This document shows, piece after piece, positions 1 through 64,000 of a stretch of 64,000 bases of DNA. The position numbers were made by a program, and so were the translations under genes. Numbering within the stretch: the stretch's first letter is position 1; each line of letters opens with the position of its first letter. The notes under the pieces are model-generated. The model was given only the letters and a program-made list of their open reading frames with translations, was not told the origin of the DNA and ran no database searches. Source of the DNA: Treponemataceae bacterium (lineage in GTDB: Bacteria; Spirochaetota; Spirochaetia; Treponematales; Rectinemataceae); assembly GCA_963667725.2 (NCBI GenBank), contig CAXXHO010000003.1:2080001-2144000 (forward strand). Reading direction: 5' to 3'.

Positions 1-11
1 TTTTTGGCCAT
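1..11 (-). CDS. rplK: 50S ribosomal protein L11, first codons only (runs off window)
   Basis: ATG GCC AAA AA (MAKK) with AAAGGAG SD, immediately downstream of nusG; conserved secE-nusG-rplK order. Confidence 0.8.
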
Positions 12-25
12 AGCCGTTCTCCTTT

Positions 26-88
26 TGTGGTGTACCCGGCCGCATAAGCGCCCGGGGTAGCGTTCCGCCTACGTGCGGAACTCCCATC
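26..88 (-). promoter_or_regulatory. Possible L1-binding autoregulatory leader of rplK-rplA
   Basis: Minus strand reads UGGGAG-UUCCGC/GCGGAA hairpin-second hairpin-CACCAC just before the SD, resembling GGGAG...ACCAC L1 sites. Confidence 0.4.
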
Positions 89-243
89 TTGTGGAGTTTA
101 AAACCCCTATCTGAGAAGTCTCGCCAAAGTCCTAAAGGACTTTGGCGGGACCGCTTTTCAAAAGAACGAAGGATCGGATGCCGCGCGAGCGACAACCATC
201 CCCCTGAAACGCCTTTACGCCCGCAAAGAGGGCGTTCGGGTCA

Positions 244-801
244 TCAGGTCTTCTCTACCTGGGTCATATCGACTTCCACGGGCGTGGATCTGCCGAATAT
301 GCCCACCATCACCTTGAGACGATTCTTCTCGACATTCACCTCTTCGATGGTGCCGGAGAAGGACTCGAAAGGTCCTTCTATTATCTTCACCTGCTCTCCC
401 TGAGAGTAGGTCTGTTTCATTCTTATCTGACGATCGCCCTTGAGCTCGCCGGAACGCTGAAGAATTCGCCTGACTTCCTCGTTGGGAATAGGCTGCGGCT
501 TGTTGCTCACGTTGGAGCCGACAAAACCGGTCACGCCGGTGATCTTCCGTATTCCGGAACAGGTGGCTTTCCAGCCGTTGTCGGGGAGATCCATTTCCAC
601 AAGGATATAGCCGGGGAGAATCTTTCTCGTCACCGTCTTTTTCTTGCCGTCCTTGACATCGGTCACCTCTTCGGTCGGAACCTTTATGTCGGACACGATT
701 TCATGGGATAGATCACCCGCGTCGATCATCATGCGGATAGTTTTCTCTATCTTGTTTTCATACCCAGAGTAGACATGAAGAATATACCAGGATTTTGCCA
801 T
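244..801 (-). CDS. nusG: Transcription termination/antitermination factor NusG
   Basis: WYILHVYSGYE, LPGYILVEM, VTGFVG, KOW motif GPFESFSG and IFGRSTPVE; ATG at 801 after GGAGTGAGG. Confidence 0.98.
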   Translation of the reverse strand: MAKSWYILHVYSGYENKIEKTIRMMIDAGDLSHEIVSDIKVPTEEVTDVKDGKKKTVTRKILPGYILVEMDLPDNGWKATCSGIRKITGVTGFVGSNVSNKPQPIPNEEVRRILQRSGELKGDRQIRMKQTYSQGEQVKIIEGPFESFSGTIEEVNVEKNRLKVMVGIFGRSTPVEVDMTQVEKT

Positions 802-813
802 CCTCACTCCGCC

Positions 814-996
814 TTAACGGAAGACAATTTCAATGCCCAGTACGAGGAGAAAGTCGATCAAACCAAGCAGAAGGGCCATCGCTACCGTCGAGATCACGAC
901 TACTTTGGTAGAGGAGATGACATCTTCCCTGCTCGGCCAAACGACTTTGGCCAGCTCTGCGTAACTATCTTTGAAGAACTGAACGATCTTCTTCAT
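814..996 (-). CDS. secE: Preprotein translocase subunit SecE
   Basis: ELAKVVWPSRE motif plus one TM helix; directly upstream of nusG. Confidence 0.96.
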   Translation of the reverse strand: MKKIVQFFKDSYAELAKVVWPSREDVISSTKVVVISTVAMALLLGLIDFLLVLGIEIVFR

Positions 997-1030
997 GACG
1001 GCTCCTTGATACGATAAAAAACGCTGGCAA

Positions 1031-1103
1031 CAGGCCAGGAAGGACTCGAACCCTCAACATCCGGTTTTGGAGACCGGCGCTCTACCATTAGAGCTACTGG
1101 CCT
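1031..1103 (-). tRNA. tRNA-Trp(CCA)
   Basis: AGGCCAG/CTGGCCT acceptor stem, anticodon loop CT-CCA-AA, GTTCGAGT T-loop; CCA end not encoded. Confidence 0.97.
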
Positions 1104-1174
1104 AGGGTGAATCACGAAGCCAGAGGCTTCGCGATACCATTATCCCAAAAAGACAAAACCCCTGAGGGCCAGCC

Positions 1175-1348
1175 TTATTTGACCTTGGTCTCTTTGTGGA
1201 GCGTGTGCTTCTTGTCCCACTTGCAGTACTTCATCAGCTCGAGCTTTTCCTGCATGGTCTTGCGGTTTTTCGTCGTGGTATAGTTTCGGCGCTTGCACTC
1301 AGTGCACTGCAGGGCGATTATCTCTACCGTCTGTTTCTTTGCAGCCAT
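1175..1348 (-). CDS. rpmG: 50S ribosomal protein L33 (57 aa, below ORF-track cutoff)
   Basis: Own translation: [65 protein letters not shown]. Confidence 0.97.
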
Positions 1349-1410
1349 CGTATTATCCTTTCGTGGCGCGACTTAAAATGCCCCGCGCCTGAATGCTAAA
1401 AATATGTAAA

Positions 1411-1483
1411 AGCCCCCGAACGGAATCGAACCGTTGACCTTATCCTTACCATGGATATGCTCTGCCGTCTGAGCTACAGGGGC
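1411..1483 (-). tRNA. tRNA-Thr(GGT)
   Basis: GCCCCTG/CGGGGGC acceptor stem, anticodon loop AT-GGT-AA, GTTCGATT T-loop. Confidence 0.96.
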
Positions 1484-1501
1484 GAGGGTTAGAGCATCGG
1501 G

Positions 1502-1530
1502 AATTTATCATTTATAGAGGGTGATGTCAA
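1502..1530 (-). promoter_or_regulatory. Sigma70-type promoter of the tRNA-Thr-rpmG-secE-nusG operon
   Basis: TTGACA-N17-TAAATT with extended TG. Confidence 0.75.
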
Positions 1531-1563
1531 TAGCGTGGAATCGATATTCCACGAAGCTTGGCA

Positions 1564-3180
1564 TCAGGACTGCTTCCGGGAACGGCGGTTTCCGATGGCC
1601 GAAGCCAGGGAATAAGCCACCGAATCCTTGGTGACGACGAGGATTGCGACGCCTATAGCGCCGAAAAGCAGGGCGAGAATGACGAAGGGCAGGCCGGCCG
1701 CCACAATGCCGGATTTCGACGAGGCGAAGGCGTTGACGAGGGGTGCCTTGAGGAAAAGCACGGGAATGGAGGCGACGAGGGAATAGGCCAGAAGCTTAAG
1801 GGCGTAGACGGCGCAGCGCCCTAGGGCCTCGCTCAAGCCCTGTGTTTTGCCCTTCAGCAGGACGGCGACGAGGATGGCTGTGTTCACGGCGCTGGAAAGC
1901 GAAAGCGCGAAAGCTATGCCCGGTCCCTTGAATGGAAAAGCGAGAAGGGCCACGAGGGCGATGTTGACGGCGAAGCTGGCTATTCCCGCCAGGGCAGGCG
2001 TCTTGGAATCGGACCTCGCGTAGAAAGCGGGGGCTATGACCCTGTTGGCGGCGATGAAGGCGAGCCCCGTCTGATGCCAGAAAAAGGCCGAGGCGGTGAG
2101 CCGCACCGATTCGTCGGTAAAGCCGCCGCGCTTAAAAAGCAGGGTGACGATCTGCTCGCCCGTGATCATGGAAAAGACGGCGACGGGGATGGTGGCAATC
2201 AGCAGGGTCTGGAGCGTCTTTCCGATGCGCGAGGAATAGAGCGCCCAGTCGCCCCGCTTCACGGCGTCGGTCAGGCCGGGGAGAAGGACGGTGCCGGCCG
2301 ATACGGCGAAGACGCCGAGGATAAGCTCCTGGAGCCGTATCGAATACTGGAGGCTGGAGGCTATGCCCGTCCCCGCCCGCGAGGCGAAGGCCGTGCTTAC
2401 GAGATCGTTCAACTGATAGGCGGCCATGCCGATGATGGTCGGGCCTATGAGGGCGAACACCTTCCGCATGCCCGGATCCCTGAAGGCCGCGCGCGGCGAG
2501 ATGAAGCCGAAGCGGATTCCGGTTTTCAGCACCGCGGGAAGTTGCCACAGGGCCTGGGCCATGCCGCCGGTCACGACGCCGATGGCCATGGCGCGCGCCG
2601 GGTTGGGCATCCAGCGGGAAATAGCCCAGGGAACGACGATGAAACAGACATTGAAGAGAATGGGGGCGAAACCGGAAGGGGCGAATACGCCGAAGGAATT
2701 GAGAATGCCCTGGAAGAGCGCCGCGATGGAGACGAGGGCGAGGAAGGGAAACATGATCCTCGTCAGCACGATGGTCTCAGCCGGATCGGAGCCGAAGGCC
2801 TTCACTATCCAGGGCGTCGCGGCTATGCCCAGGGCCACGACGCCTCCTACGAGGATGAGGAGGACGGTGAGGCTCGAGGAAAGGAACTGTTTCGTCGCCT
2901 TTTCGTCTTTTTCGTGCAGATAGCCTTTGAATGTCGGAATGAAGGCCACCGAGATCGAATTTTCGGCGAAGAGGCGGCGCATGAAGTTGGGGATCATGAA
3001 GGAAACGGAGAAGGCGTCGGAAAGGACGCCCGTGCCGAGGAAGACAGCCTTGGTCATCTCCCGCACCAGGCCCAGGATTCTGGAAACCATGGTGAGGACT
3101 GAGAGCATGCCGGCGTCCCTCACCATCTGCTTTTCCTCGCCTGAGTCGCTCGCCTTCTGATTATCGTTAATTTCGGACAT
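1564..3180 (-). CDS. murJ: Lipid II flippase MurJ (MviN)
   Basis: SRILGLVRE, SDAFSVSFMIPNFMRRLFAE, AFIPTF, FYARSDSKTP; many TM helices. Confidence 0.96.
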   Translation of the reverse strand: MSEINDNQKASDSGEEKQMVRDAGMLSVLTMVSRILGLVREMTKAVFLGTGVLSDAFSVSFMIPNFMRRLFAENSISVAFIPTFKGYLHEKDEKATKQFLSSSLTVLLILVGGVVALGIAATPWIVKAFGSDPAETIVLTRIMFPFLALVSIAALFQGILNSFGVFAPSGFAPILFNVCFIVVPWAISRWMPNPARAMAIGVVTGGMAQALWQLPAVLKTGIRFGFISPRAAFRDPGMRKVFALIGPTIIGMAAYQLNDLVSTAFASRAGTGIASSLQYSIRLQELILGVFAVSAGTVLLPGLTDAVKRGDWALYSSRIGKTLQTLLIATIPVAVFSMITGEQIVTLLFKRGGFTDESVRLTASAFFWHQTGLAFIAANRVIAPAFYARSDSKTPALAGIASFAVNIALVALLAFPFKGPGIAFALSLSSAVNTAILVAVLLKGKTQGLSEALGRCAVYALKLLAYSLVASIPVLFLKAPLVNAFASSKSGIVAAGLPFVILALLFGAIGVAILVVTKDSVAYSLASAIGNRRSRKQS

Positions 3181-3279
3181 CGTGTTCCTTCGGAAAAAGC
3201 GCCGGGTCGGCCGGATCGGCAGGATCTGCGGGACCGGCCAATCCGGCAGATCCCGCCAGACAGGCCGATCCTTTAGCCA

Positions 3280-4317
3280 TCAAGACCTGCGGCTTTCGGC
3301 GCAGAAAGAGGCCAGAAGCGAAATCACCTTATCAATATGTTCCTTTTTTATCCAGTAGTGGGCGACAAAACGGGCCAGTCCGCCCTCAGGAGGGCTGATC
3401 CTGACGCCCTCCCCCTCCATGTAGGAAGCCAAAGCCTTCCCGTCCACCCCGGAAGGCAGTCTGAAGAAGACCATGTTGATGTCGAGGGCGTCCTTCTCGA
3501 CGCTGAAGCCGGGCAGGCCGGCCAGTTTCGCGGCCATATAGCGCGCGTTTTCGTGGTCTTCCCCGAGGCGCGTCGTCATTTCGCGCAGCGCGATTATGCC
3601 GGCCGCGGCGAGAATGCCGGCCTGCCTCATGCCGCCGCCCATTATCTTTCTTTTGCGGCGCGCCCTGTCTATAAAGGTTTTCGGACCGGCGAGCATTGAC
3701 CCGACGGGAGCGCATAGCCCCTTGGACAGGCAGAACATCACCGAATCGACATGGGCGGCGATGGCGGCGGCGGGCGCGCCCAGCGAGGCGGCCGCGTTGA
3801 AAAGCCTCGCGCCGTCCAGATGGACGGGCAGGCCCTTCGCCAGGGCGAGGGCGGAAATCTCCTTCATATATGAAAGGGGGATGACCCTTCCTGAGGAATG
3901 GGCGTTCTCAAGGCAGATAAGCGAGGTGGGTGGATAGTGTATGTCGTCGCCGCGGATGCGCGCTTCGATGGCTTCTGGCGGAAGGATTCCCTTGGGAGCG
4001 TCGAGGGGACGGGTCTGGACGCCGGCGATGATGGAGGCTGCCCCCGCCTCGTGCTGGATAATATGGCACTGTTCTCCCAGAATCACTTCGCTGCCCCTGG
4101 GGCACCAGGTAAAGAGGGCCAGCTGGTTGCCGAAGGTCCCTGTCGGGACAAAAAGGGCGGCTTCCTTGCCGACGAGCTTGGCCGCGAGCGTTTCGAGCTC
4201 GTTCACGGTAGGATCGTCGCCGTAGACATCGTCGCCCACGGGCGCTTCGGCCATGGCCGCCCTCATGGCCTGGGTCGGCCAGGTAACCGTATCGCTCCTG
4301 AGGTCTATGTATTGCAT
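3280..4317 (-). CDS. ltaE: Low-specificity L-threonine aldolase
   Basis: IDLRSDTVT, GDDVYGDDPTV, HLDGARLFNA, CLSKGLCAPVGS, GGGMRQAG. Confidence 0.95.
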   Translation of the reverse strand: MQYIDLRSDTVTWPTQAMRAAMAEAPVGDDVYGDDPTVNELETLAAKLVGKEAALFVPTGTFGNQLALFTWCPRGSEVILGEQCHIIQHEAGAASIIAGVQTRPLDAPKGILPPEAIEARIRGDDIHYPPTSLICLENAHSSGRVIPLSYMKEISALALAKGLPVHLDGARLFNAAASLGAPAAAIAAHVDSVMFCLSKGLCAPVGSMLAGPKTFIDRARRKRKIMGGGMRQAGILAAAGIIALREMTTRLGEDHENARYMAAKLAGLPGFSVEKDALDINMVFFRLPSGVDGKALASYMEGEGVRISPPEGGLARFVAHYWIKKEHIDKVISLLASFCAESRRS

Positions 4318-4389
4318 GCTGTACATCCTTTCCCACAGAATAGCAGGCTTCCCATAGTGTTATCAAGCTTGCGCGATTATGATATAGCA

Positions 4390-5226
4390 ATGCCAATGAA
4401 TATTAAGCTTATCGCTCTCGATCTCGACGACACCCTCCTGAAGTCCGACTTGAGCATTTCGGAAGCCAACAGGCTCGCCATACTGGAGGCCGAGAAAAAT
4501 GGCATAGAACTCGTTCTCGCCTCTGGACGCAATTATTTCGCCATGAAGAAATACATAGAGTTCCTCGGGCTGGACAGGCCGGGCAACTTCCTCATCTGCT
4601 CGAACGGCGCGGAGATTCTCGAAGCCGAATCGGGAAAAACAAAGGACATGCTCCGTCTCCCGGAGGCCTTCTGCCACGAGGCGGCGAAGAACATCGAAGC
4701 CCATGGTTTCCACTGGCAAGTGTATATGGACGGAAAAATCTACTGCGACGAGCTGAACCCCTGGGCCTTTCTCGACGAACGTCTCTCGGGCCAGCCGGCC
4801 ACGCTGGCGCCTCCCAAGGATCAATTGTTTCGCGGCGGCCAGCTCAAGTTCGTCATCCCAGGTGAAACCGAGCGCATCGCCGAACTCTACGCGGAATTCG
4901 CGGACTATTATAAGGGAAAAGCCGAAGTCATGACCTCCAAGCCATACTTCCTGGAAATCCTGCCCCTGGGCGCCGACAAGGGCTCGGCGCTGAGGCGCCT
5001 GGCGTCCATGCTCGGCATCCCCATGGAATCGGTGATGGCTATAGGCGACGCTATGAACGATTTAAGCATGATAAAGGCCGCCGGCTGGGGCTGCGCCCCC
5101 GCCAACGCCATGGAAGAGATCAAGGCGATCGCCCGCGTCGTGTCGAAAAAAACGAACGAGGAAGACGCCGTCGCCGATCTTATTTCTTCGATCGCGCTCG
5201 AGAAAGGCCATCCAGAAACAGCATGA
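4390..5226 (+). CDS. Cof-type HAD-IIB hydrolase
   Basis: IALDLDDTLL, LASGR, KGSAL, AIGDAMNDLSMI; start trimmed from the 3898 ORF. Confidence 0.93.
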   Translation: MPMNIKLIALDLDDTLLKSDLSISEANRLAILEAEKNGIELVLASGRNYFAMKKYIEFLGLDRPGNFLICSNGAEILEAESGKTKDMLRLPEAFCHEAAKNIEAHGFHWQVYMDGKIYCDELNPWAFLDERLSGQPATLAPPKDQLFRGGQLKFVIPGETERIAELYAEFADYYKGKAEVMTSKPYFLEILPLGADKGSALRRLASMLGIPMESVMAIGDAMNDLSMIKAAGWGCAPANAMEEIKAIARVVSKKTNEEDAVADLISSIALEKGHPETA

Positions 5227-5974
5227 GGTAATGCTGGACGCTTCCGAAATACTCATCCTGAAGGGCTACTGCGGTTTTTCCGATAAAGCGGTAATGCCAG
5301 CTTTCCCAGACATAGCCGGTCACCGCCTCCATGCCTTCGGGATAGGAAAGCGAAAAGCCGAATCGCCCCGCGTTGGCCTTCATCCATCTTCCCGCCTCGG
5401 TCTTCGCGAAGTCGTCGGTGATGGAACCGAAATCTGCGGCCGTGCCGAGCTGGTGCTGGCTCGCGCCGGGCACGGCGGAGACCCTGGCCGCTTCCTTTTC
5501 GCCCATCTCCGCGACATTGCGGGCGAATAGATCCTTCTGGTAGGCGTAGCTTCTATAGGCCGAAGAAACGACAAGCGCGATGCCATTGGCCCTGGCCGCC
5601 TCATCCATGGCTTTGAGGGCATTAACTGTCGGCTTCCTGAGCCGGTGGCCTGGCCGGGACAGCGAGAGGCCGGTATTGTCCAGGACGACGAGGTCGCCGG
5701 GTTCGTAGCCGCTCGCGAGCCCCTTCTCCTTGTCAGCTCGCGTCAGAAGAAAAGGATCGGCGGCCATTTCCACCTGGATCGCGTCGATCAGGTCGAAAAA
5801 GCGTTCGGGCGCGGCTTCGATCCGTTTGCTGACGGCGGCGGCAGCCGTCGGCTCCATGCCGGAAGCGGTTACGATGGCTTTCATTTCCTTTATCTTGACG
5901 CTTTGGGCCGACTCGCAGCCGGCGACGGAGAGAAAAGCGAGGGTACAGGCAAGAACGAAAAGGATGGATTTCAT
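5180..5974 (-). CDS. M15B D-Ala-D-Ala carboxypeptidase (VanY-like), probable lipoprotein
   Basis: SAYRSY..Q, SAVPGASQHQLGTAAD, YVWESWHYRFIG; N-terminal signal ending VAGC. Confidence 0.9.
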   Translation of the reverse strand: MKSILFVLACTLAFLSVAGCESAQSVKIKEMKAIVTASGMEPTAAAAVSKRIEAAPERFFDLIDAIQVEMAADPFLLTRADKEKGLASGYEPGDLVVLDNTGLSLSRPGHRLRKPTVNALKAMDEAARANGIALVVSSAYRSYAYQKDLFARNVAEMGEKEAARVSAVPGASQHQLGTAADFGSITDDFAKTEAGRWMKANAGRFGFSLSYPEGMEAVTGYVWESWHYRFIGKTAVALQDEYFGSVQHYLMLFLDGLSRARSKK

Positions 5975-6075
5975 TGGAAGCAGTATAGCAGAGGCTTCCC
6001 TTCATGAGGAATGGCCTTGGCGGCCGGGACGCTGAGCTGTTAGGATGAGGGAACGATAAGGCATGAGGAGCGGCG

Positions 6076-6834
6076 ATGACAACTGGGCAGTATGGTGAGT
6101 TCGACAGGATACGCGGCGAATTCAGGGAATACGTGGCGAGGCTCTCGAACGAAGCCCCATGGCTGGGCGCCCTGCAGGAGAAACTCCGCCTTTCGATGGG
6201 CTACGACGATTACAGCATTGAGACACCCGTAGTCTACAACGAAGCGCTCGACGATATCGGTCCGCGCGACCAGCCGCGATTCATCGTCGTGGCCGACAAT
6301 CCTGGAAAGAACGAGCAGAAAGCCTCTAACAGACAATATCTCGTGGGGCAATCGGGCAAGCTCGCCCAGGGATGGTTCCTCAAGGAACTGGGCATGGATT
6401 TCAGGGCTTCCTCCCTCATCATCAACAAGACGCCCATCCATACGCCCAAAACCGCCGAGATCGGCCGCATGCGCAAGATCGCCAAGGACGAATCCGCGCG
6501 GCGGGCCGTCGAGCTGGACCGCCTCCTCGACGAGAGTCAACGCAGGATGGCCCGCTTCGCCTTCGAGATCCACAGCTGCCTGGGAGGAGTCCTCTGGGTT
6601 TCCGGATATGGCGAACTGAAGCCGAAGGGACTTTTTTCGGCCTGGGCCGAGGAAATCACGAGCCTGTACGCCGGCGCCAGCCCGGCCTTGCGCGACAGTG
6701 TCTGGGTGTTCAGGCATTTTTCCATGAATCAATGCGCAATCGAATACAAGCAGTTCGAAGGAAGGGCCAAGGAACCCATGGCAAAGCTCGCGGCCATCGG
6801 CACGGCAAACAGGAAGCGGATTCTGGGCTGGTGA
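6076..6834 (+). CDS. Divergent uracil-DNA-glycosylase-superfamily protein
   Basis: FIVVADNPGKNEQ...YLVGQSGKL resembles UDG motif A region; VWVFRHFS resembles motif B (HPS); GAGGAG SD. Confidence 0.55.
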   Translation: MTTGQYGEFDRIRGEFREYVARLSNEAPWLGALQEKLRLSMGYDDYSIETPVVYNEALDDIGPRDQPRFIVVADNPGKNEQKASNRQYLVGQSGKLAQGWFLKELGMDFRASSLIINKTPIHTPKTAEIGRMRKIAKDESARRAVELDRLLDESQRRMARFAFEIHSCLGGVLWVSGYGELKPKGLFSAWAEEITSLYAGASPALRDSVWVFRHFSMNQCAIEYKQFEGRAKEPMAKLAAIGTANRKRILGW

Positions 6835-6861
6835 GCGGCCGGGGTCGCGCCCCCCGCAGCC

Positions 6862-7902
6862 TCACCACCAGTTCAGCACATCTTCGGCGAAGCCGAGGAA
6901 GCGGTCGACCTTGAGGACTTGGCCGTCATCCAGGATGACCTTGCCGGTAAAATAACCGAAAACCTGATGCTGCACGGATTTTATCAGGAGGAGGTCGGTG
7001 GCGCTGTTTCGGTCCACGATGGGCTCGAAATCCATCTCGAAGCGTCCATCGGAACTTTCGAATTTCCAGGGGGCGAGATAGTCCGCCGTGTTGATGCGGA
7101 AGGTCACTTCCTCCAGCTTGTGGGCGCGCCCTCCGTAGAACAGCATGTTTTCCGAAGCGGGGCTCCGGTCCGAAAAGCCGTAGCCGATATTCCAGCCGAA
7201 GGGAAGGCCGTCCAGAAACCCCGACGCCGAGCCCCAGTACCATCGGTTCCTGTAGGTCCAGACTCCCCTGCCCCAATCGAGCCCGGCGAAAGCCGTGTCT
7301 GGCGCGAATGGATAGCTCCGCGAGCCTAGCTTTACGCTGCCGCTCGCCGGCATGCAGTTTATCTTCCTGTTGTAATAGAAGGCGCGGCGATTTTCCTTCC
7401 AGGACGTGGCGATGTTCATGCTGTCGGCGTCGGGCGGCTGATCCAGGATCAGCTCGGCCTCGAGCCCTTTCGCGCCGTCGGGAGCCACGAAACCGGGACA
7501 GGAGGCGGAAATCCGCCGTTTGCCCTTTTCCATCGAGAAGGCGATGGAGAGTTTGCCGCTTTCATGCCTGATTACTCCTTCATCTGAAACTTCCGGAAAT
7601 CCTGTCTTCCCGAGAGGCATGAAGTTCATATCCTGAAACTGGGCGACTTTTCCCGAGGCGAAGTCCAGCCAGGCTATGGCGAATAGCCCCAGATAGCCGA
7701 GATCTGATATCGTGAAGGTGATGCCGTATTTTCCGTCGTGGGAAATCACGTAGTAATAATCCCACTCCTTGAGCCGCAGGGCGGATGCCGACACTTTCGA
7801 TCTGTCGTAGCGCCAGAATGGCTGTCTCGCCCAACCTTCCTCGATGAGTCGCCCATCGTCCCCGAGAAGCTCCAGCGGACGGACGATTTCTTTCTGCGTC
7901 AT
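6862..7902 (-). CDS. DUF2804-like protein
   Basis: GWARQP, RLKEWDYY, AFYYNRKINCM, LDWGRGVW, VQHQVFG; GAGGAGG SD before ATG 7902. Confidence 0.75.
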   Translation of the reverse strand: MTQKEIVRPLELLGDDGRLIEEGWARQPFWRYDRSKVSASALRLKEWDYYYVISHDGKYGITFTISDLGYLGLFAIAWLDFASGKVAQFQDMNFMPLGKTGFPEVSDEGVIRHESGKLSIAFSMEKGKRRISASCPGFVAPDGAKGLEAELILDQPPDADSMNIATSWKENRRAFYYNRKINCMPASGSVKLGSRSYPFAPDTAFAGLDWGRGVWTYRNRWYWGSASGFLDGLPFGWNIGYGFSDRSPASENMLFYGGRAHKLEEVTFRINTADYLAPWKFESSDGRFEMDFEPIVDRNSATDLLLIKSVQHQVFGYFTGKVILDDGQVLKVDRFLGFAEDVLNWW

Positions 7903-7933
7903 GAATTCCTCCTCGTTTGGCATTATCTGGCCA

Positions 7934-8986
7934 TCAATGAGTCGTCGATAGGATCCAATCGCCCAACGCGGAGAGCGCTTCGGGGGCGATGGTTTCGGAA
8001 ATAGCCGCGTATTCGTTGGGCAGGCCCGTTACGGCATGCTGGAATAAGTGATTCAGTCCTTCGAGTTCGAGAAGGCTGTAGTTCTTGTTGCCGGCCGCGT
8101 CCAGGGCCAGCCCGATAGCCTTAAGGTTTTCATCAGCGGGCACCTGCAGGTCCTTCGTGCCGTTCATGGCGAGCAGGGGAATTCTCAGCGTAGAAAGCGC
8201 GACCGAAGGATCGAGCGCCAGAAAGGCCCTAATCCAGGGACTCAAAAGCTGGCTCGCTATAATTTCCGCCGTTTTGCCGCCCATCGCCGCGGGCAGCGCC
8301 GATATAATTTCCGCCTTCTTCTCGGTATCCTCTCCCTGCTCCATGGCGATGGCATAGAGTCGGGCATTGAGGAGGTTGGCTTCTTTGATCGTGTTTTCAT
8401 CCACGCCTGAAGCCTCGGCGAGAGCTCTGTTCTGCGAAAGCAAGAGCTTGTCGCCCCTTATGCCCGGCCCCGCAAGCATGACGACGAAGGAAACAGCGGG
8501 ATCGCTCGATCCCAGCAGGGCGGCGATTATGCCCCCTTCGCTGTGTCCGACGACCCCGACTTTAGACGGATCGATCTCCGGCCTGGTGGAGATAAAGGCC
8601 ACGGCCGCACGAGCATCGTCGGCAAAATCATGGGTCGTCGCCGTGGCGAAATTCCCGCTCGAGCCGCCGATGCCCCTGTCGTCGTAGCGCAGAGCCGCTA
8701 TGCCCCGGCTAGCCAGATAATCGGCTATGACAAAAAAAGGCTTATGACCCAGGATTTCTTCGTCGCGGTTTTGGGGTCCCGATCCCGAAACGAGGATGAC
8801 GGCGGGGAAAGGCCCTTGTCCCTGCGGAAACGTAAGCGTGCCGGAAAGCCGTACGCCCGCGGCTTGATTCGTGAATTCCACGTCATGGGCGGATTGTGGC
8901 GATGCGGATTGGGCAAAGGCGGGCACGATGGCCGCCAAACCCATGACGAGAAAAATGGCGATTCTTTTTATTGATGGAGTTTTCAT
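7934..8986 (-). CDS. Exported alpha/beta-fold hydrolase
   Basis: Signal peptide; SGSGPQNRDE, RYDDRG, GHSEGG nucleophile motif, GTKDLQV, LNHLFQ. Confidence 0.9.
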   Translation of the reverse strand: MKTPSIKRIAIFLVMGLAAIVPAFAQSASPQSAHDVEFTNQAAGVRLSGTLTFPQGQGPFPAVILVSGSGPQNRDEEILGHKPFFVIADYLASRGIAALRYDDRGIGGSSGNFATATTHDFADDARAAVAFISTRPEIDPSKVGVVGHSEGGIIAALLGSSDPAVSFVVMLAGPGIRGDKLLLSQNRALAEASGVDENTIKEANLLNARLYAIAMEQGEDTEKKAEIISALPAAMGGKTAEIIASQLLSPWIRAFLALDPSVALSTLRIPLLAMNGTKDLQVPADENLKAIGLALDAAGNKNYSLLELEGLNHLFQHAVTGLPNEYAAISETIAPEALSALGDWILSTTH

Positions 8987-9087
8987 GCGCCTATTGTGAC
9001 GCATAACTCAGCCTGTCGCAAGAAAGCCGCCGCCTTTATTCGGCGGCGGCGAAGATCTTCCCGGAAACGCCTTTCAATAAGGAGCGT

Positions 9088-10008
9088 TTATTTTCCCAGA
9101 AGCTTGTCCGTGTGCCTCGTGATGGCCGCGGGATCGGCTAGATCGAGAGGAAGGATAATCTTTGTGCCAGGGGCGGCAAGACCGTTGAGAGCCTCGATAT
9201 AGGCCTCGGCTACCCTGAGCGAAGCCGCGTCGGCGCCGTTGGGAAGGGACACGGCCTTGGCAATCGTCTCGATGGACTCGGCCGTGGCCCTCGCGATCGC
9301 CAGAATCTCGGCGGCATGACCTTCCGCCTCGTTGATCGCGCGCTGCTTTTCCCCCGTGCTCTTGTTGACGGCTTCTTCCATGCTGGCCATGGAGTAGTTG
9401 ATCTTGCTCTCCATCACGCCGAGACTTTTGGCGACTTCCGCGCGCTTGTCGCGCTCCGCTTTCATCTGCAGTTCCATCGACTTGAGCACCGTGTCCGGCA
9501 CCTGGATATTCTGTATCTCATAACGCGTCACCTTGATGCCCCAGGGCGCTGCGGCCTCGTCCAGCGCCCGGACGACCGAAGCGTTGATGGCGCCGCGCTC
9601 CTCGAAGGTGCGATCGAGCTCCAGCTTGCCGATGACAGCCCTGATGGTCGTCTGGGCGAGGAATATGCAGGCGAGGCGGTAGTCCGTGACGCCGTAGCTC
9701 GCCCGCTTCGCGTCCATGACGCGAAGGTAGAGCACACCGTCCACGTGAACCTTGACGTTGTCGGCGGTAAAACACTCCTGGGAGGGCACGTCGAGGGCTT
9801 GTTCCTTGAGGGTATGCTTGTATGCCACGCGGTCGACGAAAGGCATGAGCAGATGGAATCCCGCATCGAGGCTTGAGGAATAACGTCCGAGGCGCTCGAC
9901 GATGCTTGTCGACTGGGCTGGGATGATGCGTATCGAACGGACGAGCTGGATGGCGACAAGGAGACCGAAGGCTCCCGTTATGACGAATAAAGGAAGGAGC
10001 GGGTTCAT
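9088..10008 (-). CDS. SPFH/stomatin-like (paraslipin) protein
   Basis: N-terminal TM, VERLGRY, TADNVKVHVDG, AQTTIRAVIG, WGIKVTRYEI. Confidence 0.93.
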   Translation of the reverse strand: MNPLLPLFVITGAFGLLVAIQLVRSIRIIPAQSTSIVERLGRYSSSLDAGFHLLMPFVDRVAYKHTLKEQALDVPSQECFTADNVKVHVDGVLYLRVMDAKRASYGVTDYRLACIFLAQTTIRAVIGKLELDRTFEERGAINASVVRALDEAAAPWGIKVTRYEIQNIQVPDTVLKSMELQMKAERDKRAEVAKSLGVMESKINYSMASMEEAVNKSTGEKQRAINEAEGHAAEILAIARATAESIETIAKAVSLPNGADAASLRVAEAYIEALNGLAAPGTKIILPLDLADPAAITRHTDKLLGK

Positions 10009-11015
10009 TGCGCATCTCCTTGGCGAGCTGAGCTTTTCATGCCCGCGGAACGCGTCGCCATCGCCATCTCCCTCGCGCGGTCCGACGCGGGTAGCGAAGG
10101 CAGGAGCTCAGCCTTCTGCAAGCCGAGAATATCTGCCAGGCCGCGAAGCTCGGCCAGTTTTTCCGGAAGGACCTGCGTGCTCGCCGAACCCAGGATACGT
10201 TCGAGTCTATCGATGTACTGATCCGCGAGGCGCAGCGTCATCGCCGACTTGCCCCCGGGAGAGGAAAGCGCCCTGGCGATAAGCCCCAGCCCCTCGGCTG
10301 TCGCGTCGCTCACTATCTTGATCGCGCTGGCCTTGCCGTCCGCTTTATTGATCGTGCGCGTCCTTTCGCCGAGCGAAATGTTGATCGCTTCCTCGCGTTC
10401 GCCTTTGGAGACATTGATGCGGCTTTCCTTCACGCCCTCGCTGGCGAGAATCTCGGCACGTTTTTCCCGCTCCGCTCGCATCTGCCTTTCCATGGCTTCC
10501 GTGATGACCTCGCTCGGCGTTATGGAGCGAACCTCATAGCGCGTAACTTTGATGCCCCAGGGATCGGTCGCCTCGTCCACAGCCTTCACGATATTGTCAT
10601 TGATGACCTCTCGCTCGGCGAAGCTCTTGTCGAGCTCGATCTTGCCGATCTCGGAGCGCATCGTCGTCTTGGCGAGCTGGACGGTGGCGAAGCGATAATC
10701 GTCTATGCCATAGCTCGCGAGGACGGGGTCGAAAATCTTGTAGTAAAGGATGCCGTCGACCGTTACCTGGACGTTGTCCGATGTTATGCATACCTGCGGC
10801 TCCACGTCGATCACGTCCTCCTTGAGCTGATGCCTGTAGGCAACCCGCTCCACGAAGGGTATGCGGAGATGAAGGCCCGAACCGAGGGTCTTACGGTACT
10901 TGCCGAGCATCTCCACGACATAGGCTTTCTGCTCGGGCACGATGACGATGAAACGGAAGAGCGCCAGGACCGCCGCCAAGGCAAGGGCATAAGCGAGAAT
11001 GATACCGACCATCAC
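10005..11015 (-). CDS. SPFH/stomatin-like (paraslipin) protein
   Basis: ITSDNVQVTVDG, LAKTTMRSEIG, WGIKVTRYEV, MERQMRAEREKRA. Confidence 0.93.
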   Translation of the reverse strand: MMVGIILAYALALAAVLALFRFIVIVPEQKAYVVEMLGKYRKTLGSGLHLRIPFVERVAYRHQLKEDVIDVEPQVCITSDNVQVTVDGILYYKIFDPVLASYGIDDYRFATVQLAKTTMRSEIGKIELDKSFAEREVINDNIVKAVDEATDPWGIKVTRYEVRSITPSEVITEAMERQMRAEREKRAEILASEGVKESRINVSKGEREEAINISLGERTRTINKADGKASAIKIVSDATAEGLGLIARALSSPGGKSAMTLRLADQYIDRLERILGSASTQVLPEKLAELRGLADILGLQKAELLPSLPASDRAREMAMATRSAGMKSSARQGDAQ

Positions 11016-11533
11016 CGATCCTCCTTGATATCTGCCGCGTTCGCGGAATCCTTGTCGAGCAATCGCGGCCCCTCCTCGTTCGGGTCGAGGAAGTCCTTGG
11101 TAACGACGAGGCTCAAGCCTTCGCGCGAGACGACTCTCACAGTCCGCCCGGGCTCAAGCGTCTCGAGATATGAGACTGCCCTCCAACTGGTACCATGAAA
11201 GCGAACGCGCCCCGGAGAATCGGGGCCGATCCGCTCCGTCACCTCGGCCGCCTCGCCTGATAGCGACTCGATCTCCTCGCCCTCGCGATAAAAAGCCGTG
11301 CCCTTCAGGAGCCGCTTGAAACGCTTACGGAGGAAGATTAAGGACATAAGGCTCGAAACTGTCCAGAAAAGAGCCTGTATCGCGGGGCTGGAGGCAAAAG
11401 GAGGCAGAACGCAGAGTATGGAGGTCGCGATGGCTCCCAGTCCGAAAAAGATGATGGCGATGCCGGGGATGAAGGTTTCGGCGCCGACGAGGGCAAAGCC
11501 GAGGAGAGCCCACCAAAACCAGGGACCGAACAT
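11012..11533 (-). CDS. NfeD-family membrane protein
   Basis: TM helices then OB-fold GRVRFHGTSWRA; GGAGG SD before ATG 11533; typical SPFH partner. Confidence 0.88.
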   Translation of the reverse strand: MFGPWFWWALLGFALVGAETFIPGIAIIFFGLGAIATSILCVLPPFASSPAIQALFWTVSSLMSLIFLRKRFKRLLKGTAFYREGEEIESLSGEAAEVTERIGPDSPGRVRFHGTSWRAVSYLETLEPGRTVRVVSREGLSLVVTKDFLDPNEEGPRLLDKDSANAADIKEDR

Positions 11534-11583
11534 AGACGAATGCCTCCAAAACCACAAAAAGCCCGCGTGTTTCCAGTGATAAC

Positions 11584-11612
11584 AAGATACGCGCGGCTGT
11601 CCCGCCGGTCAA
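11584..11612 (-). promoter_or_regulatory. Sigma70-type promoter of the nfeD-SPFH operon
   Basis: TTGACC-N17-TATCTT. Confidence 0.6.
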
Positions 11613-11649
11613 GTTGCCGACATCATCCGGCCTTTCCCTACGGCCTCCC

Positions 11650-11678
11650 TTGACCGGGAAGTCGGGGCTCCTTACGCT
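11650..11678 (+). promoter_or_regulatory. Sigma70-type promoter of SDR gene (leaderless geometry)
   Basis: TTGACC-N17-TACGCT, 6 nt before ATG 11685, no SD. Confidence 0.6.
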
Positions 11679-11684
11679 TCCGGC

Positions 11685-12488
11685 ATGAACACATACCCTC
11701 TCCGCGGCAAAGTAGTGTGGATCACGGGAGCCTCCTCGGGAATAGGCGAGGCTATGGCGCAGGAGGCGGCGCGGCGCGGCGCCCTCCTCATCCTGTCGGG
11801 GCGCGGCGAAAAAGCGCTCGAGGCGGTTGCCGCCGCCTGTCCTGCCGGCTCGGCCGCCGTGCTGGCCTTCGACCTGGCCGACAAGGCGCGGCGGCGGGAA
11901 GCGGCGGCCAAGGCGACCTCCCTTTTCGGCCGCGTCGATTGCCTCATCCTCAACGCTGGAGTCAGCCAACGTTCCCGCTTCGAAAACAGCTCCCCTGAAG
12001 TCTTCGACCTGATCATGGAGACCAATTTCGCGGCATCCGTCGACCTGACCCGGATATTGCTCCCCGAAATGACGAAAAGGAATTCGGGATACGTCGTCTG
12101 CGTCTCAAGCGTGGCCGGCCTCATGGGCGCGCCTTGGCGCACGGCCTATTCGGCCTCGAAACACGCGCTCGGCGGATTTTTCGCTTCGCTGAGGGCTGAA
12201 CTTCAAGGGAAAAAGATTCAGATAACCATGGTATTCCCCGGATTCGTGCGCACCAATATTTCGATCAACGCCCTGGACGGCGACGGCGGAAAACACGGCA
12301 TTCTCGATCCCCTGCAGAAAAATGGCCAGGATCCAGCGGCTGCCGCCCGCATCATCCTCGACGGAATCGAAGGCGGAAAAGCGGAGATCAAGGTTGCCTT
12401 CGACGCCAAAGCCAGGCTCGGTCTTTTCCTTTCGCGGCACTTCCCCGCCCTTTTCGCGAAAACCATAGCCCGACAGGGCGGACTTTAA
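11685..12488 (+). CDS. SDR-family oxidoreductase
   Basis: ITGASSGIG, LNAG, SSVAG, YSASK catalytic motif, PGFVRT. Confidence 0.95.
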   Translation: MNTYPLRGKVVWITGASSGIGEAMAQEAARRGALLILSGRGEKALEAVAAACPAGSAAVLAFDLADKARRREAAAKATSLFGRVDCLILNAGVSQRSRFENSSPEVFDLIMETNFAASVDLTRILLPEMTKRNSGYVVCVSSVAGLMGAPWRTAYSASKHALGGFFASLRAELQGKKIQITMVFPGFVRTNISINALDGDGGKHGILDPLQKNGQDPAAAARIILDGIEGGKAEIKVAFDAKARLGLFLSRHFPALFAKTIARQGGL

Positions 12489-12582
12489 AGCATGAGACAG
12501 CCATGACCTTCATCGAACGCTGAATCGCTCCCGATCTTCCCGCTGGCGTCTTCTCAGGTTATAGTGACGCAGGGAGTATGCA

Positions 12583-13914
12583 ATGCCAGATTTCACCATT
12601 GAGACGCTGGGAAATTGTTCGCTCGGTTCGCCCATCGGATTGTCGACGACCATGGGCGATGGCGTTCCCAACTTCGTTTCCGAAAACCGGCTCATCCGCT
12701 ACAGAATAGACGCGATGCCGGGCGATCAGCCCCCAGTCGAGAGGAAGGACCTTCTCGAACTCGCGGGACCAAGACAGAAAACCTACTTCAGCCCTTCCCA
12801 TGTCCATGCGGGCATCATCACCTGCGGCGGCCTTTGTCCGGGACTCAACGATGTCATAAGAGCTATCGTCCGCAGCCTCTGGTACCTCTACGGAGTGCGC
12901 CGCGTCACCGGCATCCGTTACGGCTACAAGGGCCTGCTCCCCGACTACGGCTACGACGTCGTTCACCTCAGCCCGGAAGTCGTGGATGACATCCATAAAA
13001 TCGGGGGAACCCTGCTCGGCACTTCGCGCGGCGGCGGGGAACGCAGCTCGGATATCGTCGACACGATTGAACAGCTGAACCTGAATATCCTTTTCGCCAT
13101 CGGCGGCGACGGCACGCAGAAGGGAGCACTCGCCATAGCCAGGGAAATCGAAAAACGCCACCTCAAGATCGCCATAATTGGAATCCCGAAGACGGTGGAC
13201 AACGACATCGAGTTCGTCGAAAAAACCTTCGGGTTCGATACAGCCGTGGTCAAGGCATCGGAAGCGGTGGCGGCCGCCCATATGGAAGCCCATTCACAGA
13301 TCAACGGCATCGGCCTTGTCAGGCTCATGGGACGCGATTCCGGATTCATAGCGGTCCATACCGTGCTTGCCGTTCACGAAGCCAATTTCGTCCTCATACC
13401 TGAAGTTCCTTTCGATCTGGAAGGTCCCTCCGGACTCCTCGCCGCCATCGAACGAAGACTCGAGAGGAGAGGCCACGCCGTCATCGTCGTGGCCGAAGGA
13501 GCGGGCCAGGAACTCTTCGCCGGACAGACGGGCGCCGACGCTTCCGGAAACAAGAAGTTATGCGATATCGGACTTCTTCTCAAAGAAAAAATTCAAGAGT
13601 ATTTCGACGCGAGAAAAATGGAAATAAACCTCAAATACATAGACCCCAGCTACATGATACGGTCCGCCACCGCAGAACCCATAGACTCCATGTACTGCGA
13701 GCGGCTCGGCAACAATGCCGTCCACGCCGCCATGGCGGGCAAGACGAAACTCATCATCGGCCTCGTCAACAACGAATTCGTCCACATTCCCATGGAGGAA
13801 GCGATTTCCAGGCGGAAGCTTGTCGACCCCGAAGGCAGCCTCTGGAGGGACGCGGTGGAAGCGACCCAGCAGCCGCTGAGCATGAAAAACCAGGACGCGG
13901 GACTAAAGCCATGA
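12583..13914 (+). CDS. pfkA: ATP-dependent 6-phosphofructokinase (group X type)
   Basis: [57 protein letters not shown]. Confidence 0.93.
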
Positions 13915-15821
13915 ATAAACCTACTCCGACACAGAGACCGGCCGGAGCCGCCGCGGCAAAAGCGATCGTCGTCGGCGCCGGCCTTTCCGGGCTTACCGCC
14001 GCGGCCCTCCTCGCGGAGCGTGGGCTCGACGTCACCGTCGTCGAACATCGCGACCGGCCGGGCGGCGCCGCTTCAGCCTTCCGCCGCGGAGACATCACCT
14101 TCGACATCGGCGCCGCCATGATGTTCGGTTTCGGCGAGCGGGGCTTCAATCCCCACAACTGGCTCATGACCGAGCTGGGCGAGCCCATCGACCTGTACAG
14201 GCACGAAGCCATGTACATGCTCTTTTACGGCGACAGCCCCATCACCTTCCATGCCGACAGGGAACTCTTTATCCGCGAATTGGAGGGTTTGTTCCCTCTG
14301 GCGGGAGGGGAGATCAGAGCCTTCTACGACTACATAGGCGGCCTTTACGAGAAAGTCATCGCGCCGGTAAGCGTTTTCGAGGCGCCCAACGACATGCCTC
14401 TCTCCGAAATGCGCCGGAACGCGAAAAACAGCCTCAAGGCTCAGCTCACCATGATCGGGCTACTCTTCCGGAACGCCGAATCCATCATGAGCCCCTTCAT
14501 TCGCGATCCCCAGGCAAGGGCTTTCTTTGACAAACTCACCTCGACTTATTGCTACACAACAATCAAGGAGACGCCGGCCATCCTCGCCGCGACCATGTTC
14601 ATAGACAACCATGTGGGCGGCGCCTATTATCCGGCAGGCTCGGCGATGGCCCTTAGCGCGCGCCTCGAAAAGGCGATCGAGGCGAGGGGCGGCCGCTTCC
14701 TCTACAAAACCAAGGCGAAGAAAATCCTGGGCCAAGCCGGCAGGATCACGGGCATCGCGACGGAGAGCGGCGAGGAACTCCACGCCGATCTCGTGCTTTT
14801 CGCGGGCTCATTAAGGGCCTTCGCGGGGTCCATAGACCCCGACAATCTCCTTCCCCGGCGCTGGAAAGAAAAGATACTGAGACTCGAGATGACCATGCCG
14901 AGCTTTGTCGTCTACGGCACCGTTAAAAAAGCTGCGCTTCCTGCGGACGCCATGCCCGTGCAGATGTTCGTCGACAACAGGGAAGCGCTCGACGAGGGCG
15001 ATGTGACTCTCTACCTTCCTTCGCTCGAAGACCCCTCCCTCGCCCCGCCCGAACTCTCCACCTTCCTCATCATAGGCCCTTCGATGAGGCCATGGCCCGA
15101 GCCCATGTCTCCCGGCTACGACGGTGAAGCCTATCTGTTGGCGAAAAAAGCCGAGGCTGACAGGATGCTCGCCCTCGTCGAGCGCCGGATGCCGGGCTTC
15201 GTGGCGGGAATAGAGGGAAGGATCGAGGCGAGTCCCACCACGATCTGGCGATATCTGGGAAAAACCGGCGGCAGCGTCGCCGGACCCAAACAGAAAATGG
15301 GCCAGCATCTTCTCCTCCGCCAAGGCTCCCGCGGTCCGGTTCCGGGTCTCTACTTCGCCGGCGAGTCCACAGTGATGGGCACGGGTACGCCGGCAGTGAC
15401 CGTTTCGGGCATTTCGGCGGCCAACAGGATACTGCGCACGCTGGGACTCCAGGCCTTTTCGTCGGGCAAAAAGGCGGTATCGTCAGTGCGGATCATCCCG
15501 AAGGGGAGCAGGGGCAACCTGCCTGTCGGCGAGGCGGCCGCGCTTTCATCGCGGTGCCGGTGGTGCGAAAAGGCGCCCTGCGCGGCCGCCTGCCCCGCCC
15601 GCTTCGACATTCCGGGCATCATGCGCAGGATGGAAGCGAACAACGTCGTGGGAGCCCGCAGGCAACTAGCCGATTCCGCCGGGACCAGAACATTGGCCGT
15701 AAGCTGCGCCGACTGCGCCGCCGATATAAAAAAAAGGCCGCCTTGCGAGGCGGCCTGCATAAGAAAAAATAGCGCGGAAGGACCCGTGTCGATTTCGCGT
15801 ATTATCGCGTCTTTGTCTTGA
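13911..15821 (+). CDS. Phytoene-desaturase/CrtH-family FAD oxidoreductase with C-terminal 8-Cys Fe-S domain
   Basis: [47 protein letters not shown]-terminal [15 protein letters not shown]...CADC...CEAAC; ATGA overlap with pfk stop. Confidence 0.8.
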
Positions 15822-16572
15822 GGCGAAGATAAACCTGTTTGCCGGAATCGGTAGGGCTCGCCCTCTCGTCGATCTCGAAAAGGCCCGAAGCCTTTATGAG
15901 GTCGCCCAGCTTCCTGAAGCCATAGTTGCGGGGGTCGAATTCGGGCTGCCTGTTCGCGATATAGGTGCCGACGGCGCCGAGGTAAGCCCAGCCGAATTCG
16001 TCGGCCGCGTCCTCGACGGCGCTTTCCAGCAGGGCTTTCATCCTGCGGTCCGTCTTGATGTCGCTCTGGCTCTGGGTCCGGGACTGCGCGTCCTTTTCCT
16101 TCGTGGCTTCCTTTTCCCCTTCATCCTCGCGCAGAATTTCGGTGTAGATGAACTTGTCGCAGGCTGCCACGAAGGGCTTCGGCGTCTTGCGCTGCCCGAA
16201 GCCAAGAACCAGTTTCCCGTCCTCCCTGAGCCTCGCCGCCAGCCTCGTGAAATCGGAATCGCTCGACACGACGCAGAATCCGTCCAGGCTTTCGGTGTAG
16301 AGAAGATCCATGGCATCGATGATCATCGCGCTGTCCGTGGAATTCTTTCCCTGCGTGTAGGAAAACTGCTGCACGGGCTGGATGGCGAACTCGAGGAGCT
16401 TATCCTTCCAGGAACGCAGGTTCGTGTTGGTCCAGTCGCCGTAGATTCTCTTGACGCTGGCCACGCCGTATTTGGCCACTTCGGCCAGAAGGCCTTCTAT
16501 GATCTTGGCCTGCGTATTGTCCGCGTCTATGAGTACCGCCAGCTTAAGCTGGCTCTGTTCGCTTTTCATCAT
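15802..16572 (-). CDS. NYN (LabA/DUF88) domain protein with OST-HTH/LOTUS domain
   Basis: LAVLIDADN, KRIYGDW, GKNSTDSAMIIDAMD, VSSDSDFTRL, FDPRNYGFRKLGDL; ATGA overlap with upstream stop. Confidence 0.92.
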   Translation of the reverse strand: MMKSEQSQLKLAVLIDADNTQAKIIEGLLAEVAKYGVASVKRIYGDWTNTNLRSWKDKLLEFAIQPVQQFSYTQGKNSTDSAMIIDAMDLLYTESLDGFCVVSSDSDFTRLAARLREDGKLVLGFGQRKTPKPFVAACDKFIYTEILREDEGEKEATKEKDAQSRTQSQSDIKTDRRMKALLESAVEDAADEFGWAYLGAVGTYIANRQPEFDPRNYGFRKLGDLIKASGLFEIDERASPTDSGKQVYLRLKTKTR

Positions 16573-18821
16573 TCTTCTCCTAAAAGGAAGCCTTTGTGCA
16601 GGCTGACCTGCATTACCGAACCGACCCGGATCGAAATGGGGGCGCCGCTCGCCACGTCCTCTCCCTCGAGCACGTAGTCCTTCTCGGTTTTCCGAAGGTT
16701 CACCGGCCTTACGGCCACGGTTCTTATCTCGCCATCGATCGCCCATCGTATATCGAGCCTTGAATACTTGGCTTTGAGGGCGGCCTGGATGACGCGCACT
16801 TTTCCGTTGAAATCCAGTCCGCGCGCGGAAAGCCCGGCTTCGGAATACCTCGCGACATGGCCCGTTTTGGAGTCAGCGGTTTCCGATCCAACCATAGCAT
16901 GGAGTTGGGGAAGGGTATAGATCAGTTTTCGCTTCAGCCTTTCCTCCAGTCTTTTCCTGAATTCGGGCGTGATGGGAAGCCTATTTATTTCAGAGACCAG
17001 AACAGGTTCCGGGTCTATGGCTTCATCGGCCGCGAAGGCCAATGTGCCCGGCTCGGCGAAATCCATAGTCGCCCCTAGATTCCCGAAATCGGTCTCTGTA
17101 ACCGCGTCATGCGCTTCGCGCGCGGTGTCGTAATGTGTGGTGTCGTTATGCGCCAGGTCGCCCTGCGCCGCGTCGCCGCGCGCCGCCTCGCCAGCATGGG
17201 CAGGAGTGCCCCCCGCGCCTCCCGGCGCGCGGCGGTTCTTCCCCGAAGCCGCCTTCGCCGAGCTGCGCATCGCCGGCGGAGGCAAGCCTATATCGACCAG
17301 GGCCTTCTCGATGATCGAAGCCTGGATCGTTCCGAAAAAATAAATCCCCTCGCCCAGCATCTCGTGGGGAAACCGCGAAAGCGTCCCGCTCTGCTCGATG
17401 ATCTTGGCCGAACTTTTGTCGGCCGAAAGCACATACCCGCGGAAAAGCCTTATGGAATTATACTCCTCTTCCCAGGCGCGGATATCGAAGCTTAAGGCTT
17501 GGGGAACAGGCATGCCGCTCATCCTTCCAAGCATTCGCTCGATATCCTCTATGGACCGGCCGGAGGCGAAGGCCCTCCTGATCGAAGCGCGCGTCAAGGT
17601 AATTTCCCAGGCTCCCGACGCGGCGACAAGTATTCCAATATCGAGCAACGCGACGATATCGCGTATCGAAGCGGAGGGCAGGATATGAATAAGACCGGAA
17701 CCATCGACGGAGATCGCGGCATGGGCGTCCTCGGAAGTTATGCGCCATTGAACCGACAACCTCTCGGGTACGCACTGGAGCCCGTCTTCCCTTTCCTCAA
17801 GGAGGCCGAAAGTCCTGAGGGCAGTCGCGACGGCCTCGGAAAATTCATCGGAAACGTTGCCATCCGGCAGAAGGCGAATGAACCTGCCAAGCCCCGAAGG
17901 CGAGAAGGAAAAACGCTTCCCGAAGAAAGGAGCGAAGGAATGAGCGAGCATGCCGCTCTGCGTGGCGCCCGGATTGCCGGCCGTCAGACCGACGAGGGCA
18001 AAAGCGAAATCGCCGGAATGCGAAACGAGCAGTTCGGAAAAAGCCTTGAAATCCGCTGACATCCCATGCTCGTCCCTCGAGGCGATCTTCGCGGCCAGAA
18101 GCGCGTGGATAATCGCTTCCACGATGCCGGCGCCGGCCGGATCCCCCGGAAAAAGAAGCGAGAGCCTCTTCCTTGCGCGAATCGAGAGCTGGCCGCTCTT
18201 CAGGAGAATATCGCGGTACTCCTTGAGAAGGGCATAGGCTATAAGCCCCAAATCCTGCACCGAAAGCAGCGCGGGCGGCGGCCCCTCGCGGAGGAACTCC
18301 CGCGCCTCGGCGGCTTTCCCCGACTCGGCCTCCTCCGTATCGCCCCCCCCCATCGGCCGCTCCCCTGAATCGTTTCCGAAGAGAATATCGGCGCGCGCCG
18401 CGCCCGCCCGCGCGGCCGCGGAAAAGAAAGGATTCACCGCGTAGATATTTTCCTTCACGCTGAAAATGAGCAGACGCTCGCCCAGGTTCGCCAGCCTGTA
18501 GTCCAGCTCATGGTAGGAAACCTCCCCCGCGAGGCTTTTCTGCAGCAGAAGCCTGTCGGCCTCGCCGGCCACGTAAATCGTTCCGACAATAAGCTTGTCG
18601 AGCCTGTCCATCATGGCCACGGCGGCGCGCTGGACCTCGGGAGCCGACAGCATGGCGCCCAGGCTGCTGACAATCTTTTCCTTGTCGGCCGCGACGCGTT
18701 CGCTCTGTCCCAGATAATTGCGGGCGAGCCCCTGGAGCCGGCCCGCGTTGTCGTTGAGCATCGTCTCGCGCCACTGCGCGATCCACATTTCATTCATAGT
18801 ATCGATATTCACTATTTTCAC
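16569..18821 (-). CDS. XPB-associated protein (Helicase_C_3-like domain, possible WYL-like C-terminus)
   Basis: ITLTRASIRRAFASG..IERMLGRMSGMPVPQALSFDIRAW matches the helicase-associated domain; GTGA overlap with XPB stop. Confidence 0.7.
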   Translation of the reverse strand: MKIVNIDTMNEMWIAQWRETMLNDNAGRLQGLARNYLGQSERVAADKEKIVSSLGAMLSAPEVQRAAVAMMDRLDKLIVGTIYVAGEADRLLLQKSLAGEVSYHELDYRLANLGERLLIFSVKENIYAVNPFFSAAARAGAARADILFGNDSGERPMGGGDTEEAESGKAAEAREFLREGPPPALLSVQDLGLIAYALLKEYRDILLKSGQLSIRARKRLSLLFPGDPAGAGIVEAIIHALLAAKIASRDEHGMSADFKAFSELLVSHSGDFAFALVGLTAGNPGATQSGMLAHSFAPFFGKRFSFSPSGLGRFIRLLPDGNVSDEFSEAVATALRTFGLLEEREDGLQCVPERLSVQWRITSEDAHAAISVDGSGLIHILPSASIRDIVALLDIGILVAASGAWEITLTRASIRRAFASGRSIEDIERMLGRMSGMPVPQALSFDIRAWEEEYNSIRLFRGYVLSADKSSAKIIEQSGTLSRFPHEMLGEGIYFFGTIQASIIEKALVDIGLPPPAMRSSAKAASGKNRRAPGGAGGTPAHAGEAARGDAAQGDLAHNDTTHYDTAREAHDAVTETDFGNLGATMDFAEPGTLAFAADEAIDPEPVLVSEINRLPITPEFRKRLEERLKRKLIYTLPQLHAMVGSETADSKTGHVARYSEAGLSARGLDFNGKVRVIQAALKAKYSRLDIRWAIDGEIRTVAVRPVNLRKTEKDYVLEGEDVASGAPISIRVGSVMQVSLHKGFLLGEE
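17118..17192. repeat. Five degenerate 15-bp tandem units inside the XPB-associated gene
   Basis: gcgcgcggtgtcgta / atgtgtggtgtcgtt / atgcgccaggtcgcc / ctgcgccgcgtcgcc / gcgcgccgcctcgcc. Confidence 0.7.
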
Positions 18822-20499
18822 TCATCCCATGTTTCGATCGCATAACGGTACCCTTGTTCGATGAGGAACCGTCTGCGGTTGTCGGCGAACTCTTCTTCCA
18901 CGCTGTAGCGTGAAACCAGAGAATAGAAAAAGCTGTTCTGCTGTTTGGGCCTCAGTATTCGGCCCAGCCGCTGCGCTTCCTCCTGCCTGCTGCCGAACGA
19001 GCCGGAAACCTGGATGGCCACCGAGGCGTCGGGCAGATCGATGGCGAAGTTGGCTACCTTCGAGACGACCAGAAGCCTGATCTCCCCGGTTCTGAAAGCC
19101 GCATACAAGGTCTCCCGCTCGGCCTCCGGCGTCGCGCCCGTGATGAGGGGAGCCTTGAGCAGCGCGGCGTAGCGCTTGAGCTGCTCGATATACTGTCCTA
19201 TGACTAGAATGCCTTCGCCCGCGTGATGCTCGGCCAGCGCGACCACGACATCTTCCTTCATGGGATTCTCCGCGGCGATGCGGATCTTCGCGCGCTGGGT
19301 GGCCACGGCGTAGGCAAGCCTCGTATCGTCGTTCATCTGGATGCGAACTTCCCTGCACCATGCTTCCGCTATGAAGCCCTTCTTCTCGAGCTCTTTCCAG
19401 GGCACGTCATAGCGCTTGGGTCCTATGAGGCAGAAGACATCCTCTTCCTTGCCGTCTTCCCTCACGAGGGTAGCCGTCAGGCCGAGGCGCCGCACGGCCT
19501 GCAGTTCGGCCACCACCCTGAAGACCGGCGCCGGGAGCAGGTGGACTTCGTCGCAGACGATGAGGCCCCAGGGTTCGCGCCGCAAAATGCCGAAATGCGG
19601 AAAGTCTGCGTTCTTGTCGGGGCGCCAGGTGAGAATCTGGTAGGTCGCTATGGTGATGGGTTTGATCGTCTTGCTGGCGCCCGTGTATTCCCCGATCATA
19701 TCGGGGTCTATATCAGTCTTGGCGAGGAGTTCGTCCCTCCATTGGTGGACGGCGGCTATGTTCGTCGTGATGACGAGGGTGGTCCGCCCCACGGCCGCCA
19801 TGGCCGCCATGCCGACGATAGTCTTTCCCGACCCGCAGGGCAGGACGATGACGCCGTACCCGCTGCCGGGGCGATTGCCCCCGATAAAGGAAGTGACCGC
19901 TTCGATCTGGTAAGGACGCATGCTCCAGCCGGTCTCGGCATCCCCGAATTTAAGGGCCAAAGGCAGGGGACTGCCGTCCCTCAGCGAGGCTTCGTCCTGG
20001 ACTGGCCAGCCACGTTTCAGGAGCTCGATCTTCACCGTTCCTCGGTCGACGAGACGAAGCGAAATCCCTCCTTGCAGGGCGAAAGCCATTTGCCCAGGCC
20101 TCGGTCAGAGCGTATCTGGCGCTCCAGTGTCGAATCGCGGCAGACGAGGATGAGGCGCGGCACGGCCTCCGGGGACTCGTCCTTGGCGTCGATCAGGACG
20201 AGGGCGCCGAAACGGGCCATGGTGTCCTTCACGATGAAGGGAATGTCCCGCGGCAGATCGTAGCGCGTGAAGCCGGAAAGCGAGGCCACCACGTCATCGG
20301 GGGTCAGTCCCGCCGCCGCGGCGTTCCACAGGGAAAGCGGCGTTATGCGATAGGTATGGAGATGCTCGGGGCTCTTCTCGAGCAGGGCGAAGGTGCCCAG
20401 GGCTTCCCTCGCCTCTTCGAAACGGGGAGCGTGGACATCGAGAAGGACCGAGAGATCGCTCTGCACGATCATCGGTCCTGAATTCGGCGTTGCGTTCAT
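18818..20499 (-). pseudogene. xpb: DNA repair helicase XPB, split by a 1-nt frameshift near 20062-20064 (true lesion or assembly error)
   Basis: N-part GPMIVQSD..LEKSPEHLHTYRITPLSLWNA (20032-20499); C-part in another frame with LPCGSGKT, DEVH, LGLTAT, QRLGRILRPK (18818-20089). Confidence 0.85.
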
Positions 20500-20533
20500 T
20501 CGGGGCGTTTTCCTATGGAAAAATATTCTTTCA

Positions 20534-21898
20534 TCATGGCAGGAGGAGGATCTGCGTATCGCAGACATTGGTGCCGGTCGGTCCGGTCATGAGGAGACCA
20601 TCGATACCCGAGAAAAAATGATAGGAATCATTGTCGGCGAGAAAGCGCTTCGGATCGAGCCCCGCCGCCCTCGCTTTCTTCAGGAGGGAATTCGAAGCGA
20701 AGGCGCCCGCCGCGTCGGTTGGCCCGTCGTTTCCGTCGGTTCCCGCCGAGAGGAAAACCAGATCCTCATGTCCCGGACGGGAAGAATCCAAAGCCGCCAT
20801 GACAGCCAACGCCATTTCCTGGCTGCGGCCGCCCAGACCTTCGCCCCTCAGGGTAACGGTCGTCTCACCGCCGGCGAGGATGCAGGCGGGACGCCGCAGG
20901 GGAAGTCCGTACTGAGCCATGTCTTCCGCCAACGCGACGAAAAGCTTGGCCACTTCGCGCGCCTCGCCTTCTATGCGGGAGGAAAGGAGAAGCGTGCCGT
21001 AGCCTCGTTTCCTTGCCTCTTCCTCGGCGCTTTTCAGGGCGAGCATATTGTTGCCGACGAGAACGGTTCTCGTCCTGTCGAAAACGGGGGATCCGGGCTT
21101 GGGCGTATCGGCCCTGCCTCCCGCCAGTCCCTCCTCGAAAACGTCGCGCACCGTGACGGGAAGCTTCTCCCAGACGCCGCGCTCGGCCAGGACGCGCCGC
21201 GCCTGCGCCCAGGTGGAAGAATCGGGCACTGTCGGTCCCGAGGCGATGGCGTCCAGATGGTCGCCGATCACGTCCGAGAGAATGAGGGAGAGAACCGAAG
21301 CCGGCGCGAAGGCTTCAGCCAGCCTTCCTCCCTTTATCGCCGAAAGATGCTTCCGCACCGCGTTCATCTCCTGGATGGTGGCGCCGCTCCCTAGAAGAAG
21401 CCTCGTGGCGTCAGCCTTGTCCTCCAGGCTTAGCCCCTCGGCCGGCGCCGCGAGCAGGGCCGAGCCGCCGCCGGAAATCAGCACGATGACGAGTGTGGGT
21501 TCGCCCAAAGCCTCATAGCGGCGCGCTTTCGCCGCCAGGTTCAGGATCTCCCTGCCAGCATCCTCCGATCTCGCGTCGGGGACGGGATGTCCCGCCTCGG
21601 CGAGGCGAAGCCTGGAACATTCGACGCCCGCGAGCGCCTTGGTCACGACGAAACCATCCTCGATCCGGTCGCCCAGAATGCCTTCAAGCCCCTTGGCCAG
21701 CAGGGCGGAAGCCTTGCCCATGCCCGCGACGATTATATGCCAATAGTCGGCGAGAGCATATTCGAAAGAACCTTCCGCGTGACGCAGGGTAAGGGTGTCT
21801 CCTTTCAGCGAGAGGGCGTGATCGAGGAGGCGTCGGGGATCGACGCGCTCGACGGCTTTCAGGAATATTCCCCTGGTGTCATCGTAGGGATTCATCAC
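20534..21898 (-). CDS. Glycerate 2-kinase (MOFRL/TtuD family)
   Basis: GMGKAS, EAGHPVPD, LISGGGSAL, VRKHLSAIKGGRL, GGETTV, GTDGNDG, TGPTGTNVCD. Confidence 0.93.
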   Translation of the reverse strand: MMNPYDDTRGIFLKAVERVDPRRLLDHALSLKGDTLTLRHAEGSFEYALADYWHIIVAGMGKASALLAKGLEGILGDRIEDGFVVTKALAGVECSRLRLAEAGHPVPDARSEDAGREILNLAAKARRYEALGEPTLVIVLISGGGSALLAAPAEGLSLEDKADATRLLLGSGATIQEMNAVRKHLSAIKGGRLAEAFAPASVLSLILSDVIGDHLDAIASGPTVPDSSTWAQARRVLAERGVWEKLPVTVRDVFEEGLAGGRADTPKPGSPVFDRTRTVLVGNNMLALKSAEEEARKRGYGTLLLSSRIEGEAREVAKLFVALAEDMAQYGLPLRRPACILAGGETTVTLRGEGLGGRSQEMALAVMAALDSSRPGHEDLVFLSAGTDGNDGPTDAAGAFASNSLLKKARAAGLDPKRFLADNDSYHFFSGIDGLLMTGPTGTNVCDTQILLLP

Positions 21899-22578
21899 TT
21901 CTTTCCTTTCATTCCTTTTGCGATAAGGCGTTTCGCCAGATCCAGATTGCGCGCGAGCTGGATGCTCCTCGAAATATTGAAGGCCCTTTCGAACAGCTCG
22001 GCCGCTTCAGCCGGTTTTTTCATGGTATTGAGATAAATCGACCCCGCGTTGTTCAGAGCCGGCCAATTGGTTTCATCCAGCTCGAAGGAACGGAGGAACT
22101 CTTCTATGGCCTTTTCGTGGTCGCCCTGGTCGCGCAGGACCTGTGCCTCCCCGAATACTTTCATGGATACTCGGGTTCTGGCGAAGGACTTTTCATCGGC
22201 GCAGGCGAGACGCCTTTTCTCGATGAGAGGACGCAGGGCTTCGGCCTTTCCGCCGGGGGCGCATTCGGGCTCGTTCAGGGCGAGAGAGTAGCGCTTTTCG
22301 GCTTCCTTTCTCTTGCCCATGGCATAGGCGAGATCGGCGAGGGCGGAATGGCGATGGAAGGTGCGGCCGTAAAGCTTCTCTTCCTTGAGCAGATAGCGTT
22401 CGGCGCCCTCGGCGTCCCCCTTGGCCATGAGAATGATCCCTAGGTTTCTGAGTACGCTGATCGAATTCGGTTCCTTGGTTTCCAGCTTGCGGAACCACTT
22501 CTCGGCTTTGTCGTAATTGCCGGAAATATAGGCATTAAGGCCAAAACGTTCGTATAGGTTGGGGAAAAATCCTTGCAT
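21895..22578 (-). CDS. Tetratricopeptide repeat protein
   Basis: GNYDKAEKWF, LRNLGIIL, GDHEKAIEEF, ALNNAGSIY helical repeats. Confidence 0.8.
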   Translation of the reverse strand: MQGFFPNLYERFGLNAYISGNYDKAEKWFRKLETKEPNSISVLRNLGIILMAKGDAEGAERYLLKEEKLYGRTFHRHSALADLAYAMGKRKEAEKRYSLALNEPECAPGGKAEALRPLIEKRRLACADEKSFARTRVSMKVFGEAQVLRDQGDHEKAIEEFLRSFELDETNWPALNNAGSIYLNTMKKPAEAAELFERAFNISRSIQLARNLDLAKRLIAKGMKGKK

Positions 22579-22626
22579 CCCTATAATGTCCCACAAAAGC
22601 CCGGTCAATGTACAGAGCCGAGACCT

Positions 22627-23727
22627 TCAGCCTCCCTCTCCTTTCGTAATCGTGAGGGCTATGGGAAGATGGTCCGAAAAGCCCGAAAAGCCGTTCCAAG
22701 CGGCCGGATGGCCATTTTCGTCGAAAAGCGAAGGATCCTCGTTCACCATGAAGCGGAGAAATTCCGGTCCCTTGCCGTCGAGGAGGGCGGGACCGAGAAG
22801 AAAACCGTCGAGACGCTCCTCCTCGCCGCCGAATATGTAGCTGAACCCCTCATTCCCGTACCAGGGTGAATAGAGAACCGTCCCCTCTCCGCCCAGGGAA
22901 AGGTCAGACGGTCGTCCCGAAACGCGAATCACCCCATCGAGCCAATCTTCAGGAACGCCGCCGCTTCCAGGTTCCGGGGAGTACGATGATCCGCGGGGAT
23001 CGGGCATGAAGGCGGTGGGATACCTTCCCCCCGCCCTTTCGAACTCATCGGGCGATTCGTTGAAATCGCCGCAGACGACGACGCAGCGCCCGGGATCGGC
23101 GGCGATTATCTCGGCGATCCGCCTCGCGACCAAGGCGGAGGACGCGCGGCGCGCCACTTCTGTCACGGCCGGCCCTTCCCTGCGCGATTTCCAGTGGCAG
23201 ACGAACAGCGTCAGGCGGCTTCCCTTTGCGTTGAGATCGAAGGTAGCCTCGAGAACGTCCCTGCTCGGCCCGAAGCCCCACGTGTCGGCGAGGGCATGCG
23301 CCCTCAGCGAAGCGAAAGGATAGCGGGACAGGATGCCGCACTTGATGGCCGATCCGGCCGGCCCGCCGAGGGCGATCCAGCGATAGCCTCCCGCCTTGAG
23401 CGCCCCGCGCGCGAGGTCGGTTAGCACTTTTTCGCTTTCCAGTTCCTGAAGGCAGATAATGTCGGGCGTCCGGTCGCCTTCCGGGAAAAAAGAGCGGAGC
23501 GCCGCTGCGGTATTTTCCAGCCTCTTGCCGTAAAGGTCGGCGTTCCATTTCCCCGAACTCAAGGAGAATTCCGGGTACTCGTTTCCGTCATCCACGGCAT
23601 CGAAAAGGTTGTGCGCATTATAGGATACGATGGTGAGCTCGGGAGATTCGCGGTTCTCCCAGGGCATGGAACAGGTGGATCCCGATAAAAAGGCGATGGC
23701 GGCGATGAAAAAAAGGCGAACGCGCAT
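22627..23727 (-). CDS. Endonuclease/exonuclease/phosphatase family protein, probably exported
   Basis: SYNAHNLFD, PDIICLQE, CHWKSR, CGDFNE, FSDHLPI; hydrophobic N-terminus ending in Cys. Confidence 0.9.
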   Translation of the reverse strand: MRVRLFFIAAIAFLSGSTCSMPWENRESPELTIVSYNAHNLFDAVDDGNEYPEFSLSSGKWNADLYGKRLENTAAALRSFFPEGDRTPDIICLQELESEKVLTDLARGALKAGGYRWIALGGPAGSAIKCGILSRYPFASLRAHALADTWGFGPSRDVLEATFDLNAKGSRLTLFVCHWKSRREGPAVTEVARRASSALVARRIAEIIAADPGRCVVVCGDFNESPDEFERAGGRYPTAFMPDPRGSSYSPEPGSGGVPEDWLDGVIRVSGRPSDLSLGGEGTVLYSPWYGNEGFSYIFGGEEERLDGFLLGPALLDGKGPEFLRFMVNEDPSLFDENGHPAAWNGFSGFSDHLPIALTITKGEGG

Positions 23728-23799
23728 TCCCTTTTTGCCTCCCTGAGGGACAGTCCCTCAAGAATGGAACGCGCGCGGACGGAAATCCTGATTCAGAAA

Positions 23800-24417
23800 T
23801 CAGAGAGGCAGTTCGTCCCTCGTGGAGATTGTCTTTTCGATGAGTCCGTAGGCCACCGCTTCCTTGGAGTTCATCCAGTAATCCCTGTCGGTGTCCCTCG
23901 AAACGCGCTCGAGACTCTGGCCCGTGGCCTCGGCGATTATCTCGTTGAGCCTTTCCTTCGTCTTTTCGAGTTCCCTGGCGTGGATCTCTATCTCGGTGGC
24001 CACGCCCTGGATCCCGGAAAGGGGCTGGTGAATGAGGTAGGAAGAATTCGGCAGGCCATAGCGCCTTTCCTTGGGAACAGCGAGAAGGATGAGGGCGGCG
24101 GCGCTGGCGATGAGCCCCATGCCCACGATGCGCACGGGAGCCTTGATGAATCGTATCATGTCAAAAATGGAAAAGCCCGCGTAGACATCGCCTCCGGGCG
24201 AATCGATCAGGATCGTGATAGGATCCGGGGAAATGCTCTCGAGCAGCAGAAGGTGGCGTATCACCTTTTCCGACAGGTCTTTGTCGACTTCTCCGGTGAG
24301 GAGAATCGTGCGGGTTTTAAGGAAGCGTTCCGACATCACCTCTTCCGGTTTCTGGGGAGTCTTCTTCTCGTCGTTTTCAGGCTCGTCGGCCGCGATAACT
24401 GAAGCTATAGCTCTCAT
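23800..24417 (-). CDS. clpP: ATP-dependent Clp protease proteolytic subunit
   Basis: IDSPGG, IASAAA (Ser), LIHQP (His), RDTDRDYWM (Asp). Confidence 0.96.
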   Translation of the reverse strand: MRAIASVIAADEPENDEKKTPQKPEEVMSERFLKTRTILLTGEVDKDLSEKVIRHLLLLESISPDPITILIDSPGGDVYAGFSIFDMIRFIKAPVRIVGMGLIASAAALILLAVPKERRYGLPNSSYLIHQPLSGIQGVATEIEIHARELEKTKERLNEIIAEATGQSLERVSRDTDRDYWMNSKEAVAYGLIEKTISTRDELPL

Positions 24418-24537
24418 AGGAACTCCATGTCTGTTTTTAGGCGCTTAGAACAAGATACTCTTTTTTTGCCTGACGCGACAACCAGCGAGGCGGGAACGCG
24501 GCGAGCGAGGGCGGCTGAGTGCCTCCCAAAGGCCCCC

Positions 24538-24566
24538 TTGCCTTAGGCTATTCATTATATTAGATT
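24538..24566 (+). promoter_or_regulatory. Sigma70-type promoter of tlpA-ccdA
   Basis: TTGCCT-N17-TAGATT. Confidence 0.55.
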
Positions 24567-24594
24567 TTTCATATCTTTAAGAAAGAGGTCCATT

Positions 24595-25149
24595 ATGGGA
24601 AGAAAATATTTCGCCGCCACGGCGGCCGCCCTATTGATAGCGTTGGTCGTCCTGCCTGTTTCGGGAGCATCAGCCAAGCCCTGGTACGCGCCCAGGCTTG
24701 AGAAACTCGGATTCTACGTGTTCGATCCGCCCTTTACCTTCCAGGATTTCAAGGTGACGAACCTATCCGGCGCGGAAAAAGCCAGGACCAGCGTCAAAGG
24801 CAAGGTGGTCCTCCTGAACTTCTGGGCTACCTGGTGCCCCCCCTGCAAGGAAGAAATCCCCAGCATCGAAGCGCTCTCCAAAACCATGAAGGGCAAGAGT
24901 TTCGAAGTCTTCGCCGTCAGCGTGGGCGAAGACGCGGCCACGGTAAAATCCTTCGTGGCGGAGCAGAAAATGACCTACCCCATCTATCTCGACCCCAGGA
25001 ACAGCCTTTCCGCCACCTATGCCTCGCAGGGCATACCGACCACCTACCTTCTGGACAAGGACGGTCGGTTCATCGCTGGACTAGTGGGCAGCTATGACTA
25101 CGCCAACGCCGAATTCGTAGGCTTCCTGAATGAGCTGGCCCAGAAATGA
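24595..25149 (+). CDS. TlpA/ResA-family thiol-disulfide oxidoreductase
   Basis: Signal peptide, KGKVVLLNFWATWCPPC, GIPTTYLLDKDG. Confidence 0.93.
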   Translation: MGRKYFAATAAALLIALVVLPVSGASAKPWYAPRLEKLGFYVFDPPFTFQDFKVTNLSGAEKARTSVKGKVVLLNFWATWCPPCKEEIPSIEALSKTMKGKSFEVFAVSVGEDAATVKSFVAEQKMTYPIYLDPRNSLSATYASQGIPTTYLLDKDGRFIAGLVGSYDYANAEFVGFLNELAQK

Positions 25150-26108
25150 ACGCGCCGGGGCTCTTCTCCGCCGGCTTGGCCGGGCTGCTTTCCTTCCTGT
25201 CGCCTTGCGTTCTCCCTCTGGTTCCGGCCTATCTGTCCTTCATCTCGGGGACGACCGCCGCCGAACTCTCGGGAGGACATTCGCGCGGAAAAATCTTCGT
25301 GAGGAGCCTCGCGTTTTCCCTGGGTTTCACCCTCGCCTTCACCATCCTCGGCATCATTTTCTCAGGCGGCGCCATGTTCGTGGGCCAGGGGGGAGCCTCC
25401 CGGTACGTCGACATCGCGGGAGGCATCCTCGTCATCTTCCTGGGATTCAACCTCATCTTTGATTTCATGAAGTTCCTGAATGCCGACTCGCGCCTCATCG
25501 GGAGATTCACTGGCCAAAAAGGAGGCGGAATCCTGAGCTCCACCCTCCTCGGCCTGGCCTTCGCGGCGGGCTGGTCGCCCTGCATAGGCCCGATATTGGC
25601 TTCCATCCTTCTTTATGCCGGTAGGGAAAGAAACATCCCCGGCGCCATGATCCTTCTTCTTTCCTACTCCCTCGGCTTCGCCATTCCATTCCTCCTCACC
25701 GGCCTGTTCTTCGACAGGCTCAAGCCTCTTCTTTCTTTTTTCTCGAGGCACGGCAAGGCGGTACGGGGCGTTTCGGGCATCGTTCTCATCCTCTTCGGCG
25801 CGGCCATGGCCATGGGGAGTCTGGGTTCCCTGACCTCGCTGGCGGCCAAGGCGGGCTATGGTCTTGAGAGCTTTATTAAAAACCGACCGGATTTCGCCCG
25901 CTTTCTCGCCGCGGGAATATGGGCGATCATCGCGGCGGCCATGGCGCTGCCTCTTCTGCTCAGCGGGAAGAAAAAGTTTTCATCGAGACGAAAAATCGTG
26001 GTGTCGGGTTTGGCTATAGCGGCTGCCCTGCTGGCCGCCGCGGAACTCGCGGGAATATTCTCCACCTTCGCGCTCGTCGCGCGCTGGCTGACTTTTTCGG
26101 GAATCTAG
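25146..26108 (+). CDS. ccdA: CcdA/DsbD-family disulfide interchange membrane protein
   Basis: AGLLSFLSPCVLPLVP, AGWSPCIGPIL; C-terminal extension with additional TM helices. Confidence 0.9.
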   Translation: MNAPGLFSAGLAGLLSFLSPCVLPLVPAYLSFISGTTAAELSGGHSRGKIFVRSLAFSLGFTLAFTILGIIFSGGAMFVGQGGASRYVDIAGGILVIFLGFNLIFDFMKFLNADSRLIGRFTGQKGGGILSSTLLGLAFAAGWSPCIGPILASILLYAGRERNIPGAMILLLSYSLGFAIPFLLTGLFFDRLKPLLSFFSRHGKAVRGVSGIVLILFGAAMAMGSLGSLTSLAAKAGYGLESFIKNRPDFARFLAAGIWAIIAAAMALPLLLSGKKKFSSRRKIVVSGLAIAAALLAAAELAGIFSTFALVARWLTFSGI

Positions 26109-26119
26109 CGGATAGGCGC

Positions 26120-27073
26120 CTAAACGGTCCCTACCCTGAATGATTTCTTGAAGTGGTTCCTTCTGAATCGCTCAATCCATACGACAAGCGTGGCCAGGAC
26201 CAGGCGCGGCACGACAAGCCAGAAAATGCTTATGCCGATCGCCGAATAGAGAATCGTGTCCTCCAGGAGGGAATGGGAAATCGCCGCGTGGTGGTTGAAG
26301 AGGTCGCCGTCCTGCTTTTTCATCTTGCCCGTTTCGTATTCGGCCTTGATTATGCCAGCCCCATATGAGTAGCCGACGATATTGATGACGATCCAGAGGA
26401 AGCTTGCCTCCGCCGGCAGGCCGAAGATCTTCATGAAGGGAGCGAGTATCTTGGATAGCAGATCGATGACTTTGAACTCATCGAAAAGGCTCTGGGCAAT
26501 CATTATCCCAAGGACGAAGAGTACGATTTTAGCGACAAGCGCCAGTGTCGAACGGCCCCAGCTTCCAAGCATCGCGAGGAAGGCCACTTTTTCGGCGCCG
26601 AGTCCAGAGGAGAATACCGTTCCCGCCATGGACTGGGGAAGAAGAAGATTGAGGATGAAGGCGCCGAAGATCGCCATCCCAATGCGCAGCAGCGCCATCT
26701 TGATGGCCGAGGAACCCGCCGATTTCATCACCGCCGTCTCCACGATGAGGTTGTGGGCGGTCAGGCACATGAAGGCGAGAATGGTGACATCCCGAAGCGA
26801 AAGGCTGAGCGAGCCCATGACGGCTATCGCCGAATAGTTGTTGAGAAGGGCCCCCGATATGAAAACGAAGGCGGCCTGGCCGGGGAGGCCGATGAGCCGC
26901 ATCAGGGGGGAGAGGAATCCGGCGATTATCTGCAGGAGACCGCTCCATCCCAAAAGCGCGACGACCAGGCTCGTGGGCACCATTATCTTCAGGAGGAAGG
27001 TTATTGTGGAAACGGATTTCCTGACGCCCGCCATGAGGGCGTCTCCGATTCTTGCCGTAATTTTCTTATCCAT
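26120..27073 (-). CDS. Nucleoside-recognition (Gate) domain membrane protein
   Basis: Two Gate-like halves (PLMRLIGLPG, AHNLIVE; PFMKIFGLP, SHSLLED). Confidence 0.75.
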   Translation of the reverse strand: MDKKITARIGDALMAGVRKSVSTITFLLKIMVPTSLVVALLGWSGLLQIIAGFLSPLMRLIGLPGQAAFVFISGALLNNYSAIAVMGSLSLSLRDVTILAFMCLTAHNLIVETAVMKSAGSSAIKMALLRIGMAIFGAFILNLLLPQSMAGTVFSSGLGAEKVAFLAMLGSWGRSTLALVAKIVLFVLGIMIAQSLFDEFKVIDLLSKILAPFMKIFGLPAEASFLWIVINIVGYSYGAGIIKAEYETGKMKKQDGDLFNHHAAISHSLLEDTILYSAIGISIFWLVVPRLVLATLVVWIERFRRNHFKKSFRVGTV

Positions 27074-27176
27074 TGATACTTCCGTATTGCTGAACGCAAC
27101 CGCGATAGTAACACAATCCGGCATCCTATGGGAACCGATGGTCTCTAGGAAGCCAGAGGGGGCTTTCGCGGCGCCC

Positions 27177-29252
27177 TTAGGATCTGTGGGCGGCGAGCGA
27201 CGCGATCCTGTCGGCGAATGCCTTGTCGCCCATGAGGTCCTCGAGGCGCGGCTTCATCCTGTACAGCCAATTCGCGTCGCTCATCGTGCCGGGCACGTTT
27301 ATGCGCTCGTTCGCCGGATTCTCCTCGCGGTAGAGCGCGCTCGCGGCCAGGAGGTCCTGCAGGGGATAAACGACGCAGCGCGAGCGCGCCGCGGCGAAGG
27401 CTCCCATGACGAGGAGGGCCGATTCGGGATCCAGCGAAGCGGGAGCGGCATCGGCCAGGGCATATCCCGGCGTCGCCTGTCTGACCATCGCCCATACGGC
27501 GGCGCGGTCTGCCTCCTCTTCCCACCACTGGCGCAGATTCGTGGAATCATGAACCGACATGGTGGCCACCGATTCCTCCGGGTAATCCTCAAGCGGTATG
27601 TAGGGCGATCCCCGCCTATCCCATGCCCTGTGCCAGCGAAGGACGCGTAGACCAGGAATCCCCAGTTCGCCCAAGACGGCGGGAACGAAGGGAGGCACAG
27701 CTCCCAAATCTTCGGCGCAGGCCTGCATTTCGACGCTGTCGGCTAAAATCTTCAGGATATTCCTTCCCGCTCTCTCCCATAAAGCCATGGATTCGCCCTT
27801 CCTGCGCGAAATCAGGGCTTCCATAAGGGTTTTCTCGCGATCCGAAAGGCTGCTCCAGGCCTGGGTGCCCCTGAATTCCCAGGTGGCGAGGAACTGCCCT
27901 GGCGCGACTTCCAGAAGCGTTCTGTTCCTCCACCAGGAGAGCAATGCGTCGACGCAGGACGAAATCGCCGATTCCGCGGGTTTCTCCCCCGCGAACGCCG
28001 CGCAAGTCTCCCGCACGATGCTCGCGATATCGGCGCCGCCCCGAATCGATTGGGCAAAGAGACATAACGGCTCGTTCCCGATCTGGGCGAAGAGCCTCGC
28101 GCGCAGTTCTCCGCGGAGCGGCCAGGGCAGCCCCGACAGGGCTTCGTCTATCGCATGCTGTGGCACGTGGGGCTTCGAGAGCCATCGAATCCTCCCCGCG
28201 TCGAACCCTATAGCGTCCAGCTCCGGATAGGAAAAAGCGAATTCGGGCACGAAATGCCCGAGAAAGCCATCCAACTCATGCTTGCTTATCGCCCAAATCC
28301 TGAAGAATCCCAGCACATGATCGATTCTGTACATGGTATAGAACTGTTCAGCGCTGGCGAGCCTTTCTTTCCAGAATGAATAGCCGCCGCGCTCGATTTC
28401 ATCCCAGCGATAAAGGGGAAATCCCCAGTTCTGACCATAACGCGAATACATATCGGGTGGTGCTCCGGCCGAGCTTCCCGTATCGAACAATTCCCTATGA
28501 AACCAGACATCGGCAGAGTCGGCGTTCATGAGGATGGGAATGTCGCCCATGAGGTCCACGCCGATTTCCCTTGCCTGGGCGCAAGCCGAGGCGAACTGCT
28601 CTTCGGCCCTCATCTGGAGCCACGCCCAGAACCTCGTGCCAGCGACATTGTCCTTTTCTTCCCAAAGGCTGTCGATCAAGGCTTCGTCCACCGTCCCAAG
28701 CTCCGGCCACTCCCACCAGGCGGCCCCGTCGTGGCGCCTCTTGAGCTCTACAAAGCAGGCATAGGGCTTCGCCCAGGACCTGTCGGCCGTCCATTCCTCA
28801 ACCTCGGCAATCAGCTTTTGCCCAATCCGATCCGACGAGATTGCCTTCCACAAGGTCTCGAGAATGCTCAATTTTGCCTCAAGAATCCTGGCGTAAGGAA
28901 CTTGGACCGAAGTTCCGAAATCGACGGCTAGCCTTCTTGCCTGCCCCGCGGCCAAGACCGCGGCCTTTTTAGCCGGACCTTCATTGGCGGCCGCTTGCTC
29001 CAGCTCAGGCAGGTCCCCAATCCGCAGATATACCGGATTCAGCGCGAAAGCGCTCAACGCGCTGTATGGCGATGTCTGCCAGCCCGTATCGTTCACCGGA
29101 AGAAGCTGCACGACATCCATATTCCAGGAACGCGCAAGCTTCGCCAGATCAGCGATATCCGGGATTTCGCCGCATGGACCGCGGCCGGTCCTGAGGGAAA
29201 GAAGCGGCAGCGCGAGCCCGGTCATTCTCTTCGTCGAATTGATGAATTTCAT
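27177..29252 (-). CDS. malQ: 4-alpha-glucanotransferase (amylomaltase, GH77)
   Basis: QLLPVND, SPYSALSAFALNP, GDIPI, GAPPD, GQNWGFP, YRIDHVLGFFR, AEDLG, RINVPGT. Confidence 0.95.
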   Translation of the reverse strand: MKFINSTKRMTGLALPLLSLRTGRGPCGEIPDIADLAKLARSWNMDVVQLLPVNDTGWQTSPYSALSAFALNPVYLRIGDLPELEQAAANEGPAKKAAVLAAGQARRLAVDFGTSVQVPYARILEAKLSILETLWKAISSDRIGQKLIAEVEEWTADRSWAKPYACFVELKRRHDGAAWWEWPELGTVDEALIDSLWEEKDNVAGTRFWAWLQMRAEEQFASACAQAREIGVDLMGDIPILMNADSADVWFHRELFDTGSSAGAPPDMYSRYGQNWGFPLYRWDEIERGGYSFWKERLASAEQFYTMYRIDHVLGFFRIWAISKHELDGFLGHFVPEFAFSYPELDAIGFDAGRIRWLSKPHVPQHAIDEALSGLPWPLRGELRARLFAQIGNEPLCLFAQSIRGGADIASIVRETCAAFAGEKPAESAISSCVDALLSWWRNRTLLEVAPGQFLATWEFRGTQAWSSLSDREKTLMEALISRRKGESMALWERAGRNILKILADSVEMQACAEDLGAVPPFVPAVLGELGIPGLRVLRWHRAWDRRGSPYIPLEDYPEESVATMSVHDSTNLRQWWEEEADRAAVWAMVRQATPGYALADAAPASLDPESALLVMGAFAAARSRCVVYPLQDLLAASALYREENPANERINVPGTMSDANWLYRMKPRLEDLMGDKAFADRIASLAAHRS

Positions 29253-29254
29253 GT

Positions 29255-30637
29255 CTATCTCCAGAGCGCCCGTATGGAGGCCTTGAGCGAATCGGCCTGA
29301 GCCCATTCCGGCTTGGCTCCCGCCTTTCTCGAAGGCGCCGTCTCGCCTTCCTCCCTGTCCCCGTACTTTGCTTCCAATGGACCCAGCACAGCCGTGAAGC
29401 CGAGAGCCTTGGCCGCCCTGGCCCTCTTGGCCATCTGCCGGACTGGCCGGACCTCGCCCGCGAGCGAGAGCTCGCCAGCGAGCGCCGATTCCTTGGGAAG
29501 AGGCTGGCCTGTCCTGGCCGAATAAAGAGCAGCGGCAAGCGCGAGATCTATGCCCGGCTCGGCCAGGCGCACGCCTCCGGCCACATTGATATAGATATCC
29601 TGATCCGAAAGCCGCAGGCCAGTCTGCTTTTCTATGACGGCGGCGATGCGCGCCACTCTTGAGGCGTCGATCCTGTCGGAATATACCCTGGTGATGCCGG
29701 CCTTAGCGGGCACGGTGAGGGCCTGTATCTCCACCAGGAGAACGCGCGAGCCTTCGTGGACAATCGCGACGGCTACGCCCGGAGGCAGCTCCCCTGCTCG
29801 CTGGATGAGCAGAATGCCCGACGGATCGGCAAGTTCATCGAGCCCCTTGTAGCCCATCCTGTACAGCCCCAGCTCATCAGTCGAACCGAAGCGGTTTTTC
29901 GATGCCCGGAGCGCCCGCAGGTCACCTTCGGCCTGTTCGAAGGTGAGTACGGCGTCCACGATATGTTCCGCTGCCTTGGGTCCCGCTATGAGCCCATCTT
30001 TTGTCATATGGGCGACGAATATTATGATGGAGTCGTGTGTCTTGGCCCATTCGGTCATTTCCTGGGTGCAGTATTTTATCTGGTTGGCGGTGCCGGGCAC
30101 GGCGCCGGCGTCGGCCGAATATACGGTCTGTATGGAATCAATCACGGTGAGGACTGGGTGCACGGCTTCAAGCACCGTCATTATCCTATCCAGATCGGAA
30201 GCGCAGAACACTTCCAGGTTGTCCTTGAGAGCTCCCACGCGATCCGCCCGCAGGCGAACCTGGGCCGGGGATTCTTCGCCCGAGACATAGAGCACTCTGC
30301 CCTTGGACTGCAGCTTGGCGCATACCTGCAAAAGTAGCGTACTCTTGCCTATTCCCGGCTCCCCGCCCAGGAGGATGGCCGAGCCTCTCATGAATCCTCC
30401 GCCGAGAACCCTGTCGAGCTCTACGCTGCCTGAGAGGATTCTCGTGCCCGACGCGGGGTCGATGGCCATGATAGGCAACGAATAGGATTCGCCCTTGATC
30501 TCGGCCTTCATCGAGCCGGCGGTCACGCTCTGCTCTTTGAGCGTATTCCACTGACCGCATTCCGGGCAGCGTCCCAGCCACTTGGGCTCCGTATGCCCGC
30601 AGTTCGAACAGCGGTGCACCGTGGTTTGCTTCTTCAT
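29255..30637 (-). CDS. radA: DNA repair protein RadA/Sms
   Basis: CSNCG..WLGRCPECGQW zinc finger, GGEPGIGKSTLL, KNRFG. Confidence 0.97.
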   Translation of the reverse strand: MKKQTTVHRCSNCGHTEPKWLGRCPECGQWNTLKEQSVTAGSMKAEIKGESYSLPIMAIDPASGTRILSGSVELDRVLGGGFMRGSAILLGGEPGIGKSTLLLQVCAKLQSKGRVLYVSGEESPAQVRLRADRVGALKDNLEVFCASDLDRIMTVLEAVHPVLTVIDSIQTVYSADAGAVPGTANQIKYCTQEMTEWAKTHDSIIIFVAHMTKDGLIAGPKAAEHIVDAVLTFEQAEGDLRALRASKNRFGSTDELGLYRMGYKGLDELADPSGILLIQRAGELPPGVAVAIVHEGSRVLLVEIQALTVPAKAGITRVYSDRIDASRVARIAAVIEKQTGLRLSDQDIYINVAGGVRLAEPGIDLALAAALYSARTGQPLPKESALAGELSLAGEVRPVRQMAKRARAAKALGFTAVLGPLEAKYGDREEGETAPSRKAGAKPEWAQADSLKASIRALWR

Positions 30638-30889
30638 ATCCATTCATCGTATCCGAGGAGGGGTCTTGCTTCAATAGCGGAATCCCGATAGCCCTTTCGC
30701 CGCCGATTTCCGCGGCGCGACAGTTCGGGATATTCCATGCGGCAAGCAGGCAACGTTCAACGACGCAAGGATCATTATATCAATCGCATAACTTTAACAC
30801 GAGGACGACAGCGTCTCGATTCGCGGAAAGATTAGACCGAAAAACATCGTAAATTCGGAGACGAACGGGAAATCATCGCATTTATTCTC

Positions 30890-30917
30890 TTGTCTTTTTT
30901 CAATAAAGCATTATGCT
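30890..30917 (+). promoter_or_regulatory. Sigma70-type promoter of the H1-like gene
   Basis: TTGTCT-N16-TATGCT in an AT-rich tract. Confidence 0.5.
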
Positions 30918-30936
30918 ATATATATGGAGGACTATC

Positions 30937-31335
30937 GTGGATAAAAAAGCACTGGCGTCTCTGAAAAAATTATCGAAGAATGGGCACGCTCTGGTTGAGA
31001 TCATGGCAAAATACTTGATCATCCTGGATGAGTCTATCGCCGAAGAAGCCACGGGAAAGCCTGCCAAAGCGGCCGCGGTGAAAAAGGCTCCGGTCGCGAA
31101 GAAGGTGGCCGCCAAAGCTTCGGCAGCCAAGATAGCGGCGGTCAAGAAACCGGTTGCCAAGAAAGCGATCGCGAAGAAACCCGCCGTAAAAGCCAATGAA
31201 AAAGCGGCTGCGAAGCCGACGGCGCCCAAGGTCAAAGCGCCAATTTCAAAACCAGTCGTAAAAGTCGAGGGAGCCGCAGCGCCGGCCCAGGTAAAAAGCG
31301 TTAAGCGCGGACGCCCGGCCAAGGCGAAGAAATAA
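30937..31335 (+). CDS. Lys/Ala/Pro-rich histone-H1-like protein with C-terminal AT-hook
   Basis: GGAGG SD then GTG; KKAPVAKK/KKPVAKK/KKPAVK repeats; ends KRGRPAKAKK. Confidence 0.8.
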   Translation: MDKKALASLKKLSKNGHALVEIMAKYLIILDESIAEEATGKPAKAAAVKKAPVAKKVAAKASAAKIAAVKKPVAKKAIAKKPAVKANEKAAAKPTAPKVKAPISKPVVKVEGAAAPAQVKSVKRGRPAKAKK

Positions 31336-31349
31336 TTCACCGCGACGCT

Positions 31350-33116
31350 TCACAGGCGGCCGTTGATCATCCGCATTTTCGTTTCATTTACTTTTGATTG
31401 ACGGTCCGCCGTGAGAAGGCCATTGGTTTCGCCGCCCACATCGTAAAGCTGCGTAAGGCAGTAGCCGCAGAAAAGTCCTGATTCCACCGCATCGCGAGTA
31501 TAGCGCTCAATTTTTTCTTCTATCGATCCGTCTTCCTTGATTTGATACCAGCCAAATCCGCCGTATTCGCTTAAAAACCATGGAGACTTTTTTCTTTCCG
31601 CTTTTTTTTCGGCCTCGCTATTCAGGAACAGCGTCCTGGTCGTCGTGGCCACTCCGTTTCTCAGATAAAAAATCAACACCCTGCGCAGAGAAAAATCGCT
31701 CATTGTCTTCGGATCGCGCGCGGACATCTTTGCGTAGGCGTTAACAGCGAGATCGGCTTTTCCGAGATAATGGTGAAAATCCACGATGTCGCTGTCGAAA
31801 TGTTCCCATCCGGAATTTTCGATCACCGGCCGCTGCGGATCGAGCGACCTGGTTATGGCGACCATTTTCTCCATGAATCGCCTGGTCGCGGAACCGCGGC
31901 GGTACATTCCCCATACACCCCAGGTTTCGTTGAAAAGCACCCAGGAAATCGCCGAAGGATGCATGGAATCTCTTTCGATTATTTCGCGGAACTCGCTCTC
32001 GTATACCGCAAAAGCCTTGCGCGAAGGCCAATAGAAAGAGGGCATCTCGAAGGTAGTCAAAAGCCCCAGCTTGTCGCAAAGATAATGGAATCGCGGACTC
32101 TCTATTTTTTCGTGGATGCGCGCGCCATTGAAGCCCATGTTTTTCAGGGCAAGAATATCATCCACGAAAGCATCGACGGTTTTGGGGCTGTAGCCGCCTC
32201 CGGGGTAGTACCCCTGAACGAGAGCCATGCGAAGGAATACCGATTCGCCATTGAGGAATAGGCCGTTGTCGCGCGCTTCAATGCGCCTCAAACCGAAATA
32301 GCTTTCAACGACATCCATCTCGCGCTGGCCCGACAAAAGTCGGTACGTTATGCGATACAGCTGGGGCTTTTCAGGCGACCAGGGGAATTCGCCTGTTTCA
32401 TCGAAGGAAAGTCCGCACAGGAACGAACCGTCGCCTTCGAGGCCGGCTTCCCTGACAAGGCGCGCGCCGTCGGGCGTCTCTATCTCGACGGAGAGCCTCG
32501 CCGCGCCGTCAGCCGGATTCACATTGGCCAATACCGAAAAGCGGCGCGCGCCGAAATCCGCCCTCACCCGGGCGCTTACAAGCCCGATGGGTCCCGTGCG
32601 CTCGAGCCAAACCGATTGCCAGATGCCGGCATAACCGGAATACCACACGAAAAAAGGCTTGCGCAGGAAGGTCTGCTTGCCTCTTGCCTGTCCGGGATTA
32701 CGCGAGTCGCGCACGATTATTTCGAGCCTGTTCTCGCCGGGTTTCGCCGCGGCTGTTATCTCAAAACGGAAAGAGGCATAGCCGCCGATGTGATGGCCTA
32801 TGCCTATCCCGTTCACGATTACTTCGGTTTCATAATCGGCGGCTCCAACGTTAAGGAAGAGTCTGTCGCCGCCGAAAGCGCCATCCAGGCTGAAGCTTCT
32901 GGAATAGGCGAAAGTCCCCGATTCCGGAAAATCGACGCCTGAGGCATCGCTGCCCACGGGGAATGGCACGACTATATCAGCCGCCCTGCCCTTGTGCCGA
33001 ATCCGCCAGGTTCCGTCGAGGGAAACCCAGTTCGGTCTGGCCCATGCCGGATTGGGATGATCAGGAACAATATCGATATTCATATCGTAACCGCCGGATT
33101 TATGTATGTCTTCCAT
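31350..33116 (-). CDS. Glycoside hydrolase family 2 protein
   Basis: SLDGTW, GAADYE, GIWQSVWLE, WSPEKPQLY, FGLR, GFNGARIHEK, WVLFNETWG, LSEYGG; alternative start 33083. Confidence 0.9.
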   Translation of the reverse strand: MEDIHKSGGYDMNIDIVPDHPNPAWARPNWVSLDGTWRIRHKGRAADIVVPFPVGSDASGVDFPESGTFAYSRSFSLDGAFGGDRLFLNVGAADYETEVIVNGIGIGHHIGGYASFRFEITAAAKPGENRLEIIVRDSRNPGQARGKQTFLRKPFFVWYSGYAGIWQSVWLERTGPIGLVSARVRADFGARRFSVLANVNPADGAARLSVEIETPDGARLVREAGLEGDGSFLCGLSFDETGEFPWSPEKPQLYRITYRLLSGQREMDVVESYFGLRRIEARDNGLFLNGESVFLRMALVQGYYPGGGYSPKTVDAFVDDILALKNMGFNGARIHEKIESPRFHYLCDKLGLLTTFEMPSFYWPSRKAFAVYESEFREIIERDSMHPSAISWVLFNETWGVWGMYRRGSATRRFMEKMVAITRSLDPQRPVIENSGWEHFDSDIVDFHHYLGKADLAVNAYAKMSARDPKTMSDFSLRRVLIFYLRNGVATTTRTLFLNSEAEKKAERKKSPWFLSEYGGFGWYQIKEDGSIEEKIERYTRDAVESGLFCGYCLTQLYDVGGETNGLLTADRQSKVNETKMRMINGRL

Positions 33117-33127
33117 GAAGTCTGGAA

Positions 33128-34588
33128 TTAATCTTTCATCGAGTCGATGGCCTTCCAGCCATCGATCATCGCTCGGTCGGCGGATTTCTGCCTCGCGTCT
33201 AAATCGGACAACCTGGACTCGAAGGTTTTCAGCGAATTCTCAGCTTCCCGATAGACAAGGCTCATTCCATCGGCAGCGGGACCACCCTCGGTTCGCCTCA
33301 CTTCAACGAAATGCCAAGGTTCGAGAATCGCGTCGATTTCCGCGTCCTGCCAGGGCAAGACCCGCCCTATCCTGTCGTAGAAAGTACTCCGAAGGATTTC
33401 CTTGTTTTGTCCCGATCGGATAAAAGCGGCGCATATGCCGTGAGCGGCGCGAAACCCGATGCCAAATCGCCTGACCATGGCGTCGGCAAGCTCCGTCGTT
33501 GTCACTCCGAACTGGAGCGCTATGGCCCTCGCTCGTTCGGGGTTGGCTTTCATGCCGGCGAAGATCGCTTCCGCGAGATCGATCGCGGAGAGAGCATAGG
33601 AAAATGCCTGCAGCAACTGGGACACGGGCGCGTCGGCCGCTTCGTTGACGTCCTGATACGGCACGTTGCGATACAAATCCTCGATGGTCGCGCAAAGCCC
33701 GATAGTCTGCCCCGCCTGAATGCGCAAATGCTCGATGATGACGGGGTTTCGCTTCTGCGGCATGATCGAGGATATCTGCACCAAGTCGTCGGGAAAATCG
33801 TATAGCCCCACTTCGCACGATGCCTTGTGCGACAGATCGGCCGCGAATCTTCCAAGATCCAGCATGAGGGCATGCAGCGCCTGGGCAGGTTTCGTCAGCC
33901 AATGGGAGGTGGCGATCGCCTGGTAACTGTTGGACACGAATCCCCGCGTTCCCAGCAGTTCGGCCACTCTCCCCCTGTCGACGGGAAAGCCCGTGCCGGT
34001 TATGGCGCAGGCGCCGAGCGTCGATCTGTCCACGTCCGAGAGCGCCATGAAAAGATCTTCGCCATCAGCGAGCAAGTCGAGGAGAAGGGCCGAAAGGTAA
34101 TGAGCTGTCGTGGAAGGATTGGCCGGTTGGCCGTGCGTATACAGGACAGTCAATTCCTTTTCGCCCAGACGGCAGCGCCGCAGGAGACGCTCGCAGCCTG
34201 CCGTAAAAGTGCGGAGGAATTCGATCATTACGCGTTTGAGTGCGAGGCGGAACACCGTGGTATCCATGTCATTGCGGCTGCGCGCTGTATGGAGCCACGC
34301 GGCATTTTCCTCGCCGGCGACATCGCCCAACTCTTTTTCGAAAAGGAAATAGAGGTCCTCGACGCCTTCGGGTATGCGATCGGGAGCGACAAATCCGGCT
34401 TCCGCTTTTTCGATACCGATTTTCAGGGACTTCGCCACTTCCGGCGCGATGATCTTCGTTTCGGCCAGCATGCATAGGTGCGCGCGATGCACGCGCAGCG
34501 AATCCTCCTGATAGAAGTCTTTCCAGTTTGCGAAGGCAGGGTTCAGGACTCTGTCGACATAGACCTTGGCGAAAGCGCCGCCGCTCAT
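33128..34588 (-). CDS. Argininosuccinate-lyase-like C-N lyase (fumarase/aspartase superfamily)
   Basis: LHTARSRND, YTHGQPA, SSIMPQKRNP signature; context differs from biosynthetic argH. Confidence 0.85.
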   Translation of the reverse strand: MSGGAFAKVYVDRVLNPAFANWKDFYQEDSLRVHRAHLCMLAETKIIAPEVAKSLKIGIEKAEAGFVAPDRIPEGVEDLYFLFEKELGDVAGEENAAWLHTARSRNDMDTTVFRLALKRVMIEFLRTFTAGCERLLRRCRLGEKELTVLYTHGQPANPSTTAHYLSALLLDLLADGEDLFMALSDVDRSTLGACAITGTGFPVDRGRVAELLGTRGFVSNSYQAIATSHWLTKPAQALHALMLDLGRFAADLSHKASCEVGLYDFPDDLVQISSIMPQKRNPVIIEHLRIQAGQTIGLCATIEDLYRNVPYQDVNEAADAPVSQLLQAFSYALSAIDLAEAIFAGMKANPERARAIALQFGVTTTELADAMVRRFGIGFRAAHGICAAFIRSGQNKEILRSTFYDRIGRVLPWQDAEIDAILEPWHFVEVRRTEGGPAADGMSLVYREAENSLKTFESRLSDLDARQKSADRAMIDGWKAIDSMKD

Positions 34589-35583
34589 AGTGAAGCCCCT
34601 CCGAATCCGAGAAGCGCGGCGGCATTCCGGAAGAGAACCTGATCGCGCTCGTCTTCGGAATAACCGACATCAGCCATCGCCCTTACCTGCACGTCCAGGT
34701 AGGCCTGCGCGAATCCTCGGGGAAACCAGGACGAGTCCGTCCCGAAAATTATGCGCGATGCGCCAATCGTCTCTCGATACTTTCTGAAAAGGCTTTCAAG
34801 TGTCACCTCGTACGGCATCCAGCGCATCCATTGATTGGATCCGGAAGTGTCGATGTACACATTGGGGCAAGCCCAGCAGAGGTTGAGCGTCTCGAAGACA
34901 TAACCGCAGCCGAAATGCGGCACTATTATCGGGATTCGCGGAAAGCGCTTGGCCACATCGTGGATTGAGAGCGGATTTATATTCATGTGCGAGGCGATGC
35001 CGCCCGCCCCTCCCATTATGCCGAAATGGAAAAGGATCGGGATGCCCAACGACTGCGCGCAGTCCCAGAGCGGATCGAAAGAAGGATCCGATAGCGACTT
35101 GTCCACTTTCGGCGCGAGGATCTTGTAACCTTTGAGACCGTCTTTCCTGACGGCGTTTTCGAGTCTCTCGGGCGCGTCGGGAAGCAGGGGATCGTGATGA
35201 GCGTAGGCGATGAAATGATCGGGGTGCCTGCCGACGAGTTCGGAAGCGAAGCTGTTGCTTCCCGCGGTGACGAACACCACCGCTTTCAGATAATCATATT
35301 TTTCAGTCTCCGAGACCCAGAGCCGCTCACCTTCTTCTCGGCTTACTTTCCGCGAAGCCGAGAAGCGCCAGGCCGCTTCCCACCGAGCCTTCTCCGAATC
35401 CAGCCAAGCCTCGGCCTTGCCGGGCGCCGAAAGCGACGCGTCCACGGCCTCTCCCGCAGCCTTCCCCGCGGCTGACGCCGATCGGCCTGATGTATAACCG
35501 GTGCCGACGGATTCTCCTCCAGCCTTGCCGTCATCTATAATCTTGTCTTCGGGAAAATGAATATGCGAATCGATCACGCGCAT
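34585..35583 (-). CDS. Amidohydrolase_2 family metal-dependent hydrolase
   Basis: IDSHIH, ILFHFG, IVPHFG, NVYIDTSG, IFGTD. Confidence 0.9.
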   Translation of the reverse strand: MRVIDSHIHFPEDKIIDDGKAGGESVGTGYTSGRSASAAGKAAGEAVDASLSAPGKAEAWLDSEKARWEAAWRFSASRKVSREEGERLWVSETEKYDYLKAVVFVTAGSNSFASELVGRHPDHFIAYAHHDPLLPDAPERLENAVRKDGLKGYKILAPKVDKSLSDPSFDPLWDCAQSLGIPILFHFGIMGGAGGIASHMNINPLSIHDVAKRFPRIPIIVPHFGCGYVFETLNLCWACPNVYIDTSGSNQWMRWMPYEVTLESLFRKYRETIGASRIIFGTDSSWFPRGFAQAYLDVQVRAMADVGYSEDERDQVLFRNAAALLGFGGASL

Positions 35584-35628
35584 GAATTACCATCCTTGAA
35601 TGAATCGGGATTGGCCCCAGCCCCAATC

Positions 35629-36477
35629 TCAGCCCTTGAGGCCGGTCATCGCAATGCCTTTCACGATCTGTTTCTGGAAAATCAGGAAAATGATGACGAG
35701 CGGTAGCATCGCCACTGTCGCTCCCGTCATGATGTAATGCCAATCGCTGCCCGCCTCGCCTGAAAAATTGGCGAGACCCACCGGCAAGGTGAACATTTTA
35801 GGCCTGGATGCGGCGATGAGAGGCCAGAGGAATGAATTCCAGTTGCCGATGAAATTGAATATCGCCAGCGTAGCCAAGGCCGGACTGACCAGGGGTATGA
35901 CGACGGTGAGGAATATACGTAGTTCGCCTTGCCCGTCCACGCGAGCCGCGTCGATCAGGTCGTCGGGAATCGTCGACATGAACTGCCGCATCAGGTAAAC
36001 GCCGAATGCGCTGATCATGCCGGGAAACATTATCGCCCAATATGTGTTGCCCCATTTCATCGCGCGCGACATGGCATACCAGGGAATGACGAGCATTTCG
36101 GTGGGTATCATCAGCGTGCTTATTATCAGGAGAAATATGATCTTCTTGCCCGGAAAGCGGAATTTGGAGAGCGTATAACCTAGAAGGGAATCGAAAAAAA
36201 GGACGGAAATGGTCGTCGAAACGGCGACGATGGCCGAATTCAAAAACCAGCGCGGAAACTTGGAACCTTCGGAAAACAAGATGTATTTATAGTTTTCCAG
36301 CGTAGGGGCCGAAGGAAACAGTTTCATCTGGAATATTTGCGTGACGTCCTTGAAGCTCGACATGAGCATCCAGAGAAAGGGGAATATCATGACGATCGCG
36401 AAGAAGACAAGAATGAGATAAGCGGAAGCGATGCCTGCGTTCCGTCGCAGGAATATTCTGTTTTTCATGACCGCCAT
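35629..36477 (-). CDS. Carbohydrate ABC transporter permease (MalG-type)
   Basis: PFLWMLMSSFK, IPDDLIDAARVDG EAA loop, WNSFLWPL. Confidence 0.95.
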   Translation of the reverse strand: MAVMKNRIFLRRNAGIASAYLILVFFAIVMIFPFLWMLMSSFKDVTQIFQMKLFPSAPTLENYKYILFSEGSKFPRWFLNSAIVAVSTTISVLFFDSLLGYTLSKFRFPGKKIIFLLIISTLMIPTEMLVIPWYAMSRAMKWGNTYWAIMFPGMISAFGVYLMRQFMSTIPDDLIDAARVDGQGELRIFLTVVIPLVSPALATLAIFNFIGNWNSFLWPLIAASRPKMFTLPVGLANFSGEAGSDWHYIMTGATVAMLPLVIIFLIFQKQIVKGIAMTGLKG

Positions 36478-36478
36478 C

Positions 36479-37366
36479 TTAGTAGTTAACCTTGCGGTCA
36501 AGGAATTTCATCTGAAAAAGCGTGACCGCCATGATGATCGCGAACAGGATTATGCTCGCGCTTCCCGCCTGCGCCATTTCGAAATTGGTGAAGGCTTTCT
36601 GATAAATATAGAGCGCCGCGGATTTCGTTGAATCCAAGGGTCCGCCCATGGCCTGCATGGACATGTTGTAAACCTGCGTGAAGATGCGCAGGAACTGGAT
36701 GCCTTCCATCACGATGAGAAAGAAGGTGATGGGCGCCAATAGAGGAATGGTAACCTTGAAGAGGACTTGATGGGCCTTGGCTCCGTCGATCCTGGCGGCT
36801 TCGTTCAACTCTTTAGGAATGGTCTGGAGGCCGGCCAGGAATATCGTGGAACAATAGCCGAGTTCTACCCAGACGTTGACGCCCAATATCGAGGGCAGGG
36901 CCTGCGTCGTGCTGTTCAGGAACTCTCCGGCGGGAATTCCTACGGCCACGAGCATCGCGTTGATGACGCCAAGCGGGGGAGCCTGGTACATCCAGCGCCA
37001 AACCCAGCTGACCGCCACCACCGGCGTGATATACGGAAGCACATAGATGAGGCGGAACAGCCCCTTGCCTTTCGGAATGAGATCCAGGAGAAGAGCTACG
37101 CAAAGACTCAGGACTATGACGATCGGCGCCCCAAAAATCGCATAACGCAAGGTATTGCCCAACGCTTTTTGGAATACGGGATCGGCGATGACCGTCCGGT
37201 AATTTTCAATGCCGATGAATTTGATCACCTTGCGCAGCAAGCCCCAATCCGTGAAGCTCATCGCCATCATATAGAGCATGGGGCCAAAACGGACGCATAT
37301 GAAGAAGACCAAAGGAATGGCGAGGAATGAGTAAGCCGTAACGGATCTGCGGGTAGCCAATGTCAT
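36479..37366 (-). CDS. Carbohydrate ABC transporter permease (MalF-type)
   Basis: FIGIENY, LAGLQTIPKELNEAARIDGA, VTIPLLAP. Confidence 0.95.
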   Translation of the reverse strand: MTLATRRSVTAYSFLAIPLVFFICVRFGPMLYMMAMSFTDWGLLRKVIKFIGIENYRTVIADPVFQKALGNTLRYAIFGAPIVIVLSLCVALLLDLIPKGKGLFRLIYVLPYITPVVAVSWVWRWMYQAPPLGVINAMLVAVGIPAGEFLNSTTQALPSILGVNVWVELGYCSTIFLAGLQTIPKELNEAARIDGAKAHQVLFKVTIPLLAPITFFLIVMEGIQFLRIFTQVYNMSMQAMGGPLDSTKSAALYIYQKAFTNFEMAQAGSASIILFAIIMAVTLFQMKFLDRKVNY

Positions 37367-37431
37367 CTAAAATTCCCCTTCGCCGATGCGCTGTCTGTCC
37401 GAATTTAAGCGGCGCCCCCTGAGCAATCCGC

Positions 37432-37466
37432 GTACGCGGCAGGAAGCCGAGTACGCGGCAGGAAGC
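37432..37466. repeat. 16-bp direct repeat, two copies
   Basis: GTACGCGGCAGGAAGC at 37432-37447 and 37451-37466. Confidence 0.85.
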
Positions 37467-37467
37467 G

Positions 37468-38715
37468 TCATTTCCAGAATTCGTCGATAAGTTTCTGCTC
37501 TTTCGCGGCGGCGTTTTTCAATGCCTGGAGGGGATCCACTTTCTTGAGGATCACCTCATCCACGGCGTCGACCATGACGTTGCGCTGGCCGGCTTCGTCG
37601 ATAAAGAGGCTCGCTTTCGCCGAAGCCAATCCATTGAGGAAAGGAAGAATGACGGGATCATTCTTGAATTTCTCAGACAGAGATGGCGTGGCGGGAAGCT
37701 CGCCTACGCGCTGAAGCCAGAGCTCCTGCACTTCGGGGGAGGTGATGTACTTGAGGAATTTTATGGAAGCGTCCAACTTCTTCCCCTTGACACCGTCTAC
37801 GATGCCATGCGTCCAGTACGAAGCATAATTGGATTTTATCCCCTTGTTGCTGGGCAGTTCCGCGACACCCCACTCGAGATCCTTGACGGCGTTGAGGGTG
37901 GCGATGCGGAACGAACCGTCGATATTCATCGCGGCCTTGCCGGCCTTGAATGCGGTTACGTCGTCGGTGGCGAAGTTCGGATAGCCGACTTTATCCTTCG
38001 TGATGAGGTCGGTGTACCACTTCAGCGCTTCGGCGCCCTTGGCGTCCGCGTAGGTTACCTTTCGGTAATCGCTGCTGTAGGGCACGTTTCCGAACTGGCG
38101 GGTAAGCACTTCGCGAATCCAGGAATGTCCCTGCCCGGTAGGCTGCATCGCGAGACCGGCCTGTATCAGGTTGCCCTGGTTGTCGTACTTGGAGAGCTTC
38201 CTGGCGTAGGCGGCCAGCTCGTCGAGGGTTTTAGGCGCCGCATTGGGATTCAATCCGGCTTCCTTGAACAATTTCTTGTTCCAGATTAGGGCCAGCGTGC
38301 GTACCGCCGTCGGGGCGGAGTAGTACTTGCCGCCGAAATCCACGGACTCGGCCACGAAGGGATAGTAGGTTTTATCGAAATAAGCCTTGTTGAAATCGGT
38401 TTTCGGCAGCTCCTGCAGATAGCCGGCCTTTACGTACATGGGCAGCCATCCATAAAAGAGCGTGATCACATCCGGACCTTCGCCCGCGGGGATGGAGGCG
38501 GCGACCTTCTGGTTGAAAGATTCATAGGGGAACGTTACCTGTTCAACCTTAATCCCTGGGTTGGCTTTTTCGAAGTTCTTGATGAGTTCGTCGACAAGCT
38601 TGACTTTCGACTCGTAGAAATACTGCCAATACGTGATGGTGACGGTTTCCGCGCCGATTCCGGCTACGGCCGCCAGCAGGGCGATGAGCAGGATCGCTGA
38701 TCTGATTCGCTTCAT
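37468..38715 (-). CDS. Carbohydrate ABC transporter extracellular solute-binding protein
   Basis: Signal peptide, FEKANPGIKVE, GEGPDV, WNKKLFKEAG, FKAGKAAM; AAGGAGG SD. Confidence 0.93.
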   Translation of the reverse strand: MKRIRSAILLIALLAAVAGIGAETVTITYWQYFYESKVKLVDELIKNFEKANPGIKVEQVTFPYESFNQKVAASIPAGEGPDVITLFYGWLPMYVKAGYLQELPKTDFNKAYFDKTYYPFVAESVDFGGKYYSAPTAVRTLALIWNKKLFKEAGLNPNAAPKTLDELAAYARKLSKYDNQGNLIQAGLAMQPTGQGHSWIREVLTRQFGNVPYSSDYRKVTYADAKGAEALKWYTDLITKDKVGYPNFATDDVTAFKAGKAAMNIDGSFRIATLNAVKDLEWGVAELPSNKGIKSNYASYWTHGIVDGVKGKKLDASIKFLKYITSPEVQELWLQRVGELPATPSLSEKFKNDPVILPFLNGLASAKASLFIDEAGQRNVMVDAVDEVILKKVDPLQALKNAAAKEQKLIDEFWK

Positions 38716-38787
38716 ATTTCCTCCTTGAACAAAACGCTCGATCTAGGCAAACCGGAATCTCCAGCCTGCCGGATTGAGCCAGGGCTG

Positions 38788-38816
38788 ATTATAGTGCAGG
38801 CATTCCCCATAAGCAA
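38788..38816 (-). promoter_or_regulatory. Sigma70-type promoter of the ABC/lyase/GH2 cluster
   Basis: TTGCTT-N17-TATAAT. Confidence 0.7.
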
Positions 38817-38907
38817 GTTTACGCGCATGAATGCGCGCGGTGACGATATCTCGCGTGGAGGCCTGCTCCCATTGCCCATGGTGGCGCCCGCGCTGTATTT
38901 TAACGGC

Positions 38908-40143
38908 ATGACCATACCTACCATAAAGCTTAAGCCGAGGGAAGAGATTCGCATCCGCCATGGGCATCCCTGGATTTACGATAACGAAATCGCGCTGGTG
39001 GAAGGCAATCCTGAAGCCGGAGCAGAAGTAAGCGCCCTGGATTCCAGAGGCAAGCCTTTGGGATTCGGATTTTACAATCCCGTTTCCAAGATACGCGTGC
39101 GTCTTTTTTCCAGAAGCTCGGTCAAGGCGGATAAGGAATTTTTCGTCGAGGCTTTCAGGACAGCCCTGGCATGGAGGGCGCGATTTTTCGATACGGAAAA
39201 GCAGAGTTTCCGCGCCGTATTCGGAGAGGCCGATTCAGTGCCTGGGCTGATTGTGGATCTCTTTACGGGGATCTCGGAGGGCGATGCTTCGACTGCCGGC
39301 TCTGAACCCGGTCTGCCGGGGCGCTGGCTTTCCACCCAATTCCTGAGCCTTGGCGTTGAGCGGCGAAAGACGGAGATCATCGCCGCGCTTCAGGAAGTGT
39401 TTTCTCCCGATGGCATAGCGGAACGCTCCGACGCGCCCGTGCGGGCTCTGGAGGGGCTGGCCCCATCATCAGGCGTGATTGCCGGCTCGGTCCCGCAATC
39501 GATAATCATGGATGAAAATGGCGCCAAGTTCTCGATAGATATAGCGGGAGGACAAAAGACGGGCTGGTTCCTGGACCAGAGGGCTAACCGCGCCGCGGCG
39601 GCCCGCTTCGCCGCGGGCAAGACCGTCCTGGACGTCTTCTGCAACCAGGGCGGCTTCGGCATCCTCTGCGCGCTTTCCGGCGCGAAGAGCGTTACCGCGG
39701 TCGATTCCTCGACAGGAGCCCTGGCCGCCGCGTCGCTCAACGCGAGGCTCAATGGCGTCGCCTCAACCTTCGCCACGGTCGAGGCCAATGCCTTTGACCA
39801 TCTCAGGGCGCTCGAAAAAAGCGGCTCGAAATTCGATCTCGTCATCCTCGATCCGCCGGCTTTCGCCAAAAGCCGTTCGGCGGTGGAAGCCGCCTATCGC
39901 GGCTACAAGGAAATCAACGTGAGGGCGATGCGGCTCCTCGGCCACGGCGGCATCCTCGTCACCTGTTCCTGTTCGCATTGGTTCGACGAAAATCTTTTCG
40001 ATTCGATGCTCGCCGATGCCGCTTTCGATTGCGGGCGCCGCTTCCGCGTCGTGGAAGACCGCGCGCAGGATCTGGATCACCCCATCATTTCGGGATATGG
40101 CGAATCGCGCTATCTCAAGTGCAGGATACTCGAGGTTCTATAG
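38908..40143 (+). CDS. rlmI: RlmI-family SAM-dependent rRNA methyltransferase (PUA domain)
   Basis: GHPWIYDNE, GEADSVPGLIVD, GQKTGWFLDQR, ILDPPAFAK, TCSCS, DHP. Confidence 0.88.
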   Translation: MTIPTIKLKPREEIRIRHGHPWIYDNEIALVEGNPEAGAEVSALDSRGKPLGFGFYNPVSKIRVRLFSRSSVKADKEFFVEAFRTALAWRARFFDTEKQSFRAVFGEADSVPGLIVDLFTGISEGDASTAGSEPGLPGRWLSTQFLSLGVERRKTEIIAALQEVFSPDGIAERSDAPVRALEGLAPSSGVIAGSVPQSIIMDENGAKFSIDIAGGQKTGWFLDQRANRAAAARFAAGKTVLDVFCNQGGFGILCALSGAKSVTAVDSSTGALAAASLNARLNGVASTFATVEANAFDHLRALEKSGSKFDLVILDPPAFAKSRSAVEAAYRGYKEINVRAMRLLGHGGILVTCSCSHWFDENLFDSMLADAAFDCGRRFRVVEDRAQDLDHPIISGYGESRYLKCRILEVL

Positions 40144-40428
40144 CACCATCGTCTTCGACACTTCCTCGAGATAGACCCCGAAGAGGCGCGAGAGCTGCGA
40201 GGCATCCGTGTATCTGGTGCCGGCCTTGGTGTTAAAATAATCGATGAAGGCTTTCATCTCATCGGGCTTTTTAGAATATAGAGCCGAAGAAAAAGCGGCC
40301 CTGTACAGCCCCTTCTCCGCCAGCTCCATCGTGCTCAGCTTTCCGAATTCCTTTTTCGCCTTTCCGTCGACGACGGCGACCGCCCCTTCAAAACCTATGG
40401 CGAATATAAAGTCTTCCCTTGTGATCAA
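40138..40428 (-). CDS. Hypothetical protein (96 aa)
   Basis: GGAG SD then TTG; protein-like composition, no motif recognised. Confidence 0.7.
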   Translation of the reverse strand: MITREDFIFAIGFEGAVAVVDGKAKKEFGKLSTMELAEKGLYRAAFSSALYSKKPDEMKAFIDYFNTKAGTRYTDASQLSRLFGVYLEEVSKTMVL

Positions 40429-40486
40429 GATACTATCTCCCCCGCGCTTGCGGCATTCGGCAATGTTGCGGCGCGACCACCGCCTG

Positions 40487-40522
40487 AAAAATAAAAAATG
40501 GGGGCCCGACGAAGGCCCCCAT
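40487..40522 (-). terminator. Intrinsic terminator after rubredoxin
   Basis: ATGGGGGCC/GGCCCCCAT stem followed by a T tract on the minus strand. Confidence 0.85.
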
Positions 40523-40545
40523 AAGTATACCGCGACGTTCGACGC

Positions 40546-40707
40546 TTAGTCAGCGGGGGAGAATGAATCCTTCCCAGCTCCGCACATCGGGCAAACCCAA
40601 TCGTCGGGAAGGCTTTCGAAAGAGGTTCCCGCGGGAATCTTGCCATCGGCATCGCCTTCGGCCGGATCATAGATGTAGCCGCACACTTCGCAAACATACT
40701 TCTTCAT
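40546..40707 (-). CDS. Rubredoxin (53 aa, below ORF-track cutoff)
   Basis: Own translation: [61 protein letters not shown]. Confidence 0.97.
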
Positions 40708-40738
40708 ATTTTCTCCTTATAGTGGGATATGATGAGCT

Positions 40739-41113
40739 TCAGGCCTTCCACAGGCCATGGAGATTGCAGTATTCGCGCGCCGTGGCTTTTTCCGCCTTGA
40801 TGGGGAAGAAGGCCCTGGGCTGATCTCCGGGCTTCAGTTCAGCCCTGCATACCTTGTCTCCGGCGATGAGTTCGATCCACTGAATATAATGCTTTTCCTC
40901 CATGGGATGAAGCACGGAGCCCACGGTTACCCACCAGCCTTCCGCGGATTTTTCCAGAACGGGAACATGTTTTTCCTTGGATGCGTCGACGGTGTTCTCA
41001 ACCACGAGCTTCATCGGCTTCCCGCAGCAGATGAGTTCGCCTCCGCCGGCGAAAAGCACTTCCACTATATTGCCGCATTCTTCGCATTTGTAAATCTGTT
41101 TCTTCTCGATCAT
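40739..41113 (-). CDS. dfx: Desulfoferrodoxin (2Fe superoxide reductase)
   Basis: [35 protein letters not shown]. Confidence 0.96.
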
Positions 41114-41158
41114 GATATCCTCCTACGAAAGGTAAGGAGCGATTCGACGGCAGCTGGA

Positions 41159-41734
41159 TTACCAGTTTTCGCCGAGCACTTCAAAATAGGACTGGGGATG
41201 GGCGCAGGCGGGGCAGACCTTGGGGGCGCTTTCGCCTTCATAGATGAATCCGCAGTTGATGCACCTCCAGACGGTCGGCTTGTCCTTCTTGAATACGCTG
41301 CCGGCGTCGATGTTGGCGGCCAGCCCTTCATAGCGTTTCGCGTGCTGTTTTTCGGCGACGGCGATCATCTCGAATACCGTCGCGATGGCGTCAAAACCTT
41401 CCTCGCGGGCAACCTTGGCGAATCCAGGATACATTTCCTTCCATTCGTAGTTTTCGCCGCCGGCGGCTTCCTCGAGGTTCTGCCTCGTCGTTCCGATGAT
41501 CCCAGAGGGGAAAGTTCCCGTGATCGTGGCGGTTCCCCCTTCCATAAACTTGAAAAGCCTTTTGGCGTGCTCTTTTTCCTGATTCGCGGTTTCTTCGAAT
41601 ATAAGGGAGATCTGAACGTAGCCTTCTTCCTTGGCTTTCGAGGCAAAATACGTATATCGGTTTCTTGCCTGGGATTCCCCGGCAAATCCTGCCATCAAAT
41701 TGATTTCGGTCTTCGAGCCTTTGATACTTTTCAT
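41159..41734 (-). CDS. rbr: Rubrerythrin
   Basis: FAGESQARNRY, EKEHA, EKQH, WRCINCG..CPACAHP. Confidence 0.96.
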   Translation of the reverse strand: MKSIKGSKTEINLMAGFAGESQARNRYTYFASKAKEEGYVQISLIFEETANQEKEHAKRLFKFMEGGTATITGTFPSGIIGTTRQNLEEAAGGENYEWKEMYPGFAKVAREEGFDAIATVFEMIAVAEKQHAKRYEGLAANIDAGSVFKKDKPTVWRCINCGFIYEGESAPKVCPACAHPQSYFEVLGENW

Positions 41735-41813
41735 TTCCGACCTCCTGGATCAGTTTTGGATAGTTGATGATAGCCTGAAGTCAACGCTCCGTCAGTATGC
41801 ACAGTATAAAGCC

Positions 41814-41842
41814 ATTATATCGGCTTTGGAATATCATCGCAA
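41814..41842 (-). promoter_or_regulatory. Sigma70-type promoter of rbr-dfx-rubredoxin
   Basis: TTGCGA-N17-TATAAT. Confidence 0.7.
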
Positions 41843-41915
41843 TAAAATTACCGGGTTTTATGAGAAATAGAATCGCCAGTCCCGTCTATGCGCGTAGTGA
41901 GGGTGGAGCGTGCCA

Positions 41916-42638
41916 ATGGAAACAAATTATGTCCTGGAGAAGAGACCTTCGGATAGTCAGGGTAAGGAAATGGGAAAGGGCAAGCGCGAGCCGGATGTCC
42001 GAGAAAGGATCCTGCGGGACGGGCCGCGCTCGCTGGCAGACCGCGAGCTTCTCGCGGCCGTGTTGGGTTCAGGCTGCATGGGCAAATCCGTAAGAACCCT
42101 CTCCCACGATGTGCTGAGGGTCATCGAGACGGGAACGCCGGAACTGGATATCAACAAGCTCCGAAAGGTGTCGGGCATGGGCGATGCCAAGGTCTGCGCG
42201 ATAGCGGCGGCCATCGAACTGGGGAGGCGCTTTTACGCCATCAAGGACAAGCGCATCGCGATGCCCAAGGATATTTTCCCTCTTATCTCCCACTTCGCCG
42301 ACAGGAAGCAGGAGCACTTTCTCTGCATTTCCCTGAACGGAGCGCATGAGGTAATCTCGGCCCGGCAGGTCACCTCGGGCCTCGTCAATAAAACAGTCGT
42401 GCATCCAAGGGAAATCTTTGCCGATCCCATAACGGATAGGGCTTGCGCCATCGTCGTGGCCCACAATCATCCCTCCGGGAACGTAGAGCCTTCAAAGGAG
42501 GATATCGATATCACGAAGCGCCTGAGAGATGCGGGCGACGTGTTGGGCATTCCCCTTCTCGATCATCTGGTCTTCTGTCAGAACGCTTATTATAGTTTTG
42601 TCGAACATGGATTGATCGCTCCCTTCATCGGGGAATGA
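41916..42638 (+). CDS. radC: RadC-family JAB domain protein
   Basis: GPRSLADRELLA, VHPREIF, AHNHPSG, LLDHLV. Confidence 0.94.
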   Translation: METNYVLEKRPSDSQGKEMGKGKREPDVRERILRDGPRSLADRELLAAVLGSGCMGKSVRTLSHDVLRVIETGTPELDINKLRKVSGMGDAKVCAIAAAIELGRRFYAIKDKRIAMPKDIFPLISHFADRKQEHFLCISLNGAHEVISARQVTSGLVNKTVVHPREIFADPITDRACAIVVAHNHPSGNVEPSKEDIDITKRLRDAGDVLGIPLLDHLVFCQNAYYSFVEHGLIAPFIGE

Positions 42639-42646
42639 TAGCCGCT

Positions 42647-42684
42647 AAAAATGAGGCCGCCCAGATAATCCGAGCGGCCCGCAT
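42647..42684 (-). terminator. Probable intrinsic terminator between convergent radC and SPT-like gene
   Basis: GGCCGCTCGGA/TCTGGGCGGCC stem then CATTTTT on the minus strand. Confidence 0.6.
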
Positions 42685-42718
42685 TCTGTTACGTCGTTAA
42701 AAAAGTTCGGTATCCGGA

Positions 42719-43897
42719 TCAGATGATGCCGAGTTTTTTCCCCGCTTTCTCGAATACGCCGAGGACTGTCTCGAGCTGATCGCGCGTATGCGTCGCCATA
42801 TAGGAAGTCCTCAGGAGAGCCATGCCCTGGGGCACGGCGGGAGAAACGACAGGGTTACAGTAGACACCGCTATCGAAGAGCTCCTTCCAGAGCAGGAAGC
42901 AGGTTTGGTCATCGCCAACGATAATGGGGATGATAGGGGTCTGCGTGGCGCCAATATTGAAGCCGAGCTCACGGTAGCCTTTCAGCATGAAGCTCGCGTT
43001 CTCCCATAGCTTTTCAAGATGCCAGGGCTCGGTTTCCATCACTTCAAGCGCGGCGGCCGCGGCCATGGCGTTGGGGGCGGGAAGCGACGCCGAGAAAATG
43101 AATGAACGGGCATTGTGCTTTATGTAATTCACGACATCCTTGTCGCCCGCCACGAAGCCTCCAAGGGAGGCAAAGCTCTTCGAGAAGGTACCCATGGTAA
43201 GGTCTACTTCCTTGGTGAGGCCAAAATGCCAAGCGGTGCCATGGCCCCCGCCCAGGACGCCGAGGGAATGGGCATCGTCCACGTAGAGTCTCGTTCCATG
43301 CTTTTTGCAGACGGACACGAGCTTAGGCAGGTCGACAATGTCGCCGCCCATGGAAAAGACTCCATCCACCACGACCATTGTGCCCTTATCATCGGAAATC
43401 TTGGCGAGAATTCTGTCGAGCTGATCCAGATCGCCGTGCACGAAGCGCTTGATCTCGCCCATGCCCAGCCTGCAGGCATCGACGATGGAGGCATGGTCAT
43501 CCTTGTCGGTGATGACCACGTCGTTACGTCCGATGAGGGAGGAAATCGCGCCCAGGTTCGTCTGCATGCCGGTGGAGAATACCAGGGCGGAATCCTTGCC
43601 CAGGAATCGGGCAAGTCTTTCCTCCAGTTCAATATGCAGCTTCAGGGTTCCATTCAGAAAGCGGCTGCCCGTACAGGAGGGACCGAATTCCTCTAGCGCC
43701 TTCATGGCCGCGGCCCTTACCTTAGGATGGGTCGTAAGCCCGAGGTAATTGTTCGAACCGATCATGATGATCTTCCGGCCTTGATAGGAAACAACCGTTC
43801 CTTCCATGCCGTCGAGCTCCTGGAAATAGGGATAGATTCCCCTTTCCATGGCCTTCTTGTCGAGATCGTACGCAAAACATTTTTGGAAGATGTCCAT
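42719..43897 (-). CDS. Alpha-oxoamine synthase family PLP enzyme, serine palmitoyltransferase-like
   Basis: GIYPYF, GSNNYLGL, GSRFLNGT, DHASIVD, VDGVFSMGGD, DDAHSLG, GTFSKS. Confidence 0.85.
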   Translation of the reverse strand: MDIFQKCFAYDLDKKAMERGIYPYFQELDGMEGTVVSYQGRKIIMIGSNNYLGLTTHPKVRAAAMKALEEFGPSCTGSRFLNGTLKLHIELEERLARFLGKDSALVFSTGMQTNLGAISSLIGRNDVVITDKDDHASIVDACRLGMGEIKRFVHGDLDQLDRILAKISDDKGTMVVVDGVFSMGGDIVDLPKLVSVCKKHGTRLYVDDAHSLGVLGGGHGTAWHFGLTKEVDLTMGTFSKSFASLGGFVAGDKDVVNYIKHNARSFIFSASLPAPNAMAAAAALEVMETEPWHLEKLWENASFMLKGYRELGFNIGATQTPIIPIIVGDDQTCFLLWKELFDSGVYCNPVVSPAVPQGMALLRTSYMATHTRDQLETVLGVFEKAGKKLGII

Positions 43898-44013
43898 ATA
43901 GGACCTCCGGGACCGCGCTAGAGTTGATCCCCGCGCGGAGAATTGGCCATCACCGGATGATGCCGGGACGGCTCAGGGCACGGGCCGTTTTTCATCGCCT
44001 TCGTGCGCCTATC

Positions 44014-44043
44014 ATTCTACCGGGGATACAGCCGCAGGGTCAA
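44014..44043 (-). promoter_or_regulatory. Sigma70-type promoter of the SPT-like gene
   Basis: TTGACC-N18-TAGAAT. Confidence 0.6.
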
Positions 44044-44099
44044 TTGCGTATTCTGGAATGAAATGCCGTCGATTCGCCGCCGGAATACTCCCTCGTCCG

Positions 44100-44831
44100 C
44101 TATTTCTTCCTCAGGGGCCTGAAGACGGTTTTAAGGATTGTCGATATTGTCGATGTCTTCTGTTTCTGCGTAGGCGCAAGCGGAACGCCGGAGAAGGAAA
44201 AGACATCCTTTTCGTTTCCAGCCACAAGGAGGAGGTCATGAGTAACCAACCTGTAATCCCGGTCGAAATTTCTGTAGACGCTGGTATTCTCGGATCGTAT
44301 GGCGATCACGTTGATGCCTTTTTTTTGCCTCAGGTCAGCTTCTATGATTGTTTTGCCGGTCAAATATTCCGGAACCTTCACTTCAGCCATGACGAGTTCT
44401 CCGCCTATGGGCATGAAGTTGTAAAGCGACGTGGACAGGACAAGGGGTACGATGCGCGCGGCAGCCTCGCGGTCAGAATTTACCACTCTTGTCGCGCCGA
44501 TGACCTTCAGTATCTCGCTTCTCTCGTCGGACTCGGATTTTACGATTATTTCTTCCACGCCCAGCTTCTTCAGCCTATGCGTCACCAGCAGCGAAGCCTC
44601 GATGTCCGAGGAAAAATCCACCACCGCGACATCGACCGCTTCGGGAAGTATTCTCTGCAGGGATTCCTCATCGAGGACATCAGCGATATAGGCGGTTTTC
44701 ACCATATCCTTGACTCTATCGATGAGGAGGGGATCCTTGTCTATCACGACGATTTGATCGGTGACCTGGGAGATGCTCTCGAGCATGCTCATCGCTAAGG
44801 GACCTAATCCAATAAACGCGTAGTGCCTCAT
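44100..44831 (-). CDS. TrkA/KtrA potassium uptake regulatory subunit
   Basis: FIGLG Rossmann start, ILKVIGATRVV, RCK_C GKTIIEADLRQKKGINVIAI. Confidence 0.9.
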   Translation of the reverse strand: MRHYAFIGLGPLAMSMLESISQVTDQIVVIDKDPLLIDRVKDMVKTAYIADVLDEESLQRILPEAVDVAVVDFSSDIEASLLVTHRLKKLGVEEIIVKSESDERSEILKVIGATRVVNSDREAAARIVPLVLSTSLYNFMPIGGELVMAEVKVPEYLTGKTIIEADLRQKKGINVIAIRSENTSVYRNFDRDYRLVTHDLLLVAGNEKDVFSFSGVPLAPTQKQKTSTISTILKTVFRPLRKK

Positions 44832-44847
44832 GGGAACCTCCGAACAA

Positions 44848-46167
44848 TCAAATCAGGATATCGGCAGAAGGGAGTTTGGCATATCCTTCGACATCCCTGT
44901 CCGTTTTAGGGAGCGCTAAGGCGAAAAGCCCCACCCTGCCAATGAACATGGTCATTATCAGGACGATTTTTGATACGGTATGAAGGGAAGCGGTGACATT
45001 ATTGCTCAATCCTACCGTACCGAAGGCGGATAACGTCTCGAATAGGACATCCATCAAAGGAAGGCCGTGGTTCGCTTGAATTTCCGCGGTGACGATGATG
45101 ACGGAACCGAAAAGTACGATAATGATTGCCTTTATAACGATACCCACAGCCTTATACACCGTTCGCGGCATGATGTTTCGGCCTTCATGGCTGATCTGGT
45201 CGCTTCCGTCCTTGTAGCGCAGGGCGGTCATCAGAAGTATGAAGAAGGTGGTGGTTTTTACGCCGCCTCCCGTAGACGCGGGCGATGCGCCGATGAACAT
45301 GAGGATCATCGTAAGCAGCTGTGATCCTGAGCTGAGGCTGGTCTGGGCTATCGTATCGAAGCCCGCGGTTCTTGGCGTGATCGCCTGAAACAGGCTTGCC
45401 ATTATCTTCTGCGGGATGCTGAGATTCCGCATCGAAGCGCCATACTCGAGAATGAAAAAAATGATCGCCCCAAGGACGATGAGCGCCGCAGATGTTCTCA
45501 ACACTATCGTAGAATGATAAGAGAGATGCCTTTTCGCGCCGGTCAGGTATTTTCGCAGATCCTTGATGACGATGAAGCCTATGCCGCCCACTACGATCAA
45601 CAGCATCGTGGTAAAATTGATGACGGGATCCCCGACGAACGATTCAAGATTGTTGGAAAAAGTTGAAAAACCCGCGTTGCAGAATGCGGAAACGGCGTGG
45701 AAGAGCCCATAGAACAGCGGATAACCAAGAGCGTAAAACCGCAGACAATAGACAACGGCGCCAATGCCTTCAAATACAAAGGTATATTTAAGAATAGCCC
45801 GAATGATTACTTTAGGCTGATACTCCACTTCCGGAAGCGTATAATCTCCGACAACGCCTTTGCCGAACATTGAAATCCTGCGACGAGGCGATGCCAGGTA
45901 AAGTGTCCCGAAGGTTATGATGCCGAGACCACCCGTCTGGATGAGAATCATGATGATGATGTGGCCCAAGCGACTGAACTGGGCGGTATCCACGGTTATG
46001 AGTCCCGTGACGCAGACGGCGCTTGTCGAGGTGAAAAGAGCGTCGATGTAGCTTATTTTGCTGGCGGAAAATACGCCAGGCAAGGAAAGGAGGATTGATC
46101 CGATAGCGATGACCGAGATGAAGAAAGAGAAAATTAGAATTTTGTCCCGGCCAATTCTGATATTCAA
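44848..46167 (-). CDS. TrkH/KtrB potassium uptake membrane subunit
   Basis: TSAVCVTGL, SAFCNAGF, TPRTAGF, STGGGVKTTT, SAFGTVGLS, MFIGRVG; TTG start after GGAG inferred. Confidence 0.93.
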   Translation of the reverse strand: MNIRIGRDKILIFSFFISVIAIGSILLSLPGVFSASKISYIDALFTSTSAVCVTGLITVDTAQFSRLGHIIIMILIQTGGLGIITFGTLYLASPRRRISMFGKGVVGDYTLPEVEYQPKVIIRAILKYTFVFEGIGAVVYCLRFYALGYPLFYGLFHAVSAFCNAGFSTFSNNLESFVGDPVINFTTMLLIVVGGIGFIVIKDLRKYLTGAKRHLSYHSTIVLRTSAALIVLGAIIFFILEYGASMRNLSIPQKIMASLFQAITPRTAGFDTIAQTSLSSGSQLLTMILMFIGASPASTGGGVKTTTFFILLMTALRYKDGSDQISHEGRNIMPRTVYKAVGIVIKAIIIVLFGSVIIVTAEIQANHGLPLMDVLFETLSAFGTVGLSNNVTASLHTVSKIVLIMTMFIGRVGLFALALPKTDRDVEGYAKLPSADILI

Positions 46168-46272
46168 GGCATTGACTCCAGCCAAGGATAATACCACTAC
46201 GCGTTGTGCGAAGCTATGGGGGGTTCTTTCGATAGGGTGGGCAATCGGCGTCAAGGCAGGCAGGGTCTCATA

Positions 46273-46310
46273 TATTCAAAAGGCTCTCCCGAAGGAGAGC
46301 CCTTTGAATA
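46273..46310 (-). terminator. rRNA operon terminator
   Basis: TATTCAAA-GGGCTCTCC/GGAGAGCC-TTTTGAATA long hairpin just after 5S. Confidence 0.8.
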
Positions 46311-46317
46311 AAAAAAA

Positions 46318-46429
<112 letters not shown>

Positions 46430-46601
46430 ATAATTACCTGAAAGAAAGGGAAGAAGGAAAGCAAAAAGAGCCTTTCTTCATCAAGGGAAGCAGTGCGTAT
46501 CTTGAATTCATCATCGATCGGCCGCCGTATTGCATGCAGCGCGCACTCGTATCATAGAAAAGCGACAAGATTGCTCTTTGTTAAAAAAGTGAAGGATAAT
46601 A

Positions 46602-49579
<2,978 letters not shown>

Positions 49580-49702
49580 ATTATGCTTCACTCTTTATCG
49601 CTTCTTGATATCGTTTTCATTTGCTCATTCCTCAAAGCTATAAACCAACCTACTCCTAGATCAGTCACTTTAAGAAATGTGCCTGCTTCCCTTCCCTCAT
49701 TA

Positions 49703-49714
49703 TGTAAAAGAACA
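49703..49714 (-). promoter_or_regulatory. boxA-like antitermination element in the rRNA spacer
   Basis: TGTTCTTTTACA versus consensus TGCTCTTTAACA. Confidence 0.55.
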
Positions 49715-49751
49715 TTCGAGCGTTCCACGTGTGGCCACGCGGGCCGCCTCG

Positions 49752-49825
49752 TGGAGATAGGGGGACTCGAACCCCCGACCTACGGCTTGCAAAGCCGCCG
49801 CTCTAGCCAACTGAGCTATATCCCC
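49752..49825 (-). tRNA. tRNA-Ala(TGC) in the 16S-23S spacer
   Basis: GGGGATA/TATCTCC acceptor with G3-U70, anticodon TGC. Confidence 0.97.
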
Positions 49826-49975
49826 GTTGGTTTCACGAACTGGTATAAAAAAAGGAATAGGATAGAAAGAGGTTTGGGAGAGCGCCCTGTCACGAGACGC
49901 TCAAAGTATTACTGCCTTGTATATGATCGTGTACCGTAGTGTGAAGCTTGCGCCTCACGGTCGATACCCTTCTCA

Positions 49976-51515
<1,540 letters not shown>

Positions 51516-51863
51516 ATATTCCAACAGGCTTGCGCCTGCAGGATATCATAAAGAATTTATCTTCGTTGCCAAAGCTAACAAGCTTCGACAACCGGCATTC
51601 GATACTTCACCGACCATTCACTGGCGCAAATGATCGATTTTGCCGATCTCACTTCCGTGAAATCAGCCACGCACAACTCGCTAGAGTTGTGCGCCACCAA
51701 TCGCTTGTGGCGATTGGTGCCTTACCTCTTTCTATCCCTTCCCTATTTACTGTGGTAGATCCCTCGGCTATTCGCCTCAAACCGCTTTGCGGCCTTCGGT
51801 TTTCGCCTCCCGCCCCTTTGGTCCGCCGTGGTTTCCCGCAGCCTTCCCCCAGAGCGCTCGATG

Positions 51864-51893
51864 AAGGTAGCAAACTTCGCTACCTTTTGTCAA
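51864..51893 (-). promoter_or_regulatory. rRNA promoter P2
   Basis: TTGACA-N18-TACCTT with extended TG. Confidence 0.65.
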
Positions 51894-51988
51894 GAGCGAT
51901 TTTTCTTTTTCCGCTCTTTTGCAAATTTTGCTGTTTTGTAGCAATCCTTGCTTTTTCGTTTCGTACATCGCTGCACGTCGCGAGGAGG

Positions 51989-52017
51989 ACATTAACGGTT
52001 TGGACAAAGTTCGTCAA
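51989..52017 (-). promoter_or_regulatory. rRNA promoter P1
   Basis: TTGACG-N17-TAATGT with upstream A/T tracts (UP-like). Confidence 0.65.
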
Positions 52018-52058
52018 TAGAAAAGGCGAAAAAATTTAGGAAAATTCGTTCAATGGCT

Positions 52059-52625
52059 CTACGCCGTCAGTTTCCTGTACTGCGCAAGATAGTCGATGAA
52101 GGAAAGAATCGACAGGAGACCGGCGATTATGAAGGCCGCGAGAACGATGACTTTGAGTGCGGGGATAAGGTCAGCCAAGATCGAAAGGCGTTCCAGGCTC
52201 ACGAGAAGCAGGGCGAGCATTCCGGAGGTCATATAGAGGCCGGCCTTGAGCTTGCCCCCCGGTCTGGCGCCCATGGCTATACCCTTGGAGCTCAGGATCA
52301 TCCTGAGGAAGGAAATGCTGAATTCCCTGTAGAGGATGATGAGGAATACCCATAGAGGCATTATGCCGCTGAAGGCGAAACAGGTAAAATAGGTGATCCG
52401 CGCGAGGACATCGGCGAAGGGATCGAAAAGCTTGCCGAAATCGCTGACTTGCTTCGAGGAGCGGGCGACCTTGCCGTCCACCAGATCGCTGATCTCTATG
52501 ATCCAGAAAAGGATCCAGAGCAGGATGATCGTCGGTAGAGCCGGCAACAGGGGATATCGATATAATATGAAGAATAGCGGAGCCAGGATGATACGGCTCA
52601 ACGTAACTTTATCTGCCATGGTCAT
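52059..52625 (-). CDS. pgsA: CDP-diacylglycerol--glycerol-3-phosphate 3-phosphatidyltransferase
   Basis: ADKVTLSRI, SDLVDGKVAR..VSDFGKLFDPFAD, YREF, GGKLK. Confidence 0.88.
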   Translation of the reverse strand: MTMADKVTLSRIILAPLFFILYRYPLLPALPTIILLWILFWIIEISDLVDGKVARSSKQVSDFGKLFDPFADVLARITYFTCFAFSGIMPLWVFLIILYREFSISFLRMILSSKGIAMGARPGGKLKAGLYMTSGMLALLLVSLERLSILADLIPALKVIVLAAFIIAGLLSILSFIDYLAQYRKLTA

Positions 52626-52631
52626 GTAGCC

Positions 52632-52672
52632 AGAATACGGATTTGACAGGCCGTATGTCAAGGTTGTAATAT
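52632..52672. promoter_or_regulatory. Overlapping divergent promoters on a TTGACA-N7-TGTCAA palindrome
   Basis: Plus: TTGACA(52643)-N18-TAATAT; minus: TTGACA(52661)-N18-TATTCT. Confidence 0.6.
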
Positions 52673-52741
52673 TAGATGATTTTGCATATATAATATAGAA
52701 AAAAGTAGCGATGAAACGGCGATCGAACGGAGATACAGCGC

Positions 52742-53569
52742 ATGGACGAACCGACACGAGTAAAAAGCCTCCGGCAAAGCATAACGAAAACTATCGTCGC
52801 TTACTTCATCACCCAGTGCGCGGTCTTCTGCGCCTTCGCCCTTCCGGGCGGATTTTTTACGGAATTCTGGCGTCAATTCCTCATCACGAGCGGAGGATTC
52901 CATGTTTTCCTGTACTTTCTCCTCAACAGATTCAGGGACGACTTCCGCAAGGAAGCCTCGCGGGAAAAACTTTCATCCATAAACCTCGCCAATAGGATAA
53001 CGCTGATACGCGTAAGCACCCTGCCCACCCTACTTTATCTGGTCATCGCCGCGAAACACTACCGGATCCGATATCCGCTTCTCATCCTCGTCGTCTTCAT
53101 CTTCATAACCGATTTTCTTGATGGATACGTTTCACGCAAGGCGAACGAGGTGACGAAGGCAGGACGGATGATGGATTCGGCCAGCGACTACTGCCTCTTA
53201 ATTGTCCTTACCCTCATTTTTCGTTATTATAGACTGATACCAATATGGTTCCTGATACTCGTGCTGGCGAGACTCGGCGTTCAGGTGCTGCTGGTGACGA
53301 TACTGATCATCATCAGGCAGAAAATCGAGCCGAAGACGACCTTCATGGGCAAGGTCGCGGTCGCTTCCATCATGGTCGTCTACAGCTTCGAGGTTCTCGG
53401 CCTGATTGCCGGCGAGCTTCCGCTGGCAATCAAGAATACCATCGAGTGGATCGTGGCCGCGCTGGTTATGGTGAGTATCGGCGATAAGATAATCAGCTTC
53501 GTTTCCACATTGAAGGAAGCGAGGCTTGAACGGAGGATTCCTGATGGCAATGATAAAGAGCGCCCTTGA
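52742..53569 (+). CDS. CDP-alcohol phosphatidyltransferase family protein
   Basis: LANRITLIR, TDFLDGYVSRKANEVTKAGRMMDSASD. Confidence 0.88.
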   Translation: MDEPTRVKSLRQSITKTIVAYFITQCAVFCAFALPGGFFTEFWRQFLITSGGFHVFLYFLLNRFRDDFRKEASREKLSSINLANRITLIRVSTLPTLLYLVIAAKHYRIRYPLLILVVFIFITDFLDGYVSRKANEVTKAGRMMDSASDYCLLIVLTLIFRYYRLIPIWFLILVLARLGVQVLLVTILIIIRQKIEPKTTFMGKVAVASIMVVYSFEVLGLIAGELPLAIKNTIEWIVAALVMVSIGDKIISFVSTLKEARLERRIPDGNDKERP

Positions 53570-54191
53570 GCTCGCGCTCGAGCGAACGAAAAACCTGGAA
53601 GTGGACGAAGTCGCCATAGAAGCGCATAGGATAAAGACGGAAGGCCGGAGGGCGGCGGGGAAATTCCTCGACGATCCCGAGAATACTGACCTGCGGAAAG
53701 CCATACAGGGCATAGACAACCAGAACCGCGAAGCGTTCAGGAGATCTATCTTCGACGTCCTAATCGCGCAGATCCAGCTTCCCGGCTCCTACTTCGACGC
53801 CGAAAAACTTACCCTCGTCGGCGCGGGACTCGCCGCGCTCGCGGCCGCCGCCCCCGTCAAGGGAGGCATTGCCGGCGCCGTAGCGGAGAAGAAGATCATA
53901 TCGATGGTTCAGCAGATCGCTTCCTTCATCGCAAAGTACCAGGAGGAAGTGAAGCGCGTGGAGCAGGCGATACGCAGCCAATGGGCGCCGAAGCTGAAGG
54001 AAAAGGAAAGGCAGATGGCCGCGCGGATGGGTCAGGATATTCGCCTCGACCCCATGGCCGACCCTGAATTCGCTGCCTTCTATAAACAGAATGTCGAAAA
54101 CCTCAAGGCAAATTACAGCGACGCGCTGGAGAGGGCGAAGGGCGAACTGGCGGCCCTCAGCGGCATGGCAGAGCCGGAAAGCAACCAATAA
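53544..54191 (+). CDS. Conserved hypothetical helical protein (DUF6657-like)
   Basis: GGAGG SD; MAMIKSALELALERTK N-terminus and DPMADPEF C-terminus. Confidence 0.7.
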   Translation: MAMIKSALELALERTKNLEVDEVAIEAHRIKTEGRRAAGKFLDDPENTDLRKAIQGIDNQNREAFRRSIFDVLIAQIQLPGSYFDAEKLTLVGAGLAALAAAAPVKGGIAGAVAEKKIISMVQQIASFIAKYQEEVKRVEQAIRSQWAPKLKEKERQMAARMGQDIRLDPMADPEFAAFYKQNVENLKANYSDALERAKGELAALSGMAEPESNQ

Positions 54192-54262
54192 ATAATCGGG
54201 CTTTAAATTTTATCGCGTATGGCGCTGGGCGGCTATAGTTCTTCATTGGGAGCCCCGGGTGG

Positions 54263-56155
54263 CTATCGATCCTCGCCGGGCGCGGCTCCGCGCAGCAGCG
54301 CGACATAGAGTAGCGCCGAATCGGATTTGCGGACACCTGGCACCCGCGAAGCCTGACCAAGGGTGAGGGGCTGGACGGCTTCCAGTTTTTCGATCGACTC
54401 GCTGGACAATCCAAGGACACTCCGATAGCTGAAGCCCTGCGGGATTCTCAGACGATCGGAGCGGTCTACTCTGGCCGCTAGGCGTTCTTCCTTCTCAAGA
54501 TAGCCCTTATAGCGCACATCGAGGGTGGCCGTCTGAATCCATGATTCGGGGTACGCGGCGCTCTCCGGGATGAGCGGAACGAGAAAGGACTTGTTGTCGA
54601 TCCGCGCGTCCGCCAGAGCGCCGATGCGCGGATCCCTGAGGGCGGTGGCGAGCGATTCCCCGACATGGGGTAAAAAATCCTGATTGTCGCGCGCGTCGGC
54701 TGGCGCGATCTTCCTTCCGCTTAAAAGCGCTGAAAACTCATCGATGCCTTGGCGTCTTTTCTCGAAGATTTCCCGGCGTTCTTCATCGACCAATCCCATC
54801 TCCATCGCCATCGGCGTCAGCCGCAAGTCCGCGGAGTCCTGCCGCAGCGCCAGCCTTCGTTCGGCCCTGCTTGTGAACATTCGGTAAGGCTCTTTGGGCG
54901 AGAGGGTGACGATATCGTCGATGAGGACGCCGATGTACGCCTGATCGCGGCCGAGGATGAGGGCATCGGCTCCATCCAGGTATCGGCGGGCGTTGATGCC
55001 GGCCATGAGCCCCTGGGCGGCTGCCTCCTCGTACCCCGAGGTGCCATTCGTCTGGCCGGCTATAAAAAGCCCGGCGACCAGCCTGGATTCGAGGGAAGCA
55101 TAAAGCGCCGAGGGCGCGAGATAATCGTATTCGACGGCATAGGCGGGCCTTACTATCTCGGCCTTCTCGAAACCGGGAAGGCTTCGGTAGAAAGCCGCCT
55201 GCACGTCCTCGGGCAGGGAGCTGGATAGCCCATTGAGGTAGACTTCGTCGGTGTATTCCCCCTCGGGCTCGACGAACACCTGATGGCGCTCGCGGTCGGG
55301 AAAGCGCACGACCTTATCCTCTATAGAAGGACAATACCGAGGCCCCTTGCCGACGATCGCGCCTGAATAAAGCGGGGAGCGGTCCAGCCCGGCGCGTATG
55401 ATTTCATGGGTCGCCGCGCTGGTCCAGACAATATGGCAGGGCAGGTCCGGTCGGCCATAGTCCTTCTCCAGGAACGAAAAGTAGAGCGGCTTGCCCTCGC
55501 CGTACTGCGCTTCCAGCCGGGACATATCGATGCTGGAGGCCTTGATGCGCGCCGGCGTGCCCGTCTTCATCCTTCCGACGGGGAATCCCCTAGCGCGGAG
55601 AGCGTCGCCCAAACCTACGGCCGCGGGTTCACCGAGCCTGCCGCCAGGTCCCGTCCACTCGCCTATAAAAAGCCTGGCTTCCATGAAGGTTCCCGTGGTC
55701 ATGACCACGGTTTTCGCGCCGATTTTCCTGCCCCGTCCGGTGAGTACGCCTTCGATTTTCTTTCCTGATGAATCGGTGAGGATATCCACGACCGTGTCCA
55801 TGAAAATGGAGAGCCGAGGCTGGTTTTCCAGCGCTTTGCGGGCGAGAGCCGAATAGAGGGCTTTATCGGACTGGGCGCGCGGCGCCTGCACGGCCTGGCC
55901 CCGGGACTGATTCAGCATCCTCATCTGTATGGCCGTCTGATCGGCGAGGATGCCCATCTGGCCGCCCAGGGCGTCGATCTCGCGGACGAGATTCCCCTTC
56001 GCGAGGCCGCCTATGGCAGGATTGCATGACATTTTCCCGATGGTGTCGGGATTCTGCGTAACGAGAACCGTCCGCGTGCCCATCCGGGCGAGAGCGAGCG
56101 CCGCCTCGATTCCGGCATGCCCGCCTCCGATCACTATCGCTTCGAAATCGCTCAC
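54263..56155 (-). CDS. mnmG: tRNA uridine 5-carboxymethylaminomethyl modification enzyme MnmG
   Basis: IGGGHAG, MSCNPAIGG, KTGTPAR, GPRYCPSIEDK, GQTNGTSGYEEAAAQG, EPYRMFTSRAE. Confidence 0.98.
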   Translation of the reverse strand: MSDFEAIVIGGGHAGIEAALALARMGTRTVLVTQNPDTIGKMSCNPAIGGLAKGNLVREIDALGGQMGILADQTAIQMRMLNQSRGQAVQAPRAQSDKALYSALARKALENQPRLSIFMDTVVDILTDSSGKKIEGVLTGRGRKIGAKTVVMTTGTFMEARLFIGEWTGPGGRLGEPAAVGLGDALRARGFPVGRMKTGTPARIKASSIDMSRLEAQYGEGKPLYFSFLEKDYGRPDLPCHIVWTSAATHEIIRAGLDRSPLYSGAIVGKGPRYCPSIEDKVVRFPDRERHQVFVEPEGEYTDEVYLNGLSSSLPEDVQAAFYRSLPGFEKAEIVRPAYAVEYDYLAPSALYASLESRLVAGLFIAGQTNGTSGYEEAAAQGLMAGINARRYLDGADALILGRDQAYIGVLIDDIVTLSPKEPYRMFTSRAERRLALRQDSADLRLTPMAMEMGLVDEERREIFEKRRQGIDEFSALLSGRKIAPADARDNQDFLPHVGESLATALRDPRIGALADARIDNKSFLVPLIPESAAYPESWIQTATLDVRYKGYLEKEERLAARVDRSDRLRIPQGFSYRSVLGLSSESIEKLEAVQPLTLGQASRVPGVRKSDSALLYVALLRGAAPGEDR

Positions 56156-56189
56156 ATTCTCCCCTCTCGAACCTTGCCGCGCGACCTAA

Positions 56190-57638
56190 TTACTTGCCAA
56201 GACAGAATGAGCCGAATATCCGGTCGAATACTTCCTCGCCGGCGATTTCGCCCGTGATTTCGCCCAGAAAATCCGCCGCTTCCCTGATCTCGAGGGCCGT
56301 GCCGTCGAGCGGCGCGCCGGCCTTGGCGCCCTCTTCGGCCCTGCCGATCGATTCAAGACAGCGGTCTATGAGACCTTTCTGCCGGGCGCTGGCGACGCGA
56401 ATCGACGACTCACGGGAACCTGAGGCCCCCTCCGTCCGCGATGAAGCGGTAAGGAGGCTTTCGATAGCCGCCTCCAGCCGATCCAGGTGATCGCCCTTCT
56501 TGGCGCTCAAACCCAGCCATCCCGGAGGAACCGGCAGGCAATCGGAAGCGTCCAGCTTATTCCATAATCTAAGGGCGTCCGGATGGAGGGCGATGAAATC
56601 CTCGTCCTCCGGCGTTAGTCCGGCTCTCCCGTCCACGAGATAGACAATGATGTCGGCCTTTCCGCTCAAATCGAGGCTTCGGCGGACGCCTTCGGCTTCG
56701 ATGCCTTCCTCGGCGAGGCGGAGGCCGGCCGTATCCACGAAGCGGACGGCATAGCCGCCCACTTCTATCCAGGCTTCCAGCCAGTCGCGCGTCGTTCCGG
56801 GTTCCGGGCTGACGATGGCGCGCTCCTCCCTCACTACCAGGTTGAAAAGGCTGGATTTGCCGGCGTTGGGCCGGCCGGCTACCACCACCAGCGCGCCTTC
56901 CTGCCTCAACCTTCCTCCTATATAGCTTCGCGACAACGCGACGAGGCGCTGTTCGCAGGCCGAGAGCCTTGCCATCCAGGGGAGGGTTTCTTCATCGAGG
57001 GCATCGAGGCTCTCAAGGCCCTCGGGGTCTTTGAGGCCTTTTCGGCCTTTGCTATCTTCGTCGGCGCCCTCTTCGGCGGGATAGTCAAGGTGGGCCTCAA
57101 CGACGGCCAAGAGGTCCAGCATTTCGTTGCGCAGCGCCGAAAACTCTTTGGAAAGGACGCCGCTCAGGCGCAGGAGGGCATCTTCCCTGGCGGATTCGCA
57201 TTGCGCTCCCGCCAGCTCGTTGATCGCTTCGGCCTTGACGAGGTCGGTCTTGCCGTTGATGAAGGCCCGGAAGCTGAATTCCCCGGGCAGGGCGGGAGCG
57301 AAGCCTGCCTTCTCCAGCGCGGCGAGCGCGCGGCTCGTTACCGCCGCCGACCCATGGCAGGAAATTTCCACGGAGTCTTCGCCCGTGAAGGACCGGGGAG
57401 CCCGGAAGACGGCGGCCACGACTTCGTCGACGCGCTCGCCGCTGCCGGGGTCGATCAGGAAACCATGGCGCATCGAGTAGCCGGGCGCAGACTCAAGATC
57501 CTGACCCGCGGAAAAGCACCGGGCGCAGAGTTCGATAGCCTTCGCTCCGGAAGCGCGGATGACGGCCAGGGCCGAGCGCCCCGGCGGCGTAGCGAGGGCG
57601 ACTATCGGACGCCCCGTATCAAGGTATGTTCTTGCCAT
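56190..57638 (-). CDS. mnmE: tRNA modification GTPase MnmE
   Basis: PRSFTGED, GEFSFRAFINGK, GRPNAGKSS, GTTRD, DTAG, NKLD, FCLGK. Confidence 0.97.
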   Translation of the reverse strand: MARTYLDTGRPIVALATPPGRSALAVIRASGAKAIELCARCFSAGQDLESAPGYSMRHGFLIDPGSGERVDEVVAAVFRAPRSFTGEDSVEISCHGSAAVTSRALAALEKAGFAPALPGEFSFRAFINGKTDLVKAEAINELAGAQCESAREDALLRLSGVLSKEFSALRNEMLDLLAVVEAHLDYPAEEGADEDSKGRKGLKDPEGLESLDALDEETLPWMARLSACEQRLVALSRSYIGGRLRQEGALVVVAGRPNAGKSSLFNLVVREERAIVSPEPGTTRDWLEAWIEVGGYAVRFVDTAGLRLAEEGIEAEGVRRSLDLSGKADIIVYLVDGRAGLTPEDEDFIALHPDALRLWNKLDASDCLPVPPGWLGLSAKKGDHLDRLEAAIESLLTASSRTEGASGSRESSIRVASARQKGLIDRCLESIGRAEEGAKAGAPLDGTALEIREAADFLGEITGEIAGEEVFDRIFGSFCLGK

Positions 57639-57707
57639 ATGAGAAAAAGAACGATAGCGAGAATGGGAGGCCGCATCAAGCCCGCTCGCGCCCCGCCATC
57701 CATAATT

Positions 57708-58493
57708 CTACATCGATTTCCAGAAGCGGTAGAACTTGCGCTCCACCTCATCCAGGTTGAGCAGGGGATAGTATCTGTATTTGCCTTCGCCAGCGAACAT
57801 GAAGCCGTCCTTGAGCACCTTGTACGAGATTCTGTCGATGGGGCAGTCGAGGGATAAGCCCTTCACGAATTTCCCCGGCGTGGTCCGCACTTCCTGCACG
57901 GCGCTGTGGAGCCTGGCCGGATGAATCCCCGGAACAAAGCCCCTGATAAGCGGATTTTCCTCATAATCCCTCATGAAGTCCTCAGTGTTGAATTCCAGCT
58001 GGGCGAAGAACATCTTGGGCGCCCCCTTGGAATTGTGGGGATCGGTGATGAAGCGTCCGAATTCGCGAAAATCATATTTGGTGAGCACGATGAATTTGAC
58101 GGGATTGATCTCCAGCATGATGCGGAACTCTTCGGGATCGTTCTCGGGGTTGAATTCAGCGCTTTTCAGCTCGACGTAATCCCCCATCGAATTGCAGAGA
58201 TAGAGACTGCCGAGGGCATCGAAATCCAAGTGCTCGAGGACACGGTAGCTTTTGATGAACTTCGTGGCCTTGGGTCTTCCGTCCTCATGGGGGATTAGCT
58301 CGGCGTAAGCTCCGTCGATATCGAAATAAGCGTTCCTGAAAGCGGGATCGACTTCGACGAAAATGAGCCTTCCCTCGAAATAGCGCGTCGACCCCTGAAC
58401 ATAGTGCCGTATGAAATGCTCTGGATCCATCTGCGAGGCGATGAGGGAATGATTGGGATGCAGGATCAGGTATAGATGCTTGTCGTCGGACAT
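57708..58493 (-). CDS. Hypothetical protein (261 aa)
   Basis: GGAGG SD before ATG 58493; coding-like composition; no motif recognised. Confidence 0.8.
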   Translation of the reverse strand: MSDDKHLYLILHPNHSLIASQMDPEHFIRHYVQGSTRYFEGRLIFVEVDPAFRNAYFDIDGAYAELIPHEDGRPKATKFIKSYRVLEHLDFDALGSLYLCNSMGDYVELKSAEFNPENDPEEFRIMLEINPVKFIVLTKYDFREFGRFITDPHNSKGAPKMFFAQLEFNTEDFMRDYEENPLIRGFVPGIHPARLHSAVQEVRTTPGKFVKGLSLDCPIDRISYKVLKDGFMFAGEGKYRYYPLLNLDEVERKFYRFWKSM

Positions 58494-58562
58494 GTTTACC
58501 TCCAGATTACGTGCCATAAAGATCGCCGTCGGAGCTTTCCGGGAATTATTTCCGGAAATTTC

Positions 58563-58596
58563 CGCATAATCATTGCATAATACGTATAATTATTCA
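58563..58596. promoter_or_regulatory. Putative tandem ARG boxes (ArgR operator)
   Basis: CGCATAATCATTGC and CGTATAATTATTCA, 20 bp apart, resembling TGAATWWWWATTCA, just upstream of TTGACA at 58605. Confidence 0.55.
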
Positions 58597-58660
58597 CTAC
58601 CCAGTTGACATACTTTCTCATTTATATTTTATTACTTCTATTCCATTCTGGGAGGAGCAT

Positions 58661-58750
58661 ATGAAACGCTCTTATCCTGTCTACCTTCCAACACTTCTCA
58701 CTTTCGGGTTTGAGCCGCGCACACCGCGACTCTACTCCGTTCGTAGGTAA
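58661..58750 (+). CDS. Putative leader peptide of the arg operon (MKRSYPVYLPTLLTFGFEPRTPRLYSVRR)
   Basis: GGGAGGAG SD, ATG, 29 codons, ends CGT AGG TAA; lies between promoter and argC. Confidence 0.7.
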   Translation: MKRSYPVYLPTLLTFGFEPRTPRLYSVRR

Positions 58751-58882
58751 GGCGTCGACCGCCACCTCCCACAACCACAGACATTATTAGCTCGACCTTC
58801 ATTTTTTTGAGGGTTATTATCCATAGTGAAAGCCTGGGGGTATTGTTCCCTCGGGAGTTCAGCCCCATCCAGGAGGATTTGG

Positions 58883-59941
58883 ATGATTCAGATAGGCATT
58901 CTTGGCGCTTCCGGCTATGCCGGGGCGGAACTGGCCAGGATACTGCTCGCCCACCCGGAACCCAAGCAGCTCCACCTCTCCTCCGTCAGTTTCGAAGGCA
59001 AGGCGCTCAGTTCAGTGTATCCCTCTTTCAACAGTCCCGATCAAACGGGCTATGGCAATCCGCCGATGATGCTCGAAAGCGCCGAGACAGTGATTGAAGC
59101 CTCCGACATTCTCTTTTCCTGCCTGCCCCACGGCTTCGCCGAGTCAGCGGCCGAACGATGCCTGGCTAAAGGCGGACTTTTCATCGACATTTCGGCCGAC
59201 TTTCGTTTTGGCGATGACGAAGCCACCTATACAGCGTGGTACGGAAAGAGCTACGCGCGGCCGGAGCTCCACGCCAAGGCTGTCTACGGGCTGCCCGAAC
59301 TCAACAGGGAAAAAATCCGCAAGGCACGCCTCATAGGCAATCCCGGATGCTATCCCACCACGGCCGAACTCGGCCTCTATCCGGCGCTCTCGGCCGGGAT
59401 CGCGGACTCGGGCAGCATCATCATAGATTCGGCATCGGGCCTCACCGGGGCAGGCCGCGAACCTAGCCAGACGACGCACTATGTCGATTGCGTCGACGCG
59501 ATTTCTCCCTATAAGGTGGGCGCCCATCGGCATCAGCCCGAAATTGACCGTTATCTTTCGATTATGGCCGGCGAGGCGGTTTCCTCCGTCTTCACCCCCC
59601 ATCTGGCGCCCATGAACAGGGGCATCGTCAGCACGATCTATTTCAGCCTGAAAAAAGCCATGGACGCGAAGGGCCTGCGCGATCTCTACGCGTCGTTCTA
59701 CTCGAAGGAACCTTTCGTACGGGTGCTCGCCCTTGGCGCGACCGCCAGCAACAGGAACGTGAAACTCTCGAACTATTGCGACATTTCCGTCCATCTCTCC
59801 TCGAACGGCAGGACGGGAATCGTCGTTTCGACGATCGACAATATGGTGAAGGGCGCGGCTGGCCAAGCCGTGCAGAACATGAATCTCGCCCTCGGTTTCG
59901 AAGAGACCGCAGGGCTCAGGATGGTTCCTCCGGCTTTCTAG
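58883..59941 (+). CDS. argC: N-acetyl-gamma-glutamyl-phosphate reductase
   Basis: GASGYAG, CLPHG, DISADFR, YGLPE, NPGCYPT, HRHQPEI, DNMVKGAAGQAVQNMN. Confidence 0.97.
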   Translation: MIQIGILGASGYAGAELARILLAHPEPKQLHLSSVSFEGKALSSVYPSFNSPDQTGYGNPPMMLESAETVIEASDILFSCLPHGFAESAAERCLAKGGLFIDISADFRFGDDEATYTAWYGKSYARPELHAKAVYGLPELNREKIRKARLIGNPGCYPTTAELGLYPALSAGIADSGSIIIDSASGLTGAGREPSQTTHYVDCVDAISPYKVGAHRHQPEIDRYLSIMAGEAVSSVFTPHLAPMNRGIVSTIYFSLKKAMDAKGLRDLYASFYSKEPFVRVLALGATASNRNVKLSNYCDISVHLSSNGRTGIVVSTIDNMVKGAAGQAVQNMNLALGFEETAGLRMVPPAF

Positions 59942-60003
59942 GGCGGCGGAATTAAAATGATGTTTCTGCCGCGCCGGCGCGCGGCATAAAAGCGAGGTTG
60001 AGC

Positions 60004-61221
60004 ATGATACAAATTCGCGGCGGTGTTACCGCGGCTAAGGGTTTTACGGCATCCGGTGTCCATGTAGGCATCCGGAAAAACAAGGAAAAGAAAGATCTGG
60101 CTTTGGTCTGGTCTGAAAAGCCCTGCAGCGCCGCTGCGGCGTACACGACGAACCAGGTGAAGGGCCAGCCCCTCCTCGTCACGATGGAGCATCTCGCGGA
60201 CGGCAAGGCCCAGGCCATCATCGTCAATTCCGGCAACGCGAACACCTGCACCGGCGACGCGGGCATCGCCGCGGCGAAGCGGATGGCGGTCCTCGTGGCC
60301 GAACGCCTCCCTGTTTCGGCCAGCGACGTGGTTGTCGCCTCCACGGGCGTGATCGGCCAGCAGCTGGACGTGGGCATTATCGAAGCCGGAATGGAACAGC
60401 TGGTGGCGGGGCTTTCCAAGACAGGCAACATAGACGCGCGCGAAGCCATCATGACCACCGATACGGTTAAGAAGGAATTGGCCGTCCAGTTCGAGATCGG
60501 CGAGCAGACGGTGACGATAGGCGCCATGGCCAAGGGTTCGGGGATGATCCACCCCAACATGGCGACGATGCTTTCTTTCATAACGACGGACTGCGCCATC
60601 AGCCCGGCCATGCTCCAGAAAGCGATCTCCCTTTCCGTCACGAAGACTTACAACCGCGTAAGCGTGGACGGCGACACCTCGACCAATGACATGGTGGTCG
60701 TCCTGGCCAATGGAATGGCCGGCAACGCCTTCATCGAAACGGAAGGCGCCGATTACCGATCTTTCTACGAAGGCCTCAACTGGCTCAACACCCAGCTCGC
60801 GCGCATGATAGCCCGCGACGGCGAGGGCGCCACGAAGCTCATCGAGTGCACCATCGAGAGCGCCGCGGACGAAGCCAAGGCCGAAGAGCTCGCGAAGGGC
60901 GTCATCTGCTCCAGCCTCGTCAAGACGGCCATCTTCGGCGCCGACGCGAACTGGGGAAGAATTCTCTGCGCACTGGGCTATACGCGCAAGGATTTCGACC
61001 CCAACAAGGTAGACATCGCCTTCGAGAGCGCTTCGGGCTACATCGAGGTGTGCAAGAACGGCGCGCCCCTTCCCTTCAACGAGGAAAAGGCCAAGAAAAT
61101 CCTCAGCTACCAGGAAGTGACCATCTATGTCACGATGAATGAGGGCGAGGCGCAGGCCACGGCCTGGGGTTGCGACCTCACCTATGAATATGTGAGGATA
61201 AACGGAGACTACCGGACCTGA
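60004..61221 (+). CDS. argJ: Ornithine acetyltransferase / N-acetylglutamate synthase
   Basis: NSGNANTCTG, STGVIG, IMTTDT, KGSGMIHPNMATML, DGDTSTND, DGEGATK. Confidence 0.97.
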   Translation: MIQIRGGVTAAKGFTASGVHVGIRKNKEKKDLALVWSEKPCSAAAAYTTNQVKGQPLLVTMEHLADGKAQAIIVNSGNANTCTGDAGIAAAKRMAVLVAERLPVSASDVVVASTGVIGQQLDVGIIEAGMEQLVAGLSKTGNIDAREAIMTTDTVKKELAVQFEIGEQTVTIGAMAKGSGMIHPNMATMLSFITTDCAISPAMLQKAISLSVTKTYNRVSVDGDTSTNDMVVVLANGMAGNAFIETEGADYRSFYEGLNWLNTQLARMIARDGEGATKLIECTIESAADEAKAEELAKGVICSSLVKTAIFGADANWGRILCALGYTRKDFDPNKVDIAFESASGYIEVCKNGAPLPFNEEKAKKILSYQEVTIYVTMNEGEAQATAWGCDLTYEYVRINGDYRT

Positions 61222-61304
61222 TCCGGAATTAGCCGCAAGTCGGCTATTAACGGTCAGCGGGCAACAGTCAGCGAAAGAACACCCAGGAAAGGGGGAGTGC
61301 GTAT

Positions 61305-62168
61305 ATGATCAACGATAATGTCAGGGTCGATATTCTGATCCAGGCGATGCCCTATTTCAAATCCTTCGCGGGAAAGATTGTCGTCGTGAAGTATGGCGGC
61401 GCCGCGATGATCAACGAGGGCGTCCGCGCGGCCGTCCTCCAGGATCTCATCCTCATGCAGCAGGTCGGCATAAAGCCGGTGCTCGTCCACGGGGGCGGAC
61501 CGGAGATCGACCGCATGCTTAAGAAACTCGGCAAGGAAAGAGTCTTCATCGATGGAATCCGCTATACCGACGATGAAACCATGGAGATCGTCCAGATGGT
61601 CCTGGCCGGCAAGGTGAACAAGGACCTTGTTGCCCACATCGAGCGCCAGGGCGGCTCCGCGATAGGCATCTGCGGCGGCGACGGAGGGCTTTTCCGCGCT
61701 AATCGCCTGCAGAAGAACGGCGTGGACCTCGGCATGGTCGGCGAAATCTCCTCGGTGCGGCCGGACATCGTCCGCCACGCGCTGGACGCGGGGTACATCC
61801 CCGTCGTATCCACCATCGCGCTCAGGCCGAACGACGAAACCGGCTACTACAACATCAACGCCGACACGGCCGCCGCCGAACTCGCCGGCGCCCTCGGCGC
61901 CGAAAAACTCATTCTTCTCACCGACGTGCCCGGCCTCCTGAAGGACGTGGCCGACATGGCCACCCTCATCTCCGTGCTCAAGCGCGAGGACGTTCCCGCC
62001 CTCATAGCGCAGAAGATAGTATCAGGCGGCATGATTCCCAAGGTGGAATGCTGCGTGCAGGCTCTTTCACTGGGTGTCAAAACGACACATATTCTGGACG
62101 GCCGGTCGCCGCACTCGCTCCTCATCGAGCTCTTCAGCGACAGAGGCATGGGGACGATGATCGTATGA
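61305..62168 (+). CDS. argB: Acetylglutamate kinase
   Basis: VVKYGGAAM, VHGGGPEI, NINADTAA, LTDVPG, GGMIPKV. Confidence 0.97.
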   Translation: MINDNVRVDILIQAMPYFKSFAGKIVVVKYGGAAMINEGVRAAVLQDLILMQQVGIKPVLVHGGGPEIDRMLKKLGKERVFIDGIRYTDDETMEIVQMVLAGKVNKDLVAHIERQGGSAIGICGGDGGLFRANRLQKNGVDLGMVGEISSVRPDIVRHALDAGYIPVVSTIALRPNDETGYYNINADTAAAELAGALGAEKLILLTDVPGLLKDVADMATLISVLKREDVPALIAQKIVSGGMIPKVECCVQALSLGVKTTHILDGRSPHSLLIELFSDRGMGTMIV

Positions 62169-63334
62169 ACGACAAAACAATGAATACGTACAAGAGGACC
62201 GGCCTGGTCCTGGACCATGGAAAGGGCGCCACTCTCTATACGAATGATGGCGCCGAATACATCGATTTCACGGCGGGAATTGGCGTCAACTCGCTCGGGC
62301 ACGGGCATCCGAAGCTCGTGAAGGCAATAGCCGACCAGGCCGCCCGCCTCATCCACGTATCGAACTATTTCATGACCGACGTTTCCACGCGCCTGTCCGA
62401 AAGACTGGCCGACATGGCCGGCATGGACAAAGTCTTCTTCTGCAACTCGGGCGCCGAGGCCAACGAAGGCCTCATCAAGATAGCGCGCAAATACGGATCG
62501 GCAAAAAACCCCGACAAGAACCTCATCGTCACGCTCAAAGGTTCTTTCCACGGCAGGACGGTCACCACCGTGACGGCCACGGGCCAGGACAAGTTCCATC
62601 AGTTCTTCGGTCCCTTCACGCCCGGTTTCATCTATGTCGAAGCGAACAACATAGCCGCGCTCGACGCCGCGCTAACCGAAAACGTCTGCGCCTTCCTTTT
62701 CGAGCCCATCCAGGGCGAAGGCGGCGTCAACCCACTCAATGCCGACTACCTGAAAGCCGCCGAGGCGCTCTGCGGGAAAAGGGATATCCTTTTCGTCGCC
62801 GATGAAGTGCAGACGGGCATAGGCAGAACGGGCGCCTTCCTGGCCTTCCAGAAAATGGGAATCCACCCCGACATGGTCGGCGTCGCGAAAGGGCTCGCGG
62901 GCGGCGTTCCCGTGGGAGCCGTGCTGGCCAAAGGGCCCAGCGCCGACGTGCTCCAGCCCGGCGATCACGGCACGACCTTCGGGGGAAACCCCCTGGCCGC
63001 AGCGGCCGCCAATGTCGTTCTCGATGAGCTTTCCGCGCCGGGATTCATGGCCGAAGTGGAAAGAAAAGGCGAAAAGATCAGGTCGACGGTGCGTTCCTGG
63101 AAGAACCCCCTTGTCAAGGAAGTGCGCGGCATGGGTCTCATGATTGGCATCGGCGTTTCGGTTCCCCCTGGGGATGTCGTCGCCGCCTGCCGCGCCGACA
63201 GACTCCTCATTCTCACCGCCGGCGACGACACGCTCAGGCTCCTGCCTCCCCTCGTCATCAGCGATGCCGAAATCGATCGCGGTCTCGAGATTCTCAAGGC
63301 GACGCTCGACGGGATGGCGAAGGCAAAAGCATGA
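62165..63334 (+). CDS. argD: Acetylornithine aminotransferase
   Basis: NSGAEANE, SFHGRT, EPIQGEGG, DEVQTGIGRTG, AKGLAGG, HGTTFGGNP. Confidence 0.95.
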   Translation: MNDKTMNTYKRTGLVLDHGKGATLYTNDGAEYIDFTAGIGVNSLGHGHPKLVKAIADQAARLIHVSNYFMTDVSTRLSERLADMAGMDKVFFCNSGAEANEGLIKIARKYGSAKNPDKNLIVTLKGSFHGRTVTTVTATGQDKFHQFFGPFTPGFIYVEANNIAALDAALTENVCAFLFEPIQGEGGVNPLNADYLKAAEALCGKRDILFVADEVQTGIGRTGAFLAFQKMGIHPDMVGVAKGLAGGVPVGAVLAKGPSADVLQPGDHGTTFGGNPLAAAAANVVLDELSAPGFMAEVERKGEKIRSTVRSWKNPLVKEVRGMGLMIGIGVSVPPGDVVAACRADRLLILTAGDDTLRLLPPLVISDAEIDRGLEILKATLDGMAKAKA

Positions 63335-64000
63335 AAGATATTTTCCGCCAGCGACGCGAAAAGGTCGCCCAAGCCTTGAAAAGCCGCGGCATCGCCGCCG
63401 CCCGCTTCGAGGATTTCGAACATATTCGGAGCCCGGCGGTACGCTATCTCTGCGGACAGCCCGACGACGCTTTCCTCGTCATCGGGGCGGACGGCGCCTC
63501 AGCTCTCGTGGCATGGGACCGCAACATGGCCGAAAAGATGGCCCATGTCGACAAGATCTTCGCGTATACGGATTTCGGGCGACGATCGGCCTCGGCCATG
63601 CGTTTCGTGCTCGCCGAGCTGGGCGTACCCGCCGGCCAGAAGGTCGAACTGCCCGCGGCGACATCCTATCCATCCTTCGTTGACCATGTCGGAGCCCTCG
63701 ACGAATGGGACCTCCTCTGCGAAGAAGGCGGAATAGATTCGACCCTGTCCGAAATGCGTTCGGTCAAGGACGAAGGGGAGCTCGCCATCTACGAAAGGGC
63801 ATCGGCCCTCACCGACCGTCTCATCGACATGATTGAGGAAGGCGTGAAGAAGGGAAGGCTCGCCACCGAACTCGACGTCGCCCTCTTCATCGAAAAGGAA
63901 GCCAGAGGCGCCGGAGCCGAGGGCACGGGCTTCGACACGCTCGCGGCAGGACCTGGACGCAGTTTCGGCATTCACGCCTTCCCTAATTACGGCGCTGGCC
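63331..64000 (+). CDS. M24-family Xaa-Pro peptidase, 5' part (runs off window)
   Basis: Own translation open from ATG 63331 to end: VRYLCG, MRSVKDEGEL, TELDVA, GFDTLAAGPGRSFGIHA; ATGA overlap with argD. Confidence 0.85.
   Translation, partial: MKDIFRQRREKVAQALKSRGIAAARFEDFEHIRSPAVRYLCGQPDDAFLVIGADGASALVAWDRNMAEKMAHVDKIFAYTDFGRRSASAMRFVLAELGVPAGQKVELPAATSYPSFVDHVGALDEWDLLCEEGGIDSTLSEMRSVKDEGELAIYERASALTDRLIDMIEEGVKKGRLATELDVALFIEKEARGAGAEGTGFDTLAAGPGRSFGIHAFPNYGAG

Follow-up and report, generated by a model that had tools for sequence, protein, structure and literature searches.

A two-locus arginine leader system in front of argC and argG in a family of spirochaetes

In one family of spirochaetes the arginine biosynthesis operons starting with argC and argG are preceded by short reading frames which end on arginine codons, predominantly CGT. 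This two-locus, family-wide leader system is real and would be a form of ribosome-mediated attenuation. That the frames are arginine-codon sensors, whatever the output step, is very probable. For the more specific proposal, judged from sequence comparison, that the argC leader senses charged tRNA-Arg and switches argCJBD on by excluding Rho during a stall at CGU, the chances appear evenly balanced.

Results and Discussion

Anatomy of the argC leader region

The window, i.e. the whole stretch of 64,000 nucleotides that was analysed, contains an argC-argJ-argB-argD operon on the plus strand (58883..63334, argC ATG at 58883), whose products match NCBIfam TIGR01850, TIGR00120, TIGR00761 and TIGR00707 above cut-off. 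All leader elements named below lie on the same strand. A promoter is predicted at 58605..58633, with TTGACA as -35 element, a weak or ambiguous -10 element and a probable transcription start at about 58634-58641. The TTGACA at 58605 is unvarying across 13 aligned relatives; a consensus promoter scan did not call the promoter at this position. The Shine-Dalgarno (SD) sequence GGGAGGAG (58650..58657), which is invariant within the close clade, leads a C/U-rich and G-poor reading frame of 29 codons (58661..58750; translation MKRSYPVYLPTLLTFGFEPRTPRLYSVRR*). Its five arginine codons are CGC, CGC, CGA, CGT and AGG, and its 3' end reads CGT AGG TAA (58742..58750), of which CGT-AGG are the predicted sensor codons. 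Of two C-rich tracts, the first (58669-58705) counts 15 C but a single G over its 37 nt; the second follows the leader stop (58759-58805) and contains 19 C against 4 G. An earlier note on this DNA had described the TTGACA, the strong SD, the 29-codon frame with five arginines in four codons and a terminal tandem, and both C-rich tracts, and all of this is found in the sequence. The composition of the 37-nt tract is not unique, as 113 such clusters occur genome-wide on both strands.

Immediately 3' of the leader stop a putative hairpin of 4 bp (58751..58763) is seen in the close clade only. Its pairs are invariant in all 16 aligned sequences, so that covariation is absent, and its loop varies. 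It is followed by a rut-like C/A-rich tract of about 30 nt (58764..58793), predicted to be unpaired in most loci of the close clade. Over 51 loci the composition from +10 to +35 after the stop is C 0.40, A 0.29 and G 0.14. Two hairpins without U-tail (58794-58815 and 58827-58861), candidate pause or release sites, precede the argC SD, AGGAGG, at 58871..58876. Their sequence varies among the genera while the stems recur, with z < -1.5 in 11 of the 15 genera with sufficient spacer.

The leader peptide has no match in Pfam or NCBIfam, and its exact sequence is absent from a collection of 15 billion proteins. No T-box or riboswitch match near any gathering score was obtained with Rfam for 57800-59300. 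The look of GFEPRT suggested a tRNA remnant at the leader, a candidate dropped after ARAGORN reported none. The stretch CGCTCTTA at codons 3-5 resembles a boxA, but it is variable in relatives. On the minus strand (57708-58517) a divergent protein of 261 aa is encoded upstream of mnmE-mnmG, which has 16 unnamed cluster members and is matched by neither Pfam nor NCBIfam. In a putative RNA run (X1) the contigs span argC-argD with the leader outside and are evidence neither way.

Conservation of the argC leader

The argC gene was located in 56 of 69 genomes of the family, and 54 loci were examined, the gene start being absent from two. Leaders were filtered as SD-led frames with arginine in the last two codons. 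The comparison of argC upstream regions proposed in the earlier note bore out the short SD-led frame with terminal arginine: an ATG-started frame of 29-47 codons, located 49-263 nt upstream of argC, is present at 50 of the 54 loci and in 17 of 18 genera. Applied to 78 argC loci from other lineages, the same filter passed a frame of any kind at 11, for the most part frames that do not start with ATG or the tails of upstream genes. Since the terminal arginine is part of the filter itself, the informative contrast is that between 50/54 in the family and 11/78 stray frames elsewhere. The one genome of family f2 also carries the leader, and so does Spirochaetaceae bacterium UBA1306 (L051), whose argC is 61% identical. 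Scans reaching 330-450 nt upstream from what appears to be the first gene did not find the leader at 77 of 90 argC loci from other Spirochaetia where the upstream side could be viewed (6 frames ending in RR are due to chance). Nor was it found at 70 such loci from other lineages or at 3 from other families in the order. In many other Spirochaetia (L192-L246) argR directly precedes argC in an argR-argC operon, unlike in the leader-bearing family.

The four argC loci without a typical leader belong to the sister genomes G014, G044 and G045 and to G006; all four genomes keep the argG leader described below. In G006 (L016) an atypical G-rich frame ending in …PRVRRNPWVGSR* lies 16 nt before argC and is possibly a degenerate leader.

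The leader peptides are unrelated among clades (MKRSYP…, MECSLL…, MKYQGR…, MSGFFD…). By clade, pN/pS of the leader frame is 0.85, 0.68, 0.55 and 0.38 (the last in g10), while the other frames give 1.01-2.19 with one exception of 0.55, and argC 0.10-0.24. Judged by these ratios, the peptide is under weak purifying selection within clades and loosely constrained. The length is constant at 29 codons in 17 loci with a saturated middle sequence, and is 30, 35-36, 38-39, 41 or 45-47 codons in other clades; this constancy may reflect the spacing of queued ribosomes.

The fixed length and the in-frame pN/pS below 1, together with a C-terminus that is often hydrophobic and then basic (Leu, Phe or Tyr before Arg), would fit a nascent-peptide arrest on free arginine, ornithine or citrulline, similar to TnaC, SpeFL or the fungal AAP. 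Such an arrest is nevertheless very improbable, as there is no common motif across clades or between the argC and argG leaders, selection acts on a specific codon, CGT, and not only on the residue, and arrest on excess arginine would have the wrong sign for a biosynthetic operon in a Rho-masking geometry. The earlier note had named PRTPR as a possible arresting chain. This motif already varies between members of the genus (L003 has PTTAR), and neighbouring genera have EMPAPR and AHESR, so that arrest through it is not supported, and nothing points to the ornithine sensing that was also suggested there.

A second leader at argG

In the source genome a second leader is located outside the window at C3:624830-624901, in front of argG-argH. 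It encodes MMFRFEYSSFLPQTRLEARLRRR, has no SD and is of a peptide type ending in …RLRRR. Its ATG lies 7 nt after the -10 element of a promoter with 17-bp spacing, which is the same spacing as for argG's own start in genus g20. Given this spacing and the missing SD the argG leader is probably leaderless. In genus g20 (L250, L254, L257, L258, L262, L266) argG itself is apparently leaderless, the distance from the promoter to its ATG being that found for the leader frame in g1.

Leaders were identified at 41 of the 51 argG loci examined in the family, in 15 of 18 genera; 37 of them result from a motif search requiring Leu-Arg codons and 4 were read by eye. In some genera they are SD-led, mostly with GTG starts, and in others apparently leaderless. 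They carry a near-invariant CTCC right before the arginine codons. The argG leader is missing in g4, g9, g20 and one g17 genome (10 of 51 loci), and it was not found at 27 argG loci of other families.

We also looked for such leaders irrespective of gene names. Among 1015 genes of the source genome with free upstream DNA, 42 upstream frames with terminal CGT were obtained, and when these are ranked by C minus G the argG leader is first and the argC leader second. Inspection by eye of the regions upstream of carA, two argF-like genes and argR in this genome revealed no typical leader. A motif search across the family gave 80 matches in 45 of 69 genomes. Of 40 examined matches away from known argC and argG sites, 36 loci lie within long reading frames according to the frame filter and one lacks a start, while two are additional argG-type leaders.

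These data bear on a non-regulatory explanation, in which the leader would be a constitutively translated spacer frame, or an RNA- or protein-binding motif with an incidental frame, and ArgR alone would control the operons. ARG-box-like sites and ArgR are indeed present, and the leader is dispensable in some lineages, being absent at 4/54 argC and 10/51 argG loci. The start, the frame and the terminal CGT are, however, kept at two unlinked arg operons, in SD-led and in apparently leaderless form, and the examined off-site matches fall nearly all into long reading frames, while two are argG-type leaders again. We regard this explanation as highly unlikely.

Choice of the terminal codon

In 48 of 51 argC leaders CGT occupies at least one of the two final positions. 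It accounts for 77 of 106 terminal arginine codons, but for 31 of the 178 that are internal to the leaders and for 45 of the 643 of argC. In the source genome it is the rarest arginine codon (6.9%; CGC 37.5%). C-richness alone would favour CGC. The codon after the key arginine varies and is Arg, Lys, Thr, Pro, Leu or stop. By these codon counts the selected feature is the specific codon CGT and not merely an arginine residue. The use of four different arginine codons, which the earlier note had listed as a feature, is incidental; the conserved element is the terminal CGT.

The source genome encodes tRNA-Arg with the anticodons GCG, UCG, CCG, UCU and CCU, one gene each, and none with ACG. CGU would thus be wobble-read by the single tRNA-Arg(GCG), which also serves CGC; E. 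coli employs another tRNA for CGU. According to selective-charging theory the tRNA reading CGC and CGU, i.e. tRNA-Arg(GCG), would be uncharged first in starvation.

Composition, RNA structure and output step

With weighting by genus, the C/G ratio lies at about 2-4 between positions -80 and +40 relative to the stop, with arginine and stop codons excepted. G at fourfold degenerate third positions is 0.17 in the leaders versus 0.32 in argC, and is lower in 17 of 18 genus-level groups. Around the stop C amounts to at least 1.5 times G in all 51 leaders of argC and in 28 of the 37 of argG, a level that 10.5% of upstream windows in the source genome reach. In the C versus G comparison the argC 5' region of the source genome is in the top 0.8% of 603 upstream regions; with windows of 78 nt it holds only rank 63 of 1015, and the 5' region of argG rank 155. 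No general C>G skew was seen downstream of stop codons in this genome, so that the use of C-rich sites by Rho is presumed for this lineage.

A conserved intrinsic terminator was not found: terminator-like sites occur at 3 of 51 argC loci, and none was seen in the consensus fold or in the leader scan. A classical attenuator of the trpL/hisL type was consequently rejected, for the leader frame with cognate codons is present but a conserved GC stem, U-tract and antiterminator are not. A U7 run considered as terminator tail turned out to be a hairpin loop confined to the genus of the source genome. A dedicated hairpin over the leader's own SD is predicted in several clades, but is no stronger than in composition shuffles (9 of 18 groups). 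The pairing predicted between the leader SD and the pyrimidine-rich 5' part of the frame does not exceed what the composition yields.

The same arginine stall could act on translation. A bare pyrimidine-rich leader frame would pair with the SD of argC or argG, stalled or queued ribosomes would free it, and any Rho effect would be secondary polarity. A precedent for this exists in Ms5788A (10.1101/834739, the available text). In the consensus fold 5 pyrimidines near codons 23-25 pair with the argC SD and the intervening hairpins bring both close; in L001 the unpairing of the SD rises from 0.20 to 0.53 if the entire frame is blocked; and the argG leaders contain CTCC before their arginine codons. 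In equilibrium folding the probability of pairing between SD and stall footprint is 0.56-0.88 in g7, g10, g13 and g20, but at most 0.1 in the clade of the source genome. Blocking the footprint lifts the mean accessibility of the SD just from 0.25 to 0.31, with a gain above 0.1 in 4 of 18 groups (in short windows 6/18 and 7/15). Swap tests revealed no co-evolution of footprint and SD (mean rank 0.46-0.61), cognate duplexes being not stronger than swapped ones, and none is as long and stable as Ms5788A needs. The post-stop tract is A-rich and hence a poor anti-SD. Altogether we consider a translational output rather unlikely.

The unpaired tract of fixed length and the recurrent hairpins without U-tails behind it would also be compatible with a control of mRNA stability, in which a ribosome halted on the leader would cover an entry point for nucleases in the C/A tract, or would stop exonucleolytic decay from the 5' end, with the hairpins protecting the processed mRNA. 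Nuclease sites are usually A/U-rich, whereas here the sequence is C-rich and G-poor over frame and spacer, and the downstream hairpins are mostly absent at argG (4/12 genera). This makes a stability effect improbable, even if pausing at arginine codons of speFL/orf34 is described to alter RNase G sensitivity (PMC6386406, in the part available).

ArgR and Rho

Just 5' of the -35 element an ARG-box-like palindrome is located at 58583..58596 (no strand assigned). It has 2 mismatches to an ARG-box core, is conserved in position in the 13 aligned relatives and is a putative ArgR site; sites with 2 mismatches to this core number 319 genome-wide. The source genome encodes argR, and ArgR is found in 63 of 69 family genomes. 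ArgR probably represses initiation in parallel with the leader. Neither the palindrome and the argR gene nor the argG leader appear in the earlier note. ARG-box-like palindromes were also noticed at C3:629189, upstream of carA, and at C3:2200399-2200538, where the downstream gene begins in the manner of a signal peptide and possibly encodes a transporter.

In the three sister genomes G014, G044 and G045 (L018, L143, L141; L295, L296, L294), whose completeness is 86-97%, neither a match to argR nor a leader at argC was found, but the leader at argG is retained. The absence of argR and of the argC leader is probably a single loss event.

Rho is encoded in the source genome and was found in 64 of 69 family genomes. 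The Rho protein of the source genome (L048, C3:848135-849376) has a long N-terminal extension of low complexity; its open frame comprises 617 aa, and most family members have 530-680 aa.

Proposed mechanism

In the reading we prefer, starvation stalling keeps Rho off the transcript. We infer translation, stalling, Rho action and the direction of the response from the arrangement of the elements. With plentiful arginine the ribosome would read the last codons, terminate and depart, and, according to the fold prediction, the C/U-rich 5' half of the frame would shut the SD of the leader itself. The frame and the post-stop tract, together about 130 nt of weakly folded RNA rich in C and poor in G, would then be exposed, Rho would load and would terminate transcription near the downstream hairpins or early in argC. 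If arginine is short, tRNA-Arg(GCG) as the reader of CGC and, by wobble, of CGU would lose its charge first. A ribosome would be held at the terminal CGU in the middle of the tract with others queued behind it, the free RNA would be too short for Rho, and the operon would be transcribed. The same device would operate at argG, with repression of initiation by ArgR alongside.

The stall site is only 0-2 codons away from the stop. The signal must therefore be the dwell time of the ribosome and not its position, which excludes the usual toggle between terminator and antiterminator. The C-rich, G-poor and weakly folded tract at the end of the frame the rho gene in the genome and the speFL-like geometry favour Rho, and as putative effector it is reached partly by elimination. 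Against it stand spacers down to 35-70 nt, which leave little room before the next SD, and the fact that a ribosome at Arg28 would leave the post-stop tract uncovered, as the tract starts about 20 nt further on. Of the interpretation given in the earlier note, the terminal-Arg leader stood up as conserved, in a setting of rut-like composition, no intrinsic terminator and a Rho protein, while the PRTPR arrest did not. The full proposal, an "arginine ribulon" in which leaders at argC and argG with a wobble-read CGU before the stop gate Rho without a terminator, an anti-SD helix or an arrest peptide, is tentative and has slightly less than an even chance of being correct.

Relation to known systems

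In tnaC a ribosome at the leader end masks a rut site; the arrest is peptide-dependent, caused by excess ligand, and the genes are catabolic. The leaders trpL, hisL, thrL and leuL resemble the arg leaders as sensors of charged tRNA before biosynthetic operons, in the case of trp with a comparable dual control by a repressor. The arg leaders differ from them in having no terminator/antiterminator pair or U-tract and in a stall site that abuts the stop.

The poly-Cys leaders of mycobacteria were first supposed to be Rho-dependent (PMC1262725), and one of them was proved to be translational (10.1101/834739), as the accessible parts of both papers state. With Ms5788A and the "Cys ribulon" (10.1101/834739; predicted in PMC1262725) the arg leaders share, according to the same parts, cognate codons at the stop, the lack of an intrinsic terminator, a pyrimidine-rich spacer, leaderless starts and the occurrence at several loci of one pathway. 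Ms5788A acts on translation (10.1101/834739, as far as available). Unlike what is described for it there, the arg leaders use 1-3 arginine codons with the rare CGU, no long conserved SD duplex was found, and an ArgR layer exists.

The speFL/orf34 leader is similar, in the available descriptions (10.1101/604074; PMC6386406), in that a ribosome held at the leader end masks a rut site, in a hairpin at the 3' end and in rare arginine codons, and ribosome dwell time is the signal in the speFL model (10.1101/604074). Its arrest is described there as peptide-dependent and induced by excess ligand, with catabolic genes, a conserved peptide and internal R12-R13, whereas in the arg leaders the peptide is variable, the arginine codons are terminal and the genes biosynthetic. 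Salmonella mgtL (PMC6386406, partial text) is alike in that full translation of the leader favours Rho termination and stalling at cognate codons prevents it. It is unlike the arg leaders in its proline codons, its role in Mg transport and its structured riboswitch context (PMC6386406, same text).

For E. coli, the available text of PMC6345581 describes control of arginine biosynthesis by a transcription-factor repressor and no attenuation. E. coli argL (10.1101/511675) is likewise a small frame at the 5' end of an arg gene. It differs by overlapping argF out of frame and dampening its translation, and the accessible part of that paper (10.1101/511675) reports no sensing by terminal arginine codons. 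The parts of PMC8632094 and PMC4997734 that are available contain nothing equivalent to the arg leaders. A search of full-text literature, with subscription papers and supplements outside its scope, found no description of them. Comparative attenuator predictions in the subscription literature, among them work of the Lyubetsky group from about 2010, might mention them.

Significance

Terminator-less leaders escape annotation as well as attenuator searches that are based on terminators. The strict choice of CGU provides a clean natural test of isoacceptor-selective charging where tRNA-Arg(ICG) is absent. In the three sister genomes in which argR was not found, the argG leader may be the sole recognisable control of argG. 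If Rho is the effector, its gating by starvation stalling at a biosynthetic operon would be a rarity. The "arginine ribulon", if true, would carry the logic of tnaC/speFL over to biosynthesis and codon starvation, and it would be the first instance in spirochaetes of arginine biosynthesis being controlled at the RNA level. The conserved terminator-less leader at two loci suggests that sensing of arginine by ribosomes has arisen in spirochaetes and can be superimposed on ArgR.
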